DNA from: Bacteroidetes bacterium OLB10
GTDB lineage: Bacteria; Bacteroidota; Bacteroidia; AKYH767-A; OLB10
Direction of reading: 5' to 3'
NCBI GenBank assembly: GCA_001567275.1
Contig: LNBX01000025.1
Span: 77,454-141,453, forward strand
DNA length: 64,000 nt
The notes under the pieces: model-generated
Database searches by the model: none
What the model saw: the letters and a program-made list of their open reading frames with translations, nothing else
What the model was told of the DNA's origin: nothing
Translations under genes and position numbers: made by a program
Part shown: one piece after another, positions 1-64,000 of the stretch
Numbering within the stretch: position 1 is the stretch's first letter
Layout: every line of letters starts with the position of its first letter

Positions 1-1979
1 CTGCCGGTGAAGCTTATTACAATATTGATATTCCACAGTTCAGTGGCGACCTACGTGTGATGGCATGTGTATGGAGCAATAATCGTTTTGGCAGTGCCGA
101 CAAACATATTAAAGTTGCTGATCCTGTTGTCATCAGTCCTTCCATTCCGCGATTTCTGAGTCCGGGCGATACGCTTCAAATGCCTGTGACATTTACCAAT
201 AGCACCAACGCTCCTCTGAAATGCAACACTGCATGTTCAGTTACCGGCAATCTGAAATTGCTGAATGCTGCAAACCTTCAAACTACAATAGCTGCAGGAA
301 CTGAATTTGTTGCAAACTGGACTCTGGTAGCAGGTTCAGCTATTGGCAATGCTGAAATTTTAATTTCAGCAAAAAGTGGTACTGATAATTTTACTGACAA
401 AACAAACATTACCATTCGTCCACCCTCTTCGCTTGTCAAAGAAACTTCTTCGGGAGAATTGAGCGGTACGAAATCACTTACTATTGCTTCTGATTTTATT
501 CCATCAAGTGCTGCAATGAAATTAGTAGTGAGTAATTCGCCATTGGTACAATTCAGTGATGAACTCAGCTACTTACTTGATTATCCTCATGGATGTCTGG
601 AACAAACAGTATCTATTGCATTCCCTCAGATTTATTATGGCGATTTGGCAAAAACAATTACAACAAAAACCAACTTTACCTACGATGCACATAGCAATGT
701 GCAGGAAGCAATACGTAAAATAGAAAGCATGCAAATTTATAATGGCTCTCTTACATACTGGCCGGGTAGTGTAATTGAAAACTGGTGGTCCACTGCCTAT
801 GCACTGCATTTTCTTACCGAAGCAGATAAAGCAGGCTATGACGTTAACAACAATACAGTGAATAAAATTTTTGAATACCTTAAACAAAAAGTTAAGCTGC
901 GTGAGGTAGAAACGGTTTACGAATTAAACAAAGACAATGTCATCATAAAAAACACTCGAGCAAAACGTGAAATCATTTATTCTCTCTATTTGCTTGCACT
1001 CAACGGGAAACAGGATTTGTCATCCATGAATTATTACAAATCGAATCATACACTTCTCACTGCCGATTCAAGATATATGCTGGCATGTGCTTATCAGGCT
1101 ATTGGTGATACAAAAAGCAGTATTGCACTGATGCCTGAAAAGTTTGGAGATGAAAAATCCATACGGAGTACAAATGGAAATTTCCATTCCTATATTCGTG
1201 ATTATGCTCTTTCGCTCAACTGTCTTTTGGAAACAGATGCCGGTAATCCGCAGATTCCTCAGATGGCAAGAACCCTCTCTCAGATTATTCAAAAAGTGAA
1301 CTGGATGAGTACTCAGGAACGTGCATTTTCTTTCCTCGCTCTTGGAAAATTCGTGAGTAAAAATGTAAGTAAGAATGTAAAAGGAACGCTGTTTTCAGGA
1401 GGAAAACAAATTGCTGAATTTTCGGGAAAGGACCTTATTCTGAAAGACAAAAATCTTATCGGAAAAACCCTTGAAATAAAGACACAGGGCGAAGGCAAAC
1501 TTTACTGGTTTTTGGAAGTGAGTGGTATTAAAGAAAATACTCCCGTAAAAGAAGAAGACAGTAAAATCATGGTACGCAAGTCTTTTTTCAACCGTTTCGG
1601 TCAACCTTTGCTCAATACATTTAAACAAGGCGAACTGATTGTTGTGCAAATAGCACTCACTTCACAGGGTGGAATGGAAGCAGATAATATTGTTGTAACT
1701 GATATGATTCCTTCCGGTTTTGAAATTGAGAATCCTCGTATTACTGATGAAAGAGAAATGACATGGATAAAAAACCAGCAGACACCTGATTATTTCGATA
1801 TCCGTGATGACCGTATCAATCTCTATACTACTTCAGGCAAAACAACACGTTATTATTATTACACTGTCCGAGCCGTAAGCACCGGAAGTTTCATTATGGG
1901 ACCAGTAAGTGCTGATGCTATGTATAACGGAGAGATACACTCATACAGTGGTGCAGGCAGAGTGCATATCATAAAATGA
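1..1979 (+). CDS. alpha-2-macroglobulin family protein, C-terminal ~650 aa (gene starts upstream of window)
   Basis: Reading frame is open from the window edge. It carries the thioester motif GCLEQ (DYPHGCLEQT) and an A2M-like C-terminal region. Its stop overlaps the pbpC start (ATGA). Confidence 0.8.
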   Translation, partial: AGEAYYNIDIPQFSGDLRVMACVWSNNRFGSADKHIKVADPVVISPSIPRFLSPGDTLQMPVTFTNSTNAPLKCNTACSVTGNLKLLNAANLQTTIAAGTEFVANWTLVAGSAIGNAEILISAKSGTDNFTDKTNITIRPPSSLVKETSSGELSGTKSLTIASDFIPSSAAMKLVVSNSPLVQFSDELSYLLDYPHGCLEQTVSIAFPQIYYGDLAKTITTKTNFTYDAHSNVQEAIRKIESMQIYNGSLTYWPGSVIENWWSTAYALHFLTEADKAGYDVNNNTVNKIFEYLKQKVKLREVETVYELNKDNVIIKNTRAKREIIYSLYLLALNGKQDLSSMNYYKSNHTLLTADSRYMLACAYQAIGDTKSSIALMPEKFGDEKSIRSTNGNFHSYIRDYALSLNCLLETDAGNPQIPQMARTLSQIIQKVNWMSTQERAFSFLALGKFVSKNVSKNVKGTLFSGGKQIAEFSGKDLILKDKNLIGKTLEIKTQGEGKLYWFLEVSGIKENTPVKEEDSKIMVRKSFFNRFGQPLLNTFKQGELIVVQIALTSQGGMEADNIVVTDMIPSGFEIENPRITDEREMTWIKNQQTPDYFDIRDDRINLYTTSGKTTRYYYYTVRAVSTGSFIMGPVSADAMYNGEIHSYSGAGRVHIIK

Positions 1980-4282
1980 TTAGGCTGATTAAAAAAAGTT
2001 TCAGGTTTATACTGATAAGCACTGTTGTCCTTTTTGCTGTTTTTCTTTTTCTCCGGTGGTGTTTTCCGTTGCAGGTTGAAGTACCATATTCCACTGTTAT
2101 TTCTGCAGATGATGGTACTGTGTTGCATGCCTATCTTTCAAAAGACTCAAAATGGAGAATGGCTGTAACCGAAAAAGAAGTCAATCCTCAGCTCATAAAA
2201 GCAATACTGAATAAAGAAGACAAGTACTTTTATTTTCATTACGGTGTAAATCCCGTTGCCGTTATACGTGCATTGTTCAACAACCTATTGCATCAGCGCA
2301 AAACATCAGGAGCTTCTACTATCACCATGCAGGTTGTAAGACTCCTCTACCCTGCTCCGCGTACATGGTCAAATAAAATGACCGAAGCATTCAGAGCAAC
2401 TGAACTGGAATGGCAATACAGTAAGGATGAAATTCTTAATCTCTACTTGAACCTAATTCCTTATGGTGGAAATATCGAAGGAGTAAAAGCTGCTTCTGTT
2501 TTCTATTTCGGTAAGTTACCTTCAGCACTTTCATTGGCTGAGTGTGCAACATTGTGCATCATTCCCAACAGGCCTAATTCATTACGACCCGGAAGATATA
2601 ATGAAGTGATTAAAAGAGAAAGGAATAAATGGTTGCACCGTTTTAAGAAACAACATTTGTTTTCTGACAGCGATATCAATGATGCATTAAACGAACCTAC
2701 AGACATGCAAAGGCAGAAAGCTCCTGCACTGATTCCTCAGCTGGCATTCAGGATGAAAGAAAAATATCCTCAAAAAAATTCAATTCATACAACCATCAAA
2801 ACTGCCATGCAGCATAAACTTCAGGTGTTGGTTTATAATTACAGCAAAAGACTTGCACTGAGAAATATTTATAATGCAGCGGCAATTGTCATTGATAATA
2901 AAACAAGAAAAGTTCTCGCTTATATCGGCTCCAATGATGCAACTGATGATCTACATCAGGGACAGGTTGATGGTGTAAATGCAGTACGCTCTCCGGGCAG
3001 TACATTAAAACCTTTGGTATATGCACTTGCAATTGACAAAGGTTTACTCACACCAATGACAATTATAAATGATATTCCGGTAAATTATATGGGATATTCA
3101 CCTGAAAATTTTAATTCGAAATTTAACGGACCGGTTACAGTTGAATTTGCATTATCGCATAGTTTAAATATTCCTGCTGTACAAACCTTAAACAAACTGG
3201 GCGTTAACACACTCACTGATGCGCTGGCACGAAGTCAGTTTCAGTCAATAGCAGCACAACAGAAAAAATTAGGTTTGTCAGTTGTATTAGGCGGATGCGG
3301 AGTTAAATTATCAGAACTCTCAAACCTGTACTCCACATTTGCCAATAATGGAAATTATGTACCATTGAAATATACCCATGATGATACGGTCAGTTATTCA
3401 TTTCCTTTAATATCTGATGCTGCAGCATATCTTACTACGGAAATGCTAAGTAAATTAATACGCCCTGACATGCCGAATAATTATGAAAACAGCCTTCGCA
3501 TTCCCAAAATTGCATGGAAAACCGGAACCTCCTATGGCAGACGTGATGCATGGAGTATAGGATATAACAAAAAATATACTATTGGTGTATGGGTTGGCAA
3601 TTTTGACGGTAGCGGCATTGCCGAACTTACCGGTGCAGACATGGCCACACCATTGTTGTTTGATATTTTTAACACCATTGATTATAGTTCGGAAGCAGAA
3701 TGGTTTACAACACCCAAAGCAGTTAACTTCAGATTGGTTTGCAGTGAGTCAGGAAAAATTCCGAATACATTTTGTGATAAGCAGGTGATGGATGAGTTTA
3801 TCCCGGGCATTTCTTCAAATGCTGTTTGCACTCATGCAAAAGAAATAATGGTATCCCCCGATGAAAAAGTCAGTTATTGCACCTCCTGTGCACCGGCTGC
3901 GGGTTATAAGAAAATTCTGTATCCAAATCCTGACCCTGATTTACTGGCATTTTATAAAAGTGAACACATCAATATCAAAATGCCTCCATCACATAACATC
4001 GCTTGCTCACGAATTTTCAATGACTCACCACCAAAAATTACTTCTCCTGCTGATGCCGGTGAATATCTCATTGACTTAAAATCAGGAGATAAATTAATGC
4101 TGAGTTGTCATGCCAACTCTGACGTACAAACGGTTTACTGGTATATCAATGATATTTTTTACAGGGCTGCCGGTGCCGGTGAGCAATTATTTTTCACCCC
4201 TCAAAAAGGAAGTATTAAAATATCATGTGCGGATGACAAGGGCCGCAATTCTGATATTCATATTACAGTAGGTGCACTGTAA
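1976..4282 (+). CDS. pbpC: penicillin-binding protein 1C (bifunctional transglycosylase/transpeptidase)
   Basis: 768 aa with N-terminal TM and glycosyltransferase-51 motifs, a transpeptidase domain (SPGSTLKP, KTGTS) and a PbpC-type C-terminal domain. Translationally coupled to the A2M gene. Confidence 0.85.
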   Translation: MIRLIKKSFRFILISTVVLFAVFLFLRWCFPLQVEVPYSTVISADDGTVLHAYLSKDSKWRMAVTEKEVNPQLIKAILNKEDKYFYFHYGVNPVAVIRALFNNLLHQRKTSGASTITMQVVRLLYPAPRTWSNKMTEAFRATELEWQYSKDEILNLYLNLIPYGGNIEGVKAASVFYFGKLPSALSLAECATLCIIPNRPNSLRPGRYNEVIKRERNKWLHRFKKQHLFSDSDINDALNEPTDMQRQKAPALIPQLAFRMKEKYPQKNSIHTTIKTAMQHKLQVLVYNYSKRLALRNIYNAAAIVIDNKTRKVLAYIGSNDATDDLHQGQVDGVNAVRSPGSTLKPLVYALAIDKGLLTPMTIINDIPVNYMGYSPENFNSKFNGPVTVEFALSHSLNIPAVQTLNKLGVNTLTDALARSQFQSIAAQQKKLGLSVVLGGCGVKLSELSNLYSTFANNGNYVPLKYTHDDTVSYSFPLISDAAAYLTTEMLSKLIRPDMPNNYENSLRIPKIAWKTGTSYGRRDAWSIGYNKKYTIGVWVGNFDGSGIAELTGADMATPLLFDIFNTIDYSSEAEWFTTPKAVNFRLVCSESGKIPNTFCDKQVMDEFIPGISSNAVCTHAKEIMVSPDEKVSYCTSCAPAAGYKKILYPNPDPDLLAFYKSEHINIKMPPSHNIACSRIFNDSPPKITSPADAGEYLIDLKSGDKLMLSCHANSDVQTVYWYINDIFYRAAGAGEQLFFTPQKGSIKISCADDKGRNSDIHITVGAL

Positions 4283-4286
4283 ACAC

Positions 4287-4946
4287 TTAAGCCTTTTCCA
4301 AAATTTTCACCCTCAAAAATCCTTTTCTTTCCCAATAATCTTTTAGTTTTTCAGCTTCCTGAGTACTGGCAATATTTATTATGAGAATATGATATAAAGG
4401 ACGATGGTCATTCATTTTTTTCAGCACATAAAAATTCTGAATATATTCCAGTTCATGCAGCTGATTAATTAGTAATAATGCATGAGGTAAATCTCTGGTT
4501 CGCCAGATACTTAACATATAACCATTACTGACCATTTTTTTTCCATCAGCATCCACAATATCATTTTCATTCATCGCTTTTTTCAGTGAATCTGCATCTG
4601 AGGGTGGCTTAATTATTTCCATCTTCACACGGGTGATTCCTCTTTTATAAATTCCAATTATTCTGGCTGCCTGTTCTGAAAGGTCAACAACTCTCTGCTT
4701 TGCATACGGGCCTCTGTCATTTACCCTGACAATTGTGGTCAGATTATTCTTCAGATTAGTAATTTTAAGAAATGTATGAAAAGGAAGTTTTCTGCTGGCA
4801 CAGGTCATATCATAGTTGCTGAATTTTTCACCATTTGCTGTTTTTCTTCCTTCGAATGACCGTGCATAATAAGATGCTCCTCCTGTTATGGTTTGTGCAG
4901 ATGAAGAACTTACAGCCATCAGTAAACAAAAAATCACGGATTTCAT
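4287..4946 (-). CDS. rlpA: septal ring lytic transglycosylase RlpA-like (DPBB domain plus C-terminal SPOR-like domain)
   Basis: Signal peptide MKSVIFCLLMAVSSSSAQT, then the RlpA double-psi beta-barrel motif GGASYYA..GRKTANGE..D. Start moved to the internal ATG that begins the signal peptide. Confidence 0.7.
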   Translation of the reverse strand: MKSVIFCLLMAVSSSSAQTITGGASYYARSFEGRKTANGEKFSNYDMTCASRKLPFHTFLKITNLKNNLTTIVRVNDRGPYAKQRVVDLSEQAARIIGIYKRGITRVKMEIIKPPSDADSLKKAMNENDIVDADGKKMVSNGYMLSIWRTRDLPHALLLINQLHELEYIQNFYVLKKMNDHRPLYHILIINIASTQEAEKLKDYWERKGFLRVKILEKA

Positions 4947-5029
4947 CCAATTAACAGTCATACCTCTGAAATTCTGTTTAATATTTTTACAACTGACATA
5001 AATCATTTCTCAAACATAATCATAAAGTA

Positions 5030-5045
5030 TTGTATTACAATACAA
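5030..5045. promoter_or_regulatory. 16-bp palindrome TTGTATTACAATACAA upstream of the desaturase gene (candidate operator)
   Basis: 7-bp inverted-repeat arms TTGTATT / AATACAA with a 2-bp spacer, about 100 bp upstream of the desaturase start in the divergent rlpA/desaturase intergenic region. Confidence 0.35.
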
Positions 5046-5144
5046 ATTCCAATATGTTTATAAACAGACGGATAGCATAAAATATTTTGGAACTGATATA
5101 TCATACTAACGGATACCTATCTTTGCCCAAGTTAAACATTAATA

Positions 5145-6217
5145 ATGGCAACAGTAAAATTCAATAATAAAGACGCAGTATTTTTCCCTTCATTAAAACA
5201 GCGTGTGAATGAATATTTTGAAAAAAATCAGATACAGTCAACAGGTAATTTTAAACTGTTCTCAAAAACAATTATACTTTTCACATTACTGATTGCACTA
5301 TATGTCATACTAGTGTTTTTTACACCTTCCAATGGCTGGCTGTCACTGGCATTGTGTGCACTGATGGGTGTGGTAGTTGCAGCAATAGGATTTAATGTGA
5401 TGCATGATGGTGCTCATGGAAGTTATTCAAGTCGCAAATGGGTTAATGAATCCATGGCACATTCATTGAATTTACTTGGGGGCGTATCCTTCATCTGGAA
5501 ACAAAAACATAACATCAATCATCATTCATATACCAATGTAGAAGGAATGGATGATGATATAGACATCAAACCCTTTATCCGTGTTCATGAAGGGCAGAAA
5601 AAATACTGGTTTCATCGCTATCAGCATATTTATGGTTTGTTGCTTTACGGAATCACTTACTTTTTCTGGGTGTTTTATAACGATTTCAAAAAATATTTCT
5701 CAGGAAAAATTGCTGAACACACCAAAATGCAAAAACTTGCCTGGTGGGAGCATGTTGTTTTCTGGGCAACAAAACTATTTTATGTGGCTGCTTTCATTGT
5801 ATTTCCTATTTATAATGTAGGTCTTGCAGATACTATAATCGGCTATGTTTTAATGGTAGTTATCACAGGAATAACCATTTCTGTTGTATTTCAGCTTGCA
5901 CATATTGTAGAAGATATGGAGTTTGTTAATCCTGAAGGTAAATCAATGAAAATTGAATCTGAATGGGCTATACATCAGTTGCAGACGACAAGTAACTTTG
6001 CCACAAAAATAAATTTATCTGCTGGTTGTTGGGTGGTCTTAATTTTCAGGTAGAGCATCATTTGTTTCCCCGCATCAGCCATATTCATTATCCTGCACTT
6101 AATGCAATTGTAAAAGATACTTGCAGGGAATTTAATATAACCTATAAAGAATTTCCTACATTAAGACAGGCATTATTTTCACATATAGTATATCTTAAGC
6201 ATATAGGAAGGCAATAA
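5145..6217 (+). pseudogene. membrane fatty-acid desaturase, split by a -1 frameshift in an A5 run at 6005-6009
   Basis: His boxes HDGAHGS and HNINHHSYTN lie in frame 1 (5145-6053). The third His box [21 protein letters not shown] lies in frame 3 (6026-6217). One extra A in the AAAAA run (6005-6009) gives a continuous [24 protein letters not shown]. Confidence 0.75.
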
Positions 6218-6452
6218 TCAGCCTTTTACTGATTGTTTGGGTTCTTTTTTCATATTTAACAAAAAATTTGCAGGTTTAAATTAATTTATAACTTTGCGTG
6301 AAGATTTTCTGAAACCAGTTATGGTTAAAGTATTACCAAATTATAAAATCAAGAATAAGACTCAAAGTCTTATCTGCTTTTTGAAAGACAGGATTAACCG
6401 CCATGTCTGGAATACAAATCAACTAAATAAGTTAAATTCAAATTGAAACATT

Positions 6453-9400
6453 ATGAGGAAAACAATCACATTGTTTTTAAGCTTGTTCGTGCTGTCATTA
6501 GCAGCACTGGCACAGGAGCGGACAGTTACCGGTAAGGTAATCTCGTCTGCCGACAAGCTGGGAATACCGGGCGTTAGCGTGGTAGAACCCGGTACTACCA
6601 ATGGAGCCGTTACGGATATTGACGGAAAATATTCCATCATGGTCAAATCAACAACAACCCAATTGCGGTTTTCAGGTACAGGGTTGGTAACACAAACGCT
6701 AAACATTCCTGCATCTAACAGTTTAGATGTAACAATGAGTCAGGATGTTCAGAAAATCGGAGAAGTGGTTGTTACTGCTTTAGGTGTAAAACGTGAAGAA
6801 AAATCACTTGGTTATTCAACACAAAAAGTAAGTGGTGAAGAGTTATCTGATGCTAAAGAAGCGAACTTCATCAACTCCTTACAAGGTAGAGTAGCCGGTG
6901 TGTCTATCACTGGTTCCAGTAACCTCGGTGGTTCATCAAGAATATTGCTCAGAGGATTACGTTCCATCAATTTTGAAAACCAACCACTTTTTGTGGTAGA
7001 TGGTATTCCGATGAATAATGAAAACGTTGCCACATTAGATCAGGCACGTGGAGCATTAGGATATGACTATGGTAATGCCATTCAGGATATAAACCCTGAT
7101 GATATTGAATCCATCAACGTACTTAAAGGACCATCAGCAACTGCTCTTTATGGTTCTCGTGGTTCAAACGGTGTTATTATCATTACCACCAAAAAAGGCG
7201 TAGCCCGTGAGAAAAATGAAAAATATTCTCCTATTGGTGTGACCCTGAATATAGGATTCGGTATGAAAAAGATTTACAACCTTCCTAAATATCAAAACCG
7301 TTATGGTGGAGGTGCTTCTCCCGACTTTATTGAAAGTGACATACATCCTGGCGAGTATCGTTCAGAATTTGAATATGACGGTAGCTGGGGTCCGGAATTA
7401 TTAGGACAGGAAGTATATCAGTGGGACAGCTACTATCCTTCTATGCCTAACTATAACAAAAAAACTCCATGGGTTGCACATCCTGATAACGTAAAAGATT
7501 TCTTCCAGACAGGTATTGTTAAAAACAACAGCATAGCACTTGATGGTGGAAATGAAAAATCACTTTTCCGTTTAGGTTATACCAATTACGATGAAAAAGG
7601 TGTTATCCCTAATGAACGTCTTAACAGAAATATCATCAGCTTTAATGGTTCCAATAAATTTACAGACCGTTTAAGTGCTGATATCACTATGAACTATGTG
7701 GTTTCAAGAGGAAAAGGCCGTGCAGCTACAGGATATAACAGCATTGCTTCTAACTTTAATCAGTGGTGGGAACGTCAGTTGGATATTCATGAACTGGAAG
7801 ACTATAAAAATCCTGATGGAACACAACGTGCATGGAACATGAACTCAGAAGAAGATCCTTCTCCACTTTATTGGGATAATCCATACTGGGTTTGTTATGA
7901 AAACTATGAAACCGATCAGCGTAACCGTTTATATGGCGGATTAAATCTTAACTATGATTTAGGAAAAGGTTTTTCTGTAATCGCATCCGGCAAAACCGAT
8001 TATTATGACGAATTCCGTCAGGAGCGTGTAGCTGTGGGAAGTGCCATTGCAACTGCTATCCCATCTTATTCTGAAAACACTCTTCAGTTTAATGAAAACA
8101 ACTATGAGATTATGTTGAATTACAAACACAGAATTTCTGATGCTTTCGACTTTAACGGATTTGTAGGAGCCAACAGGATGGATCAGAAATTCAGTAACAA
8201 ATTTATTGCTACTCAGGGTGGTTTAAAAGTTCCTAATTTCTACAGCATCAGCAACTCACAAAGCAGCGAATTAATTCAGTCTTCACAGGTTAGACAAATG
8301 CGCAAAAACTCAGTGTTTGCAAGTGCTTCGGTAGGTTATAAGAGTTTCCTTTACTTAGATGTTACCGGACGTAACGACTGGAGTTCAACACTTCCTGAAG
8401 ACAACAACTCTTATTTCTATCCTTCAGTGAGTGGTAGCTTTGTATTCTCTGAATTACTTGATATGTCATGGTTAAGTTATGGTAAATTAAGAGCTGGTTG
8501 GGCGCTAACAGCCGTTGATCCTCCTGCATACCGTTCAACTGCAACACCTGCATTGATTTCTGATAACTTCAATGGAGTTCCCACAAGTGTACTTCCCGGA
8601 ACATTTAATAATACTACTTTGAAACCTGAGTTCACTTCAGGTTTTGAAACCGGTCTTGAAGCAAAATTCCTTAATCAGCGAATTTCAATGGATGTTGCTT
8701 ATAGTTCAACCTTATCAAAGGACGTTATCTTTAATGTACAGCAGTCAAGTGCCAGTGGTATCACCTATAAAATTTATAATGCTGCTGAAATTTCAAATAA
8801 AACAGTGGAGTTGATGTTAAATGTAATTCCTGTTAAACTCAAAAACAGCTTTGAGTGGGGAGTTGGTTTCAACTGGGCTAAAACAAAAAATATGGTTGAG
8901 AAACTCTTTACTGACGAAAACGGCAATGAAACTGAAAGTGTACAAATTGGTACTGCTCCTTTCTCTGCTACACTTCAGATGTATAAAGGAATGGAAGCTT
9001 CTCAGATTGTGGGTTATGATTTTGTTTATGACGACAAAGGCAATAAAATTGTTGATGCCGATGGATTTTATAAACGTACCGCTACTGTTACTCCTTTAGG
9101 TTCTGTATTACCTGACTACACCGGTGGTGTAAGTACTTATGTTACCTTTAAAGGTATTCGTTTAGGTGGCTTGATTGACTTCCAGAAAGGTGGTAAAGTT
9201 TACTCTCTTACCAATGTATGGGGTAGATATTCAGGAATTTTTGCTGAAACTGCCGAAGGTGATATCCGCGAAAATGGCTTAATAAACGAAGGCGTAACCG
9301 AAACAGGTGAAGCAAACACAACTGTAATTTCTGCTGTAGATCACTACTTCCAGGATGGTGGTTATGTAATTACTGCTGCAGATGTTTATGATGCATCATT

Positions 9401-9632
9401 TGTAAAACTTCGCGAATTAACCTTGTCTTATGAACTGCCAAGTTCATTATTCAAAAAAGGTATCCGCGGTGTATCAGTAGGTATTTACGGACGTAACCTT
9501 GCAATTCTTCACAAGAATGCTCCTAATATTGATCCTGAGTCAGGATTGTCAACCAGCAACGTACAAGGCTTTGAGGGCGGACAATTACCAACTGCACGTA
9601 CCTTTGGTATAAACCTGAATGTTAGATTTTAA
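6453..9632 (+). CDS. susC: SusC/RagA family TonB-linked outer membrane protein
   Basis: 1059 aa with signal peptide, N-terminal carboxypeptidase-regulatory-like domain, TonB-box region EVVVTALG, plug and a 22-strand barrel. C-terminal aromatic residue. Immediately followed by SusD. Confidence 0.9.
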   Translation: MRKTITLFLSLFVLSLAALAQERTVTGKVISSADKLGIPGVSVVEPGTTNGAVTDIDGKYSIMVKSTTTQLRFSGTGLVTQTLNIPASNSLDVTMSQDVQKIGEVVVTALGVKREEKSLGYSTQKVSGEELSDAKEANFINSLQGRVAGVSITGSSNLGGSSRILLRGLRSINFENQPLFVVDGIPMNNENVATLDQARGALGYDYGNAIQDINPDDIESINVLKGPSATALYGSRGSNGVIIITTKKGVAREKNEKYSPIGVTLNIGFGMKKIYNLPKYQNRYGGGASPDFIESDIHPGEYRSEFEYDGSWGPELLGQEVYQWDSYYPSMPNYNKKTPWVAHPDNVKDFFQTGIVKNNSIALDGGNEKSLFRLGYTNYDEKGVIPNERLNRNIISFNGSNKFTDRLSADITMNYVVSRGKGRAATGYNSIASNFNQWWERQLDIHELEDYKNPDGTQRAWNMNSEEDPSPLYWDNPYWVCYENYETDQRNRLYGGLNLNYDLGKGFSVIASGKTDYYDEFRQERVAVGSAIATAIPSYSENTLQFNENNYEIMLNYKHRISDAFDFNGFVGANRMDQKFSNKFIATQGGLKVPNFYSISNSQSSELIQSSQVRQMRKNSVFASASVGYKSFLYLDVTGRNDWSSTLPEDNNSYFYPSVSGSFVFSELLDMSWLSYGKLRAGWALTAVDPPAYRSTATPALISDNFNGVPTSVLPGTFNNTTLKPEFTSGFETGLEAKFLNQRISMDVAYSSTLSKDVIFNVQQSSASGITYKIYNAAEISNKTVELMLNVIPVKLKNSFEWGVGFNWAKTKNMVEKLFTDENGNETESVQIGTAPFSATLQMYKGMEASQIVGYDFVYDDKGNKIVDADGFYKRTATVTPLGSVLPDYTGGVSTYVTFKGIRLGGLIDFQKGGKVYSLTNVWGRYSGIFAETAEGDIRENGLINEGVTETGEANTTVISAVDHYFQDGGYVITAADVYDASFVKLRELTLSYELPSSLFKKGIRGVSVGIYGRNLAILHKNAPNIDPESGLSTSNVQGFEGGQLPTARTFGINLNVRF

Positions 9633-9645
9633 CTTTTAAAAACGA

Positions 9646-11172
9646 TTGAACATGATACAAATAAAAATAAATCATAAAGCAATTGCAGTAGTAATGGTAG
9701 GATCACTGCTGCTGGGATCGTGCAGAAAGAATTTTGAACGAATCAATGAAGATCCAAATAATCCAAAAGAGGTTCCTAATTCTTATTTGCTTACCGGTGC
9801 TCAACGTGGTATAATGGACAACACTATAGATGTATGGTGGGGCGCCAATGTGGGAAATCAATTAGGCCAGTATTGGTCTTCGAACCAATATACTTCTGAA
9901 AGCCGCTATAACTACCGCACAAACGTTACAAATAGCGCATGGCAGCGTTTTTATAGTGGTGCCAGTAATGATCAGCAAGTAAATGTTGGCGGATTGTATG
10001 AATTAGATCAGATCATTAAAAAATGTACTGAAGAACCTGATTTATCTTCTGTAGACGGAGATGTAAATAATCAGATTGCCGTTGCTACCATGCTTAAGGT
10101 TTGGTTATTCCAAAACATGACTGATACCTGGGGTGACATTCCTTACTCTGAAGCATTACAAGCAGAGAAAATTAAATCTCCGAAGTATGACAGTCAAGAG
10201 GATATTTACAAAGGGCTGATGAATGACCTGAATAATGCATTATCCTTAATTGATGTTGCTGCTTCAGGACCTAATGGTGATGTGGTTTATAATGGTGATA
10301 TGACACTATGGAAAAAGTTTGGCAATTCACTTAAAATGCGATTAGCTTTGAGAACTGCAGATAAAGATGCTGCAGCATCTCAGGCAGCATTTGAAGCAGC
10401 CAACACTGATGGTGCATTTACCTCCAACAGCGATAATGCATTGTTGCAATATGGTACTTACCCAAGCGGTAACCCCATTTACTACAACCGTTATATCTCC
10501 GGACGTAATGACTATTGCGCAAGTAATATATTCCTTGACAGTACACTTACTCCTTTAAACGATCCACGCAGAGAGTGCTTCTTTGCTCCTGCAAGTGCTA
10601 CAGGATTGTGGACAGGAGAAGTTTATGGATTATCTGAAGCTAACGGTGCACAAACTCCGAATTCACGTATCTCTCAGCGCTCTGCTTTAACATTGTCTGC
10701 TACTCTTCCGGGTATTTATTTGGATTATGCACAGGTAGAATTTATGCTTGCTGAAGCAGTTGAGCGTGGATGGAATGTAGGCGGTACTGCTCAGGATCAC
10801 TACAACAATGGTGTTACTGCAAGTATTGACTTCTGGACAGGCCTTAACGGAACTACCGGTGATGCGGCAGCTTATCTTGCTCAACCAGATGTAAATTATA
10901 CTACTGCTCCCGGTGACTGGAAACAAAAAATCGGAGTTCAGAAATGGATTGCTCTTTTTGATCAAGGAGTTCAGGGATGGGTTGAATGGAGAAGACTTGG
11001 ATTCACCAAACTTCAACTTCCTGCTGATGGTGTATTGGATGGTACAGGTATTCCAAGAAGAATGAAATATCCTGTATTGGAACAAACTCTTAACTCAGCA
11101 AATTATAATGCAGCTGTGGCTGCACAAGGCGCTGATGAGCAGGATACACGTATGTGGTGGGACAAACCATAA
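9646..11172 (+). CDS. susD: SusD/RagB family nutrient-binding outer membrane lipoprotein
   Basis: 508 aa, lipoprotein signal LLLGSC, TPR-like SusD fold composition, 13-bp gap after SusC. Confidence 0.85.
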   Translation: MNMIQIKINHKAIAVVMVGSLLLGSCRKNFERINEDPNNPKEVPNSYLLTGAQRGIMDNTIDVWWGANVGNQLGQYWSSNQYTSESRYNYRTNVTNSAWQRFYSGASNDQQVNVGGLYELDQIIKKCTEEPDLSSVDGDVNNQIAVATMLKVWLFQNMTDTWGDIPYSEALQAEKIKSPKYDSQEDIYKGLMNDLNNALSLIDVAASGPNGDVVYNGDMTLWKKFGNSLKMRLALRTADKDAAASQAAFEAANTDGAFTSNSDNALLQYGTYPSGNPIYYNRYISGRNDYCASNIFLDSTLTPLNDPRRECFFAPASATGLWTGEVYGLSEANGAQTPNSRISQRSALTLSATLPGIYLDYAQVEFMLAEAVERGWNVGGTAQDHYNNGVTASIDFWTGLNGTTGDAAAYLAQPDVNYTTAPGDWKQKIGVQKWIALFDQGVQGWVEWRRLGFTKLQLPADGVLDGTGIPRRMKYPVLEQTLNSANYNAAVAAQGADEQDTRMWWDKP

Positions 11173-11194
11173 AATTTAAAATATCCAACTTTCA

Positions 11195-11227
11195 GAGGCT
11201 GCCTGTTTTAGGCAGCCTCTTTTTTTA
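11195..11227 (+). terminator. rho-independent terminator after susD
   Basis: Perfect 10-bp stem AGAGGCTGCC/GGCAGCCTCT with loop TGTTTTA, followed by a T7 run. Confidence 0.8.
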
Positions 11228-11316
11228 TCAAAGAACTTCCTGATAATTTGTAAACTGAACAAAAATCAATAATCATTTTATTCATTATAATAACTTTGCC
11301 AAAAATTTAATTTCTA

Positions 11317-12702
11317 ATGCATCACACTTCCGTAAAAGAACTATTAAAAACATCCCCTTCGGGGCAAACAGTAACAGCAAAAGGATGGGTACGAACCCGA
11401 AGAGGAAATAAAAATATTTCGTTTATAGCATTAAATGACGGAAGCACCATTCATAACATACAGGCAGTAGCTGAACTCGCATCCTTCAGCGAAGATTTGA
11501 TGAAACAAATTACTACCGGCTCATGTGTGGCTGTTACAGGTGTTCTGGTAGCTTCACAGGGCCAAGGTCAAAATGTAGAAATACAGGCTAAAGAAATTCA
11601 GGTATTCGGTACGGCAGATGCCGAAAATTATCCATTGCAAAAGAAAGGTCACACCATGGAATTCCTTCGCGAAATTGCACACCTGAGGCCACGTACAAAC
11701 ACTTTTGGAGCTGTATTTCGCATACGTCATGCAATGGCTTATGCCATACACCATTATTTCAATAAGAATGGTTTCTATTACATACATACACCCATCATTA
11801 CAGGAAGTGATGCAGAAGGTGCAGGAGAAATGTTCAGAGTAACCACTCTGGATCTGAACAAACTTCCGCGTACAGAAGATGGTGAAATTAATTTTAAAGA
11901 AGATTTTTTTGGGAAAGAAACCAACCTCACCGTTTCAGGTCAGCTTGAAGGTGAACTGGCTGCTCTTGCATTAGGTAAAATTTACACATTCGGCCCTACC
12001 TTCCGTGCTGAAAACAGCAACACACCAAGACATCTTGCCGAATTCTGGATGATAGAGCCTGAAATGGCTTTTTATGAAGCAAAAGAAAACATGGATCTGG
12101 CCGAAGACATGCTGAAGTTTCTGATTAATTATGCACTTGAAAACTGTTATGACGATATAGAGTTCCTGAACAACATGTACGACAAGGAACTGATTGCGCG
12201 TTTACGAAGTGTAATTGAAAAACCATTTACACGACTGACATATACCGAAGCGATAGAAGTACTCACACCCAAAAATGCAACATTCGAATATCAGGTTGAA
12301 TGGGGTTCGGATTTGCAGAAAGAACATGAAAATCATCTTGTAGAACATTTCAAAGGACCGGTTATACTCACCGATTATCCCAAACAGATAAAAGCCTTCT
12401 ACATGAAACAAAATGATGATGGCAAAACCGTTCGCGCAATGGATGTTTTATTCCCCTGGATTGGCGAAATCATAGGTGGATCACAGCGCGAAGAAAATTT
12501 TGAAAAGTTAAGCAGCAGAATGAAAGAAATGCATATTCCTGAAAAGGAGATGTGGTGGTATCTCGACACCCGCAAATTCGGAACATGTCCTCATTCAGGA
12601 TTTGGTTTGGGTTTTGAACGTTTGATATTGTTTGTAACAGGAATGAATAATATACGTGATGTTATTCCGTTTCCGCGAACTCCCAAAAATGCAGAATTCT
12701 AA
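11317..12702 (+). CDS. asnS: asparagine--tRNA ligase
   Basis: 461 aa, class II aaRS motifs ([28 protein letters not shown]), AsnRS length, N-terminal OB fold. Confidence 0.9.
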
Positions 12703-12757
12703 TTCTTAGAAGCAATATAACCAAAGCCCCAACAGACGTGCAAAAAAATGAACGCTG

Positions 12758-13255
12758 ATGAACGAAAGACCGAAAATTAAATTAGAACTTACGACAACAG
12801 ACAAGACATTTGAAATTCTTGGTTGGATTTCAGTTCTTGCAATTTGGGTTTTTACAATCACAAACTACACGAACTTGCCCGACATAATTCCAACACATTA
12901 CAACGGTGCAGGACAAGTGGACGGTTTTGGTGGGAAAGGCTACATTTTTACTTGGCCGTTAATTGCAACATTTCTTTTTATTGGTCTGACAATCTTAAAT
13001 AAGTTTCCACACGTTTTTAATTATCCGACCAACATAACCGCAGACAACGCATTAAGAAAGTACACAAATGCGACACGACTGATTAGATATTTAAAGTTCA
13101 TTATTGTTATCGTTTTTGGACTAATTACTTTCAAGACAATTCAGAATGTAAACGGAGAAGCAAGTGGACTTGGGATTTGGTTTTTACCATTGACATTAGG
13201 ACTGATTTTTATTCCGCTGACTTACTTTGTGATAAAATCATTTAAGACAACATAA
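12758..13255 (+). CDS. DUF1648-like integral membrane protein
   Basis: 165 aa with four predicted TM helices. Family assignment is from memory only. Confidence 0.4.
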   Translation: MNERPKIKLELTTTDKTFEILGWISVLAIWVFTITNYTNLPDIIPTHYNGAGQVDGFGGKGYIFTWPLIATFLFIGLTILNKFPHVFNYPTNITADNALRKYTNATRLIRYLKFIIVIVFGLITFKTIQNVNGEASGLGIWFLPLTLGLIFIPLTYFVIKSFKTT

Positions 13256-13323
13256 CTATGATGAAGCAAGAAAGCACCGGCTATAACATAGTATAGCCAA
13301 AACCGATTAGTTTAATAAATACA

Positions 13324-13352
13324 AAAGGCTGTACCTGTTTGGTACAGCCTTT
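13324..13352. terminator. bidirectional hairpin terminator between convergent genes
   Basis: 12-bp perfect stem AAAGGCTGTACC/GGTACAGCCTTT with a 5-nt loop, A/T-rich on both flanks. Sits between the 3' ends of the 12758 (+) and 13379 (-) genes. Confidence 0.7.
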
Positions 13353-13378
13353 CTCATTCAATTCGTTTGTTCTATATT

Positions 13379-13600
13379 TTAATACTCATCTTCGTTAAAA
13401 AAGAAATCATCCTTAGTTGGATAATCAGGCCATATTTCTTCAATGCTCTCATACGATTCGCCCTCATCTTCCAGTTCCTGCAAATTCTCTACAACCTCAA
13501 CAGGTGCGCCAGAACGGATGGCATAATCAATCAATTCGTCTTTGGTAGCAGGCCAGGGCGCGTCTTCAAGATGCGAAGCTAATTCCAGTGTCCAATACAT
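13379..13600 (-). CDS. DUF2795 family small acidic protein
   Basis: 73 aa with the motif PATKDELIDYAIRSGAPVEVVENLQEL typical of DUF2795, and an acidic C-terminus. Confidence 0.55.
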   Translation of the reverse strand: MYWTLELASHLEDAPWPATKDELIDYAIRSGAPVEVVENLQELEDEGESYESIEEIWPDYPTKDDFFFNEDEY

Positions 13601-13716
13601 TTACTATTCTATAATTTAAAGTTTTACTCTGATATTAATCCCTTTTTTTAAGGGCTGCAAAAATATGTAAATAAAAACAGAAAAAACAAGTCTTTTTTTA
13701 CACAATTAAACGCAGA

Positions 13717-14268
13717 TTAAAGCCTTGGTTTCCAGGCTATTTCAGGTGTGTTGCGGACGAAACTGGAGTAACGTGCTACCATAAAAAGATAATCAGACAG
13801 CCTGTTAAGGTAAATGAGCACCTTGGGCTCTACCCACTCCTGCTGCTGCAAAGCGGTGGCCAATCGCTCTGCTCTGCGGCATACACAGCGCGCTATATGG
13901 CTGTGCGTGTTCACTGCATTGCCTCCTGCGAGAATAAACGATTTCAAAACAGGCAATTGCTCATTCATTCTGTCCATTTCTTTTTCAAGCAACTCAATAT
14001 CGCTATCGTGCAGGTCAGGTATTTTCATTCTTGATTTTTCAGGGTCAGAAGCTAAGGAAGACCCAATGGTAAACAACCTGTCCTGAATTTCGCGTAGCAC
14101 ATTCAGGCATTGGTCTTTTTCTTCAACCAAATCGGCAATCAATCCTATATAAGAATTCAGTTCGTCCACCGTACCATAAGCCTCAATACGGATATGATGT
14201 TTTTCAACTCTAGTGCCTCCAATCAGTGACGTTTTGCCCTGGTCACCGGTTTTAGTGTATATTTTCAT
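13717..14268 (-). CDS. cob(I)yrinic acid a,c-diamide adenosyltransferase (PduO-type ATP:cob(I)alamin adenosyltransferase)
   Basis: 183 aa. N-terminus MKIYTKTGDQGKTSL..G.RV.K matches the PduO/MMAB family. Confidence 0.8.
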   Translation of the reverse strand: MKIYTKTGDQGKTSLIGGTRVEKHHIRIEAYGTVDELNSYIGLIADLVEEKDQCLNVLREIQDRLFTIGSSLASDPEKSRMKIPDLHDSDIELLEKEMDRMNEQLPVLKSFILAGGNAVNTHSHIARCVCRRAERLATALQQQEWVEPKVLIYLNRLSDYLFMVARYSSFVRNTPEIAWKPRL

Positions 14269-14558
14269 TGATTTTTTATCTGAATAATGATTTGTAAAGC
14301 AACAAACCTATCAACATTTTGTTACTGATAAATATTACGGAGATTAAAAATGCTAACACTTAAGGTGTTTTTCTTTGGTAAGCGATTAGTTAATCTTTGT
14401 TAAACAGACAATTTTAATACAGTTATAGTTGTTTAAAATTCTTTAATTTGATAAAGTAAACTTACAAATTATTATTGATAGAAAATAAATACAGATGAAA
14501 AAAAACGCTGACACTACTTTTACTTGTCACTATCAGCTACACTTTAAAAGCTCAGAAT

Positions 14559-16073
14559 ATGGAGATACAAAAGCTGGGTGGACTGATGCAGATGATAGAC
14601 TTCTATTATGTGGATACAGTAAATAAAAGCAAACTGGTGGATGATGGCATACGTGCTATTCTGAAAGATTGCGATCCGCATTCGGTATATATTCCTGCCA
14701 ATGAACTCAAAGAGATGAATGAACCTTTGGTAGGAAAATTTGAAGGTGTGGGTATTCAGTTTAATATTCTGGATGATACCATTATGGTAACACAAACCAT
14801 TGCAGGTGGTCCGTCAGAGAAATTAGGAATAAGACCCGGTGACAGAATAGTAAATATTGACGGAAATAAAGTTGCAGGAATAAAAATTACCAATAAAGAT
14901 GTTATTTCGAAGTTGCGTGGCGATAAAGGTACTAAGGTAAAGGTGGATATTTACAGAAGAGGAGAACCTGAATTGCTTGCTTTTGAAATTACACGCGATA
15001 AAATTCCATTGACAAGTGTAGATGCTTCTTATAAAATTGAACCCGATATTGGATACATTAAAATCAGTCGCTTTGCTGACAATACAGTAGTTGAATTTAA
15101 AGAAGCTCTTGCAAAACTGAAAAGTCAGGGAATAAAAAATCTTATTCTTGATTTGTCCAGTAACGGAGGCGGATATCTCAATCGTGCCCATCAGCTTGCC
15201 GATGAATTTCTGAGTGATGGCAAATTAATTGTTTACACACAAGGACGCTCTCAGCCCCGCGAAGATTATTATTCTACTGCAACAGGTGGATGGGAAAAAG
15301 GCAAACTGGTTGTTATGATTAACGAATATTCTGCATCAGCAAGTGAAATTGTTACAGGAGCTATACAGGATTGGGACAGAGGATTGGTTGTTGGCAGACG
15401 CTCTTTCGGAAAGGGATTGGTACAAAAACCCTATTCATTCCCTGACGGAAGTGCAGTGCGACTGACTGTAGCACGCTATTACACTCCTTCCGGCAGATGT
15501 ATTCAAAAACCCTATCAGGAAGGCGATGAGCAGTATAGCGAAGATATCAGCAACCGCTTTAAACATGGAGAGTTGTATCATGCAGACAGTATTAAGTTCA
15601 ACGACTCACTGAAATATTTCACCAATGACAAAAGAGTGGTTTATGGAGGTGGTGGTATCATGCCCGATGTGTTTGTTCCGTTGGATACTATGTTCAGTAC
15701 AAAATATTATTCCGACCTGATTCGCAAAGCAGTGTTGAATGATTATTCACTCACCTATGCCGACAACAACCGCGCTAAGCTGAAAATGAAATATCCTGAT
15801 GTGGTTGCTTTTGACAAAGGTTTTATTATGGATGATGCAATGATGCAGGACTTTTATGCTTTTGCAGATAAAAAAGGTGTAGCCAAAGACGAAGAAGCAC
15901 TCAAACGTTCAGCAGAAATTATCAAAGCGCAGATTAAAGCATTAATAGCACGCGACCTGTATAACATTAGTGCTTACTTCTACATCATCAACAAAATGGA
16001 TGATACATTCCAAAAAGCAGTTCAGTCTATCAAGGACAATACCTTTGAGAAAATGAAAATTGCTGTGAGGTAA
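14559..16073 (+). CDS. ctp: S41 family carboxyl-terminal processing peptidase (Ctp). The N-terminal signal peptide appears displaced by a homopolymer frameshift upstream.
   Basis: PDZ domain, catalytic Ser region (SASASEIV) and Lys. The in-frame region 14499-14558 encodes KKTLTLLLLVTISYTLKAQN, a signal peptide, but the only ATG (14495) is out of frame because of an A8 run at 14498-14505. Confidence 0.8.
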   Translation: MEIQKLGGLMQMIDFYYVDTVNKSKLVDDGIRAILKDCDPHSVYIPANELKEMNEPLVGKFEGVGIQFNILDDTIMVTQTIAGGPSEKLGIRPGDRIVNIDGNKVAGIKITNKDVISKLRGDKGTKVKVDIYRRGEPELLAFEITRDKIPLTSVDASYKIEPDIGYIKISRFADNTVVEFKEALAKLKSQGIKNLILDLSSNGGGYLNRAHQLADEFLSDGKLIVYTQGRSQPREDYYSTATGGWEKGKLVVMINEYSASASEIVTGAIQDWDRGLVVGRRSFGKGLVQKPYSFPDGSAVRLTVARYYTPSGRCIQKPYQEGDEQYSEDISNRFKHGELYHADSIKFNDSLKYFTNDKRVVYGGGGIMPDVFVPLDTMFSTKYYSDLIRKAVLNDYSLTYADNNRAKLKMKYPDVVAFDKGFIMDDAMMQDFYAFADKKGVAKDEEALKRSAEIIKAQIKALIARDLYNISAYFYIINKMDDTFQKAVQSIKDNTFEKMKIAVR

Positions 16074-16124
16074 AATTTAAAAATTTATTGGATAAATAGA
16101 TGGCTATTCTATGAGTGAAGTTTC

Positions 16125-17105
16125 TCAATCCAGATACATCACTTTTTTCACTGCCTTAATGATTCGTTCCGGATTAGGCAGATAAGCATCAATTAATGTT
16201 GGTGCATAAGGCAAAGGCACATCTCCGCCTGTAACTCTTAGCACAGGTGCATCCAGATAATCGAAAGCTTCGCGCTGTACTTTAAAAGCAACTTCAGTGG
16301 CAATATTTGCCAGTGGCCACGACTCTTCAACAAAAACCATTCTGTTGGTTTTCTTTACCGATTCTATAACTGTTGCATAATCTATAGGACGCACGGTACG
16401 CAAATCAATAATTTCTGCATCAATATTTTCTTTGGCCAATTCTTCAGCAGCTTTGTATGCTGCTTTAATGATTTTTCCGAACGACACAATGGTAACATCT
16501 TTTCCGGGACGCTTGATATCAGCAACTCCTATGGGCATCAGGTATTCGCCTTCGGGCACTTCGCCTTTATCTCCATACATCTGTTCGCTCTCCATAAATA
16601 TCACCGGGTCGTTGTCGCGAATGGCAGATTTTAAAAGTCCTTTTGCATCTTTGGGATTGGAGGGTACAATTACTTTAAGTCCCGGGCAGTTGGCATACCA
16701 GCTTTCAAATGCCTGAGAATGTTGCGAGCTTAACATTCCTGCAGAAGCAGTAGGTCCGCGAAATACAATGGGTACATGAAACTGTCCACCGCTCATACTT
16801 TTTATTTTAGCAGCAGAGTTGATGACCTGATCTATTGCAACAAGAGAAAAGTTAAACGTCATAAATTCAATGATAGGTCTGAGTCCGTTCATGGCAGCGC
16901 CCACTCCTATTCCGGCAAAACCAAGTTCGGCAATGGGTGTGTCAATCACTCTTCTCGCACCAAACTCATCGAGCATACCCTGCGATACTTTATAAGCACC
17001 GTTGTACTCTGCTACTTCCTCTCCCATTAAAAATACCGATTCATCTCTGCGCATTTCTTCACTCATGGCTTCGCGCAATGCTTCACGAAATTGTATCTCC
17101 CGCAT
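16125..17105 (-). CDS. pdhB: pyruvate dehydrogenase E1 component beta subunit (transketolase-like)
   Basis: 326 aa with strong E1-beta signature ([34 protein letters not shown]). Confidence 0.9.
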
Positions 17106-17160
17106 ATCTGGTTTTTAAAAATTTAGAATAACAAAAATAGGTAAAACAGTTCTGAAAAAA

Positions 17161-18186
17161 CTAACTGCCCATTTGCGAATAACGCATCATCATTTCCTCT
17201 ACCTTGGAAACCATATCAGATGAGCCAATTACCAATGGTGTACGCTGATGCAATGATGAAGGCTGTAAATCCATTATCCTTGTAAATCCATCAGAAGCTT
17301 TGCCTCCTGCCTGCTCCACTATAAAAGCCAGCGGATTACACTCATACATCAGCCTTAACTTACCTTTGGAAGCCTTAGCTGTTGCAGGATAAATGTAAAT
17401 GCCACCTTTGAGCAGGTTGCGGTGAAAGTCAGCTACCAGCGAACCTATGTATCGTGAAGAATACGGACGTTTGGTTTTATCATCTTCTTCCTGGCAAAAC
17501 TTGATATACTTCTTCACTCCTTCGGGAAAATGCGCATAGTTGCCTTCATTTATGGAATAAATATATCCTTGCTTTGGAATTTTCATATCAGGATGCGACA
17601 GACAAAACTCACCTATGGATGGATCAAGTGTAAATCCGTTTACTCCCTTTCCTGTGGTGTAAACCATCATTGTTGAAGAGCCGTAAATGACATAGCCTGC
17701 AGCTACCTGCTCAGTACCTTTCTGCATAAAATCAGTAAGGTTGCTTGCACCTGAGAGTGTGGTGCGTCTGTAAATAGAAAAAATTGTTCCTATCGAAACA
17801 TTCACATCTATGTTTGAAGATCCATCCAGCGGGTCAATGGCTACCACATACTTTGCATTTTTGGAAACTTCCGTATTGATAGGTACCATTTCTTCTACCT
17901 CCTCACTCGCTACAGCACAGGTTTCGCCACCGCTGCTCAATGCTGATATAAATTGTTCGTTGGCGTAAACATCTAATTTTTTTACTTCTTCACCCTGTAC
18001 ATTGGTACTTCCGTAGTCGCCTAAAATATCTACAAGGCCTGCTTTATTTACTTCGCGATTGACCATTTTAGCTGCTATACCAATATCTCGCAACAGCCGT
18101 GATAACTCTCCTTTTGCATAGGGAAAATCAGACTGACGCTCTATAATGAATTGTCCTAAGGTAATTACTCGTTGGGGAGTGTACAT
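17161..18186 (-). CDS. fbp: fructose-1,6-bisphosphatase class 1
   Basis: 341 aa with FBPase class I motifs ([22 protein letters not shown]). Confidence 0.9.
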
Positions 18187-18382
18187 AATTTCGTTATCAG
18201 ATTATCTTGCAAAGATAAATAAAGGCATGGAATCACATAAAATGACATTAAGCAGTTTGGTTGAACTTTAAATATCATTTTTAATTATAGAATTTGTACC
18301 AATCAAGGAAGTTAAATAAATTTTATTCTGTTCTGACATGCGGATTCATTAGCTTTGTATATTGATTTAAAAACTTAACGAG

Positions 18383-19654
18383 ATGGATTCTGAAACAGCA
18401 AAAAATATGAAACCGGAAAGTCTGATGATGTCGTATGGTTACAAGCCTGAACTGTCAGAAGGAGCAGTGAAATGCCCGATTTTTCAGACATCCACATTTG
18501 TTTTTAAAAGTGCTGAAGAAGGAAAAGCATTTTTTGAAGTAGCTTACGGATTACGAAATGCTCAGGAAGGCGAAGAACTTGGTCTTATCTACAGCAGGAT
18601 AAACAATCCTGTTCTCGAAATTCTTGAAAACAGACTTACCCTTTGGGACGGTGCTGAAGACTGTGCCGTTTTTGAAAGTGGCATGTCGGCCATCACAACT
18701 GTATTGCTCGAGTTTTTAAAACCGGGCGACATGCTGCTGATAAGTAATCCCCTCTATGGCGGAAGCGATCATTTTATAAAAAAAATTCTTCCGAAATTCG
18801 GAATAGAAGTAATAGATTTTAAAGTAGGACAATGTAAAGAAGATATAATTAAAATTATAGATGCATCCGACCATGCCGATAAGCTTGCCTTTGTTTATAT
18901 AGAAACTCCTGCAAATCCTACCAACGATCTTATTGATATAGCATGCAGCAAAGAAATTGCAATGCATTATTCTGCAAAATATCAAAAAGAAATTTATCTG
19001 GCAGTTGACAACACCTATATGGGACCGCTGTGGCAACATCCGCTGAAACATGGCGCTGATTTGGTCTTATACTCTGCAACAAAATACATAGGTGGCCACA
19101 GTGATGTAATTGCAGGTGCCTGTCTGGGTTCAAAAGCGCTGATCAAAAGAGTGAAAGGTTTGCGAACTTTTCTTGGCAGCATGGCAGGGCCCAATACCGG
19201 ATGGCTTTTGTTGCGCAGCCTCGAAACACTTAAGGCGAGAATGGACATACAAGCATTTAATGCCAATAAAGTTGCTGCTTTTCTCACCGGTCATCCTCGA
19301 GTAGAGAAAGTTTATTTCCCCGGAAATCTGACTGAGAAGGACGGAGAACAATTTGTTATTAAAAACAAACAATGCCTCACCAATGGTGGAATGATTTCCT
19401 TTGATGTGAAAGGTGGAGAAAAAGAAGCCTTTCGTTTTTTGAATGCACTTAAACTTATTAAGCTTGCAGTAAGCCTCGGCAGTACAGAAAGTCTTGCAGA
19501 GCATCCCGCTACTATGACACATTCAGATGTGGATGCTGAACTAAAAAAAGAATTTTCAATTACAGAAAAAATGATCAGACTTTCTATAGGTGTAGAAAAT
19601 TACGAAGACATTATTTTTGATCTCAATCAGGCATTGGAAAAAACTACATCCTGA
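18383..19654 (+). CDS. Cys/Met-metabolism PLP-dependent enzyme (methionine gamma-lyase / O-acetylhomoserine sulfhydrylase-like)
   Basis: 423 aa with the PLP-lysine region SATKYIGGHSDVIAG and a trans-sulfuration family fold. Confidence 0.75.
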   Translation: MDSETAKNMKPESLMMSYGYKPELSEGAVKCPIFQTSTFVFKSAEEGKAFFEVAYGLRNAQEGEELGLIYSRINNPVLEILENRLTLWDGAEDCAVFESGMSAITTVLLEFLKPGDMLLISNPLYGGSDHFIKKILPKFGIEVIDFKVGQCKEDIIKIIDASDHADKLAFVYIETPANPTNDLIDIACSKEIAMHYSAKYQKEIYLAVDNTYMGPLWQHPLKHGADLVLYSATKYIGGHSDVIAGACLGSKALIKRVKGLRTFLGSMAGPNTGWLLLRSLETLKARMDIQAFNANKVAAFLTGHPRVEKVYFPGNLTEKDGEQFVIKNKQCLTNGGMISFDVKGGEKEAFRFLNALKLIKLAVSLGSTESLAEHPATMTHSDVDAELKKEFSITEKMIRLSIGVENYEDIIFDLNQALEKTTS

Positions 19655-19881
19655 TTACTTTTTTTTGATTGTTAATATCAATCAAAATACTTTTCTTGCT
19701 GTTCAGCGCACGTAATATTTTTTAAACCATACTGCAGGCTGTTTTGTTTAGTCTCAGAGTCTTTTAGAGTGACCCTTTAAAAGATTCGGAACAACTGACT
19801 TTTAAGATGTTAAATATTTTTTGTAACCTTTTTGAATGTCATTGCCTCTAATCACTAAACAACGGATAAAAAAATAATAAA

Positions 19882-20271
19882 ATGGAAACAGCAGAAAAAA
19901 ATAAAATATTGCAGCAGACCTTCAACTTACTTAAATACACATTTGTAATCCTGCCAATTGCAGCAGGCTTAGACAAGTTTTCAAATCTGCTTACCAACTG
20001 GGAGCATTATCTGAATCCGGCAATAGCAGGTTTACTTCCTTTTCCGCAAACAACTTTTATGATGATTGTTGGCGTTATAGAAATTATTGCGGGAATAATT
20101 GTTTTTAAAAAACCTGAGATTGGTGGTAATATTGTTGCTGCATGGCTTATGCTGATTGCAATAACCTTACTTACCTATCTGAACTATCTGGATGTTGCAG
20201 TGCGCGATGTGGTGATGGCTATTTCAGCCTTTGCAATGGCACAGTTAGCTAAAATTGTAAATCAAAAATAA
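19882..20271 (+). CDS. DoxX-like small membrane protein, first gene of the sigma-folE operon
   Basis: 129 aa, 3-4 TM helices, 7-nt gap to the ECF sigma gene. Confidence 0.4.
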   Translation: METAEKNKILQQTFNLLKYTFVILPIAAGLDKFSNLLTNWEHYLNPAIAGLLPFPQTTFMMIVGVIEIIAGIIVFKKPEIGGNIVAAWLMLIAITLLTYLNYLDVAVRDVVMAISAFAMAQLAKIVNQK

Positions 20272-20278
20272 TTCCAAT

Positions 20279-20932
20279 ATGCAGGCAATTGAAAAGTTAC
20301 ACGTCACAGAAATTATTGATCGCATTTTAAAAGGAGAAAAAGCACTTTATGAAATTATCGTAAGAAGATACAATCCCTGTCTGTATAAAGTTGGGAGAGC
20401 CTACAATTATAATCATGACGACACGCAGGACCTCATGCAGGACACCTACATTGATGCATACAAAAATTTGTCGAAGTATGAGGGCAGAGCCGATTTCAAA
20501 ACATGGATTATCCGCATTATGCTGAACAACTGCTACAGAAAAAAAGAAAAATCAAGTTTTAAAAACGAAATTATGAAAGACTCTTCTGAACATTCGCAAC
20601 CTGCATTTACCACAAGAAGCAACGATACTGATAAGATTTATCAGAACCGCGAGCTGGGTCGTGTGATAGAAACTGCTCTTGAAAAAATTCCGCTCGACTA
20701 TCGTTTGGTTTTCACCATGCGGAATATAAATGGATTGAATGTTGCGGAAACTGCAGCAGTACTAAACATCAGCGAAGCCAATGTAAAAGTCAGACTGAAC
20801 CGTGCAAAAACAATGCTTAAAAAACAAATTGAAAAAACCTACTCTCCTGATGAAATATTTGAATTCAACCTGGTGTATTGCGATGCCATGGTGGACAGAG
20901 TAATGAAAGTTATAAAAGAAACTGAAATATGA
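20279..20932 (+). CDS. RNA polymerase ECF-type sigma-70 factor with ~40-aa C-terminal extension
   Basis: Region 2 (DLMQDTYIDAYKNLSKY..FKTWIIRIMLNNCY) and region 4 HTH (NGLNVAETAAVLNISEANVKVRLNRAK). Overlaps folE by 4 nt (ATGA). Confidence 0.8.
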   Translation: MQAIEKLHVTEIIDRILKGEKALYEIIVRRYNPCLYKVGRAYNYNHDDTQDLMQDTYIDAYKNLSKYEGRADFKTWIIRIMLNNCYRKKEKSSFKNEIMKDSSEHSQPAFTTRSNDTDKIYQNRELGRVIETALEKIPLDYRLVFTMRNINGLNVAETAAVLNISEANVKVRLNRAKTMLKKQIEKTYSPDEIFEFNLVYCDAMVDRVMKVIKETEI

Positions 20933-21570
20933 AAGAGATTTTAATACTGGAAACAGGTGACAACACCTCTGACACCGCACTGACAAAAACAGAAAACAAA
21001 CTTACTGATGAGGAAAAAATAAGAAAGATTAAATATCACTTTTCAGAAATAATGGACACCCTTGGCCTTGATCTGACGGACGACAGCCTCAAAGGTACAC
21101 CTGAGCGAGTTGCAAAGATGTATGTGAAAGAAATTTTCAGTGGCTTGAATCCTGAAAACAAACCGCAAATTAGTTTGTTTGAAAACAAATACTCTTACAA
21201 ACGCATGCTCGTGGAAAAAGACATCACACTTTATTCAAGTTGCGAACATCATTTTGTTCCGATAATCGGTAAAGTGCATGTTGCTTACTTCCCCGGCAAA
21301 AACGTCATCGGCCTTTCAAAAATAAACCGTTTGGTACAGTATCATGCCAGGCGGCCTCAGGTGCAGGAACGTTTGACCATTCAGATTGCTGAAGCGATGA
21401 AAGAAGTTTTGGGACATGATGATGTGGCAGTTTATGTAGATGCCGATCATTTATGTGTGGCATCACGAGGCATTAAAGATACCAACAGCAGAACTTTGAC
21501 AAGCAGTTATTCGGGTTTGTTTGAAAAACAGGAAATCAAACAGGAATTTTTAGCTTACATCAACAACTAA
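20929..21570 (+). CDS. folE: GTP cyclohydrolase I
   Basis: 213 aa with GTPERVAKMY, the CEHHFVPIIGKVHVAY zinc-site motif and QVQERLT. Confidence 0.9.
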   Translation: MKEILILETGDNTSDTALTKTENKLTDEEKIRKIKYHFSEIMDTLGLDLTDDSLKGTPERVAKMYVKEIFSGLNPENKPQISLFENKYSYKRMLVEKDITLYSSCEHHFVPIIGKVHVAYFPGKNVIGLSKINRLVQYHARRPQVQERLTIQIAEAMKEVLGHDDVAVYVDADHLCVASRGIKDTNSRTLTSSYSGLFEKQEIKQEFLAYINN

Positions 21571-21579
21571 TTTCATGAC

Positions 21580-22248
21580 ATGGGACAAATCGTCAAAATA
21601 AAATCTATTGAACACCTCACACATGATGTTTTGCGCATCGTTGCTGAAAAGCCGGCAAATCTCAGCTACGAACCCGGACAGGCAGTTGACATTTCCATCA
21701 ACAAACCCGGCTGGGAAAAAGAATTAAGAGCATTTACATTCACGTCATTACCTGAAGATGATCACATTGAATTTTCTATCAAAACTTATCCTTCGCACAA
21801 TGGGGTAACCAATCAGTTGCTATCGCTGCATGCAGGTGATGAACTTATTGTGGGCGATGTTTTCGGAGATATTCATTACAAAGGCGAAGGAATATTTATT
21901 GCAGGTGGTGCCGGTGTAACTCCCTTCATTGCTATTCTGAAACATTTAGAGAAGAATAAAAAAATAGGAAAAAACAAACTCATATTCGCCAATAAAACCA
22001 AATCTGACATCATCCTTGAAGAAAAATTCAATAAACTTCTGGGTGAAAACTTTATCAATGTTCTGTCTAACGAAGAAATTGCAGGATATGAGCATGGTTT
22101 TATTACTGCTGAACTGCTGAAAAAACATAAAGGCTCTGAAAATGTGTTTTTCTATCTCTGCGGACCACCACCCATGATGGAAGCTATTGAAAAACATTTG
22201 GCATTGCTGGGTATTGCCAAAGAATTTATCGTGCGTGAAGCTTTCTGA
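21580..22248 (+). CDS. ferredoxin-NADP reductase-like FAD/NAD(P)-binding oxidoreductase
   Basis: 222 aa with FAD-binding R.FT/S-type and GGAGVTP NAD-binding motifs. 9 nt downstream of folE. Confidence 0.6.
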   Translation: MGQIVKIKSIEHLTHDVLRIVAEKPANLSYEPGQAVDISINKPGWEKELRAFTFTSLPEDDHIEFSIKTYPSHNGVTNQLLSLHAGDELIVGDVFGDIHYKGEGIFIAGGAGVTPFIAILKHLEKNKKIGKNKLIFANKTKSDIILEEKFNKLLGENFINVLSNEEIAGYEHGFITAELLKKHKGSENVFFYLCGPPPMMEAIEKHLALLGIAKEFIVREAF

Positions 22249-22427
22249 AAACGTTATGCTGAAAAACTGCATAACCGATTGGTTTCAGCATACTTTCAGC
22301 TGAAGTTGTGACTTAATTTTGGTTTTCAGTTATTTTTTCCGCCACATAAAATCAAACAGTTGTTGCTTTTGCTGAAACTTTTAAACACTTATGTGAAGTA
22401 ATCAACAAAAATCATCAGGCTGAATAA

Positions 22428-24092
<1,665 letters not shown>

Positions 24093-24178
24093 AGTTTTTT
24101 CATCAGGAAAATACGAACTCCTTCCTGTATTATTCATACTGCAGAATTGAACCTGCATAATTCCCGTATCTTTGCGCC

Positions 24179-24949
24179 ATGTCAAAACCCACTATTTTAG
24201 TTGTTAATGATGATGGCATTTCGGCACGCGGCATTCGTGCGCTGGTTGAAGCCATGAAAGAAATCGGAAATGTAACTGTGGTTGCTCCCGACAGCCCTCA
24301 ATCGGGTATGGGGCATGCCATCACCATACACAATCCATTGCGGCTCGACAAAGTTGATATTTTCAAAGATGTGGATGCCTGGCAATGCAGCGGCACGCCT
24401 GTTGACTGTGTTAAACTTGCAGTGAACAAAATTCTCAATCGCAAACCTGATATCTGTGTAAGTGGAATCAACCACGGCAGTAATTCTTCGATCAACGTAA
24501 TTTACTCAGGCACCATGTCGGCAGCTATGGAAGGAGCCATTGAAGGAATTCCGAGTATTGGTTTTTCACTGGTAGATTTCAATCTGGATGCCGACCTCAC
24601 TGCTGCAAAACATTATGCAGGGCTTATTACACGAACCGTGCTTAAAGGTGTACACTGGAAGGAGTTGTTGCTGAATGTAAACATCCCCAATCTGCCACTG
24701 AATGAAATGAAAGGAGTAAAAATCTGCCGTCAGGCAATGGCCAAGTGGAAAGAAGAGTTTGAAGAAAGACAGGATCCAAGCAAGCAAAAATATTTTTGGC
24801 TCACCGGTAAGTTTATCAATCCTGACTTGGGCGAAGACACTGATGAATGGGCTTTGGCAAATGGTTATGTATCGGTAGTTCCGGTAGAATTTGATTTCAC
24901 GGCTCACCATGCCATTCCGCGCCTCAACAAACTGTCATGGAATGATTAA
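24179..24949 (+). CDS. surE: 5'/3'-nucleotidase SurE
   Basis: 256 aa. N-terminus ILVVNDDGI..G is the SurE hallmark. Confidence 0.9.
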   Translation: MSKPTILVVNDDGISARGIRALVEAMKEIGNVTVVAPDSPQSGMGHAITIHNPLRLDKVDIFKDVDAWQCSGTPVDCVKLAVNKILNRKPDICVSGINHGSNSSINVIYSGTMSAAMEGAIEGIPSIGFSLVDFNLDADLTAAKHYAGLITRTVLKGVHWKELLLNVNIPNLPLNEMKGVKICRQAMAKWKEEFEERQDPSKQKYFWLTGKFINPDLGEDTDEWALANGYVSVVPVEFDFTAHHAIPRLNKLSWND

Positions 24950-25226
24950 ACGCATCCCCGATAATTTTCATACCGGTGTGTGGATTGCCGCAGTTGTTTC
25001 TGCACTTTCATATTTTATTATTGAATGGGCTGAGCCGATGATACAACATTCAGCAGCGTCTAAATACATTGCTTTTCCGAGATTATATTTCATGGTGTTT
25101 GCACTGCAGATTTTTGTATTGCGTTTGGCAATGGTCAACTGGCATAAGCACCGTTTTGCACAGGGTTGGATATTCACGGTGTTTATCTTTGCATTATTTA
25201 TTTTTTATCTGATTAAAAAAAGATAA
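24942..25226 (+). CDS. small membrane protein, possibly the N-terminal half of a gene split by an A7 frameshift
   Basis: Hydrophobic, about 94 aa from MIKRIP. Its stop lies 1 nt before the next ATG, beside the A7 run at 25215-25221. Confidence 0.4.
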   Translation: MIKRIPDNFHTGVWIAAVVSALSYFIIEWAEPMIQHSAASKYIAFPRLYFMVFALQIFVLRLAMVNWHKHRFAQGWIFTVFIFALFIFYLIKKR

Positions 25227-25227
25227 C

Positions 25228-25515
25228 ATGTCACAACGAAATCAGTTTTTAGCAGGATTTGCAGGCGGGCTGTTGGCGCCCTTGCTCGGATTTTATCTTT
25301 ATTATATTTCATTTTTCAGGCAGATGGACATCATTGCATTTTTTTATGCACTGCAAAACAACAATACCCTTGCTGCTGCCATCAGCCTGAGTCTGCTGGC
25401 AAACCTTGCACTGTTTTTTATACTGGACCGCTATGGAAAACTGAGAGCAGAACAGGGAGTGATTGCCGCTACTTTTATCTATGGATTTTATATACTTTAC
25501 CTTAAATTATTCTGA
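25228..25515 (+). CDS. small membrane protein, possibly the C-terminal half of the same gene
   Basis: 95 aa, three TM helices. With A6 instead of A7 it would fuse in frame to the preceding ORF (…YLIKKDNMSQRNQ…). Confidence 0.4.
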   Translation: MSQRNQFLAGFAGGLLAPLLGFYLYYISFFRQMDIIAFFYALQNNNTLAAAISLSLLANLALFFILDRYGKLRAEQGVIAATFIYGFYILYLKLF

Positions 25516-25520
25516 ATAAA

Positions 25521-26636
25521 ATGAGGTATTACATTGTTGCAGGAGAAGCTTCGGGTGATTTGCATGCTGCAAATCTTGCAATAGAATTGCATAAAGCAGA
25601 CCCTGCAGCAGTGATGCGCGGTTGGGGAGGCGACAGAATGCAGGCTGCCGGAGTTGAAGTGGTAAAACATTATCGTGAGCTGGCCTTTATGGGTTTTATT
25701 GAAGTAGTGAAAAATCTGAGAACTATTTTCCGGAATCTTGAAGCATGCAAAACAGATATATTGAAATTTAATCCTGATGTAGTCATATTGGTAGATTATC
25801 CGGGATTCAACCTGAGGCTGGCTGAGTTTTTAAAACAAAAAGGAATAAAAGTATTTTACTACATCTCACCACAGATATGGGCATGGAAGCAATCGCGCGT
25901 ACATAAAATAAAACGTACGGTTGACAAGATGTTTGTCATACTTCCATTCGAAAAAGATTTTTATAAAAAGTTTGATTACGATGTTGAATTCACAGGTCAT
26001 CCGCTGCTGGATGAAATCAAACGTATTAAAAATTCTTCTGCAACAGTTGCTCCTGTTGTGGATACCGATAAAAAAATAATTGCACTGCTGCCGGGCAGCC
26101 GTATGCAGGAAATAAAAGAAATGTTGCCGGTGATGGTGCATGCAGTAAGTCATTTCAAAAACTATCAGCCGGTAATAGCTGCAGCACCTACCATTCCGGA
26201 GTCATTTTATCAGTCGCTGGCAGCAAATATTCCTTTGGTACATGGTAAAACATACAGTTTGCTTCAGCAATCGTATGCAGCAATGGTAACGAGTGGCACT
26301 GCAACACTTGAAACAGCGCTCTTCAAAGTGCCTGAAGTGGTATGCTACAAAGGGAATCACTTATCTTATCTTATTGCACGGCAGTTGGTGAAAGTAAAAT
26401 ATATTTCGCTGGTGAATCTGATTTTAGACAGAATGCTTGTGAAGGAACTTATACAACAGGACATGAATGAACAATCACTTGTTGCTGAAATGAAGTTATT
26501 GCTCGAAGATGAAGGATATCGCAACAACATGCTGAAAGGATTTGATGAACTTATTCAATTGCTTGGCAGTGCGGGAGCTTCGGCTAAAGCTGCACAAAAA
26601 ATGTACAATTTGCTTCACAGTTCTCAGGCTAAATAA
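25521..26636 (+). CDS. lpxB: lipid-A-disaccharide synthase
   Basis: 371 aa. N-terminus YYIVAGEASGDLH is diagnostic for LpxB. Confidence 0.9.
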   Translation: MRYYIVAGEASGDLHAANLAIELHKADPAAVMRGWGGDRMQAAGVEVVKHYRELAFMGFIEVVKNLRTIFRNLEACKTDILKFNPDVVILVDYPGFNLRLAEFLKQKGIKVFYYISPQIWAWKQSRVHKIKRTVDKMFVILPFEKDFYKKFDYDVEFTGHPLLDEIKRIKNSSATVAPVVDTDKKIIALLPGSRMQEIKEMLPVMVHAVSHFKNYQPVIAAAPTIPESFYQSLAANIPLVHGKTYSLLQQSYAAMVTSGTATLETALFKVPEVVCYKGNHLSYLIARQLVKVKYISLVNLILDRMLVKELIQQDMNEQSLVAEMKLLLEDEGYRNNMLKGFDELIQLLGSAGASAKAAQKMYNLLHSSQAK

Positions 26637-26668
26637 ATAATATTTATTTTTATGCTAAAATAATTTTT

Positions 26669-27208
26669 GTGAAAACTAAAATATATTTCATTCTCGCAGC
26701 CATGATTTTGTCAGGCACGTCCTGTATGAAACAGGAAGCCGAAACAGACAATATACCGCAGGCTGCTGCAAGTTGTGATGACGGCATCATGAATCAGGGC
26801 GAAACAGATATTGACTGCGGTGGCCCCTGCCCTGTTTGTCTGGGCAACATCACAGCCGAGGTTGATGGTGCTGATTTTAATGCAGCTTCAGGAACGATAT
26901 CGAGTTTTTACAATAATGGTTCTTTTTTTATGACCGGCACTTCTACACCGGGTTCATTGTCGTTGATTTATTCAGGTGCGTTAACCACCGGCACTTATGC
27001 CAACTGCCAGGGGATGTTTACGAGCAGTTCTACATCTCAGAGTTATATAACAAACAATGCCACTGTTACTTTTACTTCTTTCAATTTTACGGATAGTGTA
27101 GCTGCAGGAACTTTTCAGTTTGATGCCATTAACTTAAATGTTGCTCCTCCTGATACTGTTCATATAACCAACGGTCAGTTTAAGAGAATTTCTTTTAAGA
27201 AAAATTAG
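26669..27208 (+). CDS. secreted lipoprotein with Cys-rich N-terminal module (DIDCGGPCPVC) and Thr/Ser-rich body
   Basis: Lipobox LSGTSC. The last 7 codons (RISFKKN) are encoded by the left direct repeat of the adjacent islet. Confidence 0.5.
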   Translation: MKTKIYFILAAMILSGTSCMKQEAETDNIPQAAASCDDGIMNQGETDIDCGGPCPVCLGNITAEVDGADFNAASGTISSFYNNGSFFMTGTSTPGSLSLIYSGALTTGTYANCQGMFTSSSTSQSYITNNATVTFTSFNFTDSVAAGTFQFDAINLNVAPPDTVHITNGQFKRISFKKN

Positions 27209-27215
27209 GTGGGTT
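27185..27215. repeat. left 30-bp direct repeat (AGAATTTCTTTTAAGAAAAATTAGGTGGGT) bounding the tRNA-proximal islet
   Basis: 30/31-nt identity with 28055-28085, one T/C mismatch. Confidence 0.85.
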
Positions 27216-27231
27216 GTTTACGTCTTACACC

Positions 27232-27327
27232 CAACAGTTCCGCAGTACTGCGGAATGCCGGGAGTCAGGTGATTCATATCCTGCGCGCACCCGTAGCCCT
27301 AAAGGGCGCTGGCGCGCTTCGAATATG
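27232..27327. repeat. ~96-bp GC-rich palindromic repeat element, copy 1 (contains the 18-bp palindrome TTCCGCAGTACTGCGGAA and a GCGCGC…GCGCGC stem-loop)
   Basis: Near-identical copy at 27603-27707. Partial copies of the palindrome core lie at 27729-27756 and 28004-28033. Confidence 0.8.
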
Positions 27328-27424
27328 AACTATGCAAAGAAAAGTTCTATTTTGATGTTGCTCTTATGGAGCTTAATAAACTATGCAAAGAAAAGTTCTA
27401 TTATGATGTTGCTCCTACGGGGCA
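27328..27424. repeat. tandem duplication, 2 x ~51 bp (AACTATGCAAAGAAAAGTTCTATT…)
   Basis: Two adjacent copies start at 27328 and 27379 and are about 90% identical. Confidence 0.8.
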
Positions 27425-27431
27425 TATTTTC

Positions 27432-27515
27432 TGCAATGAAAATCCAATAGACCAAATCGTTTATGAACTTTACGAGTTGACGGAAGAGGAAATAAAAATT
27501 GTGGAAAGCCACTAA
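27432..27515 (+). pseudogene. vestigial 3' end of a DNA methyltransferase/type IIG restriction-modification gene (C-terminal tail ENPIDQIVYELYELTEEEIKIVESH)
   Basis: 27 codons between stop codons. The tail matches the conserved C-terminus (…VYELYGLTEEEI.IVE) of Eco57I/PglX-type N6-adenine methyltransferases. No upstream coding body remains. Confidence 0.45.
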
Positions 27516-27602
27516 ACAGACAGAATTGCCAACGCTTCACAGCCTCGCAATTACTCATTAATACACCCAGCAAGAGGCAAGCTCTTGTTGACGTAAACAA
27601 CC

Positions 27603-27707
27603 CAGCCGTTCCGCAGTACTGCGGAATGCCGGGAGTTAGGGGAGTCAGGTGCTTCATATCCTGCTCGCACCCGTGGCCCTAAAGGGCGCTTACGCGCTTT
27701 GAATATG
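27603..27707. repeat. GC-rich palindromic repeat element, copy 2 (9-nt internal duplication relative to copy 1)
   Basis: Direct repeat of 27232-27327. Preceded by CGTAAACAACCC, the inverted copy of GGGTTGTTTACG at 27211-27222. Confidence 0.8.
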
Positions 27708-27756
27708 TTGCGCGTTGATGAACAACTCAGCAGTTCCGCAGTACGAGATGCCGGGT

Positions 27757-28003
27757 TGCAATTACTCAAAGTGGGAAAAATTTTCAAAAGTAATTGACAA
27801 AGCAAAATCTGCTTGCGAAGCCAGCGGAATTGTAGTGAAATATCATTTTCCTGATGTCGGGAAAATGGTTGATATTGGCAATGGAACACAGCGACCGGTT
27901 GAAGACCTAGCCCTCACAAGATACGCCTGTTATCTTGTTGCTCAGAATGGCGACCCGCCAAAAAGTGAAATTGCATTTGCTCAAACATTTTTTCTAACAC
28001 CCG
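27757..28003 (+). pseudogene. truncated DinD-like (DNA-damage-inducible protein D family) gene fragment, both ends replaced by palindromic repeat copies
   Basis: Internal region KSACEASGIVVKYHFPDVGKMVDIGNGTQRPVEDLALTRYACYLVAQNGDPPKSEIAFAQTFF matches the DinD core (ACEAS…KMV.LGSG.QRE.EDV.LSRYACYLVVQNGDP…QTYF) from memory. The N-terminal ~35 aa and the C-terminal half are absent. Confidence 0.5.
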
Positions 28004-28054
28004 GCATCCAGAAGTACTGCGGAATGCCGGGTATCAGACAACGGGTGTCAGACA

Positions 28055-28085
28055 AGAATTTCTTTTAAGAAAAATCAGGTGGGTA
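28055..28085. repeat. right 30-bp direct repeat bounding the islet
   Basis: Pairs with 27185-27215. Confidence 0.85.
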
Positions 28086-28161
28086 GATTAGTGTGTTATT
28101 TGCCTAAGAAGAAATCATAATAAAAATGGCTGCCTTAATTGAATAAAGCAGCCATCGGCAG

Positions 28162-28235
28162 TAGCGAAGGGGGGAATCGAACCCCCGACCTCAGGGTTAT
28201 GAATCCTGCGCTCTAACCACCTGAGCTACCTCGCC
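28162..28235 (-). tRNA. tRNA with CAT anticodon (Met elongator or Ile2-lysidine type), 74 nt, CCA not encoded
   Basis: Reverse complement gives GGCGAGGTAGCTCAGGTGGTTAGAGCGCAGGATTCATAACCCTGAGGTCGGGGGTTCGATTCCCCCCTTCGCTA. Canonical D-arm (GTAGCTCAG..GGTTAGAGC), anticodon loop TTCATAA and T-arm GGTTCGATTCC are present. Confidence 0.8.
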
Positions 28236-28298
28236 TGATTTTGAGGCTGCAAAAGTAGCATTCCGATTGATATGTGAAAGTAAAATGTGGAAATTTAG

Positions 28299-29540
28299 TT
28301 ATGAAATGAGGTGTTGTAGCTGTTTCATTACAGCATCTGTAGCTCCTGCATTTTCTGATACAAAATTTTTGCTGACGGCACCCGCATGCTCTGTAAACTC
28401 TTTCGTGGCGATGAATTTATTAAAAACAGTTTGCAACTGTGCTGCATCTGAAACGGCAAAGGCACCGCCCAGTTGAATCAGCCTTACAGCTTCGGCAAAC
28501 TTATGATAGTGCGGACCGAATACTACAGGTTTGCCGTAAACAGCACCTTCCAGAATGTTGTGTATGCCTTTGCCAAATCCTCCGCCAATATAACACCATG
28601 TGGCATAACGGTAAATTTTTGAAAGCATTCCAATGCGGTCAATGATGAGAACAGATGCCTGGGGCTGATGCAGATGATCTGCCTGAGAATAAAGAATACT
28701 TTTTTTGTAGAGTGATGTAAAAGAAGAAATGCTGCTTTCATTGACCTCGTGAGGAATGAGAATCATTTTTGCTGAGGGATTTTTGTTGATATACTCAGCA
28801 AGCAGCTTGTGATCCTGAGGCCAGGTGCTACCGGCAACAATTACCGGTTCATCAGTTTTCGAAAAATTTTCGATAACAGCATCGGAGAACGGAGTGCCCG
28901 GCAGCTGCACTACACGATCGAAACGTGTGTCGCCAGTAACAACAACCCGGTGTATGCCATGCTGCTTCAGCAATTCGGCTGAGGAATGATTCTGCACATA
29001 AAATGCGGAAGCTTTCCTGAGGATGCTGAGGAATGATTGTGCCCATGACTTAAAGAAAAACTGATTGCTCCGGAAAATAGCAGATACATAAACGAAAGGA
29101 ATTTTTTTACTGCTCAGCTCATTCATGTAATGAAACCAGAAATCATATTTTACAAATACTGCCAGCGATGGATTGAGCAACGATATCCATTTGCGTGCAT
29201 GAGCCACACTGTCAGAAGGTAAATAAAGCACACAATCGGCTGCAGCATCCTTTACGCCCTGCGCATAGCCAGATGGCGAAAAAAAAGTAAGTACAATTCT
29301 GTGATCGGGATAAGATGCTTTGAGTTTGTGCAGAACAGGGCGACCCTGCTCATACTCGCCAAAGGAAGAGCAATGAAACCAGATGTGCGGTGAGCGGTTT
29401 TGTTCAACTTCTTTCAGGAGTTTTTCGAAAACACCTTTCCTCCCATCACAAAAAAGTTTTGCCTTGGCACTGAACAGCGCTGCAACACAAGCTGCAAAAT
29501 GATAGAGTCGTATTCCAACGGAATATAACAACAGCATCAT
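28299..29540 (-). CDS. waaA: 3-deoxy-D-manno-octulosonic acid transferase
   Basis: 413 aa, KdtA/WaaA family N-terminus (…IWFHCSSFGEYEQGRPV…) and glycosyltransferase C-terminus. Confidence 0.85.
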   Translation of the reverse strand: MMLLLYSVGIRLYHFAACVAALFSAKAKLFCDGRKGVFEKLLKEVEQNRSPHIWFHCSSFGEYEQGRPVLHKLKASYPDHRIVLTFFSPSGYAQGVKDAAADCVLYLPSDSVAHARKWISLLNPSLAVFVKYDFWFHYMNELSSKKIPFVYVSAIFRSNQFFFKSWAQSFLSILRKASAFYVQNHSSAELLKQHGIHRVVVTGDTRFDRVVQLPGTPFSDAVIENFSKTDEPVIVAGSTWPQDHKLLAEYINKNPSAKMILIPHEVNESSISSFTSLYKKSILYSQADHLHQPQASVLIIDRIGMLSKIYRYATWCYIGGGFGKGIHNILEGAVYGKPVVFGPHYHKFAEAVRLIQLGGAFAVSDAAQLQTVFNKFIATKEFTEHAGAVSKNFVSENAGATDAVMKQLQHLIS

Positions 29541-30332
29541 CAGTAGTAATAATACTTATCGGGATTGGTATAAAACGGGAGTATCCATCCTAATTTAATC
29601 CCATAGAGTAAATCAAGTCTTTTTTCGTTATAAGGCTGCATGGTGTCGTATTGATAATCGCGTCTGCCGGCAGTAAATCCCTGAATGAAATTAAACCCTG
29701 CATAAAAGTTGATGAGTTTTCTGTTGCCATAATACACATAACCTAAAAATTCTTCAGCAATAATTCCATTGGTCAGTCTGTCGTATCCTTTGCGATAAGG
29801 CTTCTTCAACTCTACTACATTGTTTCCAATTGTTTCGATACGTATTTTATGCTGAATAAATCCTACTCCGCCATTGATCCAGATTCCGCTGTTGGGGTTT
29901 GGCTTTTTAAACGAAATAACTTTTCCGAAACTTACGCTGATGTGGTAGCCACGCTCAAATAATCTCACATCGGCAGTACGTCCGTCCTGACCGATAATGG
30001 TGCCACTGCCGGTAGAAATGCCTCCGAGCAATCCATGTTCCTTAATGGTGTTTCCGGAAATAAATCCACCCTGAACTGAATACGTCCAGTTTTTGGCTGT
30101 TTTGACACCAACCACTGCCTGCACACCATAATCGTTTCCGAAACGTTTTTTTCATATCGCCACCCGGAATATGTCCTTCAGCACCCAATCCGAAAAACGG
30201 AACTATAATTGCAGAATCGCGAACCAAAGCCTGACCGCTTACGCATGATACTGATGTCATCAGCACAAGCAATGATAAAACACTTCTGAAACAGGTTTTA
30301 AAAAAACACATCCGCTTTTTACTTATCAGCAA
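29540..30332 (-). pseudogene. outer-membrane beta-barrel family protein, split by a +1 frameshift in a T7 run at 30146-30152
   Basis: Signal peptide plus …GLGAEGHIPGGDMKK lie in one frame (30332-30042). …RFGNDYGVQAVVGVKTAKNW… and the remaining 194 aa lie in another. A6 instead of A7 on the coding strand fuses them. Confidence 0.7.
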
Positions 30333-30765
30333 TTAAGAGTTTTTTGATTTTTGGAACAGGCCCCGGGCAATGGCTGCTATGACATGCCAGGCAGGCGTTC
30401 ACAATATTATTGTAGCTCTTAACCCTGTTGACATCGGAAGAAGATTCATAATTTTCGAGTGCCTGAAGATATAAATCCGCAAATGTTGTGTAATACTCAT
30501 TCTTGGTATGATCATCCGTTGGAGTGGCTGTATTAATTGCAAGAAAAGATTTTGGATAAGAAACCTTCTTATTACTTGCCAGTGCCTGACGCGCTTCTGC
30601 AGCATGGTCATACATTTTGCGCATCAGCAACGAAAGTTCGCTGCTTTTGTTGGGGTTGATGTCAGTAGTATCAGCCGAAGCAGTATTACTCCAGTCGGGA
30701 TTGTAGTTATAGGATGTTATAGAAATAAAAACACCTACAACAATAATGGCAATAATTTTATTCAT
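30319..30765 (-). CDS. secreted small protein with a single C-terminal CXXCH haem-binding motif (putative c-type cytochrome)
   Basis: Signal anchor MNKIIAIIVVGVFISITS, C-terminal NACLACHSSHCPG. Overlaps both neighbouring genes. Confidence 0.5.
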   Translation of the reverse strand: MNKIIAIIVVGVFISITSYNYNPDWSNTASADTTDINPNKSSELSLLMRKMYDHAAEARQALASNKKVSYPKSFLAINTATPTDDHTKNEYYTTFADLYLQALENYESSSDVNRVKSYNNIVNACLACHSSHCPGPVPKIKKLLIADK

Positions 30766-31215
30766 AGATAATAACACCTTCTGCTTCAAATGCAGGACTT
30801 TTTTCAGGTTCGGTAATTTTCTCAATTTCTTCCTTCGACTTTTTTGCATCTTCAGCGTAATGGCGAAGTTCGGCAACGGATGTTACATCATTGAAAGCGA
30901 TTCCTTGAATTACAGCAGTTTTTCCTGCGCAATCTTTCGGAACAAAAAAATCGTAATCCTTAAACCGTACGCGCATGGTGTTGCCATCGGCAGTTTCCAT
31001 CATCATCCAGCAGCCTTTTTTCTGGCACACACTGTTTATCTTTCCGGTAAGTTTCACCGTTACTGTATCTTTTTTTGCAAGCAATGCAGGTACTTCAGAA
31101 GCAGGACGTGCATTATCGGCTGTTATTTTTTTCCGAAATAAGATTCTTTTTTATCCTGAGCATAGGAATTGAGGCATAAAAAACCTGCGGCAATAATCAT
31201 TAAAATTTTTTGCAT
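30758..31215 (-). pseudogene. DUF4920 family protein with its signal peptide detached by a frameshift in a T7 run at 31126-31132
   Basis: ATG at 31215 encodes MQKILMIIAAGFLCLNSYAQDKKESYFGKK, then TAA at 31125-31123. The DUF4920 body (KLTGKINSVCQKKGCWMMME…) continues in another frame. A8 on the coding strand fuses them as …FGKKITADNARPASEVPALLAKKDT…. Confidence 0.65.
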
Positions 31216-31413
31216 GTGATAACTGATTTTGAGAACACAAATATAAAACTATTCTCTCTTTAAACGATGAAAATCGGTTTTTCATTTGCCTGATTCTGCC
31301 CTGCTTAATATTCTGAAAATCTTTAATTGAAATGAAAGATGACTTTTATCAGTCAGCCTGTTAATTGCTGTCATTTCAGCAGGCAACCGTGTAAAATAGT
31401 TTTGCGACCGTTT

Positions 31414-31593
31414 ATGAGTGTTTTAATCATACTTATCGCAGTAAGTCTGCTGGTAGCTATTAGCTTTCTGGCAGCATTTTTTTGGGCTGTCAGGAGCGGG
31501 CAATATGATGACGATTATGCTCCGGGAGTGCGTATGCTGTTTGAAAACGAAACCATCACTGAAAACAAATCAACTACAACTGATAATAAATAA
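31414..31593 (+). CDS. ccoS: cbb3-type cytochrome oxidase maturation protein CcoS/FixS
   Basis: 59 aa with one TM helix and the conserved FFWAVRSGQYDD motif. 3 nt upstream of ccoNO. Confidence 0.8.
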   Translation: MSVLIILIAVSLLVAISFLAAFFWAVRSGQYDDDYAPGVRMLFENETITENKSTTTDNK

Positions 31594-31596
31594 TAT

Positions 31597-33726
31597 ATGA
31601 CAATAGAAAAGTACAGTTATGACAACCGTATAGTAGCCATGTTTGCATGGGCTACTATCATTTGGGCAATAGTAGGAATGCTGGTAGGCTTGTTGGTTGC
31701 TTTGCAACTTCCCTACCCTTCGCTCAATTTTGATGCCCACACCACTTTCGGCAGGCTGCGTCCGCTGCACACCAATGCCATCATTTTTGCCTTTGTGGGC
31801 AATGGTATTTTTATGGGTGTGTATTATTCACTTCAACGGTTGCTGAAGGCGAGGATGTACAGTGATATGTTAAGCCGTATCCACTTCTGGGGCTGGCAAC
31901 TTATTATTGTGAGTGCTGCACTTACATTGCCATTTGGAATTACGTCAAGCAAAGAATATGCAGAACTTGAATGGCCGATTGATATTGCCATTACCATTAT
32001 CTGGGTCATTTTCGGTATCAACATGTTTGGAACCATACTTCGCAGACGTGAACGGCATTTGTATGTTGCCATTTGGTTTTACATTGCAACGGTTGTAACT
32101 GTTGCAGTACTTCATATAGTAAACTCTCTTGAATTACCGGTGACTTTATTTAAGAGTTATCCTATTTACGCAGGTGTGCAGGATGCACTTGTACAATGGT
32201 GGTATGGTCATAATGCAGTTGCGTTTTTTCTTACGACACCTTATCTGGGACTGATGTATTATTTTCTTCCCAAAGCTGCCAACAGACCGGTTTATTCCTA
32301 CCGTCTTTCAATCATACATTTCTGGTCGCTGATATTTCTTTATATCTGGGCAGGTCCTCACCATTTGTTATATACTGCACTGCCCGACTGGGCACAATCG
32401 CTTGGTGTAGTTTTCTCCGTCATGCTTATAGCTCCATCATGGGGAGGTATGATTAACGGTTTGCTCACACTGCGTGGTGCATGGGATCGTGTAAGAGATA
32501 ATGTTGAACTTAAATTTTTTGTGATTGCTGTTACAGCTTATGGTATGTCCACCTTTGAAGGGCCTATGCTTTCACTCAAATCAGTGAATGCAGTAAGTCA
32601 CTTTACCGACTGGACAATCGGTCACGTACATATTGGTGGATTGGGATGGAATGGATTTTTGACATTCGGAATTCTGTACTGGCTGATACCAAAATTGTTC
32701 AACACAAAATTATATTCAAAAAAACTTGCAAGCTTTCACTTCTGGATAGGCTCATTAGGAATTGCGTTTTATGCCATACCACTTTACTGGGCCGGTTTCA
32801 CACAACATTTTATGTGGAAGGAATTTACAGAAGACGGTGTATTGCGTTATCCCAATTTCCTCGAAACAGTAGTTCAGATATTACCTATGTATAAACTGCG
32901 CGCATTAGGCGGATTATTATATCTCACCGGAGCGCTGGTAATGTTCTATAACCTTGTTAAGACAATGAAAGCAGGAAGTTTTGTTGCAGATGAAGCTGCT
33001 GAAGCTGCTGCGCTTGAAAAGAAATACACGGGACGTGATGGTCACTGGCATCGCTGGATTGAAAGGAAACCTGTTCAGATGCTTGTGGCAAGTTTGATAG
33101 TTATACTCATCGGAGGTGCAGTAGAAATGATACCTACATTCATGGTGAAATCAAACGTACCAACGATTGCAAGTGTTAAACCTTACACACCTCTTGAACT
33201 ACAGGGCAGAGACATTTATGTGCGCGAAGGATGTTACACGTGCCATTCCCAGATGATACGTCCTTTCCGTTATGAAACCGAGCGATATGGTGAATATTCA
33301 AAACCCGGGGAGTTTGTTTATGATCATCCTTTTCAGTGGGGAAGCAAACGCACAGGACCCGATTTGCAAAGAGTAGGAAAAAAATATCCTAACTCATGGC
33401 ATTATAACCACATGCTCGATCCGCAGATTATGTCACCGGGAAGTATTATGCCTCCGTATGCCTTTATGATTGAAAATGATTTGGACACAACAACTACAGC
33501 TGCCAAAATCAGAGCTATGAAAAAATTAGGTGTGCCTTATCCTGACGGTTACGATACTCAGGCAAATAAAGACCTGATGAAACAAGCTGACCATATTGCT
33601 GCAGATCTTGCCAAAGACGGAATTAAAGTAATGAGCAATAAAGAAATCGTTGCCATCATTGCTTATCTGCAACGTCTGGGAGTAGATATTAAAGCAGAGA
33701 AACAAAATACAGCAACGCTCAATTAA
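31597..33726 (+). CDS. ccoNO: cbb3-type cytochrome c oxidase fused subunits I+II (CcoN-CcoO)
   Basis: 709 aa. Haem-copper oxidase subunit I helices with His ligands, and a C-terminal CcoO monohaem domain (CYTCHSQMIRPF). The fusion is typical of Bacteroidota. Confidence 0.9.
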   Translation: MTIEKYSYDNRIVAMFAWATIIWAIVGMLVGLLVALQLPYPSLNFDAHTTFGRLRPLHTNAIIFAFVGNGIFMGVYYSLQRLLKARMYSDMLSRIHFWGWQLIIVSAALTLPFGITSSKEYAELEWPIDIAITIIWVIFGINMFGTILRRRERHLYVAIWFYIATVVTVAVLHIVNSLELPVTLFKSYPIYAGVQDALVQWWYGHNAVAFFLTTPYLGLMYYFLPKAANRPVYSYRLSIIHFWSLIFLYIWAGPHHLLYTALPDWAQSLGVVFSVMLIAPSWGGMINGLLTLRGAWDRVRDNVELKFFVIAVTAYGMSTFEGPMLSLKSVNAVSHFTDWTIGHVHIGGLGWNGFLTFGILYWLIPKLFNTKLYSKKLASFHFWIGSLGIAFYAIPLYWAGFTQHFMWKEFTEDGVLRYPNFLETVVQILPMYKLRALGGLLYLTGALVMFYNLVKTMKAGSFVADEAAEAAALEKKYTGRDGHWHRWIERKPVQMLVASLIVILIGGAVEMIPTFMVKSNVPTIASVKPYTPLELQGRDIYVREGCYTCHSQMIRPFRYETERYGEYSKPGEFVYDHPFQWGSKRTGPDLQRVGKKYPNSWHYNHMLDPQIMSPGSIMPPYAFMIENDLDTTTTAAKIRAMKKLGVPYPDGYDTQANKDLMKQADHIAADLAKDGIKVMSNKEIVAIIAYLQRLGVDIKAEKQNTATLN

Positions 33727-33745
33727 AGTAATAGGAGAATAGAAT

Positions 33746-33919
33746 ATGTATAAAGAAGTTTTAAGAACGATAAAAGATATTGATATCTATCCGGTAATTA
33801 CCGTTGTGGTATTCTTTGCATTCTTCACTGCAATGTCACTTTGGGTACTACGTTCCAAGAAAGAAGATTTTGAAATCCAGAGCAAATTACCTTTGGATGA
33901 TACTAACCAAAATAATTAA
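33746..33919 (+). CDS. ccoQ: CcoQ/FixQ-like small cbb3 oxidase subunit (57 aa, below the ORF-track length cutoff)
   Basis: MYKEVLRTIKDIDIYPVITVVVFFAFFTAMSLWVLRSKKEDFEIQSKLPLDDTNQNN has a single TM helix. It sits between ccoNO and ccoP. Confidence 0.6.
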   Translation: MYKEVLRTIKDIDIYPVITVVVFFAFFTAMSLWVLRSKKEDFEIQSKLPLDDTNQNN

Positions 33920-33925
33920 TACGAT

Positions 33926-34885
33926 ATGAAACAAATTATAAAAACTATTCAAGCAATATTTATACTGAATCTGCTAAGTGTTTATGCTATTGCTCAGGAA
34001 ACTCAGGAAACTCAGGAGCCAACCAAAGCATCGCAGCCGCCTGCCTGGGCAATGGATGGCAACACATATCTGATCGGGTTTCTTGTTCTAATTCTGGTTG
34101 CAACAATCATTGTACTTTATAAAATCAATGTAAAACTTATAACAACTATTTCTCCAAATGCTTTTGTAAATATCCGAAAACAAAAAACGAACAGCACTTT
34201 GGAAAAAGAAAAAAATCCCTCATTGATGAGTAAAGTTTCTTCACGACTGATGGGAAGTGTACCGGTTACTCAGGAAGCAGATATTTTGCTCGATCATGAT
34301 TATGACGGCATTAAAGAGTTAGATAACAACCTTCCTCCCTGGTGGAAGTGGGGATTTTATGCAACCATTCTGTTTTCTTTTGTTTATCTCATAGGTTACC
34401 ATGTTACCGGCACAGGCAAACTTCAGTTAGAAGAATATAATGACGAACTGGCTCTTGCAGCAAAGGCAAAAGAGGAACGCATGAAAAATTCAGCAGAAAA
34501 TATTACTGAAGAAAACGTAACTATGCTCACAGATGCCGGAGCCATAAGCAAAGGGAAAGAAATATTTACAAAAAACTGTGCTGCCTGTCATGCTGCTGAC
34601 GGAGGTGGAATGGTAGGCCCAAACCTTACGGATGAATACTGGCTTCACGGAGGTGGTATTAAAAACATATTTAAAACTGTAACTTATGGTGTACCTGCAA
34701 AAGGAATGATCAGTTGGCAATCGCAACTATCTCCTAAACAAATTCAGGAAGTATCATCATTTGTCTGGAGTCTGCAGGGAACAAAGGCTGCTGCACCTAA
34801 AGAGCAGGAAGGCGAAAAATGGACAGAATCCTCTACTGCCTCAAATACTGATTCGAGTGCAACTGCACAGGCTACCAAGGAATAA
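33926..34885 (+). CDS. ccoP: cbb3-type cytochrome c oxidase subunit III (CcoP), monohaem form
   Basis: FixP N-terminal domain (LDHDYDGIKELDNNLPPWWKW), one CXXCH (CAACHAADGGG), and a Thr/Ser-rich C-terminal tail. Confidence 0.8.
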   Translation: MKQIIKTIQAIFILNLLSVYAIAQETQETQEPTKASQPPAWAMDGNTYLIGFLVLILVATIIVLYKINVKLITTISPNAFVNIRKQKTNSTLEKEKNPSLMSKVSSRLMGSVPVTQEADILLDHDYDGIKELDNNLPPWWKWGFYATILFSFVYLIGYHVTGTGKLQLEEYNDELALAAKAKEERMKNSAENITEENVTMLTDAGAISKGKEIFTKNCAACHAADGGGMVGPNLTDEYWLHGGGIKNIFKTVTYGVPAKGMISWQSQLSPKQIQEVSSFVWSLQGTKAAAPKEQEGEKWTESSTASNTDSSATAQATKE

Positions 34886-34911
34886 ATTATCTTTTTAGAA
34901 TAAATTTTTTA

Positions 34912-36321
34912 GTGTTGGAAAACAAAAACAATCCATATTTAGACGAATCATTTCGCGACAGTATATCTACCGTCACCAAGGAAGGAAAACGTGCATGGTT
35001 ATATCCCAAAAAACCTAAAGGACGGTTTTACAATGCACGTACATGGGTAAGTATCGGATTTCTGATTGTATTTTTTGCTCTGCCTCTGATAAAAATTAAC
35101 GGTCATCCTTTTTTTATGCTCAATATCATCGAGCGTAAGTTTGTATTGTTTGGTGTTGCTTTCTTTCCACAGGATTTCTTTCTGTTTATGCTAGCCATGC
35201 TCACCTTTGTAGTATTCATTGCATTGTTTACTGCACTGTTCGGCAGGTTGTGGTGCGGATGGGCCTGCCCTCAAACCGTATTCCTTGAAATGGTTTTTCG
35301 CAAAATTGAATACTGGATTGAAGGCGACTCCATGAAGCAAAAAGCCCTCAATAAACGCGGATGGGATGCAGAAAAAATAAGAATTAAAGCTACTAAGCAT
35401 ACCATCTTCTTTCTGATTTCTTTTCTTATTTCCAATACCTTCCTCGCTTATATCATCGGCATTGATGAGCTTGAAAAAATTATTACCGACAATCCTTCAG
35501 AACATTTAGGCGGATTGTTTGCCATACTCCTTTTTACCGGAGTATTCTATGGTGTATTTGCCAGATTTCGCGAGCAGGTATGCATTGTGGTTTGCCCTTA
35601 CGGACGTTTGCAAGGTGTATTGCTCGACCCTAACTCTGTGGTTATAGCCTATGACTACGAGCGTGGCGAGCCTCGTGGCAAACTGAATACTGATGCATTG
35701 CAGCACACCGGTGACTGTATTGATTGCCATCAATGTGTTCAAGTGTGCCCTACAGGCATTGACATCCGTAATGGAACACAACTTGAATGTGTGAACTGCA
35801 CGGCATGTATTGATGCCTGTGATGATATAATGGATAAAATCAACAAGCCTCGCGGATTGATTCGTTATTCGAGTGAAAATGCAATTAAAAAGAAAGAAAA
35901 ATTTAAAATTACTCCGCGTGTGATTGGGTACTCTGCAATTTTACTTGTGCTGATGATAGTGTTGGGAACTTTATTGATTGTTCGCAGCGATATTGAAACT
36001 ACTATCCTTCGAACTCCGGGAATGTTGTTTCAAAAACCTGATGACAATCACATAAGCAATCTGTACAATATCCAGTTGGTGAACAAAACTTTCAGCGATA
36101 TACCGGTTGAATTAAAAATAGTTTCTCCTGAAGGAGAAATAAAATGGGTAGGTGACGGAGTGAAAATTCTTAAAGAACAATCGGTGGCTCATGGAACATT
36201 CTTTCTCATTATACCAAAAACAAAAATTTTGAAAACAAAGACCGAAGTAAAATTTGAAGTAGTATCAGATGGCAAAACGGTGAGTTCATACGAAACATCA
36301 TTTCTCGGTCCAAATAATTAA
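34912..36321 (+). CDS. ccoG: cytochrome c oxidase accessory protein CcoG/FixG (4Fe-4S ferredoxin-type membrane protein)
   Basis: 469 aa with two ferredoxin Cys clusters (CIDCHQCVQVCP, CVNCTACIDAC) and N-terminal TM helices. Confidence 0.85.
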   Translation: MLENKNNPYLDESFRDSISTVTKEGKRAWLYPKKPKGRFYNARTWVSIGFLIVFFALPLIKINGHPFFMLNIIERKFVLFGVAFFPQDFFLFMLAMLTFVVFIALFTALFGRLWCGWACPQTVFLEMVFRKIEYWIEGDSMKQKALNKRGWDAEKIRIKATKHTIFFLISFLISNTFLAYIIGIDELEKIITDNPSEHLGGLFAILLFTGVFYGVFARFREQVCIVVCPYGRLQGVLLDPNSVVIAYDYERGEPRGKLNTDALQHTGDCIDCHQCVQVCPTGIDIRNGTQLECVNCTACIDACDDIMDKINKPRGLIRYSSENAIKKKEKFKITPRVIGYSAILLVLMIVLGTLLIVRSDIETTILRTPGMLFQKPDDNHISNLYNIQLVNKTFSDIPVELKIVSPEGEIKWVGDGVKILKEQSVAHGTFFLIIPKTKILKTKTEVKFEVVSDGKTVSSYETSFLGPNN

Positions 36322-36326
36322 ACAGA

Positions 36327-36764
36327 ATGAAACTTAACTGGGGATTTGGCATTGCTGCAGTTTACACTGTATTTGCTCTTGGAATTATCGGGATGGTAAT
36401 ACTGGCATCGCGTCAGAAAAATGATTTGGTAACAGAGAGTTATTACGAGCAGGCTGTTCACTTTCAGGATAAAATTAATGCAAGTGAAAATGCTCTTGAA
36501 GCCAACAATTTTGAACTCAAATTTTTATCGGATGAGCATAAGGCAGTTATCCGGCTTACAGACAAAATTGCCGTTCAGGGCAATTTGCTCTTTTATAAAC
36601 CTGATGATGCAGAAAAAGATTTCAGTGTTTCATTACAAACAAGCAATGAAGGCAATCAGGAAATTGCATTGCCCGATATAGCTCGCGGATATTGGAATGT
36701 GCTGGCTTCGTGGAAGTATAATTCCAAAGATTATTTTAAAGAAGTTCGTATTTACGTTCAATAA
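36327..36764 (+). CDS. FixH/CcoH family protein
   Basis: 145 aa with an N-terminal TM helix and a FixH-like periplasmic domain, in the expected position after ccoG. Confidence 0.7.
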   Translation: MKLNWGFGIAAVYTVFALGIIGMVILASRQKNDLVTESYYEQAVHFQDKINASENALEANNFELKFLSDEHKAVIRLTDKIAVQGNLLFYKPDDAEKDFSVSLQTSNEGNQEIALPDIARGYWNVLASWKYNSKDYFKEVRIYVQ

Positions 36765-37489
36765 TGCAGAGTATGGCATTTTACCTATCAGCATTTATAT
36801 TAGGACTTTTTGGAAGCCTGCATTGCGCAGGCATGTGCGGACCCATAGCAATGATGCTTCCTGCCAACAAAAATTTTTTAAGAAAAGCCAACATTTCAAG
36901 GCTGCTTTATAATTCAGGAAGAGCGGTTGCTTATATGCTGATTGGATTAGTGTTTGGAATACTTGGTTCTGCAATTTCTATCAGTGGATATCAAAAACAG
37001 TTAAGTATCTTTTCAGGAATTGTAATTCTGTTGATTATTTTTTTTACCGCTGCACAAAAATTTCAAAACCGTTTTTCTGCTTTCATTGCGCGAATTACAA
37101 TGCCTGTGAGAATATTGATGAAAAAACTGTTTGCACAACAATCACCTGCTGCACATTTTGGAATCGGACTTACAAATGGATTTCTTCCATGTGGTCTTGT
37201 TTATCTTGCAGCAGCTGGCTCAGTTTCGGCAGGCAGTACCAGCGGTAGTGTACTTTATATGGCATTATTTGCCTTGGGAACTTTTCCTGTGATGCTGGCA
37301 ATTTCGTTTTCTGCATCATTGCTCAAAGGGTCGTGGCGCAACCTGTATAGCAAAGCTACTCCGGTAGTGTCAATAGCATTAGCTCTGTTTCTGATTTATC
37401 GTGGCACACAAATGAAAACAGACTGTCATGTCACCAAATCACCACCTGCCATGATATCATGCGAAAAACCCGGCCAGCCGACTATTTAA
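36764..37489 (+). CDS. TauE/SafE-type membrane protein (HCAGMCGP motif) associated with the cbb3 cluster
   Basis: 241 aa, 6-7 TM helices, conserved GSLHCAGMCGPI. Start overlaps the FixH stop. Confidence 0.6.
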   Translation: MQSMAFYLSAFILGLFGSLHCAGMCGPIAMMLPANKNFLRKANISRLLYNSGRAVAYMLIGLVFGILGSAISISGYQKQLSIFSGIVILLIIFFTAAQKFQNRFSAFIARITMPVRILMKKLFAQQSPAAHFGIGLTNGFLPCGLVYLAAAGSVSAGSTSGSVLYMALFALGTFPVMLAISFSASLLKGSWRNLYSKATPVVSIALALFLIYRGTQMKTDCHVTKSPPAMISCEKPGQPTI

Positions 37490-37508
37490 TAGAACAAACA
37501 ACTATATT

Positions 37509-38072
37509 TCAGATTTGAAAAATCCCTCTGAAACCCCGTGCTGCATAGTACGATTCGGCACCGTTATGATAAATAAACACACGACCAAAGCGGTAGTCGC
37601 CAAAAATAGCTCCACCAAGCTCACGAACATTGTCAGGTGTTTTCAGCCAGCTTGAGGTTTTTAAATCAAAATTTCCGATAGATTGCAGTAACTCATATTG
37701 TTTTTCGTCAATCATCTCTATTCCCATCCACTTTGCCACAGCCATTGCACTGTCTTTAGGTTTGTGTTCTTTTCTGGATTGCAAAGCATCCTCATCATAA
37801 CACAAACTTCGTCTGCCTTTGGGACTTTCAGGTGAGCAGTCGCAAAAAATATATTTATCAGATTTTTTATCATAGTCAATCACGTCCGGTTCTCCTCCTG
37901 AAATTTCCATTTCATTCAGCGTCCACAGTTTGTCAGCTTGTTTGAGTAACCGTTGCTCAACATCATTCCACTTGATTCCTTTATGCCGTTGCATATTTTT
38001 CTCAAAGCGGGATTGAATGATAGTTATCAAATGCTTTTTTTCGTTGTCAGAAATTGATTTATCTTTTTTCAT
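37509..38072 (-). CDS. DUF4256 domain-containing protein
   Basis: 187 aa. Recognised by overall similarity to DUF4256 (…ISGGEPDVI.YD…). Confidence 0.5.
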   Translation of the reverse strand: MKKDKSISDNEKKHLITIIQSRFEKNMQRHKGIKWNDVEQRLLKQADKLWTLNEMEISGGEPDVIDYDKKSDKYIFCDCSPESPKGRRSLCYDEDALQSRKEHKPKDSAMAVAKWMGIEMIDEKQYELLQSIGNFDLKTSSWLKTPDNVRELGGAIFGDYRFGRVFIYHNGAESYYAARGFRGIFQI

Positions 38073-38223
38073 CCTTATTAATTTAAGACAGTTTTACTTT
38101 TTCGATAAAATTTTACTACAGAATAAACTATACAACATGACATTAAAAAAATTACCTGTGGATTTCACTCCCTATGTTGATTAGCGTATAATCACTTTTG
38201 CAATGTCAGAGCAACAGAGTACT

Positions 38224-40092
38224 TTATTTTTTGCTCTTCAGAATAGACACCAGCTTTTGGCCACGTACCAGTAACTTCAGTCGTTGTCTGCTTAACGAAA
38301 TATGTGCCTGCTTTTTCTCACGTTCGTCAACACCTGTTTTATAAACTGAAATGATATGCTGATAAGTGAGGATACCTCTGATTTTCTTATCTACTACTAC
38401 AGGTAAAATATCCACATTCTCTTTAGCCATTATTTCAACTGCACGTCTTAATGTTTCAGAAGGATCTATGTACACATTATTTCTTTTCACAATAGTTTCA
38501 ATGGTGTTGCCTTCATTATGATGTGAATTAAATAAATTGGAAGAGCTTACTATACCTTTATACTCACCCTCTGTATCGGAGACGATAAAATAATTAGCCT
38601 GCATATCCGATTCGTTGGTAAACCAGTTGCGCACTTCGTCAATGCTCATCTGATTATTAATCACCACACCGTTGTCAGTAACCAGTTGTTCAACGTTGGT
38701 TTTTTCAAGAATATCGGGTTCATACGAATCAGGTGTAACAACTCCTCTGCGCGCAATTCTTTCTGTCATAATAGTGTTTTCCATCAGGAAGAATGAGATA
38801 AAATATGATGTGGTACAGGTTGCCAGCAAAGGCAATAATGCATTGGATTGTCCTGTTGTTTCAAGAGCAAAAACGATAGACGTAAGAAATGCTCTTGAAG
38901 CGCCTGCAAACAATGCCGACATACCTACAAGTACTGCCAATGGAATATTTATTCCTACATCAGGAAACCAGTACATACCTACGCTTCCGAGCAATGCGCC
39001 TGCTGCTCCTCCTATGGTCATTAAAGGAGCCAGCGTTCCGCCTGAAGTTCCGCTGCTTAATGATATTGACCATGAAATAAACTTCAGTACACACAATGAA
39101 ACAACAACATTCAATGCAAGTGTTCCCGAGAGCAAATCCGTTATATTAAAATATCCCACACCAAGTGTGCGCGGTGAAAAATATCCTACTACCCCTACAG
39201 CAATTCCTCCAATAGCAGGCCACCATGCCCAGTGAATCGGAAGTTTCTCAAACATATCTTCGAGCCAATAAACCACTTTGGTTACACCTACAGCTAATAG
39301 ACCAATGGCAATTCCCATTACACTATAAAAAAACACTGCATAGTTGGATGCAACAGGAATGGGATTGGCAACCGGAAATACTACTTCGTTTCCAAACAAA
39401 AAATGATGACCCGCTGCTCCGGTAATACAAGCCAAAGCAACCGGAATAAAAGAACGTGCCGAGAACTCAAACAACAATAATTCAATAGCCAACAATATAG
39501 CCGCAACAGGGCTTGCAAAAATTGCAGCCATACCTGCAGTGGCACCTGCTGCCAGTAAAATTTTTCTTTCGTTGGGTGTAATACGAATCAACTGACCTAA
39601 AGTAGAACCCAAAGCACCTCCCGTTGCAATGATGGGACCTTCAGCACCAAAAGGACCTCCTGTACCAATGGTAATGGCTGATGACAATGGTTTTAAATAA
39701 GTGATGGATGGTTTGATTTTACTTTCATTCGTCAATATCTGTTCCATAGCTTCAGGAATACCATGGCCTCTGATTGCTTTAGACCCGTACAATGCCATTA
39801 ACCCAACTATCAACCCTCCCACCACAGGAACAACTATTACAAAAACTCCCAAATTATTGTACATGGGAGTTGTTTCAGTTACTGTTAAGCTTCCATAAAA
39901 TGCAATACCTGTAATTACATCTATGAGATAAATCAGAAATTTTGCAATGAAACTAATACAGGCTGCAACAAGTACTGCAAGTAATGACAAACGAAAAGTC
40001 CTTTGCTTGTTGTATTTCTTTTTAGAGTCATTGTTTTCGTTATGCAGGGCTGGAGAAAGTGATAATGAAATGGGTATTCCGTTTTTTAACAT
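38224..40092 (-). CDS. voltage-gated ClC-type chloride channel/antiporter with C-terminal CBS pair
   Basis: 622 aa with ClC selectivity motifs (GHGIPE, GGPFGAEGP, G.F.P) and tandem C-terminal CBS domains. Confidence 0.85.
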   Translation of the reverse strand: MLKNGIPISLSLSPALHNENNDSKKKYNKQRTFRLSLLAVLVAACISFIAKFLIYLIDVITGIAFYGSLTVTETTPMYNNLGVFVIVVPVVGGLIVGLMALYGSKAIRGHGIPEAMEQILTNESKIKPSITYLKPLSSAITIGTGGPFGAEGPIIATGGALGSTLGQLIRITPNERKILLAAGATAGMAAIFASPVAAILLAIELLLFEFSARSFIPVALACITGAAGHHFLFGNEVVFPVANPIPVASNYAVFFYSVMGIAIGLLAVGVTKVVYWLEDMFEKLPIHWAWWPAIGGIAVGVVGYFSPRTLGVGYFNITDLLSGTLALNVVVSLCVLKFISWSISLSSGTSGGTLAPLMTIGGAAGALLGSVGMYWFPDVGINIPLAVLVGMSALFAGASRAFLTSIVFALETTGQSNALLPLLATCTTSYFISFFLMENTIMTERIARRGVVTPDSYEPDILEKTNVEQLVTDNGVVINNQMSIDEVRNWFTNESDMQANYFIVSDTEGEYKGIVSSSNLFNSHHNEGNTIETIVKRNNVYIDPSETLRRAVEIMAKENVDILPVVVDKKIRGILTYQHIISVYKTGVDEREKKQAHISLSRQRLKLLVRGQKLVSILKSKK

Positions 40093-40315
40093 CCGTGTAA
40101 AAAATTAAAATTCAAAGAGTATGTATTGTTTCGAAAAAACAGGTAATTCGAATGCTCTCTTGAAAAATATGAAAATATTCTGCAAATTTCGTTTAAATTT
40201 ACTTTTTAGTTTTACTGTATGGTTAAGAAAAAATGAAATTCTATGATTTAAAACAATAAAAACGGAATGCCCGCTAATTACAAATAGTTCCACACTCAAT
40301 TTTATAACAACATTT

Positions 40316-40584
40316 TTAGTCTTTCCAGTTCCACCATTTGAGTTTTTCTTTGCTTTGTTTTTCACGAGGCGTTTCAGCAAAATATACTGCACATCTGAAC
40401 ACATAAAGCAAACATCTGTCCTGAACACAACCTGCAAACTTATTCGACAGTTCATACAATTGCTGAGGAACTTTTCCTTTAAGATCATCTACATTTCTGA
40501 TGCCTATATGATATAAATCTGTTGCAATAGATTTTCCACACCCGGTATTACCGTCAGATTTTTTATTGATTCTGCCAATGACAT
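40316..40584 (-). pseudogene. small helix-hairpin-helix protein (TfoX C-terminal/Cdd1-like family), disrupted by a 2-nt (TA) insertion near 40503-40512
   Basis: MSLAESIKNLTVIPGVENLLQQIYII then a stop. The C-terminal part …IGIRNVDDLKGKVPQQLYELSNKFAGCVQDRCLLYVFRCAVYFAE…KWWNWKD lies in the +2 frame. Removing one TA from TATATCATATAGG restores a single 88-aa ORF. Confidence 0.5.
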
Positions 40585-41006
40585 TACAACTTCAGATTAT
40601 CATTTTCATCAAGTTCCCAAAAGGGATTGTAGGCTACTTCAAATACATAACCATCCAAATCTTTAAAATACCCACTGTATCCTCCCCAGTAAACTTTTTG
40701 CGCAGGCTTAATAATGGTGGCACCGAGTTTTTTAACCTTCTTCAAAACGTCATCTACTTCTTTTTCTGATCTTGTGTTGTGCGAAATAGTAATTCCTGAA
40801 AATTCCGAGTGCTGATATTCAAGTGTTGCGTCCTTGGCAAGTTCATCACGTGGATGCAATGCGAATATGATTCCTCCCAAATCAAACAATGCCAAACCTT
40901 CCAAACTCATTGCTGATTTTTTCCAACCGAGTCCTTTTTCATAAAAAGCTACAGCCCTGTCAAAATTTTCAACACCAAGAGTAATTAAATTCAGTTTTTG
41001 ACGCAT
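40584..41006 (-). CDS. VOC family (glyoxalase/bleomycin-resistance fold) protein
   Basis: 140 aa with a glyoxalase-like beta-alpha-beta-beta-beta repeat. Confidence 0.7.
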   Translation of the reverse strand: MRQKLNLITLGVENFDRAVAFYEKGLGWKKSAMSLEGLALFDLGGIIFALHPRDELAKDATLEYQHSEFSGITISHNTRSEKEVDDVLKKVKKLGATIIKPAQKVYWGGYSGYFKDLDGYVFEVAYNPFWELDENDNLKL

Positions 41007-41018
41007 ACAATCATTCTT

Positions 41019-41369
41019 TCATTGTTTAAACATAACGTAAGAAGTCAGTTTGCTGATTTTCCCGTCTCGGAAATGAAACACATCACAAAATACTGCATCG
41101 ATTTTATTTCCTCCTTTAAGTTTGGCCTGAACTGTTCCTTCTGCTACTACAATGTTTCCTTCTTCAATTAACCTGTTTACACTGATATCCGGATGACCAT
41201 CAGCATTTGGATTCTCAATTTCTTTATCGAAAGCATCTATGCCTTTATGGTGAAAATAACCGGGCATTTCCCACTCTACATCATCTGTTAAGCAAGATAA
41301 AATTTTTTCATGATCAGTCACTGAGAATGCGTCCATGTATTTTTGGACCATCTGTTTTTGTTCACTCAT
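41019..41369 (-). CDS. NTF2-like/SnoaL-like small protein
   Basis: 116 aa with a ketosteroid-isomerase-like pattern. Confidence 0.55.
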   Translation of the reverse strand: MSEQKQMVQKYMDAFSVTDHEKILSCLTDDVEWEMPGYFHHKGIDAFDKEIENPNADGHPDISVNRLIEEGNIVVAEGTVQAKLKGGNKIDAVFCDVFHFRDGKISKLTSYVMFKQ

Positions 41370-41462
41370 AAAATATAATTTAGATTTCTAAAGTAAAAGT
41401 ATCAGATTTATTTCAGTCTGCATGTAACAATCTGAATACTCCGTTGAATTAAATATTCAATA

Positions 41463-42296
41463 TCACCAACCACCTGATGCACCACCACCACCGGTGCTGC
41501 CACCGCCAAAACCTCCGAAGCCACCACTGCTTCCTCCTCCCCATGATGAATCTCCACCCCATGAAGAGCCCCCACCCCAGTTGCTGCCTCTGTTTCCACG
41601 GTTGGCTCTGTCAGCAGCATTCAGTAGCGTCCATGCTGTCCAGAATCCAATACTATTTAATCTTGCATAGCGCCTTACGCGAGCTATACGAACAGAAAAA
41701 ATCAAGAAGAATATTGCCAAGACCATAAGAATAGCAGGCAATATAGAATCCTGTCCATTGCTACTGTAACTTTCATCGGCAGTAAACTCTCCTTTTACAC
41801 GCTGCATCATTTCAGTAGTAGCAGCATCCAACCCTTCATAATAATTTTGCTCTTTGAACTCAGGTTTAATTACCAACTCAATGATGCGTTTGCATATTGC
41901 GTCAGGCAGAGAACCTTCCAGTCCGTAACCTGTGATGATGGTCATTCTTCTGTCGGACATTGCTGCGAGGATGAGTGCACCATTGTCTTTTCCTTTTTGT
42001 CCTATACCCCAATCCCTGTAAAGTGCAATAGCATAATCATCCACAGGATAAATGCCTGTACTTTGAATCAGTACGATAGCAATTTGAGTTGAAGTACTGT
42101 CGTTAAAAGCAACAAGTTTATTCTCGAGTGCGTCCCTTTGTTCAGCAGAAAGAACACCTGCAAAATCATTAACTAATTTTGGCGGATTGGGTTTAGGAGG
42201 CAGTTCCTGAGCTGAAACAAGATGCGTAAACAGCATTGTGAGAAACAATGCTACCATACATGAAAGTTTTTTTTTCAGCATGATTTTATTCTCCAA
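41463..42296 (-). CDS. TPM domain-containing protein with TM segment and Gly/Ser/Trp-rich C-terminal tail
   Basis: Signal peptide, TPM (TLP18.3/Psb32/MOLO-1) phosphatase-like domain, TM helix, then the tail GGSSWGGDSSWGGGSSGGFGGFGGG…. Confidence 0.75.
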   Translation of the reverse strand: MENKIMLKKKLSCMVALFLTMLFTHLVSAQELPPKPNPPKLVNDFAGVLSAEQRDALENKLVAFNDSTSTQIAIVLIQSTGIYPVDDYAIALYRDWGIGQKGKDNGALILAAMSDRRMTIITGYGLEGSLPDAICKRIIELVIKPEFKEQNYYEGLDAATTEMMQRVKGEFTADESYSSNGQDSILPAILMVLAIFFLIFSVRIARVRRYARLNSIGFWTAWTLLNAADRANRGNRGSNWGGGSSWGGDSSWGGGSSGGFGGFGGGSTGGGGASGGW

Positions 42297-42726
42297 ATAT
42301 CACATCGTTAGGCAACTCGTTTACATCGTCTTTAGTTACAGGAAAATGTATTTTCAGTTTCTTTCCTGTTTCGTCAATCGCATGCAATAGTCCTCCGGTG
42401 TAGTCTTGCCTTTTGAAAAAAGGAATCATTTCAGATTTTACTTTCTCCCAAAAATTCTGACTCACATGCTGATGAATACCGCTATCGCCAATTATTGCAA
42501 ACTGACGCATTTCAATAGCAACATAAATGAGCACTCCATTATGCAAAAGTGTTTCATGCATCTTCAGTGTTTCAAAAATTTCAGCTGCACGGTCGAGCAC
42601 ATCACCTTTAATGGTGCTGTCAATATAAACACGTATTTCTCCGGTGGTATGCTTTTCGTTACGTGCTATGGCATTTTTCAGCAACATTTGTTGCTCTTCT
42701 GAAAAATACGAAGCTGCAACGGCCAT
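42286..42726 (-). CDS. TPM domain-containing protein (second copy, soluble)
   Basis: 146 aa with a TPM fold motif. Overlaps its downstream neighbour. Confidence 0.7.
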   Translation of the reverse strand: MAVAASYFSEEQQMLLKNAIARNEKHTTGEIRVYIDSTIKGDVLDRAAEIFETLKMHETLLHNGVLIYVAIEMRQFAIIGDSGIHQHVSQNFWEKVKSEMIPFFKRQDYTGGLLHAIDETGKKLKIHFPVTKDDVNELPNDVIFGE

Positions 42727-42728
42727 AA

Positions 42729-43319
42729 TCAGAATTTAACCTCAGGTGCTTTTTCAGCGCCTTTATCCGACTGGAAATAACCCTTCTGACTGAACCCAAA
42801 CATTCCTGCCAACAAGGTTTGTGGAAACCTGCGTATATAAGTATTGAATGTTTGTGCCGCATCATTAAAATCTTTTCGTGCAACAGCTATGCGTCTTTCT
42901 GTTCCTTCAAGTGTAGCCTGTAGTTCCAAAAAGTTTTGGTTAGCTTTTAAGTTAGGATAATTTTCTACAACCATAAGCAGTCTGCCAAGTGCAGTGCTCA
43001 ACTGTCCCTGAGCTGCCTGAAATTTCTGAATATTTTCAGGAGTAAGTTGGCTGGGATCAACCTTTACCTGTGTAGCACTGGCACGTGCTTCCACTACAGC
43101 AGTAAGTGTACCTTTTTCAAATTCGGCAGCACCCTTTACGGTGTTCACCAGATTAGGGATAAGATCCATTCGCTGCTGATATTGGTTTTCAACCTGTGCC
43201 CACTTATTTTTGACATTCTCATCTTCTGAGACCATCTGATTATAAGAACCTGCAAAAAAGCGGTAGATAATAAATACGATTAGGAGAATAACTCCTATAA
43301 TAATAAATGATCGTTTCAT
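42729..43319 (-). CDS. lemA: LemA family protein
   Basis: 196 aa, N-terminal TM and the LemA signature (NQYQQRMDLIPNLV). Confidence 0.85.
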   Translation of the reverse strand: MKRSFIIIGVILLIVFIIYRFFAGSYNQMVSEDENVKNKWAQVENQYQQRMDLIPNLVNTVKGAAEFEKGTLTAVVEARASATQVKVDPSQLTPENIQKFQAAQGQLSTALGRLLMVVENYPNLKANQNFLELQATLEGTERRIAVARKDFNDAAQTFNTYIRRFPQTLLAGMFGFSQKGYFQSDKGAEKAPEVKF

Positions 43320-43498
43320 ACGTAATGATTTATTGGTTTGTAAGTTAACGCGCCAAATGTATCGGATGCTAAAATATAATTTTTGTCAATTCGGTTAATG
43401 ACGTATTTTTTTAGGTGAATATTCTTTTTTTAAGGACGATTAACAGGCTTTATAAGCCATTCAAATTTAGTAACATTGCAATCTTTACAATTTGAACA

Positions 43499-43774
43499 AT
43501 GACAAAGAGTTATGCCATCACGGTAAGCGGGAAAGTACAGGGAGTTTTTTTCAGGAAATTTACGAAAGAAAAAGCCGTTGAATCAGGGTTGAATGGATTT
43601 GTGAGAAATCAAAATGACGGCTCCGTTTACATAGAAGTTACCGGTGAAGAAACTGTGCTTGAAGATTTCATTCAATGGTGCCATACCGGATCGCCTCAGT
43701 CAGTTGTTAAGGAAGTTACTGTAAAAGAAATTTCCACTATGCACCAACAATCCTTTCGCATACGATACTTTTGA
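43499..43774 (+). CDS. acyP: acylphosphatase
   Basis: 91 aa with VSGKVQGVFFR and GFVRNQNDGSV motifs. Confidence 0.85.
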   Translation: MTKSYAITVSGKVQGVFFRKFTKEKAVESGLNGFVRNQNDGSVYIEVTGEETVLEDFIQWCHTGSPQSVVKEVTVKEISTMHQQSFRIRYF

Positions 43775-43817
43775 AGCATTAATCATATCAGTTAAAGCAA
43801 CTCCAATACAATCAGGA

Positions 43818-45347
43818 ATGAGTGGAATACGCAAACTTGCAGGGCAAACAGCCATATATGGCTTAAGCAGCATTGTAGGACGTATGCTCAATTACCTGCT
43901 GGTTCCGTTTTATACACGTATTTTTTCGCCTGTGGAGTATGGTATAGTATCTGAACTCTACTCCTACTCTGCTTTCTTACTCATTCTGTTTACCTACGGT
44001 ATGGAAACTGCCTTTTTCAATTTTATGCAGAAGGAGAAAGACAATAAAAATGTTTATGCCACCAGTTTGTCATCAGTAGTATTTACCACAGTCATTCTAT
44101 CAGGACTGATGATAGCTTTCTCAGACCACCTCGCTTCACTCATTCGTTATCCGGGCAAAGGAGAATTTATAACGTGGCTGGCACTGATCATAGCATTTGA
44201 TGCCATTACTTCCATTCCTTTTGCGCGATTACGGCAACAAAACAAAGCGGTAAAATTCGCTGTAATCAAAATCATAAATATTCTGCTCAATATCGGGTTT
44301 AACATTTTCTTCCTTGTAGGTTGCCAGGTATGGGTAAAAGGTGATCATGGAATCTTATCACAACTGGCAGTTACGTTTTATTCACCTTCCATTGGTGTAG
44401 GCTATGTTTTCCTTTCCAATGTATTGGCAAGCGGATTTACTGTACTTCTTTTATTCCGTGAATATCGCTATTTCACTTTTCAGATTGACAAAGTTCTCCT
44501 CAGGAATATGTTTGTTTATGCACTGCCGCTGATGATTGCCGGATTTGCAGGAATGATTAATGAAACTCTTGACCGTGCTATTTATAAATTTATTGCTCCC
44601 AATCCTGATACAGCACTTCGCGAACTGGGTATTTACAGTGCCTGCTATAAACTAAGTATTATCATGACCTTGTTTATCCAGACTTTCCGATATGCAGCAG
44701 AGCCTTTCTTCTTTGCACAACATAAGCAGGATAATCAGCGCAGTGTTTATGCACTTGTGATGACCTACTTCGTCATTACGTGCTCCGTAATTTTTCTTGC
44801 AGTAATGTTATATCTCGACATTATTCAGTTGTTTATCGGAGAAAAATTCCGCTCAGGACTGGGTGTTGTTCCCATATTGCTGATGGCAAACATGTGTCTT
44901 GGAATATTTTACAACTTAAGCATGTGGTATAAACTTACGGAGCAAACTCAATATGGCGCATACTTCTCTATTTTCGGAGGCATTCTTACAGTTATATTGT
45001 TGTTTGTATTAATTCCTCTGTTCGGCTACATGGGTGCGGCATGGGCAACTTTTATCACCTACTTTGCCATGATGATACTTTCGTATGTAACCGGCCAGAA
45101 AAATTACCCCATACCTTATAAAGTAAAAGATGATTTCATCACGGTAGTGCTTGCACTGATGTGTTATGGTATCGCTTATTCTGTACAGTCTTTATTTCAT
45201 TATAAAGGGGTTTTGCTTTGGGTAATAAACACCCTGTTTCTCTTTGCATATCTTTACACTATTTATAGAATCAATCTTCCTGATCTCAAAATTCGACCCT
45301 CTAAACAACAGGCTACACCTGCTAACACTTATAAAAAAACGGATTAA
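43818..45347 (+). CDS. polysaccharide biosynthesis protein / Wzx-like oligosaccharide flippase (MOP superfamily)
   Basis: 509 aa with about 14 TM helices. Confidence 0.65.
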   Translation: MSGIRKLAGQTAIYGLSSIVGRMLNYLLVPFYTRIFSPVEYGIVSELYSYSAFLLILFTYGMETAFFNFMQKEKDNKNVYATSLSSVVFTTVILSGLMIAFSDHLASLIRYPGKGEFITWLALIIAFDAITSIPFARLRQQNKAVKFAVIKIINILLNIGFNIFFLVGCQVWVKGDHGILSQLAVTFYSPSIGVGYVFLSNVLASGFTVLLLFREYRYFTFQIDKVLLRNMFVYALPLMIAGFAGMINETLDRAIYKFIAPNPDTALRELGIYSACYKLSIIMTLFIQTFRYAAEPFFFAQHKQDNQRSVYALVMTYFVITCSVIFLAVMLYLDIIQLFIGEKFRSGLGVVPILLMANMCLGIFYNLSMWYKLTEQTQYGAYFSIFGGILTVILLFVLIPLFGYMGAAWATFITYFAMMILSYVTGQKNYPIPYKVKDDFITVVLALMCYGIAYSVQSLFHYKGVLLWVINTLFLFAYLYTIYRINLPDLKIRPSKQQATPANTYKKTD

Positions 45348-45407
45348 CCAAGGATTAACAAATCATTTACTCCTATTGAATATTTTTACCAACTGAAAAC
45401 TTCTGTC

Positions 45408-45851
45408 ATGCCTGATATACTCCACATTAAAATCATCAACCAATCTGAACATGCATTGCCTGCTTATGAAACTGCTCATGCAGCAGGTATGGATTTAAGA
45501 GCTAACTTAAAACAGGATATAGAACTTAAACCAATGGAACGTAGCATCATCCCAACAGGTTTGTTTATTGAATTGCCTGTAGGTTACGAAGCCCAGATAC
45601 GACCACGCAGCGGACTTGCTGCCAAACATGGAATAACTGTACTCAACACTCCGGGAACAATTGATGCTGATTACAGAGGAGAGATTAAAGTAATACTGAT
45701 AAACCTGTCAACTGAATCATTTGTTATTAAAAACGGAGAACGTATTGCACAGATGGTTATCGCTTCGCATGAACGGGCCAACTGGATTGCATCTGATACA
45801 TTATCTGAATCAGAAAGAGGTGCAGGAGGTTTTGGTCATACTGGCAAATAA
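45408..45851 (+). CDS. dut: dUTP diphosphatase
   Basis: 147 aa with dUTPase motifs ([21 protein letters not shown]). Confidence 0.9.
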
Positions 45852-45927
45852 TAACTGCAACATTTTCACATAAACTTAAAATTGTTTAAAAAGTAAGATT
45901 GTTATTTTTGAAACGTTAAAAAATATT

Positions 45928-46665
45928 GTGAGCGAATCATTAGTTATCATACCCACCTACAACGAGAAGGAAAACATCCAGAAAATAATCAAGGCTGTTT
46001 TCAATCTTATCAATTCATTTCATGTATTGGTGATTGATGACAACTCCGAAGATGGAACTGCAGACCTTGTTAAGCAACTGATGGTTCAGTTTCCTGATTC
46101 ACTTTTTTTAGAGCAACGCCCGGGAAAGCTTGGACTTGGAACAGCATATATTCATGGATTCAAATGGGCACTGCAGCGCAACTATCAGTATATTTTTGAG
46201 ATGGATGCCGATTTTTCTCACAACCCTTCTGATTTGATGAGACTGCTCGATGCCTGTAAAAACGGAAAAGCTGATTTGGCTATCGGTTCACGTTATATCA
46301 ATGGTGTGAATGTAGTCAACTGGCCTATAGGCAGAGTGATTATGTCGTATTATGCCAGTGCCTATGTGCGCATGATTACACGAATGCCGGTGCGTGATGC
46401 CACTGCAGGCTTTAAGTGTTACAGACGACATGTACTGGAAGTAATTGATCTTTCTAAAATAAAATTTATGGGATATGCCTTTCAGATTGAAATGAAATTT
46501 GCTGCCTGGCGTTGCGGTTTCCGCATTGTCGAAGTTCCCATTGTTTTTACCGATCGCACCGAAGGAAAATCCAAAATGAGTTCAGGAATTTTCAAAGAAG
46601 CATTTTTCGGAGTGCTGCAGATGAAAATAAAAAGCTGGTTTGGCAGCTATAAAAAAACTAATTAA
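45928..46665 (+). CDS. GT2 family polyprenol-phosphate mannosyltransferase-like glycosyltransferase
   Basis: 245 aa with a Dpm1-like DDNSEDGT / DAD motif. Confidence 0.8.
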   Translation: MSESLVIIPTYNEKENIQKIIKAVFNLINSFHVLVIDDNSEDGTADLVKQLMVQFPDSLFLEQRPGKLGLGTAYIHGFKWALQRNYQYIFEMDADFSHNPSDLMRLLDACKNGKADLAIGSRYINGVNVVNWPIGRVIMSYYASAYVRMITRMPVRDATAGFKCYRRHVLEVIDLSKIKFMGYAFQIEMKFAAWRCGFRIVEVPIVFTDRTEGKSKMSSGIFKEAFFGVLQMKIKSWFGSYKKTN

Positions 46666-47750
46666 ACAAATTTTTCGCCTTTGTTGGTTTTTACGTCATT
46701 CACAAACTGACGTATCTGTTGTTCGTCCTGCTTGCGGCATACCAGCAGAATATTTTCAGATTCTACCACAATATAATCGTTGAGTCCCTGGAGTACAACA
46801 AGTTTTTCATGAGGCACACTTACAACACAGTTGGAAGAGTCATATAGCATAACATTTTTCCCTACAACAGCATTTTTAGCTGCATCGTGAGGCAGATGCT
46901 CATATAAAGAACCATAAGTACCCAAATCACTCCAACCAAATTCTGCTTTCATCACATAAACATTGCTTGCCTTTTCCATAATTCCAAAATCAATACTAAT
47001 GTTTGTACATTGCGAATAAGCTCTTTTTACAAACTCTGTTTCGTTATCGGTATAATATTTTCCCTTTCCTTCTTCAAAAATATGATACATATCGGGCAAA
47101 TAATTCTTCAGTGCTTTAAGAATTGATTTTACATTCCACATGAAGATGCCTGCGTTCCAGACAAACTCTCCTGTTTTAAGAAAAAACTGCGCCATTTCAA
47201 GATTTGGCTTTTCTGTAAAAGTTTTTACTTTAAAAACAGAACTGTTGCTATTCTTTTTGTCATCAACAAACTGAATATATCCATAACCGGTATCAGGCCT
47301 ACTTGGCGTGATTCCAATGGTAAGCAAACAGTCACTTTCCCTGGTAAAATTTAATCCTTCTTTAACTGTTTCAATAAAAGCATCTTCCTTGGTAATGACG
47401 TGATCAGAAGGAGCTACAATAATATTGGCATCAGGGTTTTTTGAAGCAATTTTAAATGCAGCATACGATACACAGGGAGCAGTATTACGTCTGAGTGGTT
47501 CTCCAAGAATATTTTCCACAGGCAAATCAGGAAGATTCTTTTTTACCAGATCAACATACGACTCATTTGTTACAATGAGAATATTTTCTTTTGGGCAAAT
47601 CTGTGTAAACCGGTTATAGGTTTGTTGCAACAATGTTTTGCCGCTATCAAGTATGTCAAGAAACTGTTTTGGAAAAGCATTGCGGCTCATAGGCCAGAAA
47701 CGGCTTCCAATGCCGCCCGCCATAATCACGCAGTAGTTATTCTTATTCAT
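46662..47750 (-). CDS. manC: mannose-1-phosphate guanylyltransferase
   Basis: 362 aa with the nucleotidyltransferase motif VIMAGGIGSRFWP. Convergent 4-nt overlap with the GT2 gene. Confidence 0.8.
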   Translation of the reverse strand: MNKNNYCVIMAGGIGSRFWPMSRNAFPKQFLDILDSGKTLLQQTYNRFTQICPKENILIVTNESYVDLVKKNLPDLPVENILGEPLRRNTAPCVSYAAFKIASKNPDANIIVAPSDHVITKEDAFIETVKEGLNFTRESDCLLTIGITPSRPDTGYGYIQFVDDKKNSNSSVFKVKTFTEKPNLEMAQFFLKTGEFVWNAGIFMWNVKSILKALKNYLPDMYHIFEEGKGKYYTDNETEFVKRAYSQCTNISIDFGIMEKASNVYVMKAEFGWSDLGTYGSLYEHLPHDAAKNAVVGKNVMLYDSSNCVVSVPHEKLVVLQGLNDYIVVESENILLVCRKQDEQQIRQFVNDVKTNKGEKFV

Positions 47751-47916
47751 GATGTATTAAGGTAATGGTGGTTTAATGTTTAAATGCAAAAAAATCAAAA
47801 TTTATCCTTTAAACGTAAACAAAGTCATTTTAGTTATCAACGCAGTTTGTTAAATTTTTCAGTCTTGAAAATGTAAAGCTATGATATTAACTGATAGAAA
47901 TGCAAATGATTAAAAT

Positions 47917-47949
47917 CAGAAAGGCTGCCTTAAACAGACAGCCTTTCTG
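47917..47949 (-). terminator. hairpin terminator downstream of the S8 peptidase gene
   Basis: 11-bp perfect stem CAGAAAGGCTG/CAGCCTTTCTG with an 11-nt loop. A/T-rich tail on the minus strand. Confidence 0.6.
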
Positions 47950-47968
47950 AAATATGCATATTACAAAT

Positions 47969-50900
47969 TTAATTCTTAATCAAACGAAACATTTTAGTTT
48001 GTGCAACACCTGTCATTTTGAGCGTATAAACACCATCTGTGAAATTGCGCATGTCAATCAATTTTTCATTCTGATTTGCAGCAATTATGTCTTTCATAAC
48101 CAACTTGCCACTCAAATCAAATACCTCAACCTGATAAGAACCATGTCCTTGCGGAGTTTGAATTCTGAAAATACCATTGGATGGATTAGGTATGATACTT
48201 ATATTGTCTGATGCTGTCTGCAGGTTATTTACTCCTGTTGTCATATCAATGTTCACATTATCTATATATAATCTGTTCCCAAATCCGTTGATATTGACAA
48301 ACTTTATTACAACATCATCACCCAAATAATTATTCAGCAAAATAGTATCTCTGCGCCATTGCGTTGCAGATGAAGGATAGAACGAAGTATTTAAGGTTCC
48401 TCCTGTAGTGGAAAGGTCCAATCCGCCTTTAAAATATCCTGTTGTTTGAAAAGTATTTCCACAGTCGGTAGAAATATCAACTCTAAGCGTATCACTGTAA
48501 CCGGGTATCGAATATGGTGCATAAGCAACATCAAAAGTTAAAGTTGCTGATGCTGCATTGCTTAATGAAACACTGTATGTAATCAACCCATCCTCTGCAC
48601 CATAACCATTATAACTATAGTTATTTACAAAAGCAGCGTTTGTACTTGTGCCGTAGATACCCGTAATATTTCCACTTTTCGTCCAGGTATAACTGGTGTT
48701 GGAAGAATCAATTGACCAGTATTGCGGAGGGAAACCTGCAGTCTGAAAATCTTCAGTCACCGGTGGCTGTTGTGCCGGAATAATATTAATCATAGAAGCA
48801 ACGGTAGTGGTATCCGCACCAATACCATTAGCAGCAATGAGGGTTACATCATACATACCGGTAGCATTAAACTGCACTTGTGGATTTTGTGAGGATGCAG
48901 AAGTTCCGTTTACAAAAGTTACAGTATTAGGATTGAAACTCCAGTTCCAGGAACTGGGTGCACTGGAACTCAAGTCTGTAAACTGAAACGTTTTTCCTAC
49001 ACATCCTGAACTGAAATTAGATGAAAATGCAACTAATGGAGGAATATTCGGACAATTTATGATTCCGGGTGATTTGTTAACTGCAATAGCTCTTCTTCCT
49101 TTATTTCCATCAGGAAAAACTGCTCTTACACTAAACCAATATGAATTACTTGAACTAAGATTAGTAAATACATAATCTGTTGTGTTACTGGTACCAACAG
49201 AATCCATATACATATTTCCGAGTAAACTTACTTCGTACCATGCCGCACCGGTAACTGCATTCCATGCTATTTTAATAGAGTCAACACATCCATAAACAAC
49301 ATGCAGGTTTTGTGGCACTCCTATTATTGAAAATGGTTCTGTATTCATTCCGCTTACCGTACCGCGTGTCACTCTTACGCGTGCTTCACTGGTTATGGTA
49401 CTTGGAACAGTCCACTGATATTGCAATGTATTCTGACTCACATTACCAATGTTATTCCATGTGGCACCATTGTCAGTGGAATATTCGAGTGTAAATCCTC
49501 CTAATCCTTTGAGTGCATCCCAGCGTAATACTTCTGTTTCACCGGGCACAAATCCTTCTCTTCCTAATGGGTATGTTACAGTGATATCATCCATTCTGTA
49601 TTCATACACAATATAAAATTCCTGTGGACCCTGTGGAATAGCAAAGCCTTTAAGAGAAATTGTGTAACTGCCTGCATCAGGATCGGCAAGTGTTACCTGT
49701 TCCATATTGTTGAGATGGTCAACACCTCTTACTGCAGGAGTATTTAATGCAGTAGTATTTGGTGTGGCATCCAATACCCATGGAGTCCATACTGCAACTG
49801 TAGGATCAGTAACAGTCATATCAATATCATTCACCAGATAAGTTGAAGCAGCAGGTGAACCACCCTGATCATGCCAATAAACCATCACTCTGAAATCTTT
49901 TACATCAACAGGAACATTCACATTGAAGGTTAAACTGTCGCCCTGTGATATGGAACCATGTATAAAGTGATTATCTTCCAGAGTTTTTACGGCACGCAGT
50001 GCGTTTACTCTACCCCATCCATATTTAAAATCAGGTCCGGGATTTCCAATATCTTCCGCACTGTTGAGCAAACATGCTTTTATCAATGCTGTTGGTGCAA
50101 TTGTGTCTGTATATAATTCTTTATAAGCCTGAATCAACTGAGTGGTTATACCTGCAATTCCGGGGCATGCAGCAGACGTTCCGCCTCCCACCTGATAGGT
50201 ATTTCCCTCATCGGTTGACATCTGATCGCGACCATTTGAAGCAATATCAGGTTTGATACGTCCGTCAGAAGCAGGGCCTATGCTGCTGCTGGGATCTATT
50301 ACTTCCATAGCATCAAGATTAGCAACTGCAATCACATTCTTACCTTGTTTGTAGCCGCCTGTAATATTTCCCCAACTGCCTCCTGCGCCATAGCCGCAGT
50401 TGGCGCCATTGTTATTTCCTGCAGAAAAAACAAATTCTAATTGTCCGTTATCATGAATGGTCTGATCTCCAAACTGAGTATCTGTTGTATATTCATTACA
50501 TCCCTGCGAATAGCTGGTAGAGGTAACTACTGTTTTTATCGTATCATAATTGGCAACAGCATTCAGAATGTGGGTATAACCTGAGATGTCAAAAACATAA
50601 AGTTGAACACCATCTGCCATACCTCTGTAAACAGGATTGAGATTTGCTGCACCTGCAAGAATACCACTGGTCATATCACCATGAGTCTGACCTGTACCTG
50701 TTGCATAATTTGTTATTCTGCCTGTAAAATCAATGTGTGGTCCTACAAAACCATCATCAGCCAACGCTGCTGCCACTCCGTTGCCATTGTATTTTCTACC
50801 CATAATCAGGTCATTGTTTATAGCATTGCTGCGATGAAGGCTGCGTCCCATAGTATCATCCTTAACTGATGGAGGGGCTGTGAGTGATACAAAAAACACC

Positions 50901-51478
50901 CAGGGCTGCTGAGTTAATTTCTCTACATCGCTTTGCTGAATATTTATTTCAATAATCTGGTTCAGTTCAGTTACATGCAAAATTGCACCGAAACTTGAAG
51001 CCCATGCCATCACATCAGCAGCCGATAAGTTTTTCTGATACTGAATTCTCACGGTCAACTTTCCCGGTGCTGGGATTGCATAAGCAGGATATTCGCCAAG
51101 CATGTTTACTGCGAGTTTTTGCTCTGAAGTACGACTTGTTATCGAGCGAATTCCAAATTGCTGTAATTGTGTTTTGTTGTAATTTAATGGAATTGCACTC
51201 CAAAAAGTATTTCTTGGTATATAGTCCAGGAGTTTTATACCGGTTTGTTCCAGCAATTCCTTTTGCTGTTCAGTTGGAACAGAGTAAAACTGAATATAAC
51301 GGTAATAATATCCCTGACATATTTCCTCCTGAGACGGAATATCCGACTGTATAAATTCTGTTGTGTTTTCAGCAGGGAACTCCGGTTTTCCCGACAACAT
51401 GAGTCTGTAGTCTGATTGAGCTAATGCTGATAGACTCAAAAAACCACAAGTGATTAGAGGTAAAATTTTCTTGATCAT
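47969..51478 (-). CDS. S8 family (subtilisin-like) serine peptidase with type IX secretion C-terminal sorting domain
   Basis: 1169 aa with signal peptide, catalytic Asp/His/Ser (GTSAACPGIAG), Ig/fibronectin-like repeats and a Por_Secre_tail-like last ~80 aa (…VYTLKMTGVAQTKMFRLIKN). Confidence 0.85.
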   Translation of the reverse strand: MIKKILPLITCGFLSLSALAQSDYRLMLSGKPEFPAENTTEFIQSDIPSQEEICQGYYYRYIQFYSVPTEQQKELLEQTGIKLLDYIPRNTFWSAIPLNYNKTQLQQFGIRSITSRTSEQKLAVNMLGEYPAYAIPAPGKLTVRIQYQKNLSAADVMAWASSFGAILHVTELNQIIEINIQQSDVEKLTQQPWVFFVSLTAPPSVKDDTMGRSLHRSNAINNDLIMGRKYNGNGVAAALADDGFVGPHIDFTGRITNYATGTGQTHGDMTSGILAGAANLNPVYRGMADGVQLYVFDISGYTHILNAVANYDTIKTVVTSTSYSQGCNEYTTDTQFGDQTIHDNGQLEFVFSAGNNNGANCGYGAGGSWGNITGGYKQGKNVIAVANLDAMEVIDPSSSIGPASDGRIKPDIASNGRDQMSTDEGNTYQVGGGTSAACPGIAGITTQLIQAYKELYTDTIAPTALIKACLLNSAEDIGNPGPDFKYGWGRVNALRAVKTLEDNHFIHGSISQGDSLTFNVNVPVDVKDFRVMVYWHDQGGSPAASTYLVNDIDMTVTDPTVAVWTPWVLDATPNTTALNTPAVRGVDHLNNMEQVTLADPDAGSYTISLKGFAIPQGPQEFYIVYEYRMDDITVTYPLGREGFVPGETEVLRWDALKGLGGFTLEYSTDNGATWNNIGNVSQNTLQYQWTVPSTITSEARVRVTRGTVSGMNTEPFSIIGVPQNLHVVYGCVDSIKIAWNAVTGAAWYEVSLLGNMYMDSVGTSNTTDYVFTNLSSSNSYWFSVRAVFPDGNKGRRAIAVNKSPGIINCPNIPPLVAFSSNFSSGCVGKTFQFTDLSSSAPSSWNWSFNPNTVTFVNGTSASSQNPQVQFNATGMYDVTLIAANGIGADTTTVASMINIIPAQQPPVTEDFQTAGFPPQYWSIDSSNTSYTWTKSGNITGIYGTSTNAAFVNNYSYNGYGAEDGLITYSVSLSNAASATLTFDVAYAPYSIPGYSDTLRVDISTDCGNTFQTTGYFKGGLDLSTTGGTLNTSFYPSSATQWRRDTILLNNYLGDDVVIKFVNINGFGNRLYIDNVNIDMTTGVNNLQTASDNISIIPNPSNGIFRIQTPQGHGSYQVEVFDLSGKLVMKDIIAANQNEKLIDMRNFTDGVYTLKMTGVAQTKMFRLIKN

Positions 51479-51591
51479 TTGATTTTAAATTTTGAAGGGG
51501 TTAAAATTAAGATAACACACTAAATAAAACATCAAATATTCATATTTTTTATAGTTAAAATATGCTCTGTCAATCATCTTTCTCGTTATGA

Positions 51592-52440
51592 TTGAAACTT
51601 TCAATTATCTTTGCGCCCCCAATGAATGTTTCACGACTAAATAAGGTCATTATCAGTCTGATAGCTATAACATTGCTGTTCAGTTCCTGTAGCCGCTTCA
51701 ACCGTATTCGCAAAAGCGGTGATATGAATATGAAATACAATGCTGCGGTGAAGTATTATGAAGACAAGAAATACTACAATGCATTGCAGTTGTTTGAAGA
51801 GTTGATAGTAGTTTTCAGAGGAACAGATAAGGCAGAGGATGCTTACTATTATTACTGCCTCTGTTATTTTTATACGGGAGATTATACCAGCGCTGCTTAC
51901 CACTTCAACAATTTTGCGCAGACATTTCCTACAAGCAGCAAGGCAGAAGATGCTTTGTATTACAATGCCTATTGTTATTATCTGGACTCTGCACCCTCCA
52001 GCCTCGACCAGCAAAGCAGTACGGATGCCATACGCCAGTTTCAGCTTTTCATCAATAAATATCCCAACAGTGCCAGAGTGCCTGAATGTAACAATCTGAT
52101 TGACGAATTACGTCAGAAACTGGAAGTAAAAGCCTGGGACAATGCCATGCTTTACTACAAAATGGAAGAATACAAATCCGCTATTGTTGCATTGGGTAAT
52201 GTAATAACAGACTTTCCGACTACTAAATATCAGGAAGAATGCTTATTTTTGATGTTTAAATCGGCTTACCTTTATGCCGGAAACAGTATAGAATCTAAAA
52301 AAGAAGAACGGTATAAAAGTGCATTGGAATATTATTCCAGACTTGTAGAAACCTTTCCTCAGACAACTTATAAAAAAGAAGCCGACAGATTGTACGCTTC
52401 TATCAATGAAAAATTAAAAGATATAAAAAGTAACAATTAA
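51592..52440 (+). CDS. bamD: outer membrane protein assembly factor BamD (TPR lipoprotein)
   Basis: Lipobox LLFSSC and TPR repeats. The true start may be the internal MNVSRLNK. rpoZ-like gene immediately downstream. Confidence 0.75.
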   Translation: MKLSIIFAPPMNVSRLNKVIISLIAITLLFSSCSRFNRIRKSGDMNMKYNAAVKYYEDKKYYNALQLFEELIVVFRGTDKAEDAYYYYCLCYFYTGDYTSAAYHFNNFAQTFPTSSKAEDALYYNAYCYYLDSAPSSLDQQSSTDAIRQFQLFINKYPNSARVPECNNLIDELRQKLEVKAWDNAMLYYKMEEYKSAIVALGNVITDFPTTKYQEECLFLMFKSAYLYAGNSIESKKEERYKSALEYYSRLVETFPQTTYKKEADRLYASINEKLKDIKSNN

Positions 52441-52451
52441 TAATTTGCATA

Positions 52452-52790
52452 ATGAATACAAGAAACGTAGCTCAGTCAACAATTACACGTGATGTGGTTG
52501 ACTTCGAAAAAGGCACAGGCAACATTTACGAAAGCCTTGCTATCATAGCAAAAAGAGCTAATCATATTGCTGCAGAAACCCGCGAAGAGTTACACGATAA
52601 ACTAAGCGAATTTTCTTCTTCAACCGATACGCTTGATGAAGTATTTGAAAACCGTGAGCAAATAGAAATTTCGAAGTATTACGAGCGTTTACCGAAACCA
52701 ACTCTTGTAGCCATTCAGGATTTTCTTGACGGAAAAATTTATTTCCGCAATCCTGCTACTGAAGATACCAAGGAATCGAAAGAACTCTAA
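52452..52790 (+). CDS. rpoZ: DNA-directed RNA polymerase subunit omega (Bacteroidota long form)
   Basis: 112 aa with NIYESLAIIAKRANHIA, a core resembling the omega/Rpb6 fold. Conserved position between bamD and coaBC. Confidence 0.55.
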   Translation: MNTRNVAQSTITRDVVDFEKGTGNIYESLAIIAKRANHIAAETREELHDKLSEFSSSTDTLDEVFENREQIEISKYYERLPKPTLVAIQDFLDGKIYFRNPATEDTKESKEL

Positions 52791-52795
52791 TAACC

Positions 52796-53998
52796 ATGTT
52801 GCAGGGAAAAAAAATCCTGCTGGGAGTAACCGGTAGCATAGCTGCTTACAAAACTCCCGAACTGGTTCGCCAATTGGTGAAACAAGGTGCACAGGTAAAA
52901 GTGGTATTAACCAACTCTGCCAGTGATTTTGTTTCACCTCTTGTTTTATCTACCGTATCCAAAAACAACGTTTATCAGAGTTTTGCCAATGAAGATGCTT
53001 CGTGGAACAACCATGTGGAATTGGGTTTATGGTGCGATTTGTTTGTGATAGCTCCTGCATCAGCCAACACCATTGCCAAGATGGCCAATGGCTCCTGCGA
53101 TAATCTGCTCACTGCTATTTACCTCTCATGCCGTGCGCAGGTAATGATAGCACCTGCTATGGATGTGGATATGTTTCAGCATAGCACTACACAACAAAAC
53201 TTAAAAACTCTCAGCGAAAAAGGCATCTTGCAAATCGGTCCCGAAAAAGGTGAACTGGCAAGTGGCCTCAATGGCGAAGGAAGAATGTCGGAACCTGATA
53301 AAATTGTTGAAGAAATAATCCGCTTTTTTAATCCCTCACTGCCTCTGAAAAATAAAAAAGCAATTGTTACTGCAGGCCCTACCACCGAAGCCATTGACCC
53401 GGTACGTTTTATTGGCAACCACTCGTCAGGGAAAATGGGAATTGCTATTGCCAATATGCTACATAAGCAGGGCGCTGAAGTAACGCTGATAGTTGGTCCG
53501 GGAGTTGCTACGAGTGAAATACACAACGGAATTAAAACCATTTCGATTACATCAGCAGAAGATATGCTGAATGAATGTCAAAAAATATTTAGTGCAACTG
53601 ACATGGTAGTTCTTGCTGCTGCTGTGGCTGATTATAAGCCTGCTGAGCCGGCTCAACAAAAAATCAAGAAGAAAGGTGATGAACCTGTTTCACTCACACT
53701 GACACCAACAACAGATATTGCTGCCACACTGGGTAAACAAAAAAAGAAAGGACAAATTCTTGTGGGTTTTGCACTTGAAACCACAAACGGAGAAGCCAAT
53801 GCAGTGAAAAAATTAAAAAGCAAAAACCTTGATTTTATTGTACTGAATATGCTTGATGACGACAATAAAGTATTCGGGTCGGAGTTTAACCGTATTACCA
53901 TTATTGACAGCAACGAAAAGGTTTTTCCTTACGACAAAAAAACCAAAGAAGAAGTTGCCGCTGATATTGTAAATAAAATAATTACTTTAGTGCAATGA
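52796..53998 (+). CDS. coaBC: bifunctional phosphopantothenoylcysteine decarboxylase / phosphopantothenate--cysteine ligase
   Basis: 400 aa with an N-terminal flavoprotein domain (KILLGVTGSIAAYK) and a C-terminal CoaB domain. Confidence 0.9.
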   Translation: MLQGKKILLGVTGSIAAYKTPELVRQLVKQGAQVKVVLTNSASDFVSPLVLSTVSKNNVYQSFANEDASWNNHVELGLWCDLFVIAPASANTIAKMANGSCDNLLTAIYLSCRAQVMIAPAMDVDMFQHSTTQQNLKTLSEKGILQIGPEKGELASGLNGEGRMSEPDKIVEEIIRFFNPSLPLKNKKAIVTAGPTTEAIDPVRFIGNHSSGKMGIAIANMLHKQGAEVTLIVGPGVATSEIHNGIKTISITSAEDMLNECQKIFSATDMVVLAAAVADYKPAEPAQQKIKKKGDEPVSLTLTPTTDIAATLGKQKKKGQILVGFALETTNGEANAVKKLKSKNLDFIVLNMLDDDNKVFGSEFNRITIIDSNEKVFPYDKKTKEEVAADIVNKIITLVQ

Positions 53999-54891
53999 AG
54001 AAAACCATTGTCTTTTTATTTCTCACCATCATGGCATTGCGCCTCCACGCTCAGGAGTTGAACTGCCAAATCAATGTGATGGCACCACAAATACAAAATG
54101 TGGACAAAAAAGTTTTTGAAACTCTGCAGCAAGCCATTTTTGAGTTTATGAATAACACTAAATGGACAACTGATAAATTCCTTAATCAGGAACGCATTGA
54201 ATGTTCAGTTACCATCACAGTAAACGAGCGTGTTTCCAATGACGAATTCAAAGGAAGTATTCAGATAACTTCTCGCAGACCGATATTTAATACGTCTTAC
54301 TACTCTCCAATTCTGAATTTTAATGATGATGATTTTCAGTTCAAGTACATCGAGTATCAGCCACTGGAATTTACTGAAAACAGCAGCAATCCTAACCTAA
54401 CAGCAGTGCTTGGTTTTTATGCCTACATCATTTTGGGAATGGACTATGACAGCTTTCACCTGAATGGAGGAGCACCATTTTTTGCAAAAGCGCAAGCCCT
54501 TGTAAACAATATGCAGAATGCACGCGAAGCAGGGTGGCGTGCCTTTGAAGGAACACGCAACCGTTACTGGTTAGCCGAAAATCTTACCAACCCTGTATTT
54601 AAACCATTTCATGAGATGTTTTATCAGTATCACATCAAAGGTTTGGATGTAATGTCCAAGAAAAAAGATGATGGCTTGTCAAACATTACTGAAAGCCTTG
54701 AACTGTTAAGTGATGTGTATCGCGAAAAACCGGGATCGCTGTTATTGCAAACTTTGTTTTATGCCAAAGCAGATGAGATTGTAAATATTTTTACAGGAGC
54801 CTATCCCGATCAGAAAGTAAGAATAACCAATCTGCTGAATGAAATAGATCCGGCAAACTCAACCAAGTATGCCAAAATTATGGGTAACTGA
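53995..54891 (+). CDS. DUF4835 family secreted protein
   Basis: 298 aa with signal peptide. Conserved partner downstream of coaBC in Bacteroidota. Confidence 0.55.
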   Translation: MKKTIVFLFLTIMALRLHAQELNCQINVMAPQIQNVDKKVFETLQQAIFEFMNNTKWTTDKFLNQERIECSVTITVNERVSNDEFKGSIQITSRRPIFNTSYYSPILNFNDDDFQFKYIEYQPLEFTENSSNPNLTAVLGFYAYIILGMDYDSFHLNGGAPFFAKAQALVNNMQNAREAGWRAFEGTRNRYWLAENLTNPVFKPFHEMFYQYHIKGLDVMSKKKDDGLSNITESLELLSDVYREKPGSLLLQTLFYAKADEIVNIFTGAYPDQKVRITNLLNEIDPANSTKYAKIMGN

Positions 54892-54946
54892 TTAAACCCA
54901 ATCTGAAATTTATTTTTTACAATTTATTCAGAACAAAGAAATATTC

Positions 54947-55348
54947 TCAGTGAATATTACTGCTGTTGATTTCCTCATCTGAAGGCAATTCTACTGAATT
55001 GTCAGCATATTGCTTGGCGTAATAAAGGTATTTTCCGGTGCTGTTGCATGCATAACCCGAAATGGTATCACCCGGCAAAAGCTGCAAACGAACGAAAGTT
55101 CTCCATCTCTTTGAAGTTTCCTGAACGGCAAGTTTTACAGCAAGCGTATCATTACAATCATTCACAAACCAAACTTTATAAGGTTTGGATGATGCAGGAC
55201 ATAATTTTGTTTCAGCACCGAATTTTTTGTTGACTTTCCTGAGACAAGCAGTATAATCTTTGGCATCCTGAGGCAAATTAAATCCTGTGAGCAATAACAT
55301 TGCTGCTCCAAGAATGATGAAAGATGTCAATAGCTTTTTCATTTGCAA
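54947..55348 (-). CDS. hypothetical secreted protein
   Basis: 133 aa with an N-terminal signal peptide and four Cys. Confidence 0.45.
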   Translation of the reverse strand: MQMKKLLTSFIILGAAMLLLTGFNLPQDAKDYTACLRKVNKKFGAETKLCPASSKPYKVWFVNDCNDTLAVKLAVQETSKRWRTFVRLQLLPGDTISGYACNSTGKYLYYAKQYADNSVELPSDEEINSSNIH

Positions 55349-55905
55349 TAATTATTTTTCAGGATAATTTTAGCTTCTTCATTCCCCAACTTTTTCGATT
55401 TGTTCCAGTCTTCGCATGCACCTGTTTTGTCTCCCAGCATTTTCTTCGAAAATCCTCTGTTGTTATAAGCTTCTGCATCGTCAGGCTTGAGTTTTAAAGC
55501 TACATTAAAATCATCCATCGCTTTTTCGTACTGCTCCAGTTTATTATATGCACTGCCCCGCGAAACATAAGCCCATTCATGCTCAGGCTGTAAGGCAATT
55601 ACGCTACTGAAATCAGTAACAGCTTCATTATAGTTCTTGAGAATAGCATTGCAAAATCCACATTGCAGTAATGCATTTACATGAGATGCATCCAGTTTCA
55701 CAACGGCTCTGAAATCATTCAATGCTTCTTCAAATTTTCCGTTGTTGAATTTTATTCTTCCCTGATTAAACAATGAATCCGTCACTCCTTTGAGCTGCTC
55801 AGATTTAGTCTGGCCATTTACTGCAAAAGAGGTAGCCATTGTTAAAATCAGGAGTAAGATTCTCTGTTTATTCAAAAGGTTCATTGCTTTGATAATTTTT
55901 TTCAT
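55339..55905 (-). CDS. secreted tetratricopeptide-repeat protein
   Basis: 188 aa with signal peptide and about 4 TPR units (…AYNNRG…). Confidence 0.65.
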   Translation of the reverse strand: MKKIIKAMNLLNKQRILLLILTMATSFAVNGQTKSEQLKGVTDSLFNQGRIKFNNGKFEEALNDFRAVVKLDASHVNALLQCGFCNAILKNYNEAVTDFSSVIALQPEHEWAYVSRGSAYNKLEQYEKAMDDFNVALKLKPDDAEAYNNRGFSKKMLGDKTGACEDWNKSKKLGNEEAKIILKNNYCK

Positions 55906-56359
55906 TTACTAACCGAATCATGTGTTTAAATGCTTTGACCAAACCATCGGTAGTTTTCTGAGAATAAGAAACCGGAAAACTGATGCGGCCATAAAACAAC
56001 CGTTTGCCTAAGAATTCGCGTGTAACGCATTTTTTCTGCGGATTGGCACATCCTACTATCAGCATTTTCGTTTTTGAATTGTAATAAACTCTGGCAGTAT
56101 CCAAATCTTTTATGCTTGCCTGATCTTCGCGATATTTCTCACTTCCGTCAAAATAAGAGGCTATTACAACTCCATAATTAATAGAAATCACATACTTACC
56201 ACCGAATTTTTCATTCATATAATCCAACGTCTGCTGCATGGTAATATTTTCCTGTGCCATTGAAAAGTTGGATACCATGGAAAACAAAAACAAGAAAAAT
56301 AATATAGCCCTGCTTTTCAGGCAGAACCCTTTTTTAAATAATTCGTATAAAGTGTTCAT
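55868..56359 (-). CDS. hypothetical secreted protein
   Basis: 163 aa with signal peptide. First gene of a three-gene minus-strand cluster. Confidence 0.45.
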   Translation of the reverse strand: MNTLYELFKKGFCLKSRAILFFLFLFSMVSNFSMAQENITMQQTLDYMNEKFGGKYVISINYGVVIASYFDGSEKYREDQASIKDLDTARVYYNSKTKMLIVGCANPQKKCVTREFLGKRLFYGRISFPVSYSQKTTDGLVKAFKHMIRLVNEKNYQSNEPFE

Positions 56360-56444
56360 TCTTTCGCAATACCTTCTTAATAGCTTTTGTCAAATAACTA
56401 ATTTTGTAACCGGTTTGAGCGTTTTTAACGGAATAAAATTACAA

Positions 56445-57677
56445 ATGTTTACCAAAATAAAGTTTGGTTTTCAGCAAATACTGATTTTGCTTCTTCTGTT
56501 TTTCACATTTAGCTCGATTATCAGCGAAGCTCAGACTAAAAAAACAATTACTATTAACGCAAAATTTAAAATTGACGGAGGAGGAAGCCTTTCTGATGCC
56601 TATATGGTTTTGCAGCGCGATGGTCAGGATATTGAAACGCTTCCGGGTCAGTCATCCTATACACTGAATCTCGAAATAGGAGCAGATTATATTCTTTCAT
56701 TTAACAAACCCGGATATATCAACAAGAAAATTAATATCAATACACGGGTAGATGATGAAGAAAGAGTGGAACAGGGTTTTGAATCGTATCCTTTCACTGT
56801 GGTTCTGATTAAACAATACGAAGGAGTAAATATTGTAGTCTTTAATCAACCTGTTGCCAAGATTACTTATTCCAAAAAGTATGACGATTTTGATTACGAC
56901 ACGGATTATACCAAGTCCATTCAGTCGGCAATTCAAAAAGCAGAAGAAGAGTTAAAACGCGCTGAAAAAGAATTTAAGAAAAATCCTCCTAAACCTGCTG
57001 TTGACAGTACACTTGCAAAAAACAAAACCAAACAACCGGAAGAAAATTCTAAACCAAAGCAAACTGTCAAACCACAGGAAAACGTTAATCCTAAAACTGT
57101 TGCTGATAAAACTGCAGAAAACAAAACAACCGATAAAAGTGTACCGGAAGTTCCCGTAACCGAAGATAGAAAAGAAACTCCCAAAAAGCAGGCACAGGCT
57201 GCAGGTGGAGAAGATGTGTCCAACAAAGCAACAGGTGCAAGCGGCATGGATGAACCTGAAACAACTCTTAATACCAATAAGGGGCAAGACGAAAAAGAAC
57301 CCATTGTGCCTGAACAAGGACAGGATGCCATAAAAGGAAAAATTGGTAAAAAAGGTGGTGAAGATGTACCTCCTGTTACCGAAGTAAAAAAGAATGATCC
57401 CGCTGTAATTATTAAAACCGAAAAAACAGTTGAGAATAAGAAAGCTGTGCAACCAATGGTTGTTTCTCAGCCTCCCGAAAATGTTTCCATTACCAGAGAG
57501 ACTATCAGTGAAGATAAACGCACTGTTTATAATGTCCTGGTTACACAGGGTGACAAGACAGCATTATTCAGCAAGGTGGTTTACAGTTGGGGCGGAGTTT
57601 TTTATTTCCGCGATTCAAAAATTTCTATCAGCGAAAACATGTATAAACTGGCTGATGCAGGTTATGTGAAATTTTAA
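56445..57677 (+). CDS. hypothetical secreted protein with Lys/Pro/Glu-rich low-complexity central region
   Basis: Start moved to MFTKIKFGF… (signal peptide). The earlier ATG would overlap the divergent gene. Structured N- and C-terminal domains flank ~150 aa of KPKQ/EE-rich linker. Confidence 0.5.
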   Translation: MFTKIKFGFQQILILLLLFFTFSSIISEAQTKKTITINAKFKIDGGGSLSDAYMVLQRDGQDIETLPGQSSYTLNLEIGADYILSFNKPGYINKKININTRVDDEERVEQGFESYPFTVVLIKQYEGVNIVVFNQPVAKITYSKKYDDFDYDTDYTKSIQSAIQKAEEELKRAEKEFKKNPPKPAVDSTLAKNKTKQPEENSKPKQTVKPQENVNPKTVADKTAENKTTDKSVPEVPVTEDRKETPKKQAQAAGGEDVSNKATGASGMDEPETTLNTNKGQDEKEPIVPEQGQDAIKGKIGKKGGEDVPPVTEVKKNDPAVIIKTEKTVENKKAVQPMVVSQPPENVSITRETISEDKRTVYNVLVTQGDKTALFSKVVYSWGGVFYFRDSKISISENMYKLADAGYVKF

Positions 57678-57998
57678 CCCTTCTGCTTTTTCCTGAAACC
57701 CTACATAACCGCTTTTCGTAAGATGCTGTTATTACACCAACATTTTTTAATAACCATTTACACCAAAGAAATCATGGTAAACAATTTTTTCTACATGAAC
57801 AGTTTTGTTCCAAAAACAGAAGAACAAATCAATCTTCTGAAAAACATTAAAGCCATCAAATTAAAACAAGGTATTACGAGTAAAGAAAATATTCTCCGCT
57901 CGCTCGCCAAAACTCAAAACTTCACGCGCTCTGTTTTTCCTGAAGGGTGGACGTTTGAATAATTCGTTATTCAGAAAAGCTATAAGTTGAACCGGTAA

Positions 57999-58523
57999 TT
58001 ATTCCATTGTTTTCAGTGGGAGTTTTCTTTTTAACTGCTCCACCACATTATATACAATGGGACACATTTTGTAATTGTGAATGGTACTCCTGTTACGGTA
58101 AATAAAATTCGGACGCGACAGATGCGGGTATTCTCTGCAAGATTCGGGTCTGATGGAATATATAGTGCATTTTTTATCTGCTAAAAATTTACATGGACGA
58201 AATTTCATTACTCCATAATTTTCAGTTTCATTATAGTCGAGATAATTTTCTATGAATTGCTTTGCAGATATTTTCTTATCAGCTGCAATGTTTTCTATTT
58301 CATTATCTGTAAAAGCAGGATTCAGTTTATTGCAGCAATTAGCACATGCTATACAGTCAATAGCAGCAGAAACTTCGGAGTTCAGCTGATGCACAACTGA
58401 GTCTATCTGATGTGAGCGGTATTCCTTTTTAAGATTCAGCAGAAAGTCACGTGTTTCATCTTCCTTCATCCGTGCTTCTTTCTCCACTATTTGTGGATCA
58501 TGAACCAATGGAACATTCTCCAT
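57999..58523 (-). CDS. YkgJ family cysteine-cluster protein (CxxCxxCC Zn/Fe-chelating domain)
   Basis: 174 aa with the Cys clusters IDCIACANCCNK and RPCKF…KKCTIYSIRPESCREYP. Confidence 0.65.
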   Translation of the reverse strand: MENVPLVHDPQIVEKEARMKEDETRDFLLNLKKEYRSHQIDSVVHQLNSEVSAAIDCIACANCCNKLNPAFTDNEIENIAADKKISAKQFIENYLDYNETENYGVMKFRPCKFLADKKCTIYSIRPESCREYPHLSRPNFIYRNRSTIHNYKMCPIVYNVVEQLKRKLPLKTME

Positions 58524-58532
58524 TTAGCAAAA

Positions 58533-59678
58533 TCAATGTTTCACTTCAACATTTACTGCAAAAAGCTCTTTGAGTTTCTCTACACAATAATCAACCTCCT
58601 CTTTGGTATTATATCGTGAAAAAGAAAAACGAACTGCAGGTCTTTCAGGATCGGCATGAATACCTGCCAACACATGAGAACCTATTTCGCTCCCTGATGA
58701 ACATGCACTGCCACCTGAAGCTGCAATGCCTGCAATATCAAGATTGAAAAGTATCATTTCTTTTCCCTGATGTGGTGGTAATGACACATTCAAAACTGTA
58801 TAGAGGCTGTTATCACCTGTGTTGCCATTAAATTTTGTACCGGGAATTTCCTCTGTGATTTTTTTAATCATGTATTTTTTTAGTCCCGTAATATGTTTTT
58901 TGTCTTCCTCCATTTCATGGTATGCAAGTTCAAGTGCCTTTGCAAGACCAATGATGCCATAAGCATTCTCTGTGCCGCCACGCATATTTCTTTCCTGTGC
59001 TCCTCCGGTTATTAACGGAGAAATTTTTAAACGGTTGCTGATATAAATAAATCCAACTCCTTTGGGCCCATGAAATTTATGTGCTGCACATGAAATAAAA
59101 TCTACATGTGTTTTAATAAGGTCGTGAGGAAAATGACCAATTGCCTGAACAGTATCACAATGAAAAATGGCGTTGTACTGTTTGCATAACTCTCCTATAC
59201 GGTCAATATCATTAAGTGTACCTAATTCATTATTGGCATGCATGAGCGAAACCAATGAACGGGGATTGTTCTTAAGCAATTCTTCTAGATGATTATAATC
59301 TACTTCGCCCTGAGGACTGAGTTTAACCCAACTTACTTTCAGTACACCTTTGTGCTCCAGATCTTCCAGTGTATGTGTAACTGCATGGTGTTCGATACGC
59401 GAAGAAATTGCATGCGTAATTTTATGGTCATTCACTGAACATCTGATGGCCATATTATTGGACTCTGTACCTCCTGATGTAAAGAAAATTTCTGCAGGAG
59501 AAACCTTCAGCAGCTTTGCCACCGTTTTACGTGCACCCTCGATTGCCGACCTCATTTCTCTGCCAAAAGAATGAATAGATGATGGATTGCCATACTGGTT
59601 TTGCATTACCTGCAGCATGGCATCAATTACTTCCTGCCTTAATGGTGTGGTGGCAGCATTGTCAAAGTAAACTTTCAT
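58533..59678 (-). CDS. cysteine desulfurase (class V aminotransferase, NifS/IscS-like)
   Basis: 381 aa with the PLP-Lys region SCAAHKFHGPKGVG and active-site Cys SSGSACSSGS. Confidence 0.85.
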   Translation of the reverse strand: MKVYFDNAATTPLRQEVIDAMLQVMQNQYGNPSSIHSFGREMRSAIEGARKTVAKLLKVSPAEIFFTSGGTESNNMAIRCSVNDHKITHAISSRIEHHAVTHTLEDLEHKGVLKVSWVKLSPQGEVDYNHLEELLKNNPRSLVSLMHANNELGTLNDIDRIGELCKQYNAIFHCDTVQAIGHFPHDLIKTHVDFISCAAHKFHGPKGVGFIYISNRLKISPLITGGAQERNMRGGTENAYGIIGLAKALELAYHEMEEDKKHITGLKKYMIKKITEEIPGTKFNGNTGDNSLYTVLNVSLPPHQGKEMILFNLDIAGIAASGGSACSSGSEIGSHVLAGIHADPERPAVRFSFSRYNTKEEVDYCVEKLKELFAVNVEVKH

Positions 59679-59708
59679 TGTAATTTGATTCGTTAGGATA
59701 AAGAGACA

Positions 59709-61115
59709 TCAGGCCTGTGCCGGATGATTAATAACTTCTTTGATATCTAATATAATTTTTTCAGCGAGATTTTCTGCTGTTGTCAGACTCTCACTTTCGG
59801 CATAAATACGGATAATAGGTTCGGTGTTTGACTTTCGCAGATGAACCCATTCTTTTTCAAACTCGATTTTTACTCCGTCAATCGAATTAATTTTATGCTT
59901 CTTATATTTTTCTTTCATTGACTCGAGCACTCCATCAACACTGATCTCAGGTGTGAGTTCAATTTTATTCTTCGAAATAAAATAGTCAGGATAAGAAGCT
60001 CTCAGCATAGAAACAGATTTTCCATACAATGCCAGATGACTCAGGAATAATGCTATTCCTGCCAATGCATCACGGCCATAATGCAACTCAGGATAGATAA
60101 CTCCTCCATTGCCCTCACCACCGATGACAGCCTGCTTTGCTTTCATCATCTCCACCACATTCACTTCGCCAACAGCTGAAGCGTAATAAGTGCCTCCCGC
60201 TTTTTCGGTAACGTCACGTAATGCACGTGTTGACGAAAGATTACTCACTGTGTTTCCTTTGTTATGCTTCAGAACATAATCTGCAACTGCAACGAGTGTA
60301 TATTCCTCACCAAACATTTCTCCGTCTTCGCAAACCAGTGCCAGTCTGTCCACATCAGGGTCAACGCTGATTCCGAGATGCGCTTTGTTTTTTACAACTG
60401 TTTTGCTCAGATCAGTAAGATGTTCAGGAAGTGGTTCGGGGTTATGAGGAAAATTTCCGTCAGGTGTACAATATAATTCTGTTACTTCCTCTACTCCTAA
60501 TGCCTTTAACAAAGGCGGAAGTGCAATTCCACCTGAAGAGTTAACACAATCAATAACAACTTTAAATTTTTTCTCGGATATAGCTTTTCTGTTTACCAAA
60601 GGCAAAGCAAGAATAGCTTCAATATGTTTTTGAATAGCAGTATCATCTTTAGTTACAGTTCCGATTTGGTTGATCTGTGCAAATTCCATGTTGTCATTCT
60701 CTGCTATTTTGAGTAATTGCTCTCCGTCAGCAGCAGAAATAAACTCACCCTTGCCATTGAGTAATTTCAATGCATTCCACTGTTTGGGGTTGTGGCTTGC
60801 CGTCAGTATAATTCCTCCATGTGCTTTATGAAAGGTCACTGCCATTTCTACAGTCGGAGTAGTTGACAGACCTACATCAATAACATCCATCCCTTTTGCA
60901 GTAAGTGTTCCGCAAACAAGTTGATGAATCATGGGGCCGCTGATACGTGCATCACGGCCTAATACTATTTTACATTTAGTTTTGGGAGGGTGCTGCCCCT
61001 GCAACCAGGTGGCATAAGCAGCTGTAAATTTTACTACATCATAGGGTGTCAGCGAGTCACCAACCTTGCCTCCTATCGTTCCTCTGATCCCTGAAATTGA
61101 TTTAATTAACGTCAC
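59709..61115 (-). CDS. glmM: phosphoglucosamine mutase / phosphohexomutase family
   Basis: 468 aa with the phosphoserine loop TASHNP, GIRGTIGG and GGEGNGG. Confidence 0.8.
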   Translation of the reverse strand: MTLIKSISGIRGTIGGKVGDSLTPYDVVKFTAAYATWLQGQHPPKTKCKIVLGRDARISGPMIHQLVCGTLTAKGMDVIDVGLSTTPTVEMAVTFHKAHGGIILTASHNPKQWNALKLLNGKGEFISAADGEQLLKIAENDNMEFAQINQIGTVTKDDTAIQKHIEAILALPLVNRKAISEKKFKVVIDCVNSSGGIALPPLLKALGVEEVTELYCTPDGNFPHNPEPLPEHLTDLSKTVVKNKAHLGISVDPDVDRLALVCEDGEMFGEEYTLVAVADYVLKHNKGNTVSNLSSTRALRDVTEKAGGTYYASAVGEVNVVEMMKAKQAVIGGEGNGGVIYPELHYGRDALAGIALFLSHLALYGKSVSMLRASYPDYFISKNKIELTPEISVDGVLESMKEKYKKHKINSIDGVKIEFEKEWVHLRKSNTEPIIRIYAESESLTTAENLAEKIILDIKEVINHPAQA

Positions 61116-61159
61116 AATTTATGATTTTTATCAGTGCAAATATATCAAATTGGTTTGGC

Positions 61160-62119
61160 TCAGGCATGAAGATTTATGTCGTTAGTGAAGCAATTTTTTT
61201 TTGCCAGCACCTCAGCTATTTTACGGTTTGATTCATGTGTCCAACCGGCTATGTGAGGAGTAAGTATAACTTTCGCAGAGTGAATAAGATACTCAAATGG
61301 TTCAGGCATAGAATCTAATTTTTCGAAGGAGGATGTTTCATACTCATGTACGTCCAGGCATGCTCCTGAAACTTTACCGGATTTCAAATGCTTAACCAAA
61401 TGCGCTGTATTCAGACATTTGCCGCGGGCAGTATTGATTATATAAATGTTTTTTTGGCATGATGATATCAACTTATCATCTATAAAATAACGGGTTTCCT
61501 CAGTCAATGGCACATGCAAACTGATAACATCAGCCTGCTTCTGTAGTTCTTCCAGCGAAACCTGCCTGACATAAGGAAATTTTTCGTTATCAATCGAAAT
61601 GTATTTATCATAGGCCAGCAGGCTAACTCCCATTGCTGAAATTTTCTCGGCAAAAGCACTGCCCATATTTCCAAAACCAATAATTCCCACTGTTTTTCCG
61701 TGCAATTCGTTGCCTCTGTTTTCTTCTCTCAGCCAAATTCCACTTCTTACTTCTGCATCTGCTTTCAGTAGTTGATTCATCAAAGCAAGCAACATCATCA
61801 GTGCATGTTCGCCAACAGCATCGCGGTTTGCCTCAGGTGCGTTAAGGCATGCTATGCCCTGTTGTTCTGCAAAAGCCACATCAATATTTTCCATACCTGC
61901 ACCACCTCGCGCAATAAATTTCAGTTTGGCAGCTTTCTGAAGCAGTGATTTATCAACGGGCATCCTGCTTCGTATGGCTAAACCGTCAAAATCTTTTACC
62001 TGATTTTCTACCTCTTCACGACTCCAGTCATAAGCCTCAGTACAACTAAATTTCATTTCCCTGAGCATGGGAATAAATGATTCATGAAAAGTGTCTAATA
62101 AAAGTATGGAACCTGCCAT
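61160..62119 (-). CDS. D-isomer-specific 2-hydroxyacid dehydrogenase (phosphoglycerate dehydrogenase-like)
   Basis: 319 aa with the NAD-binding motif GIIGFGNMG and a catalytic R/E/H triad pattern. Confidence 0.75.
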   Translation of the reverse strand: MAGSILLLDTFHESFIPMLREMKFSCTEAYDWSREEVENQVKDFDGLAIRSRMPVDKSLLQKAAKLKFIARGGAGMENIDVAFAEQQGIACLNAPEANRDAVGEHALMMLLALMNQLLKADAEVRSGIWLREENRGNELHGKTVGIIGFGNMGSAFAEKISAMGVSLLAYDKYISIDNEKFPYVRQVSLEELQKQADVISLHVPLTEETRYFIDDKLISSCQKNIYIINTARGKCLNTAHLVKHLKSGKVSGACLDVHEYETSSFEKLDSMPEPFEYLIHSAKVILTPHIAGWTHESNRKIAEVLAKKNCFTNDINLHA

Positions 62120-62166
62120 ATATCATTGTTGTTTTAAAGTAAAAATCCCCCGTGTGAACAGAGGAT

Positions 62167-62277
62167 TTTCAGGTTATTACTTTTTTGCAACTTTAGCTGC
62201 TGCTTTTGGCTTACGTGCTTTTCTTTTCTTGCCATACGAACCAATAGCCAGTTTACCTTTACGTGATTTTTTATCTC
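62167..62277 (-). CDS. 30S ribosomal protein Thx (36 aa, absent from the ORF track)
   Basis: MGKGDKKSRKGKLAIGSYGKKRKARKPKAAAKVAKK matches the Thx family pattern (GKGD..T..GK…G.YGK.RPRK) found in Bacteroidota/Thermus. Confidence 0.65.
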
Positions 62278-62401
62278 CTTTACCCATAATATTAAAATTC
62301 TACAGCAAAGGTATTCTGAACAAAACAGTTTTGCAAATGCCATGTTTTTACTCTATTGAAAACAATGTTATCTTAGCATCCCTTTTAAAATTAAATTATT
62401 A

Positions 62402-62899
62402 ATGCAGAAAGTTGATTCCACAAACAGTTACGAACTTTATGACTCTATGAATGAATTGCCTTTGGAATGGCGCAATCTTATGCTTGATGCACGCAAAGCA
62501 ACTCAAACAGCCTATGTTCCATATTCCGATTTTCATGTAGGTGCTGCTGTTCTTCTCGAAAACGGATTGACTGTTACAGGTTCTAATCAGGAAAATGCTG
62601 CTTACCCATCAGGGCTTTGTGCTGAGCGGGTAGCTGTGTTTGCTGCAAGTGCTCATCATCCGGGTGTAAAATTTAAAGCTATTGCAGTTGCTGCTTTTGC
62701 CGGAAAAAATACATCCCCTGTAGCGGTAAGCCCCTGTGGAAACTGCCGTCAGGTAATGACTGAGTATGAACATTTGTTTGGTAATGACATCAGGTTTATC
62801 ATGCAAGGCGAAGGCGAGAAAATTATTGTTCTGAAAAATGTAAAATCGCTCCTCCCATTTACATTTACTGCAGAGCAATTAAGTGAATCAAATAAATGA
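62402..62899 (+). CDS. cdd: cytidine deaminase
   Basis: 165 aa with zinc-binding CAER….PCGNCRQ motifs. Confidence 0.85.
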   Translation: MQKVDSTNSYELYDSMNELPLEWRNLMLDARKATQTAYVPYSDFHVGAAVLLENGLTVTGSNQENAAYPSGLCAERVAVFAASAHHPGVKFKAIAVAAFAGKNTSPVAVSPCGNCRQVMTEYEHLFGNDIRFIMQGEGEKIIVLKNVKSLLPFTFTAEQLSESNK

Positions 62900-63099
62900 C
62901 ATCTGTATCATTCAATTCAAAAAAATATGATTCTGCATGCGTTTACAACTTTTATCAATTCATCACAAAACCATCAATTTCACTCTTAACCAATACTTAT
63001 CAAAGTAGATATAAAACAATGTATTTCATTTTCACTTGAGTCAGACTACCCTTTTTCTTAACTCAATAATATTATCTTATTTTTGCATCAAACAAAATT

Positions 63100-64000
63100 A
63101 TGGCTAAACAAAAATTTTCGAAAGAAACTTATCTGAAATGGTACGAAGAAATGCTGCTCATGCGAAGATTTGAAGAGCGTGCCGGTCAGCTTTATGGTAT
63201 GCAAAAGATTAAAGGTTTCTGTCATTTATATATTGGTCAGGAAGCAGTGGTTGCAGGAGCTTTGTCAGTAATTACACCTGATGACAATATGATTACAGCA
63301 TATCGCGATCATGCTCATGCTTTAGGAAAAGGGACTTCGGCCAGGGCAGTAATGGCTGAACTGTTTGCCAAGGCAACAGGATGCAGCAAAGGCAAAGGTG
63401 GAAGTATGCACCTGTTTGATGCCTCTAAACGGTTTTTCGGAGGACATGGAATTGTTGGAGGTCAAATTCCATTAGGTGCGGGAATTGCATTTGCTGAAAA
63501 ATATAAAGGAACCAAAAACGTAACATTGTGTTATATGGGCGATGGCGCCATCAGGCAAGGTGCTTTTCATGAAGCATTAAATATGGCCATGACCTGGAAA
63601 CTGCCTGTGGTATTTATTATTGAAAACAATCATTATGCAATGGGAACATCTGTGCAACGCACAAGCAATGTTACAGAGTTGTATAAGTTAGGCGAAGCAT
63701 TTAACATGCCCAGCGAACCGGTAGATGGGATGACTGTGGAAACTGTGCATGATGCCATGCAGAAAGCTGTTGATCACTGTAGAAATGGCAATGGTCCTTA
63801 TCTGCTCGAAATGCATACTTACCGCTACAAAGGACACTCGATGAGTGATCCTGCCAAGTACCGTAGCAAAGAAGAAGTGGAAAGTTACAAACATCAGGAT
63901 CCGATTGATAAAGTACATCAAACCATTCTCGATAAAAAATTTGCAACCAAGGAAGAACTGGAAGCAATTGAAAAACGTGTGCAGGAAATTGTTGAAGACA
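63100..64000 (+). CDS. pdhA: pyruvate dehydrogenase E1 component alpha subunit (3' end beyond window)
   Basis: MAKQKFSKETYLKWYEEMLLMRRFEERAGQLYGMQKIKGFCHLYIGQEA… and the TPP-binding GDGA..QG motif. Frame open to the window edge. Confidence 0.85.
   Translation, partial: MAKQKFSKETYLKWYEEMLLMRRFEERAGQLYGMQKIKGFCHLYIGQEAVVAGALSVITPDDNMITAYRDHAHALGKGTSARAVMAELFAKATGCSKGKGGSMHLFDASKRFFGGHGIVGGQIPLGAGIAFAEKYKGTKNVTLCYMGDGAIRQGAFHEALNMAMTWKLPVVFIIENNHYAMGTSVQRTSNVTELYKLGEAFNMPSEPVDGMTVETVHDAMQKAVDHCRNGNGPYLLEMHTYRYKGHSMSDPAKYRSKEEVESYKHQDPIDKVHQTILDKKFATKEELEAIEKRVQEIVED

Follow-up and report, generated by a model that had tools for sequence, protein, structure and literature searches.

In REPtrons, a RAYT (TnpA_REP) gene reportedly lies between REP/BIME hairpins that are cognate to it (Nunvar 2010; Ton-Hoang 2012; Bertels & Rainey 2011). 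The work on these units is summarised by Quentin et al. 2018 (PMC6006769), according to whom the TnpA_Y1 proteins of subclass 1.2 are associated with no REP and, in general, with no terminal hairpins of the IS200 type. The locus described here shares features with both groups. It lies in a stretch of 64,000 nt (hereafter the window) of Bacteroidetes bacterium OLB10 (GCA_001567275.1, contig LNBX01000025.1, positions 77,454-141,453 of the forward strand), where a segment of 870 bp is enclosed by direct repeats between a lipoprotein gene and a tRNA-Met(CAT) gene. We consider this segment to be, probably, what is left of a small mobile mosaic of composite make-up, without a function of its own.

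The Y1 HUH gene of the cassette is present in longer sibling alleles of the locus. Its product resembles the subclass 1.2 proteins in size (approximately 150 aa), motifs (DH[IV]H, WQ and YI.NQ..HH), low copy number and Bacteroidetes host, but it differs from them in two respects: in five lineages (L005/L040, L054, L056, L057 and L058; L numbers denote the sequences compared) inverted hairpins are conserved upstream of the gene, whose stop codon marks the start of a hairpin array, and one sub-lineage carries the 3' stub of a methyltransferase gene. The similarity to REPtrons is confined to the sibling alleles, which contain, at one locus, a Y1 HUH gene between inverted, short, GC-rich hairpins, with clustered hairpin copies alongside. 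However, the Y1 protein is not a class 2 RAYT (its Y motif is Y---Q--HH), the hairpins form a head-to-tail array of 51-bp units instead of inverted doublets, no array hairpin was found elsewhere in the 64-kb window, and the window's own allele lacks the Y1 gene. With IS200/IS605 elements the cassette shares the Y1 transposase fold and small subterminal hairpins. It differs from them in that the gene is found at a single locus rather than in multiple copies, the flanking hairpins are inverted rather than co-oriented, tnpB is absent, a tandem array is attached, and the only duplicates are decayed second Y1 copies adjoining the intact gene (L056 and L076).

Structure of the locus

The features of the locus are listed in Table 1. 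Several elements of the original prediction were confirmed: the direct repeats are near-perfect (33 of 36 positions identical), 75-76 bp separate the right copy from the tRNA gene, and the ORF list contains no intact gene between the repeats. The left repeat, predicted to provide the last seven codons of the lipoprotein gene, also provides its stop codon. This coding part corresponds to the last 24 nt of the gene, and the C-terminus (KRISFKKN or a close variant, e.g. KRISIKNN, followed by the stop codon) is found in all orthologues. The 30-mer of the repeat occurs only twice in the window. The tRNA gene had been proposed as the integration site; the duplicated target is instead the lipoprotein gene's last 24 nt together with the 7-12 nt that follow, while the tRNA and its own terminator hairpin, which is contained in the gap, lie untouched outside the repeats. 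Apart from the GC-rich hairpins, nothing was conspicuous in the GC profile, which was not informative.

Table 1. Features of the segment and its flanks (window coordinates).
Feature	Position	Strand	Basis and remarks
Lipoprotein gene, 179 aa	26669..27208	+	ORF list; weak NCBIfam Riean_0653-family match
Left direct repeat	27185..27220	+	Native lipoprotein-gene end plus GGTGGGT, into first hairpin module
Hairpin module set 1 (H0, P1, H2)	27209..27331	+	Fold prediction; same modules in L028, L063, L069, L071, L075
H0 of set 1			GGGTTGTTTACGTCTTACACCC
P1 of set 1			Long stem ACACCCAACA-GTTCCGCAGTACTGCGGAA-TGCCGGGAGT
H2 of set 1			TTCATATCC...CGCACCCGTAGCCCTAAAGGGCGC...GAATATGAA
Two residual 51-bp units	27325..27426	+	Hairpins GCTCTTATGGAGC and GCTCCTACGGGGC; 88% identical
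Array unit hairpin			GCTCCTACGGAGC; 5' flank TATGATRTY
Deletion junction of lost Y1 gene	27325-27366		Allele alignment
Type IIG methyltransferase C-terminal stub (NENPIDQIVYELYELTEEEIKIVESH, then stop)	27435..27515	+	PADLOC; joined directly to last array unit
Post-stub spacer with scar of deleted 288-aa ORF	27516..27566	+	L075 3977-4024 matches window 27528-27575 (BLAST)
Hairpin module set 2	27567..27757	+	CAAGAGgcaagCTCTTG hairpin, inverted H0 piece, P2, H2', P3-like half palindrome
Internal dinD (BRO-N/DinD) fragment, 231 bp	27763..27993	+	77 codons, no stop codon or frameshift
Degenerate palindrome P4 and 2x14-nt tandem	27994..28055	+	ACACCCGGCA-TCCAGAAGTACTGCGGAA-TGCCGGGTAT; tandem CGGGTRTCAGACAA
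Right direct repeat	28055..28090	+	Runs on into native post-lipoprotein sequence as in L067
Intrinsic terminator of tRNA-Met(CAT)	28125..28156	-	Conserved in L037, L033, L052
tRNA-Met(CAT)	28161..28235	-	Intact; Rfam tRNA, 65.6 bits

Comparison of the tRNA-Met interval among relatives (the sequences used were metagenome assemblies almost throughout) identified the segment as an insertion. In L067, which is 93.5% identical over 4.2 kb, the direct-repeat sequence is present once and its 3' flank is that of the window's right copy. Since L067 has a single repeat copy, the 870-bp segment is a true insertion, for which approximately 31 bp of the target were duplicated. In other relatives the same interval is empty or is occupied by an AT-rich spacer, by a glyoxalase gene or by a Por_Secre_tail gene, and neither L052 nor L037 has any of the modules there. 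A candidate second repeat copy in L033 was rejected, its best match (9 mismatches in 27 positions) being no better than the noise level in L037. As a separate observation, L067 has further insertions farther downstream.

The larger RM/BREX island that the original prediction envisaged at this interval was not encountered. Neither an integrase nor an RM/BREX island was found at the site in the four allele types, the L076 arrangement or five more distant relatives, and relatives at 93.5% nucleotide identity (L067) or at 84, 73, 58 and 56% lipoprotein identity yielded no integrase or longer RM remnant; what the longer alleles carry is the Y1 gene and its array.

Sibling alleles and the Y1 HUH cassette

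Contigs with identical or near-identical flanking genes revealed four alleles, of 1010, 1687, 1808 and 1912 bp between fixed anchors. All three long alleles (1.7-1.9 kb) contain the Y1 gene together with 6-9 of the 51-bp units, and the window's allele is 0.7-0.9 kb shorter than a long allele but otherwise equal to it, 42 bp of overlap being located within a unit. The short allele is represented, for example, by GCA_041393295.1, and alleles with the Y1 gene by GCA_029558995.1 and ERZ27286469. The "2x51-bp tandem duplication" noted previously does comprise two units (which TRF did not report); it is a leftover of the Y1-associated array. As to the direction of events, we infer that the two units are what remained after recombination between units had removed the Y1 gene.

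The Y1 protein of the sibling alleles has 153 aa. It matches Pfam Y1_Tnp (E=2e-28) and scores 72 bits against the NCBIfam IS200/IS605 model (cut-off 55), compared with 24.7 bits against the RAYT model (cut-off 80); there was no match in PADLOC. Its motifs, DHIH, WQ and YINNQEQHH, follow the TnpA_Y1 subclass 1.2 pattern (PMC6006769). A variant with 99% identity was located at one and the same locus in all 23 contigs that bear it. The gene is bracketed by inverted hairpins of the form GCYCC-TAC-GGRGC, those upstream reading GCCCC-GTA-GGGGC, and each of the tandem units downstream has a GCTCC-TAC-GGAGC hairpin. We considered and rejected a CRISPR-like organisation (27-nt repeat with a 24-nt "spacer"), as there are only three types of spacer, which are themselves tandemly repeated.

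The mosaic was also identified at another locus, next to PorV, in L062 and L075, where both contigs end inside the Y1 gene. In L076 the cassette is joined to different left-hand genes, which may mean that the region was truly rearranged or that the metagenome assembly is chimeric.

Fragments of defence genes

The 27-codon stub had been ascribed to the C-terminus of Eco57I/PglX-type methyltransferases, and this assignment proved correct. Within a 49-aa ORF (27366-27515), residues 24-48 correspond to the last 25 residues of the PADLOC type IIG RM-methyltransferase models (E=2e-6), and the ORF also matches PglX (E=0.018). Profile searches with the two fragments gave a divided result, in that DinD was recognised by NCBIfam and the stub by PADLOC, whereas Pfam and NCBIfam were silent for the stub. 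The match is limited to the last 25-27 residues; the N6_Mtase catalytic and target-recognition domains are absent. The stub abuts the last array unit in L056, L057, L062 and L075 as well (82-94% nucleotide identity). In L056 an intact type IIG methyltransferase gene precedes the Y1/repeat cassette, and in L075 translational coupling (TGATG) links the stub to the next ORF, of 288 aa, which has no match in Pfam, NCBIfam or PADLOC. Because the stub is linked to the Y1/repeat cassette in other genomes and at other loci, local decay need not be assumed, and sequence comparison suggests that it most likely came with the cassette.

The homology of the second fragment to DinD is clear (NCBIfam NF008573, E=1.6e-35), yet it covers only profile positions 37-114 of 288 and scores 122.9 bits against a cut-off of 242 (Pfam Bro-N, 25.2 against 25.6), so that it represents an internal fragment and not a full-length gene. 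As predicted, it is cut at both ends at repeat copies, the palindromes bordering it at 27757/27763 and 27993/27994. The closest dinD gene (L029, 87% nucleotide identity) is part of a defence island, beside a methyltransferase gene of the MmeI/Eco57I type. The dN/dS value of 0.19 for this pair stems mainly from the period in which neither copy had yet lost its function, and is therefore no guide to when the decay began. Among plasmid sequences we found only unrelated tnpA and dinD genes with 66-70% identity. A single defence operon, formerly located at this site, could still be the source of both the stub and the DinD scrap.

A dispersed family of hairpin modules

The palindrome TTCCGCAGTACTGCGGAA occurs in the two full and two partial copies originally predicted: it is exact at 27238 and 27609, the copy at 28007 differs in 3 positions, and only half of the palindrome is present at 27733. 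The window thus contains three matches compared with 0.03 expected by chance, and a 68-nt extension of the palindrome is present in two copies which are 91% identical. The palindrome was also searched for outside this locus. The exact 19-mer was found in 18 genome stretches and the H2 core in 14 metagenome stretches, with 29 distinct versions of the latter across all loci compared. The modules recur elsewhere in changing order and orientation, and no target-site duplications were recognised. The arms of the P stem are conserved, with three types of interchangeable centres. One of the alleles (D) is devoid of 121 bp of module set 2 and has a perfect 38-nt palindrome in their place; this indel is no clean insertion or excision. 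No modules were found at other loci within the 64-kb window, which indicates that the copy number per genome may be low. Judged by sequence, the palindrome is evidently one module of a multi-hairpin repeat family that is dispersed in other Bacteroidia MAGs.

This family resembles the GTAG-tagged palindromes (PMC3733652) and the REP/BIME and MITE-like elements in being built of modular, GC-rich, intergenic hairpins with compensatory stem changes. The likeness to the GTAG-tagged palindromes extends to the H2 core, which has GTAG directly 5' of its hairpin (CCGTAG-CCC-TAAA-GGG). In contrast to REP, BIME and MITE-like elements, there are no identifiable terminal inverted repeats with short target duplications, and the apparent copy number is low. 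Of the proposal of an undescribed MITE/REP-like family, the dispersed repeat without an Rfam match is borne out.

Two other origins of these sequences were rejected. An integron array was dismissed because, on reading the sequence, the consensus arms (ACACCCAGCA/TGCCGGGTGT) lack the RYYYAAC/GTTRRRY cores of attC sites and a partner of the GTTRRRY type is missing; what lies between the palindromes is pieces of genes. A phage origin was discarded as well: IMG/VR gave one stray palindrome match, without H2, and the phage collection gave none.

Origin of the segment

According to the interpretation that we favour, the mosaic would have inserted just past the stop codon of the lipoprotein gene, into the convergent spacer facing the tRNA-Met terminator. 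It would have been composed of a REPtron-like cassette (the Y1 HUH gene, inverted hairpins, the 51-bp array and a hitch-hiking 3' stub of a methyltransferase gene), of the H0, P and H2 modules, which are likewise known from further loci and from other Bacteroidia MAGs, and of the internal dinD piece between two palindrome copies. The 288-aa ORF behind the stub was presumably lost in an earlier deletion, and recombination between two 51-bp units would then have eliminated the Y1 gene along with the greater part of the array. The pieces may be moved by the Y1 enzyme or by recombination between modules, and the duplication of approximately 31 bp may be due either to integration of the att type or to template switching mediated by microhomology. 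Short homologies are present at both junctions (GGGT.G.TTA on the left, CGG.T.TCAG on the right). What the sequences themselves show is the anatomy of the segment, its alleles, a relative with one copy of the repeat, the stub joined to the cassette at other loci, and modules scattered over other places; the order of events, the agent that moves the pieces and the source of the duplication are inferred, no transposition or excision having been directly witnessed. There is no sign of a present function of the segment.

The reading closest to the original prediction, namely that an integrase-borne island of the RM/BREX type decayed in place, with the repeats as attL/attR and with later palindromes mediating deletions, appears rather unlikely to us. 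The direct repeats of 31-36 bp around the insertion, not paired in L067, and the two genuine scraps of methyltransferase and DinD genes would agree with it, as would the position of the nearest dinD gene next to a methyltransferase gene, the operon-like coupling of the stub in L075 and the intact methyltransferase gene in front of the cassette in L056. The segment also shares with tRNA-associated islands that have att repeats the approximately 30-bp repeats near a tRNA gene, the presence or absence among relatives and the defence-gene scraps. However, the repeat is derived from the 3' end of a protein gene and not from the tRNA, the insertions are small (0.9-1.9 kb), no integrase or longer RM remnant was found in the alleles and relatives described above, and the gene order (stub, then DinD) is the reverse of that in L029 (dinD, then methyltransferase). 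Moreover, the stub-array junction is identical in other genomes and at other loci, which argues that the stub arrived as part of the cassette. A somewhat better, though still minor, chance is given to the view that the repeats are the core of an att-type integration of a circular mosaic by a recombinase acting in trans from elsewhere; it competes with the favoured interpretation only as regards the origin of the duplication. The near-identical 30-mers exactly at both ends, the one copy in a close relative and the left copy that preserves the reading frame and stop codon of the lipoprotein gene are in its favour, but no recombinase gene is present within +/-10 kb or in any allele, the same mosaic is found next to PorV in L062 and L075, and both junctions have microhomology to the modules, which template switching or illegitimate recombination would explain equally well.

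It is also quite improbable that the hairpin modules are functional non-coding elements under selection, such as terminators or insulators, small RNAs or protein-binding sites. They are predicted to fold better than shuffled controls (z -1.9 to -6.6), a compensated palindrome variant (TCCCGCAGTACTGCGGGA) is present in L016 and L068, the inner H2 hairpin (4 bp) is paired in 29 of 29 copies, and a position between convergent genes would suit terminators. Nevertheless, the outer stems of H2 are not maintained, and the covariation score of the 29 copies is barely above those of shuffled and slid controls; H2 is accordingly not supported as a conserved structured RNA, only its inner hairpin being always paired. 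Rfam 15 recognised the tRNA as the sole match in the window and nothing in four module-rich loci. Strains of a single species differ in which modules they have, in how many, and in the order and orientation of these, L052 and L037 manage without any, and the tRNA already has its own conserved terminator. Least credible of all is an assembly artefact, in which the 51-bp array collapsed and the Y1 path was lost in a mixed population. Contigs often break at this place (L009, L010, L034-L036, L045 and L046) and two assemblies (L006 and L044) have a scaffold gap here, but an allele of the identical length of 1010 bp was recovered in at least six independent assemblies (ENA, NCBI MAGs and JGI), and collapse of a repeat would not remove 460 bp of unique coding sequence.

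Implications

A bolder idea, which we regard as a long shot, is that subclass 1.2 Y1 enzymes might be the engine of hairpin-guided cassettes, that one lineage of these might home to methyltransferase 3' ends, and that the window might represent a spent landing site. If this were true, the homing target would be the region of type IIG methyltransferase genes that encodes ...VYxLYxLTxEEI..., to which the cassette would bring a surrogate 3' end. The cassette would also amplify in tandem (L056 and L076) and ferry adjacent hairpin modules, as well as scraps of genes, to new places, and the subclass 1.2 Y1 genes, so far held to be immobile and REP-free, would be cassette drivers.

For annotation, the segment should be treated as decaying non-coding DNA, for which the designation of a defence island or of a gene is unwarranted. 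A short "defence-gene stub" next to a tRNA gene may be the cargo of another mobile unit and is no proof of a former island. The hairpin repeat family, hitherto undescribed, marks rearrangement-prone intergenic sites of wastewater Bacteroidia; at the present locus many metagenome contigs end. Finally, the subclass 1.2 Y1 HUH proteins of Bacteroidetes and Cyanobacteria have been poorly characterised, and the conservation of cognate hairpins and arrays around their genes makes their presumed DNA substrate testable.

Insertion at the lipoprotein-tRNA interval

Our analysis revealed that the core of the 870-bp segment between the lipoprotein gene and tRNA-Met(CAT) is the remnant of a hairpin-array cassette of a Y1 gene (subclass 1.2), which is still carried by sibling strains. 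No current function is indicated for the segment. The direct repeats, the nearby tRNA gene, the two full and two partial palindrome copies and the lack of an intact gene, all claimed in the original prediction, were confirmed: the repeats agree at 33 of 36 positions, their 30-mer has no further occurrence in 64 kb, and no complete gene was found among the ORFs. Right repeat and tRNA are separated by a spacer that holds the tRNA's own terminator, whose hairpin is conserved across all relatives.

Features of the segment and its surroundings (window coordinates)
Feature	Position	Strand	Remarks
Pair of short conserved ORFs (94 aa and 95 aa)	24942-25515		located between surE and lpxB in every relative examined; without Pfam match; the first overlaps the surE end
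Left direct repeat	27185-27220		
Palindrome TTCCGCAGTACTGCGGAA, exact	27238		
51-bp units (two)	27325-27426		88% identical
49-aa ORF with methyltransferase stub	27366-27515		
Scar of the 288-aa ORF deletion	27516-27566		
Hairpin related to CAAGAGCCTGCCTCTTG	27567-27583		
Palindrome, exact	27609		
Palindrome, half copy	27733		
DinD-like fragment	27763-27993		
Palindrome, degenerate	28007		
2x14-nt tandem CGGGTATCAGACAA/CGGGTGTCAGACAA	28028-28055		immediately 5' of the right repeat; partly resembles lipoprotein ACGGTCAG upstream of the left repeat
Right direct repeat	28055-28090		
Intrinsic terminator of tRNA-Met	28125-28156	minus	within the 75-76 bp separating right repeat and tRNA
tRNA-Met(CAT)	28161-28235	minus	ARAGORN and Rfam

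All lipoprotein orthologues end in ...KRISFKKN* or a near variant, so that the left repeat is native in its coding part. In L067, a relative with a single repeat (93.5% identity to the window over 4.2 kb upstream), this one copy is followed by GG.GGT...TTAG.GTGTTATTT.CCTAA.AAGAAA, the sequence that also flanks the right copy in the window. The 870-bp segment is therefore an insertion, with about 31 bp duplicated. Such a duplication fits att-type integration in trans, with which the clean 30-mers are compatible. Template switching fits equally well, given the microhomology at both junctions (the start of hairpin module H0 with native GGGTAGATTA at one, and the module tail CGGGTGTCAG with lipoprotein ACGGTCAG at the other).

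The proposal that the segment derives from an RM/BREX-like islet integrated at the tRNA was not upheld. In more distant relatives the interval has other content: it consists of the shared terminator only in L052 (lipoprotein identity 58%), a 295-bp AT-rich spacer in L037 (73%), a glyoxalase gene in L047 (56%) and a Por_Secre_tail gene in L033 (84%). No integrase or RM system was found in the interval of these four contigs, or within 10 kb of the site in the window species. This convergent spacer is tolerant of insertions and collects them; what stands of the supposed islet is a decayed insertion with real scraps of defence genes and a real repeat family. In L033 (4800-6100) the Por_Secre_tail gene (335 aa) lies between 62-nt direct repeats (79% identical) bearing CAAGAGCCTGCCTCTTG hairpins.

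Strain alleles and the repeat array

Many public contigs encoding the window's LpxB protein were compared, with lengths taken between fixed anchors, and four alleles were distinguished within the species.

Alleles of the interval
Allele	Length	Source	Y1 gene	51-bp units
A (window)	1010 bp	at least 6 independent assemblies	absent	2
D	1687 bp	L040, L041, L043	present	6
C	1808/1809 bp	L039, L042	present	6
B	1912 bp	L005	present	9

In an alignment, the window allele corresponds to a long allele from which the Y1 gene and most units are missing, with its junction inside a 42-bp stretch common to one unit upstream and one unit downstream of that gene. The 51-bp tandem noted previously is therefore present as the stump of a Y1-associated array, not as a duplication. 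Allele D has a perfect 38-nt palindrome in place of 121 bp from the second module set. All 23 contigs with a 99% Y1 variant carry the gene at this single locus.

A separate arrangement was observed in L076 (1-4600; GCA_002070515.1, ADurb.Bin141), whose tRNA side is that of the window species. On the left, its Y1 gene is accompanied by a decayed duplicate that has a hairpin array of its own upstream, and by four ORFs with lengths of 331 (CarboxypepD_reg), 169, 271 and 140 aa. Identity of this left-hand part is 98% to the PorV-adjacent contig L070 and 92% to the L067 region downstream of the lipoprotein gene; the joining of cassette and ORFs could reflect a rearrangement or an assembly chimera.

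Fragments of defence genes

The methyltransferase C-terminal stub proved real in a profile check: in PADLOC, the type IIG RM-methyltransferase models are matched at their very C-terminal end by the final 25 residues of the 49-aa ORF (E=2e-6). It is fused to the last array unit by an identical junction in the window species, in the pair L056 and L057 (Y1 protein identity 88%), and also in L062 and L075; in the last two the cassette adjoins PorV-locus sequences rather than the lipoprotein gene. Since the same junction recurs in other genomes and loci, the stub is genuine methyltransferase sequence that most probably came as cargo of the Y1 cassette. In L056 (1-2640; JGI 3300001605 Draft_10001769) an intact type IIG methyltransferase (1235 aa, tail homologous to the stub) is followed by two tandem spacer-Y1-hairpins-stub units, the first with a decayed Y1; the tail of this enzyme recurs in each stub, an arrangement suggestive of insertion into the 3' end of the methyltransferase gene or of unequal recombination there. 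L075 (4179-5045, minus) contains a translationally coupled 288-aa ORF with several hydrophobic stretches, whose start overlaps the stub's stop codon (TGATG) and which has no family match in Pfam, NCBIfam or PADLOC. The scar of its deletion in the window is shared by L062.

The DinD-like core, as predicted, is truncated at both ends: it matches NCBIfam NF008573 (E=1.6e-35) only at profile positions 37-114 of 288. The fragment is frameshift-free, and has 87% nucleotide identity and a dN/dS of 0.19 to the dinD gene of L029, a locus of another Bacteroidota organism. That dinD gene is part of a defence-type island, with a PLD/SNF2 helicase gene on one side and a 1105-aa MmeI/Eco57I-type methyltransferase gene on the other. 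No closer full-length gene was found among 5.8 billion clustered proteins. Among the fetched loci the fragment is confined to this locus of this species, and it could be a relic of a former occupant of the site or a captured piece.

The hairpin modules

The palindrome (3 matches in the window versus 0.03 expected) is followed in its first two copies by a 68-nt GC-rich extension (91% identical). The element is modular, running from H0 (GGGTTGTTTACRTCTTACACCC) through a long stem with conserved arms (ACACCCAGCA...TGCCGGGWGT) to H2 (core CGCACCCGTRGCCYTARAGGGCGC). The stem centre is interchangeable: some copies have the palindrome there, while the rest have either of two unrelated sequences. A 19-mer scan of 185,579 species genomes gave 18 stretches, of which one Bacteroidia MAG contains three and another four, and an H2-core scan of metagenomes gave 14; contig L028 combines H2 with a CAAGAG hairpin, H0 and the palindrome next to porV. 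H2 occurs in 29 distinct versions among the compared loci, frequently in tandem or mixed clusters, and a compensated palindrome variant (TCCCGCAGTACTGCGGGA) is present in L016 and L068. Rfam gave no match to the modules, H2 covariation is weak over the whole element, and there is no sign of a conserved RNA. As regards dispersed repeats, the proposed undescribed REP/MITE-like family is thus supported; its mobility is putative.

Tandem arrays were also seen elsewhere. L014 (4340-4530, a Dysgonamonadaceae MAG) has a 42-bp array in which this same palindrome (GTTCCGCAGTACTGCGGAA) alternates with variant GTTCCGCAACGCTGCGGAA, while L071 (1100-1450), L073 and L069 contain head-to-tail H2-core arrays (period 55 nt, CGCACCCGTAGCCCTAAAGGGCGCAGACRCAATAATTTTTTTACACATGCCTCC) without the window's outer stems.

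The Y1 cassette

The Y1 protein of the sibling alleles matches Pfam Y1_Tnp (E=2e-28), scores above the NCBIfam IS200/IS605 cut-off and below that of the RAYT model, and has the motifs (DHIH, WQ, YINNQEQHH) of TnpA_Y1 subclass 1.2. According to Quentin et al. 2018 this subclass is low-copy, occurs in Bacteroidetes and Cyanobacteria, and lacks REP sequences and, generally, IS200-type ends (PMC6006769). We compared the hairpin layout in five lineages (Y1 protein identity 86-100%). In all five, hairpins of the GCCCC-GTA-GGGGC type lie upstream of the gene, and the downstream side, from the stop codon on, bears between one and eight oppositely oriented GCYCC-TAC-GGRGC hairpins spaced 25-57 nt apart. 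A literature search of limited reach found no later paper on such a layout in subclass 1.2. A Y1 gene bracketed by oppositely oriented hairpins represents a REPtron-like layout, one that was unreported for subclass 1.2 in the 2018 survey (PMC6006769).
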